Below are positions 1-64,000 of a stretch of 64,000 nt of DNA, one piece after another (position 1 is the stretch's first letter; the number at the start of each line of letters is the position of its first letter). The notes under the pieces were generated by a model, which had not been told where the DNA came from, ran no database searches, and saw only the letters and a program-made list of their open reading frames with translations. The DNA comes from Lepidodermella squamata (Eukaryota; Animalia; Gastrotricha), in assembly GCA_047495785.1 (NCBI GenBank), contig JBLDXI010000013.1:4092001-4156000 (forward strand), given 5' to 3'. A program made the position numbers and the translations under genes.

Positions 1-28
1 CGAAGAAGCTAGCCATCACACAAACCCG

Positions 29-580
29 TTGGAATTGATGACGATTAAAAAGATTAACGAGCAAGTGCAGTTGGTGGCAAGTCCTGCTGTGAAAAACATT
101 ACTCAACCACCGGATCACATGAGTGAATATCAGTCGAAATTTGGCTATTTCGGCCACATTATACTGCAGGGAGTTGTTAAGGAGCGACAGGCTCATCCCA
201 CCCCGGTTTCAGCGGTGACTGTGACACCATACGCCCAGCAATTACAGCAATATCAAACTCAAAAGCAGCAAGTTCAAAGGCGGCAATCGACGGCTTCGAC
301 TCCACAAGTGGTCACGCCGCAACAGCCTAGAATGTTAACACCTATGGCTGGGGTAAAAACTGAACCTGGCACCCCGGTTTACGGACTACCGGCCCGGTCG
401 CCTGGCCCGGCTCAGTTAGGACCTGGTACGCCTGGTATGGTGATGGGAGCGGCGAGGATGCATAATTTAGGTGCTAGGCCAGTTGTTCAGTCGATGACCC
501 CGGCGAGTAGCCCTGGTCCGCAACCGAACTCACAAATCACAGTACGAATTTTGGGCCAACAGCCCCCGGCGAGACAGTAG
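29..580 (+). CDS. 3' part of an unknown Q/P/G-rich low-complexity protein; probably a terminal exon or retroelement ORF tail running in from outside the window
   Basis: 183-codon open frame with no ATG at the called start; Q/P/G-rich; no recognisable domain. Confidence 0.3.
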   Translation: MELMTIKKINEQVQLVASPAVKNITQPPDHMSEYQSKFGYFGHIILQGVVKERQAHPTPVSAVTVTPYAQQLQQYQTQKQQVQRRQSTASTPQVVTPQQPRMLTPMAGVKTEPGTPVYGLPARSPGPAQLGPGTPGMVMGAARMHNLGARPVVQSMTPASSPGPQPNSQITVRILGQQPPARQ

Positions 581-1707
581 TCGCCGATAAAATTCTCAAG
601 ATTCCGGTGCGATGTTAATTGCCATCTCCATTGTAGAGCTCGACTACCGTGTCGTAAACAACTCGAGCGCGCACAGTAGTATCTCTCACTTGACACAAAT
701 TACTGCGGCCACGCTAAAAACCCTCGCTATGTTTACGCAATGTGACTGACATGAATCACTTGGCTGTGTAACTTGTCGTGAAACTACTGCCGTCTTTATC
801 ATTATTAATATTATATAGGTAATATAGCCACAAAATACACAAAACAAAGCTTAGAGAAATGATTTAGCGCACGCTCGTGTCGGAAGCGGCTACTTCTACT
901 TCCTGTGCTGAAAAAATGCTATATTATCTGACATTCCTTCGGTTGGTTTTGTGCATTTTGTGCGCTCGCTCAATTCTTTACAGAACGCGGAAATATTATA
1001 CTACATTCTTATTCTACATAAATTTCACCCGATGAAAATTAACGCTGCCTTTTTATTTTATTATCGTTGTTTAATTGCGTCTTTTTTATTATTATTAGGT
1101 TTTCTTTTTATCATGTTTTAACATTTCTGGGACCAAAAATAGCGTCAGGAGAACGGCGTCGTTTTCAGGTTAGTTTTTAATTGCTCATTAATGACCCGGA
1201 GAAAACTTTTGAGGGACATTTTGTAATTTTTTAAGATGGTCTCAAATTTTTTAATTTTATTTATTTTTTGGCTTTACCATCGTGAAAATTATCAAATAAC
1301 CCAATGTTTTTCCGTTTAAAATTTCAAAACCTTTTAGCCATTATTTAGGAATCGATTAAAATATGAAATATTCATGCCGTTTTTGCTACGTTAATCACAT
1401 TATTTCTATATTAGGATGTTTAATTTGATTAAAACGTACGTTTTAAATATCGAATAAATTGACCTTTATTTTCCCATTTTTTCTAAAAATTTCATAATTA
1501 AGATTTGATGTCTGCGAAAATCTAACATATTTTTTATTCTAGGTTTCGATTTTTGTGTTATCAATCGTGATAACCTGGCCTCTCTAACGCGCCGCCATTT
1601 TTTATACGAAACAATTGCTCAACCTATAATCCTCCGTCTTTCCCGCAACTCGTCGTCCTTCCTCAGTTATACCAAATATTATAGCTGTTGTAACCAATTC
1701 ATCGACT

Positions 1708-3870
1708 ATGGTAACGTCGGTCACACCGCCGTCGCCGTGTAAGCCGTCGAACGAATCGAAGAACTGCCTCGAGAAGTCCGCCTCAGACGAAGACCTAGCC
1801 GCTGCCTTGAAGGAATCGTCCAATTCTAACGCGCTGGTCAACGTCGCCCTACGCCCAACTACTATCCTATTTCATTTGCTGAGAAATCACCAATCGAACA
1901 ATATCGCATCGCCGACTTATCCGTCGTCTCCCGCCAAGAAAGGCTTTGTCGAGAGAATGTTTGGCCGGCGTAAATCTGTTACGTTGAACGAGTCTGATCC
2001 GACGTTTAAAACCGTGTATCTGGGCAATGTTGTGACGTCGCTGCCGAAGGGCGACGGGTGTCTTAAAAAGCCGCTCGAAGCCATTTGGAAGCACTACAAA
2101 ACGACGAAACAACCGCCGGCTGATATGACATTGACTGTTGGCAATGCTGGCTTGAAAGCGAGAACTGCTGAACAAGGCATCATTCAATACAAGGTAAATT
2201 GTTTATCCATAATCATATATATAAGCAGGATCTACGCCATTACCAGCTTTTTTACTAAATATTTCGTGTGAAATAGAATTTTTGAATACTTCGCTCGGCT
2301 TAAGTATCGAATCAATTAATTTATTGAATGGAGATTCAAATTTGAGCGATTGACGGTGATTAATGAATTATTTCAACCTACCCTTAACTTATTTTGCCAT
2401 GTTAACTTCTCCGATTTTCTTTAGGGGAAAATGGAACAGACATTCTTTAAACGTCAAGTGGACAAGTCCCATCGCGAGGAATAAATTAACTTCGGGTCCA
2501 AGTTCTACAAATTTCATTTAATTCGAGTATTAATTGAAGAATTGGAGATGGAACATTATATCAGTCGACTCGCGAGAAATAATGCGGATCTAAACCTCAG
2601 ATTTCTGACTTCGCAGGAAAATCCTTGAAAATTGTACTAAAATTTGATAATTCATCTATTTGAATTTTCAATTTGAATTTCGCGAGAGAAATAAATTGGG
2701 CGCTAAATTCGGAAATTCGAAAAATCAGTTTTCTAAGCTTTTTGTTTAACTTGGTGCGACTCCAAGAGCTTCATAACTTTCTTTAGATTAATCAACTGTG
2801 GATTTCGGAATTTCCCGTTTTGGATGTTGTAATACTGCAGTCCTTGTTCTCATTTTTATTTTGCCCGTTTTTTGTATCTATATTTAATTTTTTCAGGCCA
2901 ATCGTTTGACCCATTGCGCGGCGCCGCTGGAGTACCCGCGTCTATTCGCGTGGATTTACAAACACGACGCGAAGAACATGAAGTTCGAATCGCGCTGCCA
3001 CGCCGTTCTGTGCCACGACGAGTTCAAAGCGCGCGAACTCGCCGCCGCCCTCGAAACTCGCCTGCAATTCGTCTTCGCCGAGTGGCTGCGCCAAAAACGC
3101 TCGCGATCACAAATCCTCGACCGGCTGCGAAATCCCGAGGTAAAATTATATATTCTCATTTAAAAAATGTGGACGATCTCGTAATTTTAACAAGTTGAAA
3201 AATTCTCGAAAAATTGCGCTTTTATTTTAGCATAACAGATTATTATTATTATAAGGCCTTAATTGTTTTTCTCAGATTAAAATTTTGATTTTATCTATTT
3301 TTTTCACACGGGAAACATTTATACTCATGTCAAACCGGTGCATTTTCGTACTCACATCAAACCCGTGTGTTTCATTCCCAACGGTGCGAAAAATAACGCG
3401 CTGTGGTGTATTCCAACTACAACTACATAATGCTTGTTTTTTCCATTAAAAAACAGCTCGCCGCCGCGCTACCGGCGATACCGGCTCGCAAGCAAATGCT
3501 ATCAGCTGGTCAAAAATACAAGCCTCAGGAGGCGAAGGCGAGGTCCTTGTCGTCGATCCGCGAGGCGTCGGATGAAGACCCGTCGTCCGAGGACGACGAC
3601 GACCACAATTTGTCGATACTGATGGCGGATCGGCTCGGGCTGGAGACTCGGGACAGGGCGTACTCGTTTTCGGGCGAGTCGACCCCGCCCACGGCGTTGT
3701 TCGAAGACATCGCCGAGGAGGAAGAGGAGGACCCAGAGTTCGACTACCGGCAAGACTTGAATCCGCCTTATCTAGTTAACGGCGACTCGCCTAGCTGCAG
3801 TAGCCATAGTAGTAACAGCGAGAATAATTTCAAATCCTCAAATAAATCGTCACAATTCACGAGTCGGTAG
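1708..3870 (+). CDS. FAM43: FAM43-like PTB/PID domain protein, 3 coding exons (1708-2193, 2897-3139, 3457-3870)
   Basis: Spliced at GT-AG sites it reads DPTFKTVYLGNVVT..KGDGC...ANRLTHCAAPLEYPRLFAWIYKH..KFESRCHAVLC..KAREL, then IPARKQMLSAGQKYKP. This matches the FAM43A/B pattern (YLGN..RGDGC, FAWVYRH, LRCHAVL). Confidence 0.85.
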
Positions 3871-6037
3871 TAGAAAATGTAAATATTTCAGAAAAAATAA
3901 TTAATTATACCAAGAATCCATAACAAGAAATTATATAAATAATTTAATATAATATAAATACAACTGATTTGCCGAAAAATTCTAATGATATTTGGAGTGG
4001 GGTTGTGAATGAACCAAAAAACATCTTTCGAAGCTAATTTTTCTTGTTGTTCCATCGTTGTTGGTTGTCTTCTAATTTGAGATCAATATCGACCGGTTTT
4101 TTACTCATAATTTTTCGCGATGAGATAATTTTGTGTAATTTCGTTATTATGAATAAAATTGCACCACCTGTCACCCTGTTATTGCTCATGTTTGCTCTTA
4201 TTTTTTCCGCCGCAACATTGTTCCACGTTTTCTCCCTCCTCGAAATCTCTCTCTCTCTCTCGAAATACAAAATCTGCACCCATCGAATCTTTTCCGCTAT
4301 GCATGTAATAATAATCAAGTTATAAAATTTGTTTCAATTCTTGATTTTTTTATTGCGATATTTTTTGTTAATTCGCTGTGTTTTCATGATCAATTCGGAT
4401 GCAGTTTTTTCTGTACATTTTTTCGGACCAAGTTGCTTGTTGCGATATACCTATATTCTTGTATATTGTTTGTCTTGGCTCGCTTCGCCTGAATGAGTTG
4501 ATGATGATGGAAGGGCGCGTGTTTTGCAGCGCCTTTTTCGCGAATTTTCTAAGATGTGGTTTTGATGAAGATATTCATAATATTCTTTATACACGGCACG
4601 CGATGATAATGTCATATATTATATTATATTGATACGTTTCTACTCTATAATATTGTATAATTGAAATAGTAAAAGAATGAAAAGTGCGAACATTTTGATG
4701 GCGATGATTCACCAAGAGTACCTATTGTTGCTGTTGCGCGGCGCCTGTTGAAGAGCGGCCGTTAGGTAAATATTATGAATAAATGATATGGCGATGAGTA
4801 ACCGAATAAAAAATCTGAAAGCTCGTCTTCTCGCGGTGTTTACCCTTGACTCGCCTGAAATTGTTGAAATATTTGAGCAGAAAATGTTGGCGAAAATGAA
4901 AAACGTTCCGAGGGTCCGAAGTAAGCAGACTCAGCATTTTTAGCCCAAATTTTGAATATTCGAAAAAAATAATGTAGGGTGACTATGGGTCTAGAAGGTA
5001 AAATAATGAGTCTCTGCACCCGCAAATTGCCTCATGGTGGAAACGCAAGGTCACGTGACACGGAATTTGCCGATAGAAATATTGGGTTTCGAATTTTCAA
5101 TTTGACAGGACACAACTTCGAAAAATTCTCCCTACTAGGCTAAAATAGCCTAACCGCTACGTTAGATTATTCTCGAGGCTTAGATCAAAGATGGAGGAAA
5201 TTTTTCATTAATATGGATTTTCACAGTATAACATATCTCAAGGGAATCAAAGTTCACATTGGGTAAAGGGTAAAGAGCTCTTACCTATCACGATTTGGCT
5301 CACTTTTACAACGCCCAATTTCTAGTGACCTGAGGGGTCCTGGTCCATCGAAGCGTTGTGATCGAGGGAAAAGTTTAAATTTGCAATTTTTTTACGCAAC
5401 AATGAACGACCTGATAAGAGCCAAATTTTACTTGGCCATACCTAAGAGCTACCTGTGGTAGAAATATTGGTCCACCAGAGTCACCCATTCAATTTTTTTC
5501 AAGACTCGAAGTGTGCCTTTTTCTTTCAATCTCAACCCTGATAGTGGAGTGATTTTGGACTTGGGACAATAATTTATCAAATGCAACTGAGAAGAGTTTT
5601 ATTTTTCTTGAATTTAAAACAGCTGAATTATAAAAAATACCTGTAATTTATCTTCTTCAAAATTTAACTCAATTTTTAAGGCGAATCTTGAAACTCCCGA
5701 GGCCGTCCGAAATTGTCTCATTATTAGCCAAACATATTTGAAATTGCCAAAAATCAGGTAAAAATAGTAGTAAAATTCCCAAAATTTACAGGAAAATAAG
5801 GAATCGCCTTGCCCACCTCTTGTTTAAAAGTTTTAAGCAAAGACTGATTGTAAACCTTCGGAAAACAGGTTTTTTTCAAAAGAGACCACTCGTTACGTTA
5901 TTTCATTCCAAAATTATTGGATCAGATGTCGGTAAAATTCTTGATTCCTGATTACGCATCCCATTACGATTGGGAACAAAAAGTGAACATGTAACAAAGC
6001 GCTGTGTTACATGCTTTACAAAGTTGGAGATTCCCAG

Positions 6038-6050
6038 TCTATAAATAGCC
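6038..6050 (+). promoter_or_regulatory. TATA box of the secreted VWA-like gene
   Basis: TATAAATA about 65 nt upstream of the ATG at 6105. Confidence 0.5.
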
Positions 6051-6104
6051 TAGGCCTCGATTGAAAATAATCATCAACCTTGATCATTTATTTCTTTCTT
6101 TCCA

Positions 6105-7261
6105 ATGAAAATGCAATTCGGTCTGCCATTATCGCTGATGCTTGTTGGCTTGGCGCTGAGCGACGAACGCGACGAAGAACAGCGGCAGCAGGTTCAATTC
6201 GGCGCTGATTTGGGCTCATTCCGGACACTGCCGAAATTCACTGAAACTCGACACCGCGACGAGAAACCGTCATCGACTGAAAAACAGCGCGAAAGCAGTA
6301 AACGAAAAGAAGATGAATCATCAACCCGACGCGGTGACAAGCACGAGTCGTCAAAATCGCCGTTCCGCTTGGACGAAAAATCGAAGCAGCAGCTACTCGA
6401 GCGAAAATCCGAACACGTGCTCTTCTCGAAGGTTGTCGATTTCTTTGTCAATAACCCGAACACGAAATGGGAACGCGAGTGCTTCGCCAAGCTGAAACCG
6501 GATGAATCGATCGATTTCGTCATCGATTTGGCGCCGAGTCCTTCGCAGGATAAGCTTGACAAGTTGATTGCCGAGTCGCCGCTTGGCCTCTACATGCAAC
6601 AGCACTACCGAACCGCAACCAGGGCCTATTTCTCCGCTGTTGAACTCTTCATCGAACTCGTCACGTTTGACATCAGGCCCGAGTCGACTCATACGGTGAT
6701 TTACGAAAATGGCCGGAAATATTACATTCGTGGCAAGAAGATTGACGAATCCGTGGCGAAGGAGGAGAGGAAATCGGAATTCTCCGACCAGAAGCGCAAT
6801 TTGTTGACCATGTGGCCGATACCGACCAAATCGGTTCCGGAAACTTTCCTCAGCAGCATTGTGAAGAACAATCTTGGCCGCTTGACCCGTCTCGCTCTAA
6901 TGAACCGTGACAATGGCCTGCCTACAGGTATTTTTTTAATTTGAATCTTTTTATTGCGATTCGAATTTTTTTTATTAATTTTCGATTTTAATTTTATTTA
7001 GTTTTGGCTGGAAAGCGTCGTTCCAAGCCTGTTTACACCATCGTGATTTCTGACGGCTGGTCTGGCGCCAAAATTCACGATCTATCCGACGATCTGGCGC
7101 GAACTTCTGTCATCGATGTTGGCAATCACCGCTTCATCAAGAACGTCGAATGGAAAGACCTCGATCAATTGGCTAGCTACGTCACCATCGGCGCTCCGCA
7201 GCAACTCTTGTTGTTCACTGACACGACACGCTTCTTGACGTGCCAATTGTTCAGCTCATAA
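6105..7261 (+). CDS. Secreted protein with charged N-terminal region and a divergent von Willebrand factor A-like domain (2 exons, intron about 6928-7001)
   Basis: Signal peptide MKMQFGLPLSLMLVGLALS; SIDFVIDLAPS resembles VWA beta-1/DxSxS; YTIVISDGWS resembles IVITDG; DLDQLAS resembles the VWA C-terminal helix; AATAAA near 7308. Confidence 0.55.
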
Positions 7262-7432
7262 GATAATCACGCGATTAACCCCTTTTTAAATTGTAATAAT
7301 CTTCCTTAATAAAACGACTCACTATTATGATGCCTTGTCGAATTTTATTGGTTAAAAAACGTCATTTCGTTAGTGAAAATTGCAAAAAAGGAGTGACTGG
7401 AATTGTAGAGAAATAGCGAAGAATTTGTTGTT

Positions 7433-7801
<369 letters not shown>

Positions 7802-8089
7802 GTTTTGTACTTGAAATGAATGAAGTAGTTGGTACGCAGAAAAAAATCGATGAATCAGCAGTAGCTAGTATGCGTGTGTGAATGCAAAAAAAAAACTGAG
7901 CTGCGGTCGTATATAAAGGCTAATAATGTGCGCGCGTTTTTATTGGTCAGTGTGAAAAAATGCAATTATAAAGAAGCATACTCAGTATGTTGATTGGCTA
8001 GCTCTATAATTCACATGCCTTGTGATTGGTCGACTGTACATGATGCGTGCATACCGCAGCACGTGATCTCACGCCACCTGTTGATTCTG

Positions 8090-8410
8090 ACTGAATTTAA
8101 ATTGAATTTATTGAAACTGCCATTTCGCGTTGCGCTAGTACACAGTGTTATGTTGTTATATATAGTATTTACGGAGATTTACAGGCGTCTCACCGTCGAA
8201 ACACAGTGTTTAGTAATATCATTAAACAAATTAGGTAAAATATATTTTTTAAACACAGAAATAGAGCGCGCGTTGATAACGGTTTCAGGTATTTTGTTCC
8301 ATATTTTATAGATTCTATTTCCAATACAAAACTTTTGAGGGTCCGTTCGACATATGGATGGAACAATATGGCGTTTTGCCTTTTTAAGGTTCGTTGTGCT
8401 AGTGAATAGG
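8090..8410 (-). mobile_element. 3' end of a CR1/L2-like LINE (ORF2 C-terminus and 3' UTR), split by the transposon insertion
   Basis: RTDPQKFCIGNRIYKIWNKIPETVINARSISVFK matches the CR1-type FxNRVxxxWNxLP tail; AATAAA plus short repeats near 8105. Confidence 0.8.
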
Positions 8411-8659
8411 CATGCTGTCGGCAGCGTCATCGGTGCCCATATTGCAAGCCGAAAATCCGCAACGACTGTCACGTTTATTTTTAATTGTTTATTAAATATA
8501 TTATATTAAATAATAATATTGTTAATCGGAATACAATGAAAATATTAAATAGCAACCCCTTCAACGTTCAACACGTTGCTAGGGGGCTCGGATGCGGTTT
8601 TTTTTCCCTAAAGCGGCAGCTGCTTCTAACCACTTGACGTCGTTATTCGCGCCAATCTG
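8411..8659 (+). repeat. Left terminal inverted repeat
   Basis: Reverse complement of 17618-17862 apart from three small indels. Confidence 0.97.
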
Positions 8660-8711
8660 AATATCCCTGTATTGTGACTGCTGATAGCATTGCTTTCGCT
8701 TTGCTTAAGGA

Positions 8712-11645
8712 ATGACTAATTATGTTGATATACCTCGCCCTGCTGTTACGCTAGTTTCGCCAGTTCAGAGTTAGTTCTGCCATGAAGCATTTTCTTATCG
8801 GATGGTTGCTTATAGGTGTTACAAATTAATCACAGATCAAAGTTAATCACAGAACCATACATGATGCATTTCAAGCGGGCATGATGTGTTTACCTCTTTG
8901 TTTCAACTTTTTAAATGTATCTCTAGATTTTTACTTGATGTCAAATCACAGTCTTGGGTCGGCAGGTTTGTTGAAGAAGTTAATGCTTCCAACTGCAACT
9001 ACTGACGATGCAAGTACCCCTCGTGTTCTTGGAGGTTTCCTTCGATTTCTTTGAAAAAAACTGTGAGTCTCCTTCCTATATTATTTTTCAGTCCTCAATG
9101 GTGCCTCTGCGATTCGGAGATCTCCTATGTTGCCTCTTTCGCCTTTGGTTTTGTCTATTGTCTCTACTCCGAAAGCTGTATTGTCGCCGTATATCGGTAT
9201 TCTTGCCATCGATAAAAAAATAGTTGCAATTTACAACTTTATTTCTTACTGGTATTAGCAAACTCTGCTAGTTCAGTTTTGACTGCAGTCACACCGCCTA
9301 GAATCGCCCCCAAGCGGTCGTTAGGCGCAGAAGCTGCTCCTCCTATTGGGCTAACACCGGCTAAAACCGTCCCCAAGCGATTGCTAGAAGGGAAAGCTTT
9401 GGAAGACTACAAAACAATCCGTTCATTAGGTGAGCATTTTATCTATTATGCCAGAATTTCCCTAATAATTGATTCTCAGAAGCTCAACTTGCTGCTACCA
9501 AGAGCAATCTTGACGAATGTCGCCGTGAGAGGGACATTTTTAAGACTTTTGTACCTCAAGGATTGGCCCTCAACGTCAAGGAACAAAATCCATTAGCTTT
9601 ATTGAGTCGCCAAAAACGATGCGATCGGCACAAAGGGCAGCTAATCAAGCCCTTGAATGCGCTGTTCGGGAGACTATCGAGCTTCGGTAGTTTCTATCCT
9701 GTCACCTCCCTGTCTGTACAAGTTAGTTTTTTTAATTATTGCTCAGAATTCATCTACACCTCACTCGTTGTCTAGGTGAACTTTAGCCATGGTGTTGCTG
9801 CAAAGAAAATTTGGGTTGGTGACGATGAGGCTAGGAAAACAGCCCTTAGAAGGTAAGATTTAAACTATTGCTAGCAATTAGTAGCAACTGATGACTTGTT
9901 TTAATCTAGTCTCGTGCGAGATTACTCCACGAAGTATTGGTCCATGAGGACGGTGTTTAAAATACTAAAAACCTCAACATATCAAATAACTCAGCGCGAA
10001 TTCGAACAAGAAAAGAAAATCCTAGCAAACATCCTGCCCATCCAGGTTGTTGTCGTTCCGGAGGGTAAAGACGTGACCAGTGCTGCTTTCGTGCTTCCTA
10101 GTCGTCAGATACCTTACCTTTTTCGCAATGGAATCGTTCCGAAGCCCGTGGCTCCAACTGTCAACATCCGTATTCAAGGCAAATACATTTTAAACTGAAA
10201 TTTCCAATATTTATTTTTATTTCTTTTCTAGGCGATGGTACGATTTTCCGGACGGGCAAATTTCCTCATTACCGACTCAATTACGGCTTTTTTCATCAGA
10301 AAGTCGCCGTCTCAACTGTAACCGAATACACTGCGGGCGTGTTTTTCGGCAAGGAATCGCGAGAAAACCTGGAATATTTATTGCCAGTATTCGATGATTT
10401 TAACGAGCTGAAAGTTACAGGCCTCACACTTGATGATGGTGTCAAATTAGATGTTACACTGTAAGTTGCCTCAGGCTTTTTCCAGAAGTCATTTATTTCA
10501 ATATTCTTTAAATATAGTTCCATTTGCGCTGATCTACCGGCTATTGGCAAGCTGGTTGGAACTAGCCACACCGACGCGCTTGGCTGCCCATGTTGCGTCT
10601 TCAATTTTGTTGACGACGCAAAGCCTTTGAATGTTCTCATCGACGAAAACGATCGCAAGCCGAAGCGCGATCTGCCTTCCAGCCTCGTTAAAATCGACGC
10701 TGACGACATTTACTGGTGCTCTCTTCACTGTGCCTTGCGTATCGCGTTCCTTGTTCTTCGAGCGGTAAGATCGTCATATCTATTCTCATTGCTCTTATTA
10801 TATTTTATTTTTTTTTATAGTTTTTTCTGTTTATGAAGGAGTCCGTGGTGGATTATGAGCTACGCATCTCCCAACTCGTCCAAAGTTACGACCGAAAGGC
10901 AGTTGTCAGCTTTGAAAAGAGCGAGGTGAAAATCAGCAACATGAATCACCACACGCTTTTCAAGCTGCTATTCGATGCTGACGAACTGTGGTCGCCGATG
11001 TCGGTCTGCAGGGGTGGTTGGGAAGTCGATTACGTCCTGAAGCAGCATCGCGGCTCGAAACCATTTAGCGACTTCCTCGCGCAAAAGCAGATTTCCGCCA
11101 AGTCTCTCACTCGCAAGGAGCTTGCTAGCGCAGCCGTTGACCACGGCTTTTTGGTCGAAGGGTCCCCGATTCAGGCCAAGTTGGTCCAGTTCGCTGAAGC
11201 CAAGAAGCTCTACAAAAAGCTATTCGCTCTAATTCGCTGTAAAGATCAGTCTATTCCGATTCCCGATTCCGACGCAGATTTTCACGCTTTCGCGAACCTC
11301 GTCCGTCGGCTTTCGGGATGCTATACCCCCTACCTTCACATATTTCAATTCCACACTTGGGATAGACTTGAACGTCTTCGCCTCGCTGGAACCTATCTTG
11401 CCGCCATTTCGGGTGAAAATGTCGAAATCCTGCACAAGATCGGGAAAGAACAGCTTGCGCATCAAGTCTGTCTTATAGGCGGTCATGAGAGTCAGCAGAT
11501 TATGGAATTGTGCAATGTCCGTTTGGCCTCGGATATTGGTGCGAATAATGCTTACATCGAATCTCAGCCAACTGTAGTTACATCAGCTGTCAACTTCAGC
11601 GATTCTAATGATTTCGAGCCATTCGATTTCACGTGCGATTGTTGA
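8712..11645 (+). CDS. Multi-exon DDE transposase, RAG1/Transib-like (CMC superfamily in the broad sense); 5' exons approximate
   Basis: Spliced core: IRIQG-D-GT ... GKESRENL ... SICA-D-LPAIGKLVG ... GCPCC ... WCSLHCALRI ... YTPYLHIFQFH ... LAAISGENV-E-ILHK. It has the D,D,E triad plus CxxC and H(4)H motifs, paralleling RAG1 DG / YDEK / CxLC / LHCD / TNYFHKTLAH / SEGNESGNK. Exons from 10232 to 11645 join in frame. Confidence 0.85.
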
Positions 11646-12880
11646 TTTTTCTTATTTCAATACGACTAATATTTTGAGTATTAATCTGAGTCTTTCAATG
11701 GATGTTTTGCATGGCTTTGTTGACTAAAAATGAGTATTCGTTCATTACTTTCATTTTTCGATGGCGATCTCGTTGTAGTTATAATTCGCAAAAAATCTTG
11801 TTTTCAATCTTGACTGAATGATAATTATTTGTGGTCTTAGCTAGTCCCACTAATCGATGGGCAATATATTTGTTTAATGCCGCCTTAATAATTGCTTGTA
11901 TTACTGATTAGAGGATACGTCTCTGAAAATACGTTTTTCAAATAGGAATAATTGTGGTTTCATATATTCATTTTGTATAAAATTGACTACGCCGCTTTTC
12001 AATCAACACTATGTCTCAGCCGATTAATTCCTCTTTTCTTCGTGACTATTGATCGTTCCATATGTTGTTAACCCGTGCAAACCGACATCGGTGATCAGTT
12101 CATCATCATCGAATAGCTGTTTGAAAATCGTGTGTTTTATTCTATTTTAATTATCACGTTCTGAGACGTCAACCGCCTTAATGATTTGGGGTCTTACCCA
12201 GTCCTACCGGTATTTCGATAATTCTCCACCTTAAATAATTACAAAAATTATAATTATATTATTGGAAAAATCTATCCGGTGGAATGTCGGTTTTATGGCC
12301 ATATAAAACCGCCTTGATATTGTTTAATAATGTATATTTTCTTCTCTGAGTTCGTTTTTTATAACGAAATCTCGTGCTTGATTAATATGGCGAATTCATT
12401 ATTTTATTATCATCGGCTGGTTTCATTGATATACGCTTTCCGATTTTCGATGAATTCGTATTAATTTAGCTCGACTTTCGTTTTCAGCTATCTCAATATT
12501 TTTTGTGATATTATTCGATAATTTCAAAGTTTTACGCCGATAATGTATAGCGGTATACAAAGCCACCTTAATAATATTTATGAGCTCCTAATTGGAATTA
12601 TCTCCTGATTTGCTATAAAATAGCATCCTCTCATTGAAACTCAGCTCTTTCTAAGCCGTTCTGTTATCTCTGCACCGACCTATTAATGGTATTGTTCGAT
12701 CTTCCGAGCTAAAAATCTTCACTAATTTGCCATTCGGTAATAAATAAACAGGAAACAAATAAAAAGCATGCCATGCGTGTGTTTTATTACGTGTTAAAAA
12801 TTGCGATTGTACAATATTGCGTTGAAGCAGCCATCATTCATTAGACAAAAAGCAACGAGAAAATCGGACAATTAAATGTA

Positions 12881-13950
12881 TCACTTCTTGAACAAGCGCT
12901 TAGGTTTCGGCGCTGGTTGTATTTTGCCCAGCCTCGAACAAAAGAGCCGAAATAAGATCCGGCGTTCCTGCTTGGCAGCACTGCTGTTGCGATCGTGATC
13001 GGGGTAAAGTCGGTATCGATTGCTCATAAGCACGCGAGGCTCGAGATCGAAATAGGCCGCCACCTCCTCGTCGGTTGTAGGTGTTGTAGGGTGGATACGA
13101 TTATCAGGATGCTAAAATATAATATAACATAGAGCCAAATAACAAAAATGAAATTAGACTAAAATTACCTCTTCAGCGGTTTTGCTTGGCGTCGTCTTCT
13201 GACGATCAGCCACGATTCGGGGTTGTCGCCGTTGTTTCGGGGTACTGGGAGTAGCCTTAACTTTTCGCTCCATGATATCTACCTTACGACAGGGGCGCTT
13301 ATGACTTGTTGATGACATGTTAAATAAAATGAGGTTCTAAAATAAATAAAAAACAGATTTTAGAATCGAACTGAATTTATACGAATTATAGCCTTGCAAA
13401 TGGCTTGCGGCGAGTTTTCAATAATAGGTTTTTTCATAGAAAACGAGACGTTATTTACAAGGCTAGTTCTAGTGTTTCTTTTCACGGCAAACAGCGAAAC
13501 GGCAAAGTCGAAACGGCTGAAAATTTCGGCGAGATGTTCGGCCGATAGTTGAATGTAGCGCTTTTTCTCGCTACAAAATTCAAACATTTTACTCGATATC
13601 ACATATTAGTCACTGTTTACCCACCTTTTAAAAATTTCCAGCTGAGCCAACTTACCTACGGGAAAAACGCAATGACGGGCTACGACCTTGAGCTGATTCA
13701 GCATTGGCTTAGCTGCTTCGCGATTAAGCTGGGTTTCGAGTGCTAGAGCCACTTGGTTAGCCAGAAATAGCATTTCTTTTCGGCGATCAAAAACAGCAAA
13801 AGGATCGAACAGCTTGAGTTCAAGGACGCGTACTAGCCGCACTTGTTGCTGTTTCTTTAAGTAATCGTCGACGCGCCGAAATTCAGTCACGGCAGAGCCA
13901 TAAATCACAGGCTTCTTCAAAGTTGCGCGCTCTCGCAAACAATAGGCCAT
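12881..13950 (-). CDS. Orphan multi-exon cargo gene inside the transposon (basic protein; exon structure partly uncertain)
   Basis: ATG at 13950; ORF segments at about 13950-13625, 13560-13460, 13335-13170 and 13111-12881 separated by short GT-AG introns; no recognisable domain. Confidence 0.5.
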
Positions 13951-14761
13951 AATTAAGGTGTATAATTAGTTAATGACAAAACTAAGGATCAAAAATATTC
14001 AATAGTATTAAATAGGTAGATATATACAGAAATATCGAACAAATTAAGGTGGCTAACTGATGCCCAAACAAAATGAGCAATTAATGAGCGCGCAGCTGGA
14101 TCAATGCGTAGAATATAGAAACGCTTGGATGAGAAAAAACTAATGCCGCAATAATTATTATAATAATAGCACCAAGCCGCGGAATAGGCGCACTTTCCGC
14201 CTTAAGTAAAAAGATTTTTAAGGTGGAGAGCGCAATATATGATAAGTCTTATAATAAGTGGTAGAGTTGTAACTGGGCCAAAGTAAAATATTTCGCGAAT
14301 TTTTGATATATGTCACTCAAACCGACCGATGCCGCGAACACATGGAAGATTGAGATCGCTATTTCGACCGATCGTACATCAGAGAGACACACCGTGAATT
14401 CACGCCGCCTTAATAAACGCCGGGCGGCGGGCGCGTTACTGCTTGGAGCGCGCGCACGCATATATAGCTTTACCAGGCACCTTCTAGGCACCAACAGGTG
14501 CGCTATACAACCTGAATTTCGACCCTTCCGACCACGGAATGACCACGGAATGACCACGGAAAGGTGTCAATATTTGAGAATAAAAGAATTCAATACGCGC
14601 GCAGAAGAATGGCATACGATCGAACAATCGCACACCTTTCAATGCGCTGCGCGCGCGCATTCGAGTGGATAGGCGCTAATATTATTACGAATTGAAGCAA
14701 GTGGGAAGAGGATGAAAAAAATTAAATACGCCTAAACCGCATAACTGAAAAGTAGCAAAAA

Positions 14762-15373
14762 ATGGGCAGGCGCAGAAATGCAGAGCAACTGGCTCAACAT
14801 CGCGAACAAATGCGGTTGATACGCGCAAATAGGACTCCTGACGAAATAGAGAAAGTTCGTGAGCGCGATCGGCGCCGCAAACAAGCCAAAACTGCGCTAA
14901 TTCAGTCCGTCAAATCGCAAGGTAATTTTTGGTGAATTTTTAAGGCTGTTATAAATATATGAATAAAAATGCAGATCAGTGTGGCGCGGTAGCATACTTG
15001 CCAACGGGATGCAACTACTCAGCGCGGACAATAAGCGAACGCGACTTCTTGCGAAAACAAGCATTGATGGCAGAAACGTTCGAGGCGGATAAAATTATTG
15101 GTAAATTCAAGTTTATTATATTTCCAGCCATATTCATCGCATTAATTTTCAGGGCTGTGCGATTTATCGCCGCTCATCGCCAACACACTGCCTCCACTCT
15201 CACCTGGCGAAATCACGCCACTGCTGGCACCGGACGATGCCGCGCAAACGTGGTGGCAAGAAATTAAAGACGATATGAGAAGCAGCTACCTTTCGCCGCC
15301 ACTGGCACGTTTTCGCATAGCGATTCTACCTAACTGTACTCAAAGCAAAATTCCGGCCATTGAATTTCCATAG
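14762..15373 (+). CDS. Orphan 3-exon cargo gene (14762-14921, 14975-15100, 15153-15373) with an R/E-rich N-terminus
   Basis: In-frame splicing gives MGRRRNAEQLAQHREQMRLIRANRTPDEIEKVRERDRRRKQ...DQCGAVAYLP...GLCDLSP...IPAIEFP*, with AATAAA directly after the stop. Confidence 0.6.
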
Positions 15374-15624
15374 AAATAAAACAGAGATATAATAACGCCT
15401 TCTTTTATTTCAACCGCGCTTTTTCAATCGATCATGAAAATATACCAAAGTTTGAGAAAAATTAAAGATATCGAAATTGCAGCAAGCCATTTGAGGATCA
15501 ATTCAATTCTACTTTGCGAATAAGATCATTCATTATTATACATAATTATTACAAAAATCAGTTCAGACTTTTTCGGCTGTTTCGAACATAGAGAATAATT
15601 AGAAAAAGAAATGCAGTATAATCA

Positions 15625-17299
15625 CTACTGCTGAATATTGCCACGACCAGTCAACATGAGATCACCATTAGCAACAGTGGTTATATTAATTTTATCATTT
15701 TTTACAGCCAACAACAGGCCAAAAAAAGCTTTAGAAACGTCCTTACGGTCTAAATTTTCTACAACGTGACTGAAGCAAACATCCTGATTTCTACACAAAA
15801 CGCTGAGCTGATTTTGACAAAAGCGATCGTTGTCATCGACAAAACTTAAAATTGAAGAGCTAATTAAATGAATAGGCTGAGATGAGCTATCTAATACAAC
15901 ATCTACCGCACCTACACTAATTTCTTCAGATTGGGCATCGGCTGATGATGATTCAACACAACACATGAGACTCTTCTTGGCGATCGGGGTGTATTTGTCC
16001 AAAATCGAGGTTGCTTTTCGCTTTGGTGCTGACAGACGGTCAAGAGGAACTCGCGATATCGGTATTTCTTCGTCAATCTGTTCCGGCTGCAAAGCAGGCT
16101 GCTGAAGGCGGCTTATCGAAAACTGAGTTGTCGGAATGATATCGCATCCGTCTCGATCTATAAATGAATACCGATATTTTCAATTCAAAAATTAGTCGTT
16201 GTAAATACTTACGGGGGTAATTTATCAGCCGAACTTCCTTGGAATATGCAAGACCATGAATCGCTGTATATAAAAATAAATATCGATAAGAAGTGAGACC
16301 AAATAATTATAAAACTAACCTTCGCAGTCAGGGTAGGCAGACGAATCATCCAAGATATTCGTGAATGGTAAAGTATCTAAACAAATATAGTAGATAACGC
16401 TAACGAATTAATGAAAATCCCAACCTAGAATGCTGAAAATGTTAGTCCTTAAACGAGAAGAAACTTCGATAGCAGGCCTTCTGATGAGAACGTCAGCTGG
16501 GATGATGTGATCACTTCTTAGGCCACCAATGCGATCCAAAGCTATTGAGCGACTGAAGAGTGGGGCAAACCAGAAGTCGAATTCCTTCTCTTCATACTCC
16601 AGCGTCGTGGCGGAGTTGAGGTGCTTTGCGGTATCGAAAATAGCAGCACGATCATCCCATTCAGGCACGTCTTTCAAAGTCAAGTACGACGCATGCTCTT
16701 CTTTCATCTCCTGAGTTAACAGATCAAAGATCGGGATGGTTGAATCGATGTCTCCGTTAACCAAGAGTCCAAAGCCATCGTCAACGATGGGTTCAGAATC
16801 CACATCAAAGTTGCAATTAGTACCGATCAACGGGGCACAAGGCAGCTCAAGCTGGTGCGAAGCTGACTCCAAGTAGACCACATCGCATAGCTGAAAGCAA
16901 CATCATAGTTGAAAAAAACAAAAATAACAATCTTGGGTATATAATTACCGAACGAATAATGGGCACATCACAGGATGGCAAGCGGCACCCCAGCTGCTCG
17001 AGAGCTTTCGACACGTAGGTGTTGGTATCGATAGTCTCGACGCGCTTAACAATATCAACCTGCAAAATGCAAAGGGAGTCATTAGCATCATGAAACAGCC
17101 TGCTGACTTTCAGGCTGTAAATAGTACTAAGAACATAAATTAGCTGGCCGTAAGTTCGAAGCTCGAGCGTAACTGCGGAACGAGCAAGATCACAAAACTG
17201 CTTAACGTCAACGGTGGCAACGATCGACGACAGCAGCGGCTGATTCGCGATAACACGGCGATAAACATTGCTACGGATAAAAGTCGTCAAACTCTCCAT
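15625..17299 (-). CDS. Divergent Rad21/Rec8-family alpha-kleisin (cohesin subunit), 5 exons, 485 aa, carried by the transposon
   Basis: Exons 17299-16949, 16890-16425, 16376-16320, 16263-16213 and 16157-15625 join in frame (1458 nt). N-terminal VATVDVKQFCD..AVTLELRTYGQLIYVLSTIYSLKVSRLFHDAN fits Rad21_Rec8_N (LRxSGxLLxGxxxIYxxKxxYLxxD). C-terminal VCFSHVVENLDRKDVSKAFFGLLLAVKNDKINI..ANGDLML fits the kleisin winged helix (F..L....RKxAAxxFxxxL....GDI). Confidence 0.85.
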
Positions 17300-17617
17300 C
17301 TAATAATGACAAAGCGGACTTTCAGGTGAGATTAAAATTGCAAGCCGGTGAGTACAAACTATAAACCAAGCGTTGCCTTAAAGTGATAGACGCAATAAAA
17401 TCTAACAGCACCAAGGAAGTCGTAAATAGCTGGCATGTAATCAAACATCAGTTACTTAAAATGCGGTTTGCGTTCTACCCTCGAGCTAACCTATATCTCC
17501 GACAATTATATGAGACATCGCAAGCAAGCACCAAGAAGCACCATAAGGGACAAAGTTTCTAAGTGTTTGCTATCAACAACATATTAGGGCATTTAGCAGT
17601 CTCAAATCCAACACGGG

Positions 17618-17862
17618 CAGATTGGCGCGCGAATAACGACGTCAAGTGGTTAGAAGCAGCTGCCGCTTTAGGGAAAACCGCATCCGAGCCCCCTAGCAAC
17701 GTTGAACGTTGAAGGGGTTGCTATTTAATATTTTCATTGTATTCCGATTAACAATATTATTATTTAATATAATATATTTAATAAACAATTAAAAATAAAC
17801 GTGACAGTCGTTGCGGATTTTCGGCTTGCAATATGGGCACCGATGACGCTGCCGACAGCATG
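17618..17862 (-). repeat. Right terminal inverted repeat
   Basis: Reverse complement of 8411-8659. Confidence 0.97.
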
Positions 17863-18530
17863 GGGATGAAAAAGAGACGTCAACAAGATTGTGATAGGCC
17901 TTAAAAGGCAAAACAGCAAATAGCGTAAAATTCGACGAAGTTCTAGGTAATGGTAAAATAACAGAATATTCGCATAACTCAGAATATAGGAAAAACAGTT
18001 TTTAATAACTTTTCTTGAATTTTTTCCAAATTGTCAATGACTTAAGAAGGTACGGACTGTAGACAGGCGAACAATAATCAAAAATAGGTAAGACGTAGGT
18101 TTTATATGCCATTATCTTCAGCCGATTACACCGAAAACATTTTAGAATAGCAAAACATAGGCTTGAACAACGATTCATGAGTGTAGCACAGTGTTGAGAA
18201 AAAATCAGTTTGTTGTCAACCAAGGTCTTTAGTAAAAGGAACACTCCGAACAGGCACATTATTTATGGAATAGTTTATAGAAATATCATCGTCAGATTTT
18301 CCGATTCGCATTACACAGCATTTTTCACAATTTAATGCGAATGGTCTGGACCTGGAAGGTCTGGACAATAAAATTTGCAGGCCTATATTTTAAATTGTCA
18401 TCTGCACAAAGTATAGTGGTGAGCGGTGAGGGTAAATAAAAGAGGTCCGAGCACTGAGCCTTGCGGCACGCCCCAGGATACCTACACCTCCGATTTACTG
18501 TTTCCAATTTTTATTCGGAATTTACGATCT
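17863..18530 (-). mobile_element. Degenerate CR1/L2-like LINE reverse transcriptase fragment; upstream half of the LINE split by the transposon
   Basis: LCADD (YADD-like), LVDNKLIFSQHC, AYKTYVLPIFDYCSPVYSPY, HNLVDVSF; frameshifted. Confidence 0.8.
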
Positions 18531-18949
18531 AAAAGATAGGACTTTAACCATGAGAGTAAGTTGGTCATGTAAATTCAAGCCAAATTGGATAACGTAAAAA
18601 TGCAATCGAGTGATGCATCTAATATCTGGCAAACAACACCCTTCTGACTTCTACCAAGTTAAAAAATTGCTGTATGAAAATGTATGTACTCTGTCACCGC
18701 TTTACCCCCCCCCCCTTTCCTCCCTCATTCTTAAGATCATTCATGTCATTTCAACGCATACTTTCTGGTACCACACAGCGAAAACGCATCCCAGCGCAAA
18801 ACGTGGCTGATCAAACAATGGGAAGCTCGCTATATTTCGCCACGTTTTATGCAATTCCACGTGGAGCCTATAAAAACGGCAAGCTTACCGACAGAAATTT
18901 CACTTTCGACTCCTCTTGCATCCAAATTTTTATTTTCTCATACTAGAAA

Positions 18950-19349
18950 ATGAAAAAGTTCCTGACTTGCGCCGTCGTTGTGGTAATAGGCATTTTGATG
19001 AATTTTAGATATTTGATGCATCACTCAATTGCATTTTAAGGCCATTTTCGTCGTTGTGGTATTGTCTGCCCCCATGCCGTCGCGTAAAACCACCGCTCAG
19101 CAGGATGCTTTTGCCAATGAAATCGGCGGGGAGGCTAAGAAAAACCAAACTGCGTTTGCCGCGAAAATCAAGGAACTTTACAAGTCTAATGGACTGTACG
19201 CTCTCATCAGCAAGTACTTTAGCAGTAATGCAGCAGCTGTCACCAATAGGATCGGTGAGATAGCCCAGGACGACAAGAGGCTCAGAGATTTCGTCGCTCT
19301 CCTCGCCTGGAACCCTGTAAATGTTGCTGTGAGTCTCTCAGCTATCTAG
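18950..19349 (+). CDS. Small secreted orphan protein, 2 exons (18950-18982, 19041-19349)
   Basis: TATAAAA near 18868; signal-like MKKFLTCAVVV/AIFVVVVLSA; phase-0 GT-AG intron joins in frame. Confidence 0.55.
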
Positions 19350-19539
19350 CCCAGCATTGTCACTGCTACCGAGCCCCTCCAGCTGTAGCTGTTTCTGGCC
19401 ACAATAATCAAAATGTCGCAAGCGTCAACCATCATTACTATCATATAACTGCAGTGGCCTTCTAGATATGATATATTCACTGCGTGAAAGATCGCCGATT
19501 TCTGAGGCTAGGTGTAATGCTATGTAGATTTGCTGAGAA

Positions 19540-20640
19540 AATGCTATACTATTAGCCGTTTAATGTAACTAATAACTAATGTAACATAAGTGGTGTGAAT
19601 TTCCTTGAAATGAGTGCGGTTTGCTGACATCAGAGGAGTTGTATTTAGTAACGCCCAAGAATCAGAGAGCATGTTATGGAAACATTTTGCTGGCCAATGA
19701 ACTGTATAACACAATACATATTCTAACACTGACGGATATCACACAAATCACGCCGGCCCATCTCAAGCGTATAGCTTGATCAGATGATGAGGCTATCTGG
19801 AATGCTACCATTTTGGTCTACCATAGGCTCTAATGCTTCTAAGATAGAATCTATAATAATATAGTAATAATAATGTTTTTATTTTTCCTCTCATACGACT
19901 AGCACGTCTATCACCCACCCCCACTGTTTAATATTTTACTTTTCCCATGGGTGTCCATGAAAATTTCAGTCAATAAGCAATTTTCGCCAATTTATTGAAC
20001 TCTTATTTACAATGGGCGAGTCAGGCTGATACAGTTGTCAGGAGAATACTTCAGTCAACTGAACATCAGGAATAATTTCGATTTGGAATTCATGTTTCGT
20101 GTAGACTTCTTTTGGTACAGTCCACCTGGTTCGGGGTCTTCCTTTTGGGGTATAAACCATCCGAACGGGGGAGGGGCAAGTATATATTCTATGTAAAAGA
20201 CCGTTTTCGTCTTATTCACGCGATCTAATTTTGTGTCCTAAATACCTCAGTCGCGGTTTTTCAATAATACGGCTTACTTCTATCAAGCCTCCACAGAGTG
20301 CAAGTCTGATATCAATATAGTCCATTAGATGAATTCCCAAAATAGAACGAAGCCATCGAAATTATATAACATTAAGTCTATTTTCCTGGCTAAGAGAAAT
20401 TTTCCATGATTCGCAAATGATGGTAGGTACGACACATGTTAGAACTTTCAATTTAGTTCCTATTGATACCTGATTCCTACTACACATAAATTTGTTCATG
20501 GCCCCAAAAACGCTTCCAGCTTTGGAAATTCTATACTTAAGTTCTTCATCGATTTTGCTATCACTAGTTATAATACTGCCTTAGGTATTTGAATTTAGAG
20601 ACCTTTTCCAGTTTCGAGCCGCGTAATTCTAGTTCATAAT
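19540..20640 (-). mobile_element. Decayed RTE-clade LINE fragments
   Basis: Minus-strand remnants LEKVSKFKYL, SKIDEELKYRISKAGSVFG, VSIGTKLKV, CESW and RLRWAG, with stops and frameshifts. Confidence 0.65.
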
Positions 20641-21606
20641 TCTTTGCAGCAGCTTCGAATGGGTCCCCCACAGAGTAGCAGGCTTCAAATAAAGCACAGA
20701 GCAACAAATGGTGCAAACACCAGATTAAATGGCAACAAATCACAGAAGCATTAAAGTGAAATAAAAAACGTGTTTACTCGATTTTTTTGAGTGCGCGCGG
20801 ACACACGTGTTACGCAATGCGTTGCAAGTCATGCTCGTGTGTGCATGTCTTTAAAATAGCGCATGGACATGATGATTGCTCATTCGTTTTATTTGATTTA
20901 TTTGATTATTTGATGGCATTTCAAAACTTCATTCTTTAAACTGCTTACTGCTATTATTTTGATGGCTAAAATCGTCGCCAACCTGAAAATGTTGCTAGCG
21001 ATGCTCCTCCGGCCAGTCTAGGCCGGGATCGGCCACCGAAGAATGCTGGCGCAGTTTCAGAGCAACCAATGAAACGTGGCCGCGGTCGCCGCCGTGAAAC
21101 CCAACGCAGCTGTTACGAGTCTGAAAAAGCGGCGCGCGCAGAATAAGACTATGACGTCCGATTGCGAAATTGTGTAAAACTGTGCTGAAATGCCATGTAA
21201 TTTTGTTACATACCTGGATAGCTTGATCGCTTAAATCTCAATCTCAATCTTCAATCTCAATAAAATAAATAAAATCGCAAGCAAATAAAAAATGTTTCAC
21301 CTGGTTGCGCACCTCAAAAAGTGGTCCTAATTGCTTCGCGAAAATCACTACTTGCATGCCACCAACATTAAGCAGCTTTGGTTTAACACGCGGTGTTAAT
21401 CTAATTAATAACGTTTATTTTACTTTGAAGCCTTTTTTTAATTTACATGGAAGCCATACTGCTTTGAAGCGTTTAATTTGAAGCCTGCTATTAAATTTTC
21501 CCTACTTTGTAGGGGACCCCTTCGAATGGAGCCATTTTAAGGGGTGGCACATGCTCATCTGGGGTCAAAGGTCACGAAAAATGACAATTTTGTTCAATTT
21601 TGGGGT

Positions 21607-21652
21607 CAAACCGTTGAATATCTCCCAAACCGTTGAATATCTCCCAAACCGT
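21607..21652 (+). repeat. 19-bp direct tandem duplication within a probable MITE remnant
   Basis: ccgttgaatatctcccaaa occurs twice in tandem. Confidence 0.6.
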
Positions 21653-22063
21653 GTTATTAGTACAAAAAAGGATTGCAGATTCTGATTCAGCGTAAAATTC
21701 TATCTGTAGCCACCAAGTTTTACGACTGGCACACACTGTCGCCTGTCGCCCCACATGCAACGACGCTAATGCCAGTCGCGGATGACCTGAAAATGTCCTA
21801 AATTCGTTTTTTCACTCCAGTTTCATGATGGTAAGTGATGCAAGGGTGCAATTAGGAGTGTTAACGGCCGCTAGAGAACATTTATTCTCGCAATTATCAG
21901 ATTTTTTCCGAAATTTTAAATCCCTATCAGTGCCTTGCAGGTAGCTTTGACCCATTTTCGCACACAGAATTTCACCTGGTATGGTATCATCGATTAAGTC
22001 ATACTATAAGAAATTATTCTATATTTAACGAAATTTAAGTAATGAAGTAAAAAAGCGGTAATT

Positions 22064-22217
22064 CATGGTTGACGAGACCCATGTTTTGGACCTTGAACTA
22101 TGTATTACCGGTGTTATTTCATGGTTGACGGGCACAAATATCAACCATGTAAAAACAGTATTTTTCCATAATTGATTTAAAATCAACTATGAATAAACAG
22201 CGATATTTCATGGTTGA
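22064..22217. repeat. Array of 35-bp palindromic units (TCAACYATG..N..CATGGTTGA) at the 3' side of the Crypton gene
   Basis: Units at 22094-22128, 22141-22175 and 22183-22217, each with 11-bp arms and a 13-bp spacer. Confidence 0.75.
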
Positions 22218-22222
22218 AAATT

Positions 22223-22280
22223 TGGTATAATTTACGCCAAAATGGGTATAATTTACGCCAAAATGGGTATAATTTACAAA
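22223..22280 (+). repeat. 21-bp minisatellite, about 2.7 copies
   Basis: ggtataatttacgccaaaatg repeated in tandem. Confidence 0.8.
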
Positions 22281-22602
22281 AAAACAACACGTCGAAATCG
22301 CCAATTCCACTCGCACCAATCGGGAATAAAGCTGTTTTAAATAAGATCTACAAAAAAACCAGAATATTTTGAGATTTTTACATTTTTGTTTATATACAAA
22401 GGTGTCTTTTTCTTTGGTATTTAAGTGATTTTTCATTTTTTTCTGTTTTTCTCTTTGAAATTGAGATAAACGCCAAAAGTAAAAATAAAAACAATAGGAA
22501 ATCTGAGCATCTCACAAAATTATATCACAATTTTCATATCACAAATTAGTTCAATCGACGAAACATCAAATAAAAAAGTAAACCGGCCATATATAGGATC
22601 GC

Positions 22603-25600
22603 CTAATAAAATTTACAATTGTTAAAATTCAAGTTGATGGTAACATCCTTTCCTCCGTTCGCCTTAATGGCGCTGACCAGCCTGCCAACGCTGGCAGACA
22701 CGCTCTCGGTCTTGATCACTTGATGAGGATTATCAACAATGAAGCAGTCTTGGTCGACAATCTCAGCTTTCACGACGCTTGAATTCGGTTGAGCACGTTC
22801 AGGCTGAGGAATTTCTGCACTTCGATTTTGTTGACGTCGCTCGCCCGATGTATCGTCAAGGTCGATGTGACGATTCGATGGATGAGGGGCTACGGAGTCT
22901 GGGTGTGACTCGGAGATACACCGCTGTTGCTTTCGCGTCGAATCATCTCCATTCACTTGACAATCACCAGTAGAAGTGTTCGACGAAGAACCTGTAAAAA
23001 AACTGTAAACTATTATTAGAGAAAGTCCAAGAAACCAACCAGCTGACCGCTTGCCATAAACCGCTGAAATGGCCGCGTTCTGGCGTCGCAACCGCTGCTT
23101 GTCCAACACAACATGCCAACGTTGGTCTTGTTGGGAAGTCGACTTCTGCTCGGCGATTGAATGCCGTCCCTTTTCGACCAAATTACCAGAAGCAGATACG
23201 CCATCATCCCCAGCGTTGCTAGTGTTGGCATTGCCTGAGGGCGTCGAAGAGGCTAAAAGCTAACATTAATTTTCGTAGGAAAAAATTTTCTAATAACGAA
23301 CCGTCATTCCTGTTGGCAGAATTTTTGTAAGCAGCGGGAATATCCTGGTGCTGTTCAAAAATGGAAACGTCGAGGATAGGATTATCGGCCAATTGAGTTA
23401 TGACCACTCCATGGCGCGGCCGCTCACTAACTGGCGATTCGTTTTCGCGGACAGCGGAACGATTAGCAGCGACTGTGCCGGAAGGTGGCAGCGACTCTTC
23501 AACCGATTCATCTGTTTTAGATCACACAAACTAGCAATTAAAAATAAGAAAACAAGGGAATAGAAAAAACAACCTGCATTCAAGTCGATGGCGCTGTCAT
23601 TCGTCACCTGAGAGATCTGAGAGCTGTCAGCATCAGCTGCAGTTTCGTTTTGATTTGCCGAAGCAACCTGACTACGCATGGCGTTTTCGGAGCTTCTTTT
23701 AAGCGTAGCATTTCCTCGGTTCGCGACAGTCCTTGCTTGAGAGTGCGACTGATATGTATCTGAATCTGAAGGCGAAGATTCGGTAGCCGCGTCGACAGTT
23801 TCACTGCTGAGCTTCTTGGGAGCTTTCGATGGTTTCTTTGATGTTTCGACGGGGCGCTTTTTATTGATTCCAGCAGTTTTTGAGGTTGATTCAACATCGT
23901 CGTAAACTTCCGCCTCGTCGCTATTCTCAGAATCGTCATCAGAAGTCCCGTTCTCGACAAGGGCGGCTTCAAATTCATGCATGACAAGCTCCTGAATGAG
24001 GAGTTGCATTTCGAGACCGATGCTGACGTACGGATGGATCGATGTAGCTGCGTTACCGTGGGAGATGTGAAGCCCGATGATGTGGACAGGCACGCGCATC
24101 GATCCAACGAGTCGATCGCAAGTGTACTTCCGAAGCGAGTAGTTGGTATAGAGATGTACAAATTGAGGCGCAAATTTTTTAAGCATTAGCTTCAACAACC
24201 CTTCTTGGCTGTTTTTACCAAGTTGGCTCTTTTTGTACCACCTACTTTTCGTGCCCTCTTTCCACAGCCACCGCCCGATATTAGGGGTCAGGTAATATGG
24301 GCCATCGGCAAAGTTTTGAACCTGAGTTTTTCGCGCACGGTAAGCCATATGAACCTTATATGGCGAGAAGGGTCCAGGAGTGTCATATAACCGCCGAGTC
24401 TGAAATCCGCGTGTCGGAGGTCCCCTTTCAGCGCCCGTTGATTTCTTTTTTTGTCGGAATGATATTTCGACAAACTTGCGCCGTGACGATTCTAACTGAC
24501 CAGTGCGCACGTCCGCGTTGCGGAGGGAGCGCATTTCTTCGCCTGTTCGCATCCCTCCGCACGCATTGATCACCTGACTGGTGAAAAGGAGCTTCCATGG
24601 GTTGTCGAAACCCATGCACTTCGTCGCTATAATCTTCACGGCCTTTTTCGAAAGCACCATCGCACCGATGGACCTTCCCAGGCCTGCATTTTTAGCCTCT
24701 TTCAGCTTTCGAGATAGGATGTCTTTAGAATGATAGTAATCTCTGGACCTGATGTTGATCTTCCCGTCGGTGAGCATCAAGATGTATCGGGCAAGAGCGT
24801 GGTGGTATGCTCTTAGCGTAGCCACAGCTAAAAACATGGCTACTTCGTTGTCCCCGAGATCTAAATGATGGATTGCATATCGACAAGCTTTAGTTGAATG
24901 CCTAATTCATGTCTACATTCGAGTTTTCATTTTACTTTTCAACGTTCTTTGTTTTCATTCAGACGTGTTTTAAAAATTTCTTATAGGCTACAATTAATTC
25001 ACGGTTCTTCCGCTGATATTTCACATGTCTTTAGTATCTCTCATAATTGCCATACAATTCTCATCCAACGAGACACATCAATGCCAATTCACTAGCAAGC
25101 CTAACCTTTTATTTCGCTAAAAATCATACATTAAAAGCATACGAAAAAGTCAAATTAAAATTTAACGAAAAGTTTAAATTCACATCAAAACTAAATTTTT
25201 TCTCGAAATTCCCGTTCTCAAATTGTGTTTTTCAATAAAATTAATTGAAGAAATTAAATTATATCGTAAAAATTGAATATGTATTCAAAATTCATTAGAA
25301 AGACTAATCCAACAGATTGAAAGTTTTAGATAACCTAGCAGGTCTTTTTGTTCCCAAAAATTTAATTTCATTTTTTTGCAAAATGACGAACCTTGCTCAG
25401 CTTCGCTTTCCTCCGGATCGGCATCGACATCGATCCAAGCATCCTTGTCGCCTTCTTGTTCATTTTCGTCATCACTCGCAGCAGGTAGCTGGCTATCGTC
25501 AAAGTATACACCCTTTTCAATAGTGTCCACAGCTTCGGGGATTTTTTCAACACGTGCAGTTTTCCTGCTCTGGTCAAGGTACCAGGCGGATAGCGATTGA

Positions 25601-25770
25601 TTCAGTAGCTCGGAATCACCGAGCCATGACAGTGTATCACGACGCTCCTCAAAGTTTTCACGGGTGTACTTCTCGAACGCGTTAAAAATGCGCTGGTCAT
25701 TAGCACTAACCTTGCGGTTAGAGGTTTTTTTGAATAATGCGGCCTCGCGCCTCTTGCGCGCTTCAGCCAT
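22603..25770 (-). CDS. Crypton-like tyrosine recombinase (DUF3504/CryptonA type), intron-containing, about 5 exons (25770-25392, 24860-23574 and three 3' exons)
   Basis: GGMRTGEEMRSL (R), QKKK (K), YTNYSLRKYTC (HxxR with H replaced by Y), HISHG..SIHPY (H and catalytic Y); N-terminal ELLNQSLSAWYLDQSRK; C-terminal FNNCKF typical of Crypton proteins; exons can be joined in frame. Confidence 0.85.
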
Positions 25771-26149
25771 TTTTAAAAAACTAAAAAAAAATGACAGAAA
25801 AATTATTGAACGCTGCTATTTGTCAATCGCTGGAAGCTTTTATAAGAGAGCGGGGTGTTTTTTACCAAAGGCAAGACTTGAATATGTTTACAAGCAAATT
25901 GGAAAAATCGGTTAAAAAACTTATGCTGTGTGCCACACGGCATAAAAAACATGTAAACACGAAAAAAACTAAACTGCTATGCACGTGCGCGCGGATTATG
26001 CAACAATGAAAACACTTTTTCATTTTTTTCATTTTTTCCAATCACGCTCCGCCCTTCCAAAAACTTGAAAAAATTGAACACGCAATTACGCAAACCCTAT
26101 AAGTAAACCCTATTATTTCGGCTAGTAAAATTTGCTAGAAAAGTGATAA

Positions 26150-26412
26150 TTCATGGTTATTAATTAATTTCATTTTCAACTATGAAATATTAGCGTTAAT
26201 ACATGGTTTACACGACTTAGCCGAAATTTGAAATCGTAAATCTTAAATTTTAATTGAAAAACATCTCAACCATGATAAAACACTGATAAAACATTGTTCA
26301 TCAACTAGTTGAATTAATTAATCGTCATCCATGAATAAACTTGCCGTGTTACCATGACTGATTTGAAATCTTACATCATGAACCATGAATAAACCGGTAT
26401 TTTCATGGAATC
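26150..26412. repeat. Array of the same palindromic units at the 5' side of the Crypton gene
   Basis: Units at 26176-26210, 26266-26300 and 26379-26412 plus degenerate copies. Confidence 0.7.
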
Positions 26413-29400
26413 GATAGAGCGTGTTGTAATTCCTCAAACTCTCTATTGATGATTGGGAGTATTTTTTTTAATTCCAAGGAAATTCCAATCAATACGCCGG
26501 AATCCGAAGCAATCCAGTTACAAGACCGAAAAATACCGAAAAATAACCGAACCATTTCGATTGCAGATTTTTCGGGTTTTCTCTTTTGGAATCGAATAGA
26601 AAGGATAAAAATAGTAGCAATTAGCTGTTATTTAGGAAATAACAAAAAAAATTCACAAAAGAGATTCACAACTTATGAGACACCCAAAACACGCTGTACA
26701 AAAGCTGAAATTTGAACTCCGGACTATATCTATCAGTGAAATGAAGCAAACGTTTAATTCTCAGAGATTTTCAAAGGACAGTGCGCAGCATAAATTACTC
26801 CAAAAGAACCCTTTTTTGCCTTCACGTCACACGCCGTTTTAGGTCGGTTAGTTTTTCTCAGTCACTCGAATAAAAATAATTAGGTATTCGGTATTTGCAT
26901 AACACACCAAAGGGAGTGCATAACACCAAGGCGTTAGGTAATAAAAAACATACAAAAAACTCAACGGTCTCATTAACGGAATTTTTACGCATGGTGTAAA
27001 TACGACTCTTTTCCACCTTTTACATTTCTAGCTAGCTTCAGGTGTTGTTGAACTCACGATCGCTTCTCAGTCAAGTTACACGGCAAACACGGCAAACACG
27101 GCAAATATATATAGACTGCCCATCACAGGTATTGGTCAAGATGTTGTTGATTGGCAGCGAGAAAAATTGACCGCGCTCTTCAGCCTATATCATTATCATG
27201 CACTAATAGCGCCTGAATAAGTAATACCCCGATATATACGTGACTCTTACTAGGTGTTGGTCCCGCGGTACCTATATAGTGTTTGTACTAGATATAACTG
27301 TAGGATAAACAAAGCGAGAGAGGAAGGATTTTTACATCGCATAGGGTGACTCATATATGTATGGCTTATTATAAGGAAGTGAAAGACATACCTAGGGGTG
27401 GGGTAAACATGCTCGGACAAACATCAAGAGCGACGCGAAACCGGAATACAAAGCTGCTGCTGATAAAACAGAGTCGCGCGCCCGCGAATCGGTTGGTGCC
27501 AATGATATAGGATTGAGGTCACCCTGCGCTTTATTATATATATACCACGCGGCTTTAAATGTCGCTCCTTTGATGCGCGTTCTGCTCAGGGTGTGTAACC
27601 CGCTAAACCGGCTCGGGCGTAGCTTTACTACCATTTATATAGCAACAATTTATATTATTAATTATGGCATATTATATTACGCTTTATAATACCGAATAAC
27701 AGCAGCTGGTTTTCTGGCGACGTGACGCCTGTTTTCGGTTGCTGCTGCCGGGGAGAGGGTTGATAAGCAAGGCGGTTGATAGTGATACTATGCATATAAC
27801 AACGTGTTGTAAATACCAACAATTAGCACGGTTATAATTATTGTTATACAACGCGTTATTAATTGCCGGTTTTCAGCTCGCTTACAAATCTTGGGACATT
27901 TGACGAAGCCTGTGTAACCTCTTTTTTTCGTGTAAATTATTTGTAAATCGGCACTCTTTTTAGTGATTTTCAATTGTATGATCTATGATCCATGAACGGG
28001 AAATTGCTTCTATCTATTATCTAGAACTATGAACGATTCGCGCAATGTGTGTTTTTTTTTTAGTTTTTCCCTTGGCCCCGGCATATTTCCAGCATTTTTT
28101 GAAGTTTCCGATTATTTAGCCCATATTCGCAGAATTAACTTTCCCACAAGATTAAATTAAGATTTATGATCTCCCTATTTTATTACAATTTTTAGACTCA
28201 ATTCTATAGCAATTTACCTCATTATGAATATTTCCGCTTTCAGGTCAATTAATTTGAAAAAAATCATCATTAATCTGCTGAAATGTCTCATTTCAAAGCC
28301 ATGACTAGTGACTAGTGATGCCTTGGTTGGATTAATAGTAATTTGCATGAAATCAGCATGAATCAGCAAGTTGACATTGAGAAGAATATTTTGACCTAAA
28401 ATTTGAGGCACAGCTCGCACTTCTCTATTTTAGCGATTTATAGCTTGGGATGAGGCCTCCCAATAGATCTTCGGCAAAATGTACCATAAATTCGTTTTGC
28501 CACCCCTCGTTAATTTCGAGAATAATTAGGTGAATGTTGTGTAAATTAAGCGAACTTCAGTTCGAAAAATGTCTCCGTCCAACTTGAATAATTTTCCTAC
28601 TCTGATTTTTTTTAATTGCATCCTTCTCAGGTAAAACAGGATCATAACTACCTTCGTTCACTCTCAGCAATCACGTTTTGTGTAAACTCTGTTTTCAAGC
28701 TTTACCAGCCTAATTTTCCACTTATCGCTGTGGAATGCAATATTAATGACACCTTTTATCGCGTGTAAAATATCCCAGGGTGGTTAAAAGTCCGCTCGAA
28801 CAGAATGCCACAAGCTGTTTTTATTGTTATTATTTACTGTGCGTTGTTTTGCCGCCCGGCCACGTAATTAGCCAACTCTTTACTAGTCAATGCCATCACT
28901 CACCCATTGCTCTGTCATGTCATAACGTAATTTTCATCGATTTTTTTCCTTGATGAAAAACGCGAGAGGTTAAACAGCAGTCGGTTTTTCTCGGGAAATT
29001 TCAACGTTTTTCATTCATTCGTGATTTTCGATTGTATGTTATACTTTTAAATACTAGGAGCGTTTGTGAACAAAGCCGCGCAGCTGTGTGTGACGGAAGC
29101 GCGTTTTATATCATCATCATCAGACACCCCAGAAGAGCGACGCCGCGAAATTTCGCCGAATGAATACGCGCGCTGAAAGCTGAAATCAGCTGTCTTCCCC
29201 TTTTGTGCGGGCCGCGGACATATTAACGCGCATTATTGTCGTTATTACTACTACGACTCATCATCGACTATATATATCCATCTATCTATCAATGACCAGT
29301 GTCAACACGGGTGCTCAGTATCACTCTGCGGCCACCCTGTGTGTGTGTACTGCTGTAATATATCAACAAAATGTGTATTATTATCGCTACTTACTGCGCA

Positions 29401-32400
29401 AGTTTCACAGCTTTTCCGCGCGCGGTGTGGATACAGCAAAAAATAATAGTAATAACAATATTATATCGGCATTATGAAAATAATTTTCTCGCATTAAGCA
29501 GGTAATATTTACCCCCTCAGACAGAATTTTTTTTTTCATCGCTATAGGTAATTTAATGTTATTGTTTACTCGGCGTGTTTTTCGCTTTCGGAATATTATA
29601 TGTAAATGGTTCGCTTTTCAAATGATGCACCGGCTTGCCCGCAATTAATAATCTGATGATGGTAGTATCTAAACTTGACGCAATTACATCAACGGCACCT
29701 GCGCGGCGACGCGCCTCAAAAAAGCGCTCTTTTCAGAAAAGATTAAGCAAATTTTTATTGAGAGGATAAATTGGCGGAAAATTAGAAAAATACTGCTATA
29801 AATCATGTCATTCTGTTGAATCCCCCTGCACGCTCAGTATATATATTTTCCAAAAAATCCGATTTTTTATTTTTTTTTAAATCTTCCTTAGAAGTTAATT
29901 ATTTAAGTGATAACACCCGTTAAAAAATTGGATTAAGGTGTTATTTATCGATTATTGCGAAAAAAGTCCTCGCTCAGCTTGGCGGAAAAATCAATCGAAG
30001 TTGGCAAAATTAAGCTCTACGTCTAAGGCTATAATAATGAGCTCATTTTCCGCGCCACAGTAAATATTTTTCATAATTTTCGATATTATTTATAATACGC
30101 AGTATCACGAGCCGGCTCATTGGCTACTTAACGCCTATTCTTGACGTATTGCTTAGCGTTGGCACGCCACCACTTTGTAGCGCCTTGTAGTAATATCACG
30201 CGCAAGTGCGAGCGCAATAAGGTCGCGCGCGCGCCGCCTTAAAAAGTCGACTTATGACCGCGCGCGCGCACTTGGCCGTCAAACAAGCCGGCGCGTCGAC
30301 AGCTTGACGCCTCGAGCCTCGATCTTGAGTCTGAAAAGCAGACCGCCGATAGAAAAATCTATTAACAACAATAACAATAATATTACTATTAACCCCCCAC
30401 CACCAAGTTTTATTATTAGCACAATAGCAATATTAATTATCATAATAATTTTCAAATTTCTCAGCACGGCCGTTATGCACCATCTATATAGCGAACAAGC
30501 GCTGATTTGTAACAATAACATAAAGGTAATATTGTTTTTACCGCTAGACCGTGGTGGCTTTACGTGTTTACTTTACATCCAAACCAATCGAGCGTGGCAA
30601 TATTTCATTATCGGCACAAATCAAGCGTTTCATTGCGATAACTTTTGTTTATACGTCTCAATTTCTTGTAATAATATTAGCGCTTTAATTTTTTTGTTAT
30701 AGTGAAATCGGCGAAAAATCACGCTTCCTGTTATAAAAAGCGATAATAGCATTATTCATAATGGCGATCTTTAGGGAATCTATCGCGTATTATAAAAATT
30801 TCATCGCACTGCCGGCCATTTTTTTCAGTCGCCTCTTGATCTGATAAATTTTCGATAAATATTTTGCAGCACTCACTGAGCCTTTTGATGTGATTAATGT
30901 ATAGATTTTTTTCATTAAATTGAGTCACTGGCCACTTTGCCGCGTGTCACCTGTAATTATCGGCGGCCGAAATCGCGGTGCGCACGCGCAGGTCTTCGGC
31001 TAATAACGCACGATATAAATAATTTTTTATACACGCATATTAAATATTTGCCCGGCATCTGAAAAGTCAGGCTTGTTCGCTTCGGTGCAGTATTTTTTGC
31101 TATTTAAATATTATATCTATAGAAAAATCCTAATCAAACATCGCGAGTCTTTTTACGCCGTATTTGTCTCGCGACAGCAAAACTAATTATATTATATCGG
31201 CTGAGTTGATAATGTGAGCCTTTATCCTTTGTCGAAGAAAAAAAACTATTTTTCTCGCCTTTCAAAGCGAATTTGGCTCAAAATAATTACGCCCCGAAGC
31301 GAGCGAAGAAATCAGCTCTTGTTGTTATTTACATTTCCGGGTGTTGATATTCGACAGCTATTGCTTATATATCTCGCAAAAAAGGCAAATAATAAGACCG
31401 TTGACGAATTAATTGAGAATTGTTTGCCTTCACATTTTCTGTGTTAGCTTTTACAGGCGGCGCTTGCGGCTCAGGAAACGAGATATTTATCACGCCTATA
31501 GGGTGACTCAAAATCACTCCTTGATTTTCTGCAAAATTTCGCACTCATTTAACAAAAAAATTTTGATTTAATTTATTCTTATATATACGCTGGGACAGAT
31601 ATAAGTGCGAATTATTGAAATATCTCGATATAAGTATAGATAGTTATTTATCTCAGGCCAGGCGTTAACTCGTAAACACAATTTTTGTGTGATCGGCACG
31701 CTCTATCTCCAGCTAGGATAGCAATTCCTCCCCTGCCAGCTCTCACTCGCCCGGCTTACATCCCGCCGATTTTATTATACGATGTAAGTCTGATAAATTA
31801 CCTTCTGTAATGCGGCGAAAATTGACTAGTGGCGAGCTGTTATTATTTTTTCTGATATATATGCAATTTTTTCTCACTCCACGCTACAAAAATAATGGCC
31901 ATAATTTTTCATCCTATGCGCTGACCAACTCGATCGCGGCTATACCCTATACTTATTTTGAAGGGCTTTAAAAATTATTATTTAAAATAATAATATTTTT
32001 ATTGATCATTTATTTTATATATCTGAAGTAAATAATATCAAATCCGTCCACTTGAAAATATTTTGTTTATATATTTCTCAGTTAATTTATCAAATTATTT
32101 ATTGGCTCATAAGCGTAAACAATGCGATGCGAAATTTTTTCACAGACGCGCGGATATGTCTAATATCTAAAAGTTTTTCCGGCTTTTAAATTCATCACTT
32201 GAAATATATGAGTAAATAATAATCGAAGCTATTGAGTGTATATATGACAATGCTTATTCGCGCTAAACTTCCGGCATTCTGCGCGCACCCTGCTTCCTTT
32301 TCGCCTTTTATTATACGTAATACTGTCAAACGGCCCGCCATTGAAGCGCTCAATTAACTACTACTACCTGTACACTCGCAGTGTCTTAGACTTACCTAGT

Positions 32401-32692
32401 CATTATTGCGACTGCTAAATTGTAATGCGTTGTTCTAGTTAGATAAAAAGCAGGATTAGTGATGCCTGCTTCTGCTTTGTAATATAAAGACCCCAGTGCG
32501 GCCGGTGCGCCGCCGCTGCGACAAGGTAAAAATTTCTCAATCAAACTCTGTGACATGTCTCACCGTGCGTGAACCCAATTACGGCGTTCGTAAACTTTCG
32601 AAGCTCCACTCATCGATAATTAGCAGGCGCTCTCGCAACTATGGCTGAAAGGTGATTTTATATACTTCTCTGTTTTTCTAGGCGAACATGAC

Positions 32693-35600
32693 ATGCTTAA
32701 AACGTTGGCAAAATCGCCGTTGACTATGCGCAGATGGGTTCTGCGAAGCATATTTAACATAATCCTATTCTCATCGGCTCTTGTTGTAACATCGCTGTTC
32801 ATCCTTCAACACCAGCAGACTCTTGTTGCGTCGCAGCAGTCGGGCGGTATCGGCGCTCAGCAGTACTTCGAGCAACAGGGCAATGTGAGGACTAACCGGA
32901 ATGCCGAACTCGGAGCGGGCGACTACGACCTGAATGCCATCGAGCAAGTTTCGGACGATGAATACGCCGGCGAGACGAACGGAAACAGCAAGTTCGTCCC
33001 TGCTGCAGTTGGCACTGGGAAGGAAAAATCCAGGTTGGTTTAAAAAAAATGTGAGATTAATCAGGCTTCTAAAACTCTATTTTTGAAATTTGAAATTTCA
33101 TTTCAAAAATTCTTAAAAATTTTCAATTATGAAATAATTTTTTCACAATTTTTCCGAAATTCCCATAAAATTTAAACCAACCTTGACATTTTAAAATTTT
33201 TTTTTATTATAATTTGAAACCTTTTTTCTGTTTTAGCCTGTCGACCATAAATTGCGAGATAAATGGCGATTATATCATCGAATGTCTGCAATATAAAAAC
33301 AGCGTTTATTTCCCGTTCGAATTTCTCGCAAAATACTTCGAAGTCTACGGCCATTTTAAAGCTCAAGAAACAAGTACCAAGCCGAGTGTTCAGCCGTCAA
33401 ATACCAACGGCTCTAGACCGACTTTTCAGTTCGAACACAGCAATACAGCTCACGGGTCTGGTTCGGGCATAAATGGCTATAACGACTCGGCTATGCACGA
33501 GTGCGACGGGGCTTTCATGAATTTCGCGTCGTTCAACGTCGAACGCCGCAATAAGGTCAAGTTCATTAGTGTTGGCAACGGCGTGCCGCTGTCGATACAG
33601 TGGGACACGACGCATCGCGGCTATCACTTTGCGACGCAGATAGCTCAGTTTGGGCTGAGTTACTATAGCAAAATGCATAGTCGCCTGAAACAAGAGCAGC
33701 TAAAGCAGCAGCAGCACGGCGTGGAAAATCAGCGAAGCGTGACGCTGAAATTCGCGCCCAGTTCCGGTTCTTCTTCCAGCGACTGTTACGCCGACCAATC
33801 TGTTAACAATAATTTTCTTAAATTTTCCTGCAAGTGTAAGTCGATTTGTAGAATTCTATTGATAATTGAAACAAAATAACTACGTCATTTGCGCCACGTC
33901 ATTCGCGCAATCATTAATTAAGCCCAAAACGTGTTGCATACCTGGAGCAATTGTCGCTTGCATTGATGTCGTGCGCAAATTTCGGGCAATTTATAGTTTT
34001 TCATAAATTAAAAAATTAGAAAATTAGAATAAAAATTGAAATTTTGAATAAAAATTTCGAAGTGCACTTTCATACATATTTATGTATGACAAAATTAACT
34101 TTCATACATATTTTTTTTCATAAAAACGTGTTTTTCAGCCAAACTGTGATTAGGAATTGGGGTTAGGGGTTAGGGTTAGGTGCCGGGGTGCTGGTTCGGG
34201 TTAGGGTTAGGTTTAGGGTTTGGTTGGGGTTCAGGATTAAGGTTAGGGTTAGGAAATTTCGAGTTTCGGGTTTTTACGAAGCTCGATTTTTGGGCCCTTG
34301 CGCTTCCCCACTAACCATTTTCATGCGGAAAAAATTGACTACGCTTTCGGAACCCCGTTTTTCTTTTTCATAAACCGAAAACTTGTCCTCTGGCATTTCC
34401 CTAATGTTTTCAGCTTGAATTTAATGAAAAAAAATATGTATGAAAGTTGGCACCCTAAAAATTTGAAAATTTATGAAATTTTCGAGTTTTTTAGTTTGAT
34501 TTGTGAGACTTCTATAAAGTTTTACATTCTAAATTCTATTAAAATTTTCAAAGATTAAATCTTGAATTTCAACGGCTTTGGGAAATTTATTTTCTCGTTA
34601 GTTCTTGATATTTTCCAAATTTTGAACTCGGAACAATTTGAATTCTCATTGAATTCTCAGTTGAAGTTAAATATTGTTATTTTTCTTAATTTTCAGCTTT
34701 CGATTCTCCTATTCGTGTTCCTATCGTGGTTGATGACGCCTTACTACTGCAAAAACTTCCTGTTCTTAACCTAACTTACGAATTTACTTCATCAAACGGT
34801 GCGCTTTCCTTCGAACTCGAACTCGACGCAGCTTTACCGGCGTCGAACGTCGATCACCCGGCCAATTCCAAGCCGACGAGCAAGCAACAACGCTTGCTGC
34901 ATAAACAACAAATTTCCAACATTTCCACCTCAAAAACACGCCGGCTGCTAGTCCAGCTCAACTACAAGTGTGGCAAAACCGACGAGATGACGAGTCATTT
35001 TATCGGAAATTCTGGCGATAAAAAATCGCCGTTATTACTCGTTGAAATCACGTATTCAATACCTCAATGTCCCAGTATGGCGATGCAGTCAATCTATCGA
35101 TATTTGCTAATCGATGTCATGAAAGGCCTTCACGCTCTACCGAGCACGGTTCCGGCGTTTCTCAGGAAATTTGGTCATAACGATTTGACCTTGTCAGCGA
35201 TAAATGCCGTCAAATTACAAGGCGCTGGTACTATAGCCGGTGCCAGTTTGGTACCGCAAGCTGATCGTGAGTTTGTCCTACTCGCCGCTGATTGGTTGGT
35301 TCATAACCAGAACGAAAATGGCGCGTGGTCGATACCAATTGGTCGGCAGTTGCTAGCCGGGGATTTGAAGCTGGAACCCGGCTGGCATGATGCAATGGCC
35401 CAGGGCCAGGCTATGTCCCTTCTAGTCCGAGCCTATAAAATGACTGGGCATGCTCCATATGCAATATCAGCCCTTCGCGCTTCACTGATTTTCAACAGGC
35501 CAGCGGTTGAAAATGGAGTTGTGAATAAGGTGTTTGATAAATTTACGTGGTACGAAGAGTATCCGACTACGCCGGGCCTTTTCGTACTAAATGGGTTCAT

Positions 35601-36131
35601 TTACTCACTGATTGGTCTCTATGATGCGGCGAAGTGCCTATCGCCGGGTCAGGATCCGATTTTACAGTCGGCGATCAAGTCTCAACATGATCTCGAACCT
35701 CTTCTCGTGCGAACTCGTGAACTGTTGGAAATTGGTCTCGAAACTCTACGTCACACACTACCTTTATTTGACACAGGTAAATCATTAATTCTAGCGTGAA
35801 AATTAAAATTGAAAAAATGGAATATATATTTTTTTTAAATAATTGGAAATTATTCATAATTAAAATATAATTAATTTTTTTTATAGAATTCTGAAAAATT
35901 TTTATTTTATTTTTTAAAGGTTATGGCTCATTCTATGATTTGCGGCACTTGTCAATGGCGGGCTCACAGCCAAATATTGCGCGATGGGACTATCACGACG
36001 CGCACGTGCGGCAATTATACCTATTGGCGCGAATCGACGCCAACTCGACGGCATCGCGCAGTGATATCTGGTTGAAAACGGCTAAACGCTGGCAGGGCTA
36101 TATGCGGGGCATTCACGCGCCTCACAACTAG
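32693..36131 (+). CDS. GLCE: D-glucuronyl C5-epimerase (heparan sulfate biosynthesis), 4 coding exons (32693-33033, 33237 to about 33835, about 34698-35776, 35920-36131)
   Basis: Type II TM anchor; INCEINGDYIIEC, PFEFLAKYFEVYG, GVPLSIQWD..GYHFATQIAQFGLSYYSK, GWHDAMAQGQAMSLLVRAY, WYEEYPTTPGLFVLNGFIYSLIGLYD, YDLRHL..PNIARWDYH. Confidence 0.95.
34062..34453. mobile_element. MITE-like element in a GLCE intron carrying a degenerate (TTAGGG)n tract
   Basis: Inverted arms aactttcatacatattttt (about 34097) and aaaatatgtatgaaagtt (about 34430); ggttagggttagg tract at 34158-34253. Confidence 0.6.
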
Positions 36132-36467
36132 CCGTCGATAATAATACTTCGTTTTATTGTTATAATGTCTCACGCACGTTTTCTTCGATTATTGACACGT
36201 GTGTTACTTTTCGATACTTCGATACCTGCTCCGAAATTGTGTGAAAAAACGCGGCTAGTTATGTTATATTATGTAAATTGCGAAGAGCTTTATAATTATA
36301 TTGATGAATTTTTAACCTCTCATCTAAACGTGAAATTTCTAGTTTTTCATACGGAATAATTTTAACAATAACTACGGAAAGAATCGTGCAGTTTTTTCTA
36401 GATTTTTGCTTGTTATGACGCAGGAAAGATTGAAAATAAAAATATTTTCAAAAAAAATCGATTTGCT

Positions 36468-36950
36468 TTATTTTTTGCCTTCAATCGACCACAGTTGTTT
36501 AATAGCCCTGAAAAGGCCAATATTGGTGTAATTAAAGTAAGTTATTCCAGCAAATGCGATAATCGACATCAAATAGATCGCCGCCACGCCTGAGTAGTAC
36601 ATAAATTTCGGCTTGTAGCTCAAATAATCGACGACTACTTGTTCGAGGCCGAGGTGATTGTGGAGAACGATCAAGGTCGAAGCTAGGTAGTCGAAAAATG
36701 GCTGCGGGTAGAAGAGACCGGCCGGGATTGCGGCGAACAGTGAGTAGGAAAGCGCCCTGTCGAATATCCAGTGTTTCGGATAGTTGTTCTCCTCCTTCGA
36801 GTCGATTCGGTACAAGGCTTCTTTAGCGTCGAGTGGTTTAGCTGAGGTCGTGCGGAGCAATTTAACTGGGCGGTAGAAAGGCTTCCGAACTGCTAACTGT
36901 TGGGAAATACCCAAACGGCCAAAGCCGAGGAAAAGATTTCGAAACGGCAT
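36468..36950 (-). CDS. SDHD: Succinate dehydrogenase cytochrome b small subunit (CybS), intronless CDS
   Basis: Basic mitochondrial presequence from MPFRNLFLG; HWIFDRALS, LHNHLGLEQVVVDY, YFNYTNIGLFRAIKQLW. Confidence 0.9.
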   Translation of the reverse strand: MPFRNLFLGFGRLGISQQLAVRKPFYRPVKLLRTTSAKPLDAKEALYRIDSKEENNYPKHWIFDRALSYSLFAAIPAGLFYPQPFFDYLASTLIVLHNHLGLEQVVVDYLSYKPKFMYYSGVAAIYLMSIIAFAGITYFNYTNIGLFRAIKQLWSIEGKK

Positions 36951-37872
36951 TGAAAAATTGTGGAATGGCTTTATGAAACAAATCAAACAAATCAAAGATT
37001 TCGATGTACGCCGTTTTTAAAATTTGATATCGCGCAACACTTGTTAATGACGTAACACGTAACAAAAGAAAAAACGCAGAACGTTTTACCCTATTTTTTA
37101 AATTGTAATATCTATTTTCACTAAGAGTTTGCACTTTCCATTCGATCACAACCCTGATAAAAATAAAGAATAAGAGAGCACCTCGAAATGGTCGTAAATT
37201 GTTGTGTTATTTTGGCATCTTATTCTGACTATTGATTTTGCGACCATGAAAACCGATCATTCAATCACAAAAACGTTGATTATGTTACAGCTCCAGTGCG
37301 ACATCTGAGTGATGATTTCCATCAGGTTGGAAAATGGTTTAACCAAACTTTAAGAATCATTCGGTGAAGGCCTGAATCTGAAACGTATTGAACGTTGAAC
37401 GTTGAATGTTGACCTTGAACTCAATGACTCTGCGATTTGACGCAATAGGTACTTTTCATTATCAACAATAAAAAAGAAACTGTTGATTAGTGGAAGCATG
37501 TATGCAATTTTCTCGATATTTATTGGAGGTTAATCTTTCCAAATATCTACCATTAGACCCAAATATCTATCAAGGGAGCTCAAATCGTTAATAGCCGTGA
37601 ACAGGAGTTTTCAAGTTGGGGGTTACCAGTTTGCTTTGCAATGTGTGCAAATGTTAGTGAACTCAAAACATAGATAACAGTAAAGATCGGACGCTTACGA
37701 TCCTGTCATAGTTTCAACATTTTAGGGTGCAAAGGTCACCATGTGCAAAGCCACATTTTTGTGCTTTTTATTTTTTCAGCCATGTGCGCATAGCAAAATT
37801 ACAACTAAGGCAATAATATATTATAATTATCTATGACTCAAAGCCTCATATTTTGGCGACTGATGGGCAATG

Positions 37873-38886
37873 CTATGGGCACTGCTCGCCAAATGGACAA
37901 ACAGTACATCTCTCGAGGGCAAGGCCGTAAACTGTGGCGGTACCGAAACTTCGAGTGTACAAAGGCGCCCCTGTCGCGGGATCGGTTCCGCTTATCAATG
38001 CCGCGCAGCATTCAGCATAACTAGCAAACCCGCCACGCACATCTATTCCAGGCGCCGTCACCTGTTGCATGTGTGTTTTAAAAATGATAAATGTCGCATG
38101 TCGCCAAATAAAAATGCTGAAAATAGCTTACGAAGTCACTAGATAATATGACATAGGAAGGAAGCGGTGCGGTGTGGGGGAATTTGACGCAATGAGCCTC
38201 ATTAGAGAAAGAGAAAGCACCGGCTTTGCTGGAAACCTTGTACGGCTTTGATTCTTTAGCTCCGATGCAGGCGGTTGTCGGATTAGTACCAGGAATTGTT
38301 TCTGTAAAAAGAAACGTGCTAGGTCGAGCGGCCACAGCAGCACAGCATTGGTCAAACGTGCTCCAACCAAGATCCATTGGCTGTAAGTAATGATAGCGCA
38401 GTTCGAAGTAGACTAAGCTAACTGAGGCGTAATACTTACGAAAACTCCGCCGTTAGGGAAAACACTTGTGCATGGAGCACCACTAGCGACGCACAGTCTA
38501 ACATCCGTTTGCCCAATGCCGTAACTCGCAACCGTGGACGATATAGAGCAGAGTTGGAATTGACCTCCCGATGGCTAAAGAACAATTTTACATTACAATT
38601 ATAAGGCGTAATTGCTGTGGCACACCCCAGCGACTGGTGAGCACTGTGAACCTGAAGGACAAGTTGCCGTATTGCCCGAAGTTGGACACGATGGGCAAGA
38701 AGTGGAGGAAGGACACGGTGCTGACGCACCTTTCGATGGCTCGAGAGTAGGACAAGGTGCACTTGTCACAGTAACAAGAGAAGGACAAGGCGCGCATGTA
38801 CTTACGCTAGTGCTGGTGGTTGGTGTGGTACAGGAACTAACCACCGCGAAAATCGCGGAGAGCACAAACAAATTTGTAGCCTCCAT
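37873..38886 (-). CDS. Secreted Cys/Thr/Ser/Pro-rich orphan protein, 4 exons
   Basis: Signal MEATNLFVLSAIFAVVSS; CPS/CAP repeats; three phase-0 introns join PSGGQFQLC.., PMDLGWSTFDQCCAA.. and VTAPGIDVRGGFASYAECCAA..CP*. Confidence 0.65.
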
Positions 38887-39627
38887 CTTTGAAACAGGAT
38901 TCAAGAATTTACCCGAATCGCCATGTATAATATATACTGTAGGGTTGAATAGAAAAACGCTAACAATCTGTATTTAGTCTTCTTCTTGTGAGTCATATTA
39001 TATTACACTATATTACTCACATGGTCTTCTTAGCATAGGTAGTCTTCTAATTACCAGTAATCGGACAAATAAGAGATTCGTGTATTTTTAAAGTATTAGT
39101 CTCAAGATTCATGTAGGGGGATTAATTGTTTGGGCATGCATATGTCTGTAACATCAACTCACTCGTTATGCCAAGGGTTGGCGTTGGCATCACAATCCCC
39201 TCAACATCATCGCCGTCAGGACACAACTTTTGAAAGATTTCAATTTATTTTAATTTTTCAGCAGATAATCTCCGGGAATAAAGAAACGCACCCAAAATTC
39301 AATGAATCTCATGAATTGTTTTATTTTTATTTATGTTAGATACTAGGCATATCACAGTCTTGATTAGGCTTTCAAGTCGATCATGTACGGATCCACTGGG
39401 AGAACCAGGTTCATTATGGACTAAGGAGGGAAAATTGAAAGCTGGAACCCCAATTTTAGATGTGGAAAGTTCTGGACCACATTTAAAAAGCAAAACTTTG
39501 TATTGAGTTTTCTATTTGTCGAAGTGAAATTTGTTCACAAATAAAAAAAAATGGATTGCGCATTATCATTATTTCTTTTATTCATCTTAATGCAAAGACG
39601 AATCTGAAAGGTTCCGATCCGTCTGAT

Positions 39628-40846
39628 TCAGCTTTCAGCCTCCTTTTTATATGTCGGGATGATTCCAAGCCAGAGCTATAAGAACACGAATCATTTTTTC
39701 AGAAATAAATTAATGATTCTTCGAACTTTTTACCTTCAAATTGTTTTGCTTCGCAAGAATGAACAATCTGGCTTTCAAGGTGGTCACAATTAGCAGATGC
39801 GTCGCTAATGATGACATCAAGTGCCAAGCAGCGTGCAGCTGACTGAAAGGCCTTAAACTCGGCGGCAAAACATTTCGCCTCAAATACCTTGAAAAATGTG
39901 ACAAGAATCGCAACGTTTTCAAGAATCAATCCACTCACGTCAAATTATCGCAGGAAATTCGGTCGATTGCCCAAACAAGGCCGGCTGCTAGGTACAGCCC
40001 TACTGCAATACTAAGAAGCCGGACCAAACTCGAATTTAATTGCTTAGAAATTCGACCCAGATTCACAGAGCCAGCAATTAAAATCAGAATATAGCTCGCT
40101 TCAAAAACTACCCGATTGCCGTAGAAAATGTAGAGCTGTCGAATAAATTGCATAAAAAATTAAATGAAAAAAAATGAAAATTAGAAAAAATTGAGAAAAA
40201 TTTAAAAAAAATCAAAGAAGAATTTAAGGTCAAAATGATACATATTAAAAAGTTTAATAAATTTTGAAAAAATGTTAAAAATAATTGGAAAATGAATTTC
40301 CTTACATAAACTGAGCAAAATGTTGTCGCAGCTAGAGCGAGAATTAGCAAAAAATTCCGTCGCGGTTTTTTGGTCGGCAGTTCATAAACGGCATAGAAAT
40401 AAGTAACGACGCCGAAAATCATCGGCAGCTCATCGGCGAGTTGGAAATGTTTCAAAAGGGTCATGTGAAACAAAACTGATCCAATTCCCACGACTGTAAA
40501 TTTAAAAATTTAAAAATTATTGTTTTAATTTATGAAAAATCTGACTTGACATTGCAATGGAGGGTGCGATGTAACGAAATTCAACTCGTTTAGTTTTATA
40601 GGACTCATAACTGCCTATTATCGGAAGAAAAACGATAGCCAAACTCGACAAAGTGTTCCCTAGAAATTAATGAAAAAATTTAGAAGAAACTCTTCAAATC
40701 AGATATTTTTTACAAAATTCAGCAACGTAAGTAGTCATTTCGTAATTCGCCTCGCACCAGTCGATATTTGCTGTTACAGGGCCCCAATAGCCTTGGCCGT
40801 CCCCATAGCCGACCATATCGTAAGGCCTCATAGATGGCGGTGGCAT
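39628..40846 (-). CDS. ACER3: Alkaline ceramidase (ACER3-like, CREST family) copy A
   Basis: GYWGPVTANIDWCEANY, GIGSVLFHMTL..QLADELPM, SQLHAAWH; multi-exon. Confidence 0.9.
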
Positions 40847-41152
40847 AATTTTGCGAAAATTCAGAAATTTGCGAGTTATTTGAATTTCTCATGAAATTTT
40901 GCTGCGTCAAAAGACGAGCGGCGTGGCTAGTCTTTCAAAAAGCCCACGCATTCTTGCCAAGCCTTTCGAAGCAATTGCCATTCATAAGCATGTAAAAAGC
41001 CCTTTCATCACCATTAACACATATTCTCATCCTTTTATTCATCATAATTAGGCTGGTAATTTTAAATTAAAAGGTAGCAAGATAACATTCAGATGACATT
41101 TTTGTTCCAATATTTAATTACGTTAGTTCGATGCTTTGTTATTAAAAAAATA

Positions 41153-42307
41153 TTAGTTGAAATGGGCTTTTGATGTCCCTTTTTCGATCTCAGACGGACA
41201 GGGTGCACAGTAAGGCAGGCAACCGTACTTCAGGCCGATCGTTGAAGTCTTCGAAAGGCGGGTGAATCGCGTTTTAACGAGAAGAAGTAAGAAGGCATGA
41301 GCTCCGAAAGCGACTAGAACGTGCCAAATGGCATGAAATTGACTGAATGGATGTAGGGTTGGATGAATAGCTTGTCGAATCGACCTGAAATAACATTCAA
41401 TCGATTTTTGAGTTTTCAAAATTTCAAAACAGACCTCAGCTGATCGCAATGTAGCCGGTCGGTAATCCAGAATACAACGGCACTTCCATAGCAAAGCATG
41501 GCCATGAAGTAAAATGTGATAGCTGATCTGTCGATTCTGAGCAAAAAAATATTTAAAATTTTACAAAAACTCAGAACAAATCTATACTTGATAAGCCGAA
41601 CGAGAAGCAAACCCATAGAGTAGACAACCATTGTCCCATAAGTGCCTTCAAAAATGAGCCGATCATCCAATATCAAATAGGTCTGTGAAAATATTCGATA
41701 ATCTAGCTGTAATTAACACATAAAATGTTGACATTACCCCGCACGATATTAGGCAACAGAAAAATAGGAAAATCGCTAGGGGTTTGTTGATCACCCGGCG
41801 ATCTTTATCAAGTTCTTGCCTATGAATTAATATTAATTAATTAATAATTTTAGGCATATTTCTCGAGTTATACGCGCAATATACGATAGCAGCGGTGCCC
41901 CAAATCATTGGCATTTCGTCGAAAAGTTGCAGGTGGTACAACAGGCTCATATGGAACATGATTGAACCGATGCCAACAGCTACAAAAAATTCATTTTGAT
42001 TGGAAAAAAACATTTTAGATTATTTATACCAATCATGGCGAAAAATGGAATTATATAGTGGAATTCGATATGACGACCTCGCCAGCCCTCTACAATGCCG
42101 ACGGTAGACAGGAAAATCATCCAAACATTGGATATCGTGTTCCCTAAAAATTCAGAAAAATTTTTAAAAAATTTTAATAAAATTTTCTCACTCACAAAAT
42201 TCTGCGATATAGTATGTAATTTCATAATTGCCCTCGCACCAGTCGATATTGGAGGTAACTGGGCCCCAAAACCCATGATCTGCTCCTCCGGCTCCACTTG
42301 AATCCAT
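41153..42307 (-). CDS. ACER3: Alkaline ceramidase copy B
   Basis: GFWGPVTSNIDWCEGNY, GIGSIMFH..QLFDEMPM, SQFHAIWH. Confidence 0.9.
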
Positions 42308-42823
42308 TTTTGCCAACAAAATTCTTCAAACTAATTTTCTTTACGAATTTGTTTTTATCCGAGTGTCAGACTACAACAATACGCAAAGGCTCAAGACGCG
42401 TGTCCAAAATCGAGAACGACACCCCATTCATAATGAAATGAAAAGATGTGTATGACCATTCATGGAAATTTAAGATTTATCTCAATGAATATTTGTTGTT
42501 ATTCCGAAAAATCTTCATCTATAAAATTGAAAAGGCAATAAATACTGCTTTATTTTCGTCAAATTCTTTCAATAAATTCATATATATCTGTTTGGCATAA
42601 AATTTGTCATGGAAGGCAAGAAAACTGAGTTTAAGGTGAGATTGGAAATTCAAATTAATTGCACAATGAAATTCACTTCAAAAAATTCGTCTTGCTGAAA
42701 TTGCACAGATTTATAACAGGCGCAGATCTCATTTTCCGAGTATTTTTTTCAATATAATTTAGACAGTCTACTGGATCAAATTCTTCGCATGCCAACACCG
42801 GTGTTGAAGTGATGGCCTTTTAT

Positions 42824-44056
42824 CTAATGAGCTTTGTCGACCTTTTCAGCCTCGTCCACGGTCAGCGTGCCTTCTTCAAGTTCCCGCAAACGGCCGTAGC
42901 GATAAACGGGGAAAATGTTGAATTTTCGGCCGAATAAATGCGGCTTTTTGAGCGAGGTGAAGCGTGTCCGAAGAATGACCATCAGAAACGAATGGCCGCC
43001 CCAGCCGACGAAAATGTGCCAGACGGAGTGAAATTGGCTGAAAGGCTTCAAAACGCCGGGCAAAACGTTTTTCCGAGCATAGCTAAAAATTGAATTTAAA
43101 TTAAAATCACGAAATTGTTCAAGGGTAAACTCACTCGAGGGTGTCACAATGAAAGCGGTCGACGAGCCAACATGCGAAAGCGAATGCGTAGAAAAATACG
43201 GCGAGGAAGAATAGCCACAAAATTCCGCGATCGATACTGAAAATAATTATAGGGAAAACATTGTGAAAAATGCAAATGTTAATGCCTCACTAATAAGTTC
43301 GAAATCCGAGCAGAGTGATCGAATAAGCGACCAGAATTGCGTAAACGACCTCGAAAATCAATCGATCGTCGAAAATCAGATAGGTCTAAATTTTTAAATA
43401 AAATTCCAAAATTTAAAATTTCAATTTGAAAATGTGAAAATTCGGTTAAAGAAAATTTTTCAAAATTTACCGAAGTGGTCAGAGTGCAAACTGTGAGCAG
43501 AAATATCGCCAAGGGCCAGTTGTATTTTTTGCGAGGTGTAGGCAGACCTTGACTGAAATTCAATTTTTTAAGAAATTTTAATCTTGAATAATTTAAATTG
43601 AATAATTAAAGTGAATAATTTACACTGCATATAATATAGAAGCAGTCCCCCATATCATAGGAAGCTCGTCTAGCAGTTGCGTCCAATATTTCAAGCTACC
43701 ATGAAAGAATACAGAACCGAAACCAACACCTTAAAAAATTTAAATTTAAAAATAAAAATAAAGAATCGAAAAATTTCAACTCACACATCATTGATAAAAA
43801 GGGCAAAATGTAGTAAAATTCGACCTGGCGACCTTTCCATCCTTCGTAGGCGCCAAATAGTGATAGGAAGGCAAGTGAAAAATTGGTCATGGTATTCCCT
43901 AATAAACAGTTTGTTCAATATTTCAAGGCGAAATAACTCCAGCTTACAAAATTCGGCGATGTAAATTGAGACTTCATAATTAGCCTCGCACCAGTCGATA
44001 TTGGCCGTCACTGGGCCCCAATAGCCGACTATTTCGGGCTCCGCGTCTGCCGTCAT
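42824..44056 (-). CDS. ACER3: Alkaline ceramidase copy C
   Basis: GYWGPVTANIDWCEANY, GFGSVFFHGSL..QLLDELPM, SQFHSVWH. Confidence 0.9.
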
Positions 44057-44299
44057 GTCCTCATCAATTAATGGCCCTAAAAAATGAAAATAAATCCATT
44101 AAAAATTTCAATTTTTTCAACAATTAAAATCATAAGATATAAGACAAAATTTCGATGATTGGAACTGGTATAATTGAATCAATAAAATTCACGTGATTTG
44201 TTTAAATGCTTTCTGAAAGCTGAAAATGACTAGATTGATAAAATGAAATGATTGATAACATGAAATTTCAAACGATAAAACATTATTTTGATCGTTTTT

Positions 44300-47254
44300 T
44301 CAGTCACGCTTCGCCGGCTTTTTGCCCTTGCCCTTGCCGGCTTTGTTCGCATCTTCGCGCGGGTCCTCGGCCTCGCCGCTCTTGCCAACGGCGATTCGAA
44401 CTATGAAAACGGCAATGAAGTAGAACCAGTATGCGTAAAAGAAGTAGAGCGCTCCTAGGAAGAGGTTGAAAAACAAGTGGAAAGGCAACGGTAGTATAGG
44501 GTGAGCAGCCCAAACGCCCAGCGATGCCGCGCGCCACACCTTTGTCAAGTGGAAAAGCAGCCGGTTAGACACCCTGGATTAGAAAAAAATAAGTCGTCTT
44601 ATTGAAACCAAAAAAAATTATGACATCAAAAAATAGTCAACTTTTTTAAATCAAAATTTTAAATATGAAATTTGGAATTTGGAAATTTGGAAATTTTAAT
44701 TTTTTTCGAGATTTTGAAATAATATTTATTTGAACTAAAATTTCAATTTCAGATTTTAAAAATTACCAAGTCACGGCAAAGAGAACGGCCAATATATCTG
44801 ATAAGAAGTTGCAAACAGGCGAAAATCCCGATGTTGTTTTTCGAAGATAGGTGAAAAATTTGCCGCTTTCCAAGAAAATGTCGCTAATATCGTTGAGGAA
44901 GAAAATGAGCACGCCAATTTTTGTGCACCGTGTAATGAACGAAAATGAAATGAGGGTCATCGACACAAAGTGATGAGTCATCATAACCATGGAATCTTTC
45001 CGCCACGCGTCCATGTACAGCGTGCCGTAGACCGAGTGCAGGTAGAAGCTGAGTTGTAGCTTGTAGATGAGCAGTAAATCGAATGGGGTCTGTGATATCG
45101 ACCAGTCGGTGAAGTGTTTCATAGGCTCTTGGAAGAAGGTGTACTCCGTGAAGAGAACGGTCTTTGTCGCGTAGGTCCACATGATGGAGTAGGCAAGGAA
45201 TTTCCAGGCTGATTCGCCGAGTTTTTCTACATTTTTCTCAGCAACTCCCTTCCACCTTGCAAACGGCTAAAAAAATAAAGCAAAATAGAAGAAAGCCATG
45301 AAGCTTATTAGTGATAATGTAGAAATGCGAATTTTTATATAACCTGGTAAATACCGAAAAATACCGAACCGAACCAGTAAAACTATCATTATTGCGAATA
45401 AACCGCGGATAATTACTGTCAAATGGGGTGACTTTGGCCGATCAAAAATCGAATGTCAGTGCGGTAAACAACCCATGAGTTGGGTACCGCTGGATAGTCC
45501 AGGAAAACGTCCTGAGTGTGTACACTGTGTGCAAATATTTACAACCTAATTCGGGACATGTAGAGAGGGAAGTTTTGAAAATTTCCTTTTTCGTTAAAAT
45601 TTCTGTGCCTAATAAAAATGGATCTCATTAGATAGAATCTTCAGACTGTTCTTTACCTGGGCTTTCTAATGGTACACAACAAAAAGGGGTATTTATGATT
45701 ATACAACCCGGGGAAAATCCAAGCAAAATAAAATAATTGATAGATCTCTAATTATGAGATGCTAATTATGCAACCAACATACTGAAGAAAATCGGCACTG
45801 AGAAAAATGTCCACAAATCACAGTGGAGGATTAGGCACAGATGCCAGGATGCCATTCCAAATTTCCGATAACTCTCTAGACGCTAGCGGGCCTGATTACG
45901 AGAGTTATTCTCGAAATTTGCAAAATATTCGGGCTTTTAGGGGTGACTAATTTTGAATATCGGATTTTGGAGTTTAGAGGATTTTGCTGATTGGTCAAAA
46001 TCTAGAAAAAGCCTTGTCATATAGGGATCAAACAAATTAACAAAGGTATTAACATAGGGACATAAAATCATCTAGATTTAAAAAGAACATTTGAAAACTT
46101 CATTTTTTAGTATTTTTCAAATTTTATTGAAAAAACGGTCGTATGAAATTTCGGCCCACGACTTTTGGGCCACGACTTTTCAGTCACGTCAGCTGAGCCG
46201 GAAGACAATTCAGCCCGCGACATACCTAAGAGCCCATATTTTAATGAAAAAGAGCGACATTTTAGCCGCGACAATTCAGCGAGCGACGTTTCACCACAAA
46301 GCTTTCATTTCCTAGACGACATTTCCGCATTCGACATTTTAGCCAGCGACAATTCAGCCCTCCCAATACCTTATTACTGACCAAAGCAATTCTGAATGTC
46401 CACAGCTACCTGACTGCTTAAGCTGGGGCTGAATTGACGTCGGCTTATTTGTTGCCGGCTGAAACATCGTCATATTTTTATGTATTATGGGCTAAACTGT
46501 CGTCAGCTGAATTGTCGCTGAAATTTGTTTTAATTTCGGCTGAGATGTCGCAGGCTGGATTGTCGCTCAGTTATTTAGGCTTAATTGTCGTTGGGCTGTA
46601 AAGTCTACGCGGAATTAAGCGGCTAAAATGTCGTGTGCTGTATTGACGCCACACCGAAAAAACGAAAGCAAATTAAAAAATGGAAATAAGCGATTATCCA
46701 TAGATGAATACCATTCCTATATTAATATTAATAAAATTTCAACCGCGAAATTTTGGAAAATTCGAAATTTAATTAGTTGCGAATCGTTCATTTTATTTAG
46801 TTTTCGCACCGACTTGGCCCCTCAACTCTATTAGGGATGGGCGATTATTAGCGAATGGGCTACTATTGGAAAAACGGTAAATTTGTTTATCTATAATTAT
46901 ACGAAACAAAATCCTGTTTGTATAGTAGTTAGATACCTTGAAAACGACTCCATCGAGAATGTAGCGCGCAACAGTCCATAAAATAGCAAACCCTAGCACC
47001 GTGACGAGTTCCTCGACGGTGATCAGCGCGGTGAAGTACTTGAAATCCGTCGCGAATCTGCCGCCGAAATAGCGAAAAAACCCGACTTTATCCGTCGTAT
47101 TCGCATAGATCTCGCGGTAACACTGCACGGTTAGGCCGAGACCGCGAGCTATGTCCGCAACGGCCTGTAGCGGGTTAAGCGTTTCTTCAGTGCCCGCCGT
47201 CTGGCGCAAATGCTCGCATTCGCCGTACGACGCCGGGTAACCAGCGAGGGCCAT
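44300..47254 (-). CDS. CERS1: Ceramide synthase (LAG1/TLC domain, CerS1-like, no homeodomain), 3 exons (47254 to about 46937, about 45266-44768, about 44574-44300)
   Basis: KLGESAWKFLAY, FYLHSVYGTLYMDAWRKDSMVMMTHH..LNDISDIFLE (Lag1 motif), YWFYFI..EDPRE. Confidence 0.9.
45414..46080 (+). mobile_element. Probable non-autonomous Tc1/pogo-like DNA transposon remnant in a CerS intron
   Basis: Starts ta-ctgtcaaatggggtgactttg; partner TIR not found; related-looking sequence near 4975-5490. Confidence 0.35.
46136..46656. mobile_element. Foldback MITE built from about 15-bp repeats (cgacaattcagcc) in inverted orientation
   Basis: Left half has cgacaattcagc/cgacatttt units, right half has gctgaattgtcg units; termini cggt...accg flanked by A-runs. 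Confidence 0.75.
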
Positions 47255-49171
47255 ATTGTATATGCCGAAAAAATGCTAGGCGCTATTCACAATATACCTA
47301 CGTTGCTGCGTGCTCGCCACTACAAGAACAGTGCGTTTTCGCTATTCAGGCAACTGAAACTGTGTGTATGTATAAGGCGGTCGAGTATAGGGGCTTTTGT
47401 TGTCGTAGCATGTCGGTACTAGCAACAATGTACAGCGTAGAGATAAGCGACCTTCGTTTGGCTGTGTATTGCAGCTCAAGTAATATAGTAATTTTTGTTT
47501 GTTTGCTTACTTGCTCATGAACGGGAACTTGAAAATACGAAAAATTATCGGGTCATTCATGACAAGAAATTATACGCGCGGTCTTGAGCTAAACGCGATA
47601 AAAAGGCAAACCGTAACGTAGCCCGAAAATTACAAAAATGCAATAGATTTTTCGGGCTATTATCACTAGGGTTTCTTGTTTCTTATAAGGGAGCAGCTAT
47701 TACAAGGGCTCCAACAAATATTTTAAATTAATTAAAAAAGTTGTTGGCGTTTCGTCGCTCCGTGACCTTTGACCCCTGAAGCGGCAATTCTTATGACGTC
47801 CAAAATGAGATGACCAAGGCGGAAAATTAATAAGGTGAACGATTGACACGGTTTGGAGACATTTCTTTGCGAAAAAGTAGTTTTTATCCAATCGATTTAT
47901 TCGAATATAAGTTTACAATGAAAAGTGAGAAGAATATAAATATAAGACGAGTGCCAAATATCAAAAAATATTACATGAGCTGGTCCACCAATACACATTT
48001 TAGACGAGTGTTATATGTATTTGTATGATATTGAAATCGTTTATTTGAAACGATGTGGTTAAACAATGAGGATAGGCTTTTTCCGAATTCTGCTTTTCCT
48101 CGATTACTCGATCATAATTAGCGATCTATACTTGTGCATTTTTTCATTTTCCTAGTATTTTCCCCAATCTATGATCATTAACCACCAACACCTGTGATTG
48201 GGGTGTTGTTGGATAGCCCGGATAAAGGGCAATCTGAAAACGGCATCTTATTTTCAAAGTGATTCAATGTTGAAGGGACATTATGAGAGTGTAATTGTCG
48301 TTTTAGCTTTTACAGAAATCTAGACGTTGAAAACTCGTTCCATTTTTTCAATCAATCTATTTCAAAATGTTAAATTTCATAATCTAACCTCTGAAAAGTG
48401 GTGATGCGTCACGTATTTTTCCTTAAATATAATGAGAAGAAATTGTTGATCCGCATCCTGGTTTCCAACTTTTTTAGCTCTCATTCAAAGGTACAAATAA
48501 GCAAATGCTCCAACATCCAACCATGTCGTACTTACTTTTGGGGAATATTCATCTTTTAATGAAGCCAAACTGAACTGAACTGAATCGGAACTAAATTTGA
48601 CTGCAAACGCAAAAGATGTACAACCTGATGTTTTCGAAAAATTATCGGTCAAACATACGGCGTCAAACATGAATGCTAAACAAATGCTCGTGTTCATCTT
48701 GAATACTTTCAATTTCACTCAAAATCAGGTGGAAATGCATGGAAATTCCCTAAAACGCTCCACGAATTTTCCTAATTCGATTCCGCAGTCGAATAATCGT
48801 ACCTTTTAATATAAGCTGAACCTAAAAAATTGCATTTCATATGAAAAATAAAACAAAGACAACAAAATTAGGTATAAAACAAAGCCAGAATATTTGTCTC
48901 ACAATCATTTGTTTTTAATTAAAAAAAATCATCACGAAACGGGCAACACATATACATAATAATTGAAATAAAAAACAGGCAGTCAACACGGTTTCAAAAT
49001 TTGTTAGTATAGTGCTTTGTTGTTTTTCAAATAAATAATACCTAATACATATATAATAATGATATAAAAAAGCGAAATCGTGCATGAGTTGCGATAAAAT
49101 TTCACCATAATTTGCGAGAGCGAGAAAAAATAATAAAAATCTGTGCTTGTTCAAATAGTTGTTCCGTTATT

Positions 49172-50852
49172 TTAAGCATGTTTTCCGATTAGAACGTCAG
49201 TTTCGTAGTAAGGAAAGATGCCGAGGCCGAAGCGTAAATGGCACGGTTTCGCGAGAGTTTTTAGCCGAGTGCGAAGGGTGAGCAAAATGAAGAGGTAAGT
49301 TCCGAACGAGGCGAACGCGTGCCACCAGGCGTGGAACTGGGTGAGCGGCGCCATGGAGCCGGGTACCATGCGGCGGACAGTTCGCAGGTCGTCGCAGTAG
49401 ACGCGATCGGTGCACCACAAAATGAAACCCATCAGGTAGAACATGAACGAGAGCAGGAACAAGCCAACCAAAGAACGGTCCTTACTTCAATTTAAAAAAA
49501 AATAAAAAAAAATAAAAAATTGCAAAATATAGAAGACCGATAGAAATCGATTAGGTTAGCAAGAAATGCAAAACAACTGGGAAATAAATAAATAAACAAT
49601 CGGTAATAAATCGGATTAAAATATAGCGTGTCCCATAAGAAAAGCAAACAAAGGAAATGCATATAAAATGAGAGTAAAAGTCATATAGAAAAATCTAGAA
49701 AAATGCCATAGGAATAATAATCAAGTATGTCTCCTGTGAGTGGGATTTAAGAAAATCCGAAGAAATTTGTTCCACCCAGGTAAAAACCGAAAATTACCGA
49801 ATTAGTTACCATCGGGGTTTTCAGTGTTTTCTTCGGTAAATTTTAATTTGTTCGGTAAACTCTGGGATACAGGATGGAAGATTCCCCCCAGTAGGCTTAT
49901 TTCGAAATTTTAGTTCAATTTCTTGAAAAAATTAGCAAATTTCCAAAATGGTTACGCAACTAATGGGACACGCTAAATTAAAATTAGGCTGATTCTAATA
50001 ATCTAATATTGATAAAAATAATAATAAAATCTATTAAAAAAATTGTGAAATTTACATTATGGCTCGCACGCCGAGGTAGATGGCCCATAATACCATGAGT
50101 GTGTAAGTTCCTTCGAAAATGAGTCGATCACCAAGAACCAGGTATGACTGAAAATACCGCAAAAAAAGTTGAAAATTCAGCATGATTATTTTAGGGGAAA
50201 TTTTACAATCGTTGATATCACGCAGGCTGAAATTAAAAGAAGAGCTAGCGGAAAGTTGAACCCGGGATTGACTTTATGAACATCGGATCTAAAATGAAAT
50301 GTTATTAAATTCAAAATAATTGAGAGGTAAAATCTATTTACAAAGCGTAGAGCATCGTCGCTGTGCCCCAAATCATCGGTAATTCGTCCATCAACTAAAC
50401 ATTTGAAAAATTAAAAAATAAATTCTGAAAATTTACAAAATAATTACCTGCATTTCGTACAACAAAGTCATGTGAAATAGACCAGAACCGAGGCCAACGA
50501 CTAAAATTCGGTTTATTTTAAATAAAAAAAATCAGAGATATTTCATACCGATAAGTGAAATGAAAGGAAGCATAAATCGCATTTCGATACGTTTTTTAGT
50601 GAAAGAACGAATAGCTGCAACGATAGGCGGTGTTATCATGGCTATTGTTGTGATTGTATTCCCTAATTTAATTACCAAAAAAATTACTCAAAATCTGTGA
50701 TTTTCATCTGGAAAAATCTTACAAAATTCGGCGATGTAAAACGTGACTTCATAATTGGTCTCGCACCAGTCAATGTTAGCCGTAACTGGGCCCCAGTAGC
50801 CAATATAATGTGACTGGTCGTAATTAGCGAGACGGTAACCCGGAGCAGGCAT
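49172..50852 (-). CDS. ACER3: Alkaline ceramidase copy D
   Basis: GYWGPVTANIDWCETNY, GLGSGLFHMTLLYEMQLMDELPM, TQFHAWWH. Confidence 0.9.
49624..49975. mobile_element. MITE with short TIRs in a ceramidase intron
   Basis: tagcgtgtcccat ... atgggacacgcta, a perfect 13-bp inverted repeat including a putative TA TSD. Confidence 0.65.
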
Positions 50853-52458
50853 TGATTAGAAAAAAATATTCAGTTATTCAGTATTGATCATGAAGTATAT
50901 AGTGTCTAAAATTGGCTAGAAATGACGGAATAAAATCAGTGTTTTAAGGAAGATCTTAAGCGTGGGTGTTTAAATGAATGAAAATCGTGTCTTAACTGCC
51001 ATGGCGGCCTTTTTACACAAAGCCAGGTTTTCATAGCGGCTGACATATACAACACAGTTTTATGTATAGATATATTCACTGCTACTACTACTACGTACTG
51101 CTATGGAGGAGACACGCACAAGGTAAATAAGAGCGTGAATGCCCACAATATTATGCGCTATAATATTACAAAATGTAGCCGGCTATTTTTCGTCCTTGTG
51201 CGCGTAAATGCACCTTTTGAAGCGCGCACGGATGCTGACAGTGTAATAATAGAAACATCACTACATCATGGCGGCGGTCTTTTACCTGTGACTGTGTAGG
51301 TACGTACCTATGATATATATGCCTAACTATCATAGGTGGGGCACGTCGATTTGCCGCGTCCGGATGTTGTTGTTGTTGCAATGATTATTAGGGAATTATG
51401 TCCGGTGACTAAATGGCCGTGGCTTATGTCGACGCCGGCGGACATTTATTGTTGTTTCATCGCTAGTTTTGATTCGATTCAGCGGCAGGAAATGAACTTG
51501 TCTATATATTGTCCAGGTGTTGCTGGGTTAATACATTCAGCTAAATTCAAATTTTGAAGTTGAACTATGGAAAATTGTCGTTTTGGCCGAAGAAAATATT
51601 GAAAAATCTAGTAATTTAACAGTTCTGCGAGTTAGTTTCGCTATTTAAACAGCTGGTTAAACATTCAAAACGTTCAGCGGATATTAGCTCTTGGAATTCT
51701 AGCCTGGATGTTTTCGTGGTAAGTTAGGAAAGATCCTGACCAGGTCACGATTAACAATGAGTTCAAAAATTTGAAATCAGTTCAAATTAGTAGCACCCAA
51801 CTGAAAAATGGGAAATTTTATACTTCGATTAATTCTGAGGCCATGAACATGCCTGGTCACAATTCAGCACAGTTGTACAATTTTTGTGTAAATTACATAG
51901 ATTTGTTTCGAAAATTCAGCAAAATCACCGTCTCGACAGCTTTCGTCTGAACTTAGGATGTTATGCGCTAAAACAGCAAATGTGCAGAACAGCGAATGCG
52001 ACAAAACAGCGAAAACTTGCATGTAAAAGATGCATGGTGTTTCTGCTGTTACTTATGTCGATGAAAAATTCGCTGTTTTGTCGCGTTTGCTGTTTGGGTA
52101 TTTGCTGTTATTGAAATGAAGAATATTTTTACTAAAAAATTGGCGTGGATACAATAAATCTATCTGAAATCTAAAGGGAAAACTAAGCATAAGATGGTGA
52201 AATTCAGGTAGAATTTTCTTGCAAATTTCTCGAGTTGGGTGCGAAAAAACTGCAGAACAGCATTTGGTGTCCAAATAAAAGGTCGCAGTAGGGATTTCTA
52301 CTCTATGTAATCCCAGAAGTTTTGATTGTTGAAATATGCGACCAGAAAGAATTTAATTTTTGGCATGTGAAAATATTTCATAATCTGCCTTCCGTCTCAA
52401 AGACGCTCCGGGATTTAATTTTCCCTACATTCAAAATTTTGACGCGATTTTTTCTTAG

Positions 52459-53050
52459 ATTTCTAAGAATCTAATTGATTTGATTGAAAACGTTCAAGCC
52501 TACTTTACAAGGCGAGCTCTCGGCTTCTCTCTGCTCGATTTTAACCGACCCTCTTATGGCCGAAGACTCGAAACGCTGAAACTCAAATTTCTTGAGGAAC
52601 GTCGTTTGGTCTATGACTTATGTTTTATGTTTAAAATTATAAATGGTTCAGTGAAAACATCTCTAATTAAAAATATTATATTCCTGTCGAACAGTAATAG
52701 AGGCCATCGCTTCCGTTTCCGTGTATATAACCCTAATAACAACTTTAAAAATCCGACTAAACCTATTTATAAAAACTACTTTCTTAATCGTATCGTTAAC
52801 GTTTGGAACAGACTGCCAGCTTTCGTGTTTAGCTTTAATGATAGTCTACCTGTTGATGTAAAAAATTATACATTTAAAAATAATATTTACCGCGTGAACC
52901 TTCAACAGTATTGTAAAGGTAATCTTATCTCTGATAACTATGATATTTAAACTTAGAAAATTGTATTGGGTTAGTGTAAGAGGCCTGCGTGCCCTTCTAA
53001 TCCTGTAAACCTATGATTTACAAATAAAATTATTATTATATATTATTATT
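52459..53050 (+). mobile_element. 5'-truncated CR1/L2-like LINE 3' end
   Basis: IENVQAYFTRR, SYGRRLETLKL..LEERRLVYDL..FKII, RGHRFR, FLNRIVNVWNRLP; AATAAA followed by a (TTA)n tail. Confidence 0.85.
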
Positions 53051-53476
53051 AGATTTCTTCAAAATTCGATCCAAATTCAAGGGCGAATCTCGAATCTCAT
53101 GAGGGCGCTTGAAAATGCAAACGAAGCGTCTAAAATCTTCGAATATTCAAGCCAACAAAGGTTTTTTTTACCGTGACGTCGAAAATTATCGAAAAAGTGC
53201 CGAAAAAATCTAAGCGATCATGCAATTAACCAAAAATTCAACAATCATTGAATTAACAGCGTCTAGAATCAGAACCAATAAAATGAAATGATAATTTTTA
53301 ACGAGCCAATTTTCTTCCAATTATTTTTATTATTTATTTGACTGCAGTAATAACGCCTAGATGGCATAAAATTATGACCAGAAAAAATCGATGGTCGAGG
53401 TCATAGTCAAGCAAAACATTTGAATAAGATGATAAAAACGAGATAATAGGATAAAAAGCGAGATTATTAAAAAAGT

Positions 53477-56400
53477 TCAATCAGAATCTGATTCGACAAC
53501 CGCTCGCTTCTTCGTTGAACGCGTCGCCTTGACAACCGGCTCAGCTTTCACCGCCTTCGACCTAGCCGGCTTTCTCTCATTCGCCGCAGCGCCGAGCGGG
53601 GTTTTCGCCACCGACGGCCGGCCGCGACCTCGGCTCGATTTCACCGGGGCTGGCGTGGCAAATTTCGCCGCTTTTTTAACGCCTGAATCCGGATTCTCCG
53701 GGTCGAAATTCTCCGCACCCTCTTCCACCTTAATCGCCCCGTCCGGGTCGTGAGCAGTCGCGAATCGCGTCAGCAATTCGTCGATTTGATCGCGAAGTTC
53801 TGGATTTTTCGTAATCGCCGCGGCTGTTGTTGGTTTTAGCTTGTTCAACGCCTGGCATAGGGTTGTATAGATAGCTTCGTCGGGTAACAAATCGGCGTAC
53901 AGGGAGAAGTTGGAGTGAAAAGCGGCAAGGCTGCGGTCGGTTAATGGCAGGTACAGGACGCAGGTTGCGAACCGACGCGCGAATCGAATGTCGTTGATCG
54001 ACTTCATTTGGCTCAGAATTCTCGACAGCAATTGGTCGGTCTGAAATTTTCATTATTTTAATAAGGAGAATTAAATTTTAAAATAAAGCAATAAAATAAT
54101 TTAGAATCACGCAGAGAGATATTTTTCACATATTTTGGGGCTCTCATGGGACATGCTTAATTTAGTCAGTGCCAGAAATAGATATTTCACGCGGGAAAAC
54201 TGAATGGCTGTTTTGCTATTTGGGTTAAACTTATCCTAGAAAGCTGTAATCTCATACTAAAAAGACTATATTCGTTTCTTGTTAATTGCAACTAAACAAG
54301 GTCAATAGGATATTTTGATAATTTTGAGCTCATGCGTGTAGCCAAGCGATAAGAATAAAATACTATTTCTCGGTTTAGCAGGCTTATTATAGAACATGCT
54401 AAAAATCTTAGCAAAAATCGCGATTTAAAAAAATTAAAATAAAAGAAATCAGAATGTACAAGAGGAAAAATAGCTACCTCAAATTACCGATCATTTCCCA
54501 ATTTTTCAGATTTATGTAGACAATACCTTAAATTTTGAAATAGAAGCCCAGCTTTGAGGGTCAAAAAACATCAAAATTATCGCTATCCCAATAATTCATG
54601 TTTGAGATTTTTCAATATTTTAGGATTAAATTATAATCCTGGGACGCTCTTTCAGTATTTACAGTCATTTATTTTTTCAGTATCCAACCTACCTCTCCTC
54701 ATCTCCCATACCCTATCCACGACTTCACTAACAAGAAATTTATGGATTCGAACTGGTTCGGTAATTATCGGTATTTGACTTGGTTAGACAAAATTTCTAT
54801 AATTTTCTGTTTCTGTTGGTTGGTTTCATAATCAATTACCATTTTAATGAAATTTTAATGTCCGCTGACCCATAAAATATCGATGCACTTGTTTTATTAT
54901 TTAAAATAAAAGTATTAGTTAATACTGGTACTTTATATGGAAAAATATGAAATTTACGAACCTGTTTGTCTTTGGTGACCAGTTTAAAGAGAAAACCAAT
55001 GATATCCTCAAAGTCCTTATCTTCCTCCAACAAACCGCCCTCCGAAATCGGAGCAGCCAATTTCGACAAAACATTGGCCATCGCATTGTACAACGCATTG
55101 TTGCGAGTCGCAATTTCGGTGATAAGCTCCTTAGACAGGGTCCGAATCGTCGGATCAGCATCCAGGGTGACCACAGCAATATCAGCCAAATGATCGCGAA
55201 TTCGAAGCATGTCATTCATAGCCAGATAACTAACGATAATCAAAGCCGTCTGGCGCAATTCCGACGCAGAGCTGGACATATCATTCTCAGCATTGAACGC
55301 GCAATTCGAGTGAAGACACGAAAATAAGACCTCGGAAATTTTCCCGGTAATTGTCGGAAAACGGATGAATAAATCAGCTAGACCGACTAGCAACGAATTC
55401 TTCGAGCCGTCAGAACTTTCTTTTGACGACAAAAATTTATCGAGGGCCTTTTCAAAAACTGGCATTAGAACTTGAGCAACAGGTTGGGAGACCAACATGA
55501 ATTTAACCAGGCAAAGAAGTGTAGCAAAAGCCGGGTTATCGCTAGTCGCGTCTTGTGAGATGATTGGTACAAAATTCGTTAGAAGATAAGCCGGGTCGGT
55601 TACCAGGTTATTCAGCAGTGAAATAACCGCGTCAGACTCAACATCAGGGGCGGTAGCACAGCCCAAGGCCATTTCCAACTCGTTAGAATCTTCGTTATTT
55701 TGCGTATTTGCCACGCTTTTTCGACTACTCGGCTTTGGTTTTTTCGACCTCGCAGCGCTTTTTTTCATGTGTTTCAGAACAGGCCCGTCTAGGAACATGT
55801 AGTGCCTCATAGCTATCTCGCCGACAGCGTAGAAAAAACGAGTCGCGGGGACATCGGCGCCTTGAAACGCCATTAAATTATCGTGTAGCTCTTGGATTAA
55901 TTTTATCACGATTTTCTCAGGGTTATCGCTCAATTCGTAAATCGCGACTATCGATGAGCGGAAAACTGAGAACCAATCAACGTCAACTGGAGTTGTTGCG
56001 AAGGAATCAGTAACGACCTTTGAGAACACCGTGAAAACTTTATGACTCGACTTCAGCCGGGAATCTGAGGTCAATAAATGACACAGAGCGTCAACGATGA
56101 ATTTTGCTATGATCAAATCAGTCGTTTCCAGGGCGATTGAGATCAAATTATCAACACTTTTAGCTAATTGAGGCGGTTTGACCTGGGACAATAAGCAGAT
56201 AATCAAGCCAATTTCGCGTCTACGAATTCGATCTCCGTTGCTTTGACCGAATTGTTTCACGATTTCCGAGAAGAAACTGGTAGGAAATTTGCCGTTGGTA
56301 TACAGGCCGGTCAGCATCTCGCCGAAACCGTCGAGCGATGAAAACGTTTGCAGGAGGGAAACTAGGCGAACGAAGTTGTCGATGACGACATTAGGCGACC

Positions 56401-57910
56401 GGCCTTCGACGTACAATCGGTCGAAAGCTTCGAGAATTTCGTCTTTCACTGGTTTCTCGATCTCACTCAACACTAAATTGTCGAGGCTTCGCAGTAAAAT
56501 TGGTTCTGATAGGCTTGCCAGACCGTATTCTGAGGCGAAAATCAGGAATTGGATCGATTCCGATAGGTCAGAAGGAGTTTTCGACTCGATGAGGTCCGAA
56601 ATTATCGGCATAACTTTCGTTTTAATGATATCCGAAAACGAAGCGCTGAACTGAGCGAATTCAGCCAAACCTGCAGAAAGTTCGGTATTTTCATTGTTCT
56701 AAAAAGAAAAAATAATGAAAATTAGACAAATTTTGAATTCCAATAGATACCTCATTTTTCAACGTTGAGCCTGACATGGCAAGCCGTAAAGCCAGTTGAT
56801 TTACTTCGACCAAGGTTGTCAGAAGTTGAATCGCGTAACGACGGACTATGCTAGATTTGTCACAGAGTCTAGCTCCTGTTGCGTGTAAAACGGTCAGCTG
56901 TTCTTCAGCTGGTAGACAGAGCTCTTTAACAAGGCTTTGTAATAGTTGGAGGGCTTTGCCGCGAACGAAAGCATTCACGTCCATAGTGTGCGATTTCAGG
57001 CAGTCGACACATTCAGCAATTAATTCGGCATCTCGCTCCTCTTGTCGGAGGGTTTTTGAGTGGCGAACAACGGCAGCTGCCATCGAAAGAACAGCGCTTC
57101 GCATTGAATAAGGATCGCGTTCAAGCAACGCGGACAAAGCTTCAAAGCAGTTTGTAGGCGAAATGATAAGAGATGGATACTTCTCAGACAATTCGAGTAG
57201 AAATGCGCAGATATTTTTCACTGTAATTTGGAAAAAAATGTAACCAGGCTGGCATGAAACTGGTTAAATTACCATTGCTACTGTCAAGCGCAAGCTCTTC
57301 TGGCTTAGCTTTCATGATTTCTGCAATAACATCGCGCAGTACAGTTGCGTTGGAGTAGGATGTACATAACAAATTGATCAGCTCCGCCGCGAAAGCAGGA
57401 CCGTATTCAATACGTTGAAGAATTTCAAAGCAGCGTAAAGCGCATTGAAATCCGTGGCTGAACTTTTTGACACAAAGTCCAATTATTTTGAACACAATAT
57501 CCTGTAGAATAGGGAAACATAAATTTGAAAAATCCTCGAATCTTCAACTTGCTTTCAAATCTTTCAGTCGGTTGTAGCCTCCATCCTCAACGACCCGATA
57601 ACAAGCATTTGTCAAACTCAAGATGAAAGAATCATCGATAGCGGCAGATTCAGCGAATGATTTTGAATATTGCTCAACGATTGTGTAGATCCTCTTGAAG
57701 CGATGCAGGCGTTCTTCGTCTACAAAGGCGTAATCGTTGGCTGCTTGCTTTTTCGCTTTAGTTCTTGCCTATATGTCAGATGCATAACAAATTCAAAGAT
57801 AAATATTGGCCAACTATTACCTTTCCGATGTTTTCCAAAGTCGCTTTGACCTTCTCTTTGGTTGCAAGATTGTCGACTTCTTCCAACAATTTTGTAGCTT
57901 CCGCGATCAT
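53477..57910 (-). CDS. NCAPD2: Condensin I HEAT subunit CAP-D2/Cnd1; multi-exon, 5' end uncertain
   Basis: KNICAFLLELSEKYP, DPYSMRSAVL, DVNAFVRGKALQ, RLCDKSSIVRRYAIQLL, DLFIRFP, LAMNDMLRIRDHLADIA, NALYNAMANVLSKL; basic C-terminal tail ending VVESDSD. Confidence 0.9.
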
Positions 57911-58971
57911 CGTGCCCCAATGTTGAGATATCAGTTATTACAAATAAGAAAGAAGTACTGGTATTCTACGATTAAGGAATGTCAGAAAGACAGATAATTA
58001 ATGATAATATCGTGCAGATCCAAGCCTCGGATGGAGGCAAAAAGAAGCTTTCCTCGACTGCTGGTCAGCTGTTACTCTTGGCGAGAGTTAGGCTTCGCTG
58101 CAGCATTTGTTACACTATACCAGGGATAATTTTCCTGCCACCTGCAGCTAAATATATCCATCAAAGAGTCAGAAACTTGAGGCATTACTCTCCGATACTT
58201 CGAAAGGCAACAAAAACTACCGGCTTCGACAAAAACGTCCGCCCTCCCTTCTATCTGGCTACAGACATCGAGAACCCGCGATCTGCTGGGCGCGCCGATC
58301 AAAGCCAAGTTTTTGAATTTCGCGCTCAAAAATAAGTTATTCTCAAAATCAAGTTATTACGCAGTTTTTACATAATTTTCAACAAAATATTTATAGGTGT
58401 GAAAACTAATTGCTAGTTTTCTTAAGCACGTGACACGTGACGACGCGAGAGCCGAGCTGCAGTTAACCTTTGTACAGCTGACGGCTTCTACCTACTTGCC
58501 GCTCACGTGTCATCATGCTAAATGGCCCGCAACAGGTATGCTTGCGTTCGCGATGTTTCTTTTAACGTGGTCATCGGACGCAGTTGTCGTTAATAATTGT
58601 TCCATGTTTTACATCCAAGTAACCCAAAACCCGAGTCATATAGCTCTCTCATCTCTCATCGGACTTTTACTTTAACCATAACCTGTTGTCTGGAATTAAT
58701 GAATAGGTCACTAGATATTCTCTTCAATGTTCTTTTTTCACATGCCCATTTTTGCAGTCTGGATACATTAACTCAGCATTTGATTTTTCCGCTAGCTTAA
58801 CTCATATCTGATCTAACAATCGATATTGGAGACTGCTCAATCTTTAATCTTGTGATCTTCGTATGCTTCTTTGATTTTCTTGTTCTTTGCGTTTTGCGTT
58901 GTATTAAGAATTTTCAATTTAGTTCATTCATTCATTCATTTAGTTCATTGTATTAGCATTCTAACGAACGA

Positions 58972-61320
58972 ATGGGTCGTCTTGGAAGAGATTTTAGTCA
59001 ACGTCCCAAGAAGGGCAAGGGGAAAAAGACAAGAAAGCAAGCCCCGCCGTCCTTCCCGCATTTGGATATGCCCAAAGAGATCAGCAAAACATCTATGCGC
59101 AGGTAACTATATATTTTGCTTATTTTTCGCACAAACACGTCTGCATTCCTGTTTCATAGACAAAAGAAGCGCATGGCTAAACAGATAGTGAAGCAATTGA
59201 CTATCAGTGATGACAAAAAGAAAAGATCGAAAGATGACGACGATATCATTGCAACAGCTGATACAGAGTGGCTCCCTGATGACATGATGGATCCAGATGA
59301 GGACATAGATGAACCGGAAGCGAAAATTGAAACTAAGAAATCTAAACTCGCTCTACCAGGTCTTTCAGCTAGCGAAGGCGAGGAATCTGGCGACGAAGAA
59401 GGCATTGCGATGGATGACGATGACGTTGAAGTCGCAGATGAATTCTTGCCATCAGACGAAGAGGACTCGGAAGAAGGTTCCGATGATGACGATATGGACA
59501 TGGAAAAGGCTTCCAAAAAAATTGATCTTAAGCGCAAGAAGATGAAGTAAGGCTTATCAAATCCTGCGTTCACTTTTAAATATATGTTTAATTAGGGAGA
59601 TGATTCAGGACGAAGATTCCGAAGGGGCTATTTCAGACATGAGTGAAATGAGCGGCGATGAAGAAGAGGAGGACGGAGAGGCTGAGGAAGGTGACTCGGA
59701 GATGGAGCTTAATCTTGATACAGCTCCTCCATCTGAACTTCCTGGTCAGGTGTTAAATCACGAGGAGTTGTTGGAGCGCATTAACACCAATGTCGATGCA
59801 TTCCGTAACCCGAAAGGCCCGGCCGCTCATGGCCGTAAACGAAGTGAAATTCGAGCTCAATTGGTCGCAGATCTATCGACATATTATGGATACAATGAAT
59901 TTCTTGTTGGGAAATTTTTGGATTTATTCCCCGGAGAGATTATCGAGGCGCTGGATGCCAATGAAATCGATCGTCCGATGACGATTCGTGTTAATACGCT
60001 GCTCACGAGACGTCGTGACTTGGCGCAGGCGCTAATGAATCGCGGTGTTAATCTCGAGTCGATTGGCAAGTGGTCGCAAATCGGCCTGGTCATTTTCGAC
60101 TCGAAAATCCCTATCGGTGCTACTCCGGAATACTTATCCGGTCACTACATACTGCAAGGCGGGTCGTCTCTTTTGCCGGTAATGGCTTTAGACCCGAAGG
60201 AGAACGACCGTGTTCTTGATATGTGCGCTGCTCCGGGAGGCAAAACTACTCATATTGGTTTGTATGGAAAGAAAATCGATAAATATAGTATAAATCGTGT
60301 TTTTTGCAGCTCAATTGATGAGAAATACTGGCTCAATAATAGCGAACGATGTACATAAAGAGAGATGTGCTGCTTTAGCTGCCAACATCCATCGCATGGG
60401 CGTTACCAATACGTCGGTTTGTTGCCTGGATGGCCGTAAATTTCCAAAGGTATACATGATTCATTTACCCGCTATTGATTATTTGTAAAAAATGTTTTTG
60501 TAGCTATTCAATGATTTTGACCGAGTTCTGCTTGATGCGCCATGCAGCGGTACTGGTGTTATATCTAAGGACCCTTCATGCAAAACTAGCAGGGTAAGTT
60601 TTGTTTGTTCAAGCCGGTGTTTGCGCCGCGCTCGTCACTTCATTGACTATTCATATGCGTATAACACCTGTTTTTTCCGCTATTCTCCCTCGCCTCGTAT
60701 AGGATCAGAAAGACATTAAACGCACTGCCCACCTTCAAAAAGAGTTGATCCTAGCGGCGATCGACAGCGTCGATCCAGATATAACAACTGGGCACGATGG
60801 ATCGAATGGTGGCGTTATCGTTTACTCGACTTGTTCGGTTCTAGTCGAAGAAAACGAGGACGTTATTGCCTATGCCCTGCGAAAACGGTACGTTAAACTG
60901 GTCGAAACTGGTCTCGAGTTCGGCGAGGATGGATTCACGCAATTCGGTCAGTTTCATTTCTCGCCGCAAATGAAGCTATGCAAACGCTACTACCCTCACA
61001 CTAACAACTTGGACGGGTTTTTCGTTGCGAAATTGGTGAAATATTTGAACGGAAAGCGAGTTGTCAAGCAGAAGAAGGGCAAGAGCTTGTACTCGGACGA
61101 TGAGGAGGTGGAGGAAACGGCGAATGACCACGAAAGCAGCGACGATTCTGGCGATGACAGCGGCAGCGACGGCAAATCGGCGGGTAAACAGCAGAAAAAT
61201 GGTGCTAAGAAGCCGAAAGCTCCCAAGGGAACGAAGCGATCGGGCAAGAAGTCGAAGAAACCAGCGGCGAAGAAGAATAAGAAGAACGAGTACAAAATCA
61301 GAAATAAGAAAAAGAACTAG
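58972..61320 (+). CDS. NOP2: NOP2/NSUN1 28S rRNA m5C methyltransferase, multi-exon
   Basis: MGR..KKGKGKKTRKQ N-terminus; YYGYNEFL, RPMTIRVNTL, IGATPEYLSGHYILQG, LDMCAAPGGKT, FDRVLLDAPCSGTG, VYSTCSV, PHTNNLDGFFVAK. Confidence 0.96.
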
Positions 61321-61428
61321 CTCAATTCTAGCTTTATTAATCAATCAAATTGTGCATTAATAAACTGACTTTCTTGTTTGGGTTTGAACTAATTTTTTTT
61401 CTCTTTCACTAGACCTTTATGTTATTTG

Positions 61429-62734
61429 ATGGTTTCATTCCGACTGGTTGCTGTAATCGTAGTCGCAGCTCTTGGGCCGTTTCAATTCGGATATAACACT
61501 GGCGTGATCAATGCGCCTCAAAATGTAAGATTGCTTTCACTAATTGATTTTCTCTTGAATTTCTTGAGAATATCTTAATTGGTATTAAATGATGATTGCT
61601 CTTAGCGTGAGATTGAATGGCGTTTTAGCAAAAAAATTCAAAAATTACTTGAAAATTCAGGGAATAAACTAGAAAATTAAATGGAAATTTCTCGATAATA
61701 TACATTACGGCAATGAATTAAATTTGTATGTTTGCACCAGGGGAGGCGATTCTATCATATCGCTTGAAAATTCCAGTGATTTGAATTAATTTGGCGTTTA
61801 ATATCGAATTAATCTGATTAAATAAATACTTACTCAAAATTGAAAAATCCAAAGACTTATTATTTTTTAACCCATTTTTAATCTTTTGCAATGGTTTGTC
61901 TCGCCAAGTAGTTCATGATGTTGGTATCTTATCTTTCATTCGGTTTTTTTTTATCTGTGACAGACTATAACCGCATTCATCAATGAGACGAGCGACTTGA
62001 AAGGATCATGGGCGCCAAATATATCGGACGACGGCCTAAAAACGGCGTGGAATGTGGTTGTGGCGATGTTTTCCGTCGGCGGCATGATCGGCAGCATGCT
62101 GGTCGGAGTTCTGTCCAACTACCTCGGCCGACGCTACTTCATTTTCGCACTGTCAATCGGCGGAGTTGCTAGCGGCCTAGTTCTAGGCCTTGCCAAAACC
62201 GGAAACAGCTATTTAATGCTGGTTCTAGGCCGGTTGATGGTCGGTTTCGTGACTGGGGCCTACACCGGGGTTGTGCCTATGTATTTATCGGAAGTCGCCC
62301 CGCTTTCACTGCGAGGCGGCATCGGAGTCGTCAATCAATTAGCCGTAGTTTCTGCAATTTTAATTTCTCAAATATTCGGAATTTCCGATTTGATGGGCAC
62401 CGAAGAGTTATGGCCTTTGCTACTCGGATTCACCGCAATTCCTGCCGTTATTCAAACATTCTTAGTATTATATGTGTGCCCGGAAAGTCCGCGATTTTTA
62501 TTGATTTCGAAGGAGGACGAAGCTGGCGCCAAGAAGGTATTGCGGTTATTGGCGGGACCTGACGGGATTTACGAGGTTGATGCTCAAATCGACGAGATGA
62601 GACGCGAGGCGGCCGAGTTGCGGCGCGAGGAAGTTCTCACCGTGCGAGATCTCTTTAAACGACGCGAACTGCTGTGGCCACTTTTCATTGCCGTTGTTAT
62701 GCAACTCAGCCAGCAGCTTTCAGGAATTAATGGC
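61429..62734 (+). CDS. SLC2A: Facilitative glucose transporter (GLUT/SLC2A class I-like), exons 61429-61524 and 61964-62734; remainder not seen in the window
   Basis: FQFGYNTGVINAPQ, FSVGGMIGS, LGRR, VPMYLSEVAPLSLRG, CPESPRFL, QLSQQLSGING. Confidence 0.92.
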
Positions 62735-64000
62735 GTAAGTCAACCTATGCGCAATACATAAAAATATGGAAATTATGCGATGATAAAAAAATTACACCTT
62801 AATTTTATTTTCCAAATTATGCATGTTCATTTTTAATTTTCCTATTGTTTTAATCGTCTAAACCTTCAAACCTATGGGCGAAACTAGGTGCATACATTTT
62901 GGTGGACATATCAGCTGTAAAAATATTATTCGCTTTGGGATGACGAGAGAATAATTGCCTGAGAAGCTTTGCGTATTAAATTGAGCAAATAATGGACGCT
63001 ATGTTTTTTTAGTTTTCTCCTCCGCTTTTCTTTTATGTAAAAAATTAGAAATTCGGTGCTTAAATTGTTGTCTTAACGGAAAAATAAGAAATTGGAATAT
63101 TAGAAAAAACCAGGACAAAATTAAGCAAAAAATTATAGTAAATTGGAAAATCTTGATGAAAATGTCGACCTTCATCCATTTTGGACTGCTACTATTGAAT
63201 AATTGAATCAGTTGCGTAATTGTTTTCAATTGTGATTGACGCCCAGAGCAATTGCTCCGAATTACTGAATGGGTATTCAATGTTTGCCATCGATTACTAG
63301 TTCTATTTTCGCTTGGTCGTTAAGGTTTAGTTTGTCCGCAAGAAAATGCCTCGGCCAAAGTTTGTCGCCGCTTTTGTGGCATTTGCATCGATATTTCTTT
63401 CCAAGGCCAACTATATGGCTTCTTTTTTCCGTCCTGATTCAGATAATATCAGTAGGTTTGAGGCGAATTGGGCATTTTTCCTCGTGCATTTGGCCTGTGG
63501 GTAATTCCCAAGGAAGCATTTTCCATGTTTGAAACAAGGAGCCATCGCCTGCTTAGTGTTGTATCTTGTGAAATATGGAGCGAAATGCAGCTTTTCCATC
63601 GTGCAATGTCGTTATTGGGTGTAAAAAGGCTAATTCATTTCGAACATTGTAGAACATCTCTTTCGTCACCGAACCAAAGCTGATAAGGGGCTTCATAGCC
63701 AAAAGTTTGCTTGCATTAATGTTGAAGCGCAACGCCAACGTTACCATCCTATTGAGGATAGTAGCGGTTGACACGAAACGTGATAATCTCGACAGATTTC
63801 GCGGCTGAGTTAGAGAATAATTAGTGAAGGCTCTTGAATTCTGTCTTTCGCCTGCGTTTAAAGTTCGCTGTTTTAAACGTTTTCGTGAGATGATTCGTAC
63901 GCTTTCGCGTTGGAAGTAGATTAACCGATGGAAGTTCCGCCTCGATTACTCCGAACCCTTCATATTCGACCGACAATTTGGCGTGCTTAATTTTGGCACC

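Follow-up and report, generated by a model that had tools for sequence, protein, structure and literature searches.

A Lepidodermella squamata DNA transposon with a convergent gene for a very diverged Rad21/Rec8-type kleisin

Organisation of the element and its candidate transposase

The window, by which we mean the whole 64,000-nucleotide stretch of L. squamata DNA that was analysed, contains at 8411–17862 a 9,452-bp element that is flanked by a 2-bp target-site duplication (TSD), and ends in terminal inverted repeats (TIRs) of ~240 bp (Table 1). The initial annotation described 250-bp TIRs, which is borne out at slightly shorter length, with two paired segments of 100% identity (8411–8572 versus 17701–17862, 162 nt; 8602–8652 versus 17627–17677, 51 nt) and three small indels. 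The element is young and multi-copy in the host genome: the copy count proposed in the same annotation returned at least six near-identical copies, dispersed over four contigs at mutual identities of 99.2–99.98%. A 2-bp TSD is present at eight of nine insertions of the family, and one copy is nested within kleisin exon 3 of another, the C32 element. The stretch 8411–17862 is a recently active, autonomous-looking cut-and-paste DNA transposon, in agreement with the original reading of a mobile element.

Table 1. Features of the element at window positions 8411–17862, and host kleisin genes used for comparison
Feature	Position	Strand	Basis or remark
Left TSD (GG)	8409..8410	.	equals GG at 17863-17864
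Left TIR, terminus 5'-CATGCTG	8411..8652	+	paired with right TIR
Gene 1, probable DDE transposase	8938..11645	+	~9 predicted exons, ~745 aa; predicted ATG at 8938, stop at 11645
Gene 1 exons 4-9 (predicted)	9480-9721, 9776-9852, 9910-10169, 10232-10460, 10518-10764, 10821-11645	+	
Low-divergence segment, A vs B 77.5% nt identity	12284..13998	.	rest of element far more diverged
Middle gene, ~4 predicted exons	12881..13950	-	A/B conservation; splicing predicted
Short basic ORF, 57 aa	14762..14935	+	weakly conserved in subfamily B
Kleisin 3' UTR, minimum extent	15400..15624	-	X1 contig across 15400-15974
Kleisin exon 5 and stop codon, winged helix ~residues 420-480	15625..16157	-	X1 contig, model
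Kleisin exon 4	16213..16263	-	X1 contig joints
Kleisin exon 3	16320..16376	-	X1 contig joints; insertion site of another copy in C32 element
Kleisin exon 2, acidic linker with PIVDDGFGLL	16425..16890	-	motif common to host Rad21-like genes
Kleisin exon 1, Rad21_Rec8_N domain	16949..17299	-	PF04825 match
Right TIR	17627..17862	-	paired with left TIR
Right TSD (GG)	17863..17864	.	2-bp TSD pattern of family
Host alpha-kleisins, same genome	H1 C33:2869378; H2 C21:581214; H3 C18:243733		

As annotated initially, a multi-exon gene (gene 1) reads inward from the left TIR, with splice sites predicted from GT–AG boundaries and from conservation between the present subfamily (A) and a diverged subfamily (B) of identical gene order. 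Gene 1 is kept exon by exon in B, at 44–76% amino acid identity, and an open 625-codon model is intact across all copies examined. The motifs invariant between A and B are D (in DGT), D (in CADLPA), CPxC, H-IFQF-H and NVE, a set (D, D, C(2)C, H(4)H, E) that is common to RAG1/Transib and CACTA/Mirage/Chapaev. Searches of gene 1 against Pfam and PDB sequences gave no match, including no HMM-level match to any transposase, and the sequence profiles of its exons neither retrieved RAG1/Transib nor matched the RAG1/Transib structures. By embedding, gene 1 has Plavaka, Transposase_21 and RAG1 as neighbours; for its catalytic exon, the nearest ones that bear a name are Plavaka and Transposase_21. From motifs, termini, TSD and embedding neighbours, gene 1 probably belongs to the wider CACTA/Mirage/Chapaev/Transib (CMCT) clade, nearer the CACTA side.

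Several traits are shared with CACTA, Chapaev and Mirage elements, namely 5'-CA..TG-3' termini, a TSD that is short, and the set of catalytic and zinc motifs given above. EnSpm and Chapaev differ in having CAC..GTG termini and a TSD of 3–4 bp, whereas the present element has CAT..ATG and 2 bp, a combination that we take to be Mirage-like in the Repbase sense. The Pfam Transposase_21 model also fails on the element, yet it matches other elements of the same genome. Assignment to Transib was rejected on the basis of the 2-bp TSD and the CAT terminus (CATGCTG), since Transib, and with it ProtoRAG, has a 5-bp TSD and an invariant CAC (PMC1131882). The RAG1/Transib-like label of the initial annotation fails where Transib proper is concerned, and holds in the broad sense only, because the motif set is shared with CACTA/Mirage/Chapaev.

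A kleisin-like gene convergent with the transposase

From the right TIR, a gene of five exons and 485 aa reads inward, convergent with gene 1 and exactly as first annotated. All four introns have GT..AG boundaries and each is skipped in an RNA-like contig of run X1; the host genome is of the small-intron type. Read depth over this gene in X1 is 74–99, and most of the remaining examined stretch, which lies outside gene 1, is without cover. The initial count of four spliced genes is borne out in part: this gene has RNA support, splicing of gene 1 and of the middle gene is predicted, and the fourth gene is a short conserved open reading frame for which the evidence is weak.

Judged from its sequence and a structural model, the encoded protein is a genuine Rad21/Rec8-type kleisin that is very diverged and possesses both end domains, and both kleisin motifs quoted initially are present in it. 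Every A and B copy exceeds the cutoff of PF04825 (Rad21_Rec8_N; 27.2 bits in A and 25.1 in B, cutoff 23.1), while the C-terminal Pfam model Rad21_Rec8 stays below its own (13 versus 22.7 bits), so that the Pfam check suggested at the outset is positive for the N-terminal domain only. The first ~30 positions of the N-terminal profile are without match, and binding to the SMC3 neck may for this reason be altered. With exon 1 as query, the top matches among PDB sequences are RAD21 chains, in register. BLASTP against the host Rad21-like protein H1 gives E 5e-4 at ~25% identity, with the N helix and a DDGFG motif collinear, and hhalign places the C-terminus in register with host kleisin C-termini (P 0.002). 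The AF2 model of the C-terminus is a winged helix, for which the best Foldseek match among 350,542 chains is Scc1-C (6qpq_B, E 0.035), and kleisin C-domains in complex with SMC heads make up about half of the best 30. In VIA the best match is ScpA-C (5h66_C, Z 8.7); generic winged helices score nearly equally (Z 7–8.3), and identity to kleisin C-domains (15–21%) is higher than to other winged helices.

It could be argued that the Pfam match and the winged helix reflect chance or convergence in an unrelated protein. Each score is indeed modest (25–27 bits, E 5e-4, E 0.035), and HMMER found nothing at E ≤ 0.001 among 1.84 billion protein representatives. However, the N domain lies at the extreme N-terminus, and exceeds the cutoff in two sequences that share 54% identity. 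Next comes the DDGFG motif, in the same order as in host Rad21-like genes, and the very C-terminus is occupied by the winged helix, whose top structural matches are kleisin C-domains and whose motif is in register with the host proteins. Since these independent lines agree and are collinear, kleisin identity is favoured, and we regard a non-kleisin origin as very improbable.

The three host alpha-kleisins likewise combine a Rad21_Rec8_N domain, an acidic disordered linker and a C-terminal winged helix with RK..A.FF..LL..K, and their length (501–536 aa) is similar to that of the transposon protein; H1 and H2 share its DDGFG motif. They score 75–127 bits for the N domain, as against 25–27 bits in the transposon kleisin, in which the first ~30 residues of this domain are not recognisable as kleisin. 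A further difference is that the transposon gene is multi-copy, and enclosed by the TIRs of a mobile element.

Conservation between subfamilies and selection

Between A and B, dS is ~0.40 within the low-divergence segment and saturated in other parts of the element. The middle gene has 71–94% amino acid identity and pN/pS 0.22, and occurs only in copies of this transposon family and in fragments; it has no match in Pfam or the Atlas, and zero RNA cover in X1. The short ORF is 51% identical over 41 residues, and has trace RNA cover in the same run. Despite synonymous saturation in the genes, the outer ~135 bp of the TIRs are 87% conserved.

Within the kleisin, conservation is highest at the two end domains, where A and B show 54% identity and an invariant RK.VSKAFFGLLLAVKN block. 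The A/B comparison gives pN 0.37, a saturated pS of 0.75, and pN/pS 0.50 (CI 0.43–0.57), versus 1.08 in an out-of-frame control. The coding sequence is intact in the five A copies examined, with synonymous differences only. Given that synonymous sites are saturated, that the frame is kept and that the ratio lies well below the control, we conclude that purifying selection has maintained the gene within the transposon lineage, as a component of the element; this conservation is drawn from two subfamilies of one genome, as no relative was found among the protein representatives searched. The initial annotation suggested selection as an accessory gene, and named as the contrary case a single copy, near-identical to a host gene and evolving neutrally; what was found is a multi-copy gene under constraint. 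A recent one-off capture was rejected, as the nearest host kleisin is only ~25% identical.

An older capture, from which the element would gain nothing, has precedent in the host-gene capture known for DNA transposons of the CMCT clade and others. This reading is disfavoured, and to us improbable, given that both saturated subfamilies carry the gene in intact, collinear form, that its splice sites are retained and used, that young copies differ at synonymous sites only, that decayed elements lack the kleisin together with the transposase, and that no host kleisin is closer than the ~25% of H1. We place at roughly 0.9 the probability that a CMCT-clade DDE transposase with a 2-bp TSD and a long-standing, diverged Rad21-type alpha-kleisin are co-mobile, with the kleisin transcribed, spliced and selected since the A/B split.

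Possible roles of the transposon kleisin

Kleisins close an SMC ring with their two ends, and the protein would retain both: N-terminal helices that contact the SMC3 neck, and at the C-terminus a winged helix that contacts the SMC1 head. On this basis, it would most likely join host SMC1/SMC3, or another host SMC pair, in a cohesin-like complex specific to the transposon. This complex could keep both element ends together and also link the broken donor site with its sister chromatid, in which case homologous repair would restore the excised copy and the element would gain copies. Synapsis of the ends and sister-templated repair, along with biased germline segregation, were put forward as possible roles in the initial annotation too. 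Taken with this mechanism, the account as a whole is tentative, and we give it slightly less than even odds.

A kleisin-derived protein might instead have been repurposed as a direct transposase partner, its winged helix binding element ends or transposase, with SMC engagement lost. En/Spm encodes a second protein required for transposition, and ProtoRAG and MuDR have a partner gene that runs convergently to the transposase. The convergent two-gene layout resembles these, TnpA and RAG2 being the analogous partners; winged helices often bind DNA, and the strongly diverged N domain would fit such a change. Conservation of the outer 135 bp of the TIRs also leads us to expect protein-binding sites there. 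Against this, A/B conservation peaks at both kleisin end domains, as expected if both SMC interfaces matter, and a search of the element for subterminal direct repeats of the TnpA-binding type found none, which makes a direct partner unlikely. Alternatively, the protein might be a decoy that occupies the heads of host SMC proteins, or regulators that bind kleisins, but builds no functional ring. It could in this way weaken a restraint that the host imposes through SMC proteins, or loosen cohesion locally. The retained end motifs and DDGFG, a linker otherwise unrelated to the host, expression that is strong relative to other parts of the examined stretch, and the lack of an ExxR separase-type site speak for this, but the support is indirect. 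The missing site is uninformative, as ~1.4 are expected by chance and H1 also has none, and a general antagonist of cohesin would be expected to harm the host, in which at least eight intact copies nevertheless persist. We consider a decoy quite unlikely.

Its accessory gene, a kleisin, sets the element apart from ProtoRAG, where the partner is RAG2-like, and also from CACTA, Chapaev and Mirage elements; our literature search found no paper that describes a kleisin as transposon cargo. In Paramecium, PiggyMac, a domesticated transposase, acts with the help of condensin I paralogues of the host (bioRxiv 10.1101/2025.10.03.680307), which makes a partnership of SMC complex and transposase plausible. 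As proposed for the present element, an SMC–kleisin complex is there combined with a nuclease of the cut-and-paste transposase type, but the condensin subunits are host paralogues, the transposase is domesticated, and neither SMC nor kleisin genes are carried by a mobile element (bioRxiv 10.1101/2025.10.03.680307). Fungal DNA transposons of several families, including CMCT-clade lineages, stably carry a TET/JBP dioxygenase gene (PMC12730594). In both cases a chromatin-related gene of host type is located beside the transposase, with a DNA-methylation enzyme as cargo in the fungi and a putative structural subunit of an SMC complex in L. squamata.

Structure and distribution of the element

Window positions 8411–17862 are occupied by a mobile, recently active DNA transposon, as follows from its 2-bp target-site duplications (TSDs), its near-identical copies and the nesting of one copy in another. 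An inverted-repeat search identifies perfect arms at 8411–8572, which pair with 17701–17862 (162 nt), and at 8602–8652, which pair with 17627–17677 (51 nt), and alignment of both element ends gives terminal inverted repeats (TIRs) of ~240 bp, the only interruptions being three small indels. The termini read CATG...CATG, with a terminal 5'-CATGCTG that is identical in every copy of both subfamilies. The copies were located by searching the assembly (121 Mb, 151 contigs), in which the window spans C13:4092001-4156000, and fall into subfamily A, comprising the window copy and its near-identical relatives, and the diverged subfamily B, which has the same gene order; decayed fragments of the element are also present. 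Over 9,452 bp, full-length A copies share 99.17–99.98% identity with the window copy. Two copies are nested at the C32 locus, the insertion point in the outer one being the equivalent of window position 16353, within exon 3 of the kleisin gene. When the bases just outside the TIRs are compared, a 2-bp TSD is found at eight of nine insertions, GG for the window element and TA, GA, GT, AA, CC, GA, and GA elsewhere, where the chance expectation for a match is 1 in 16 per insertion. Together with the TIRs and a transposase gene of its own, the function of which is inferred, these are the general features of an autonomous cut-and-paste transposon.

Copies of the transposon in the assembly, besides the window element (C-numbers denote assembly contigs)
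Copy	Location	TIR identity
Subfamily A	C13:3087349-3096781	97-100%
Subfamily A	C24:2979405-2988856	97-100%
Subfamily A	C20:1855693-1865136	97-100%
Subfamily A, two copies at one locus	C32:2930799-2949679	97-100%
Subfamily B	C21:1185380-1194583	87%
Subfamily B	C2:2010102-2019305	87%
Subfamily B	C24:2346492-2354609	87%

The sole insertion that has no matching TSD is an otherwise complete A copy (L035, the other copy on contig C13), with CC on one side and AT on the other, which could result from recombination between two copies or from a rearrangement of the flank. One or more additional subfamilies have left remnants at L045:3330-6754 (contig C74), where transposase and kleisin pieces are rearranged and contain stops, and at C28:1126415-1126892, a catalytic exon that scores 126 bits against the combined A and B profile. 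Rfam gives no match over the element, and a search of the element for subterminal direct repeats of the TnpA-binding type found none. The window copy lies within an apparent LINE ORF2 remnant, in its 3' part (8179–8472 and 18002–18368, both on the minus strand), with peptides resembling the tail of a reverse transcriptase on both sides; a second copy of this LINE, sought for comparison with an empty site, is absent from the loci examined. Just to the right of the element, a pair of 31-nt inverted repeats (18597–18627 and 19007–19037; 94% complementary, 379 nt apart) may represent a small MITE-like insertion.

The kleisin gene: transcription, identity, and selection

The initial annotation described a five-exon open reading frame of 485 amino acids on the minus strand, and this holds exactly, the joined exons forming a coding sequence of 1,458 nt that specifies 485 residues. 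A public read run labelled "RNA?" (X1), the coverage and intron skipping of which behave as RNA, covers 15400–17196 at a depth of 74–99, and shows nothing over most of the rest of 12000–17900. One X1 contig of 1,035 nt skips 16891–16948, 16377–16424, 16264–16319, and 16158–16212, all with GT..AG boundaries on the minus strand. There is no intron-less copy of the kleisin gene in the genome, and the joined form is therefore a transcript. Coverage by the run X2 is even throughout and DNA-like. The nematode spliced leader SL1, a possible pointer to the host, is absent. The organism codes attached to X1 and X2, the two public runs that contain the element, differ (labels A and B), yet both runs match at ~99–100%; either the labels are synonyms or denote strains, or the element is common to closely related taxa.

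Exon 1 matches the Pfam profile Rad21_Rec8_N (PF04825) at the start of the protein with 27.2 bits (E 4.4e-6, cutoff 23.1), with profile positions 1–31 left unmatched. In a genome-wide scan with the same profile, the A copies all score 26.4 bits and the B copies all 25.1 bits, above the cutoff, compared with 127, 111, and 75 bits for three canonical kleisin genes of the host. The best PDB chains for a profile of exon 1 from A and B are human and fission-yeast RAD21, in register and with weak scores (E 0.33 and 1). BLASTP of the spliced transposon kleisin against the host kleisin H1 gives E 5e-4 with 24.6% identity over 167 columns, in an alignment that spans the central helix of the N domain followed by a PI.DDGFGLL motif, which is also present in H2, a second host kleisin. 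A HMMER search with the A and B N-domain profile against 1.84 billion protein representatives returned 0 matches at E <= 0.001, in a library of a size at which canonical kleisins (~26-bit similarity) cannot reach significance. Among the host genes, H1 (L047:1501-3111, contig C33) comes closest to the transposon kleisin; its Rad21 N domain is the highest-scoring one (127 bits), and a single exon encodes its 536 residues.

As for the C-terminal side, the Pfam model Rad21_Rec8 (PF04824) scores 13 bits (E 0.066, cutoff 22.7), and also misses two of the three host kleisins (H3 with 19.4 bits, below the cutoff, and H1 with no match). With hhalign, the RK..SKAFFGLLLAVKN block of the A and B C-terminus falls in register with the three host C-termini (P 0.002). 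Modelling of the final 100 residues with AF2, from two sequences only, gives a helix-helix-helix-hairpin order as in a winged helix, with pLDDT ~73 over the domain. In a Foldseek search of 350,542 PDB chains, the best match to this model is cohesin Scc1-C (6qpq_B), and kleisin C-domains in complex with SMC heads make up about half of the 30 best matches (1w1w_E, 8ro6_B and its relatives, 5h66_C, 4i99_C, and 7q2y_C), with weak E-values of 0.035–0.15; the kleisin matches after 6qpq_B include many Scc1-C, RAD21-C, ScpA-C, and Brn1 chains. VIA-align ranks ScpA-C (5h66_C) first, with a Z-score of 8.7 and an rmsd of 2.4 Å over 64 of 67 residues, and places generic winged helices near it at Z 7–8.3. 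Because these score so close behind, the winged-helix fold of the modelled C-terminus is certain, but its kleisin subtype only probable. Exon 5 gave no match in a word-index protein search, and nothing relevant in a sequence-profile search of the PDB. Both kleisin end domains proposed in the initial annotation are supported, the N-terminal one by a Pfam score above the cutoff and the C-terminal one by its modelled fold and structural matches.

The linker between the end domains is acidic (pI 4.5). A separase-type ExxR motif is absent from A and from the B exons, and likewise from H1, with ~1.4 expected by chance. Based on the collinear N domain, the DDGFG motif, the acidic linker, the terminal winged helix, and a length like that of the host proteins, a kleisin origin of the transposon protein is very likely. 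Its identity to the host genes is ~25%, which excludes a recent capture.

Subfamily B carries the same kleisin gene in the same place and orientation, and indels between the subfamilies are confined to the linker. Over 384 aligned codons, comparison of A and B yields pN 0.37 and pS 0.75 (saturated), a ratio of 0.50 (bootstrap 95% CI 0.43–0.57), compared with 1.08 when the same aligned nucleotides are read one base out of frame; for the transposase gene, the ratio is 0.35 and the out-of-frame control 1.22. The introns of A and B do not align at all. In the five uninterrupted A copies the kleisin coding sequence is intact and shows only two differences, both synonymous, and in the C20 copy a TGA falls in a kleisin intron, leaving the coding sequence intact. 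In two decayed elements (L044 and L045), the kleisin frame has been lost along with the rest of the element. The kleisin gene moves as part of the element, and is both expressed and subject to purifying selection. A single copy that is near-identical to a host gene and evolves neutrally, the scenario that the initial annotation had set against its own proposal, is excluded on all three counts.

Possible roles of a transposon-borne kleisin

Kleisins are core, usually single-purpose subunits of rings that organise and hold chromosomes, and are not known to be carried by eukaryotic transposons. A full-text literature search found no description of a kleisin gene in a transposon. Cargo-bearing DNA transposons are known, for example fungal elements with TET/JBP (PMC12730594), and among these the kleisin is an unprecedented cargo.

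That the gene has stayed intact and expressed in an active element lineage until synonymous saturation implies a benefit to the transposon; its carriage as a neutral passenger is disfavoured, since the selection data speak against it. In all kleisins, the two end domains contact the neck and head of SMC proteins, and these domains are the best-conserved parts of the transposon kleisin. The protein may therefore engage host SMC proteins to the benefit of the element. More specifically, and with a probability that we put at roughly 0.3, a kleisin of its own would allow the transposon to turn the host SMC1/SMC3 ATPases into a dedicated cohesin, by which the element ends could be synapsed, or the excision site tethered to the sister chromatid for templated repair, so that cut-and-paste transposition would become copy-gaining. 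If true, this would be the first eukaryotic mobile element to hijack an SMC ring by means of its own subunit. In Paramecium, an SMC-kleisin complex helps a transposase-type nuclease (bioRxiv 10.1101/2025.10.03.680307), but all parts of that system are host genes. As alternatives to a transposon-dedicated cohesin, the kleisin could have been repurposed as a partner of the transposase that acts independently of SMC proteins, or it could serve as a decoy of host SMC control. The element offers a testable entry to how mobile DNA might exploit SMC complexes, be it to pair ends, to repair from the sister chromatid, or to evade host control, and as a natural, minimal, and highly diverged kleisin, the protein may help to define the residues that a kleisin cannot do without in binding SMC heads.

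The probable transposase gene and the internal region

The predicted transposase gene (gene 1; plus strand, 8938–11645) shows conservation of its individual exons between A and B, at 44–76% amino-acid identity, and its splice sites were predicted from this conservation and the GT-AG rule. Predicted exons 4–9 form an open frame of 625 codons, unbroken in all copies examined; these show 12 nucleotide differences and one amino-acid change, common to two of them. The gene likely begins at a conserved ATG (8938), with three short exons at its 5' end. Pfam gives no match at E <= 10 for any gene-1 exon, and PDB sequence-profile searches with these exons find no relevant chain; among the chains matched at E <= 10 by the exon profiles A3 and A4, none is from RAG1 or Transib, and there is no Pfam RAG1 match. 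Word-index protein searches with the large exon and with the profile of the D..CxxC exon gave no match, and an Atlas search with the large exon was empty. The Pfam profile Transposase_21 (PF02992) matches other elements in the genome and none of these copies, and the loci of its matches do not overlap those matched by the catalytic-exon profile. An AF2 model of the 274-aa exon has a mean pLDDT of 41.

By inspection of motifs rather than by HMM, the residues D(DGT), D(CADLPA), C-P-x-C, H-IFQF-H, and N-V-E are invariant between A and B, with C-P-x-C at 18 and 21 residues past the second D and N-V-E 24 residues after H-IFQF-H. This set fits the C(2)C and H(3-4)H signature of the CACTA(EnSpm)/Mirage/Chapaev/Transib (CMCT) transposase clade and RAG1 (Kojima, PMC12730594). 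The 5'-CA..TG-3' termini and the 2-bp TSD likewise fall in the CMCT range (5'-CA..TG-3', TSD of 2–5 bp; PMC12730594), and the named embedding neighbours of the D..CxxC exon are all CMCT members (Plavaka 0.95, Transposase_21 0.92, and RAG1 domains 0.86–0.89). Transib elements have a 5-bp TSD and an invariant CAC terminus (CACAATG heptamer; PMC1131882). The RAG1/Transib-like transposase of the initial annotation is borne out only in the broad sense of the motif set that RAG1 and Transib share with CACTA, Mirage, and Chapaev: with a TSD of 2 bp instead of 5, a CAT instead of a CAC terminus, and no RAG1 or Transib match in the profile searches, a Transib identity is ruled out. EnSpm has CAC..GTG termini with a 3-bp TSD, and Chapaev CAC..GTG with a 3–4-bp TSD (PMC12730594 among the sources). 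The CAT..ATG termini and the 2-bp TSD also rule out EnSpm/CACTA or Chapaev proper. For Mirage, the TSD in Repbase is 2 bp. Considering the motifs, the termini and TSD, the embedding neighbours, and the exclusion of the named members, gene 1 probably encodes a CMCT-clade transposase on the CACTA/Mirage side, and not a Transib transposase. It would then add a CACTA/Mirage-like lineage missed by current HMM libraries.

The middle gene (minus strand, ~12881–13950) is confined to this transposon family, with dS ~0.40 and 71–94% amino-acid identity between A and B. Its exons have no Pfam match at E <= 10, and the gene has no Atlas match and no X1 RNA coverage. It lies in a block of ~1.7 kb (12284–13998) with 77.5% nucleotide identity between the subfamilies, whereas the rest of the element is saturated, which suggests recent recombination between subfamilies or an unusually strong constraint. 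A basic ORF of 57 residues (14762–14935) is weakly conserved. Between gene 1 and the middle gene, at 12000–12787, X1 coverage is low but real (depth 6–20, several short contigs) over a region with no convincing ORF and no Rfam match. X1 also contains "opposite strands" joints at 12620/12728, 12897/12975, and 14758/14871, and X2 shows an up to 3.5-fold excess depth with many variants over 12284–13998.
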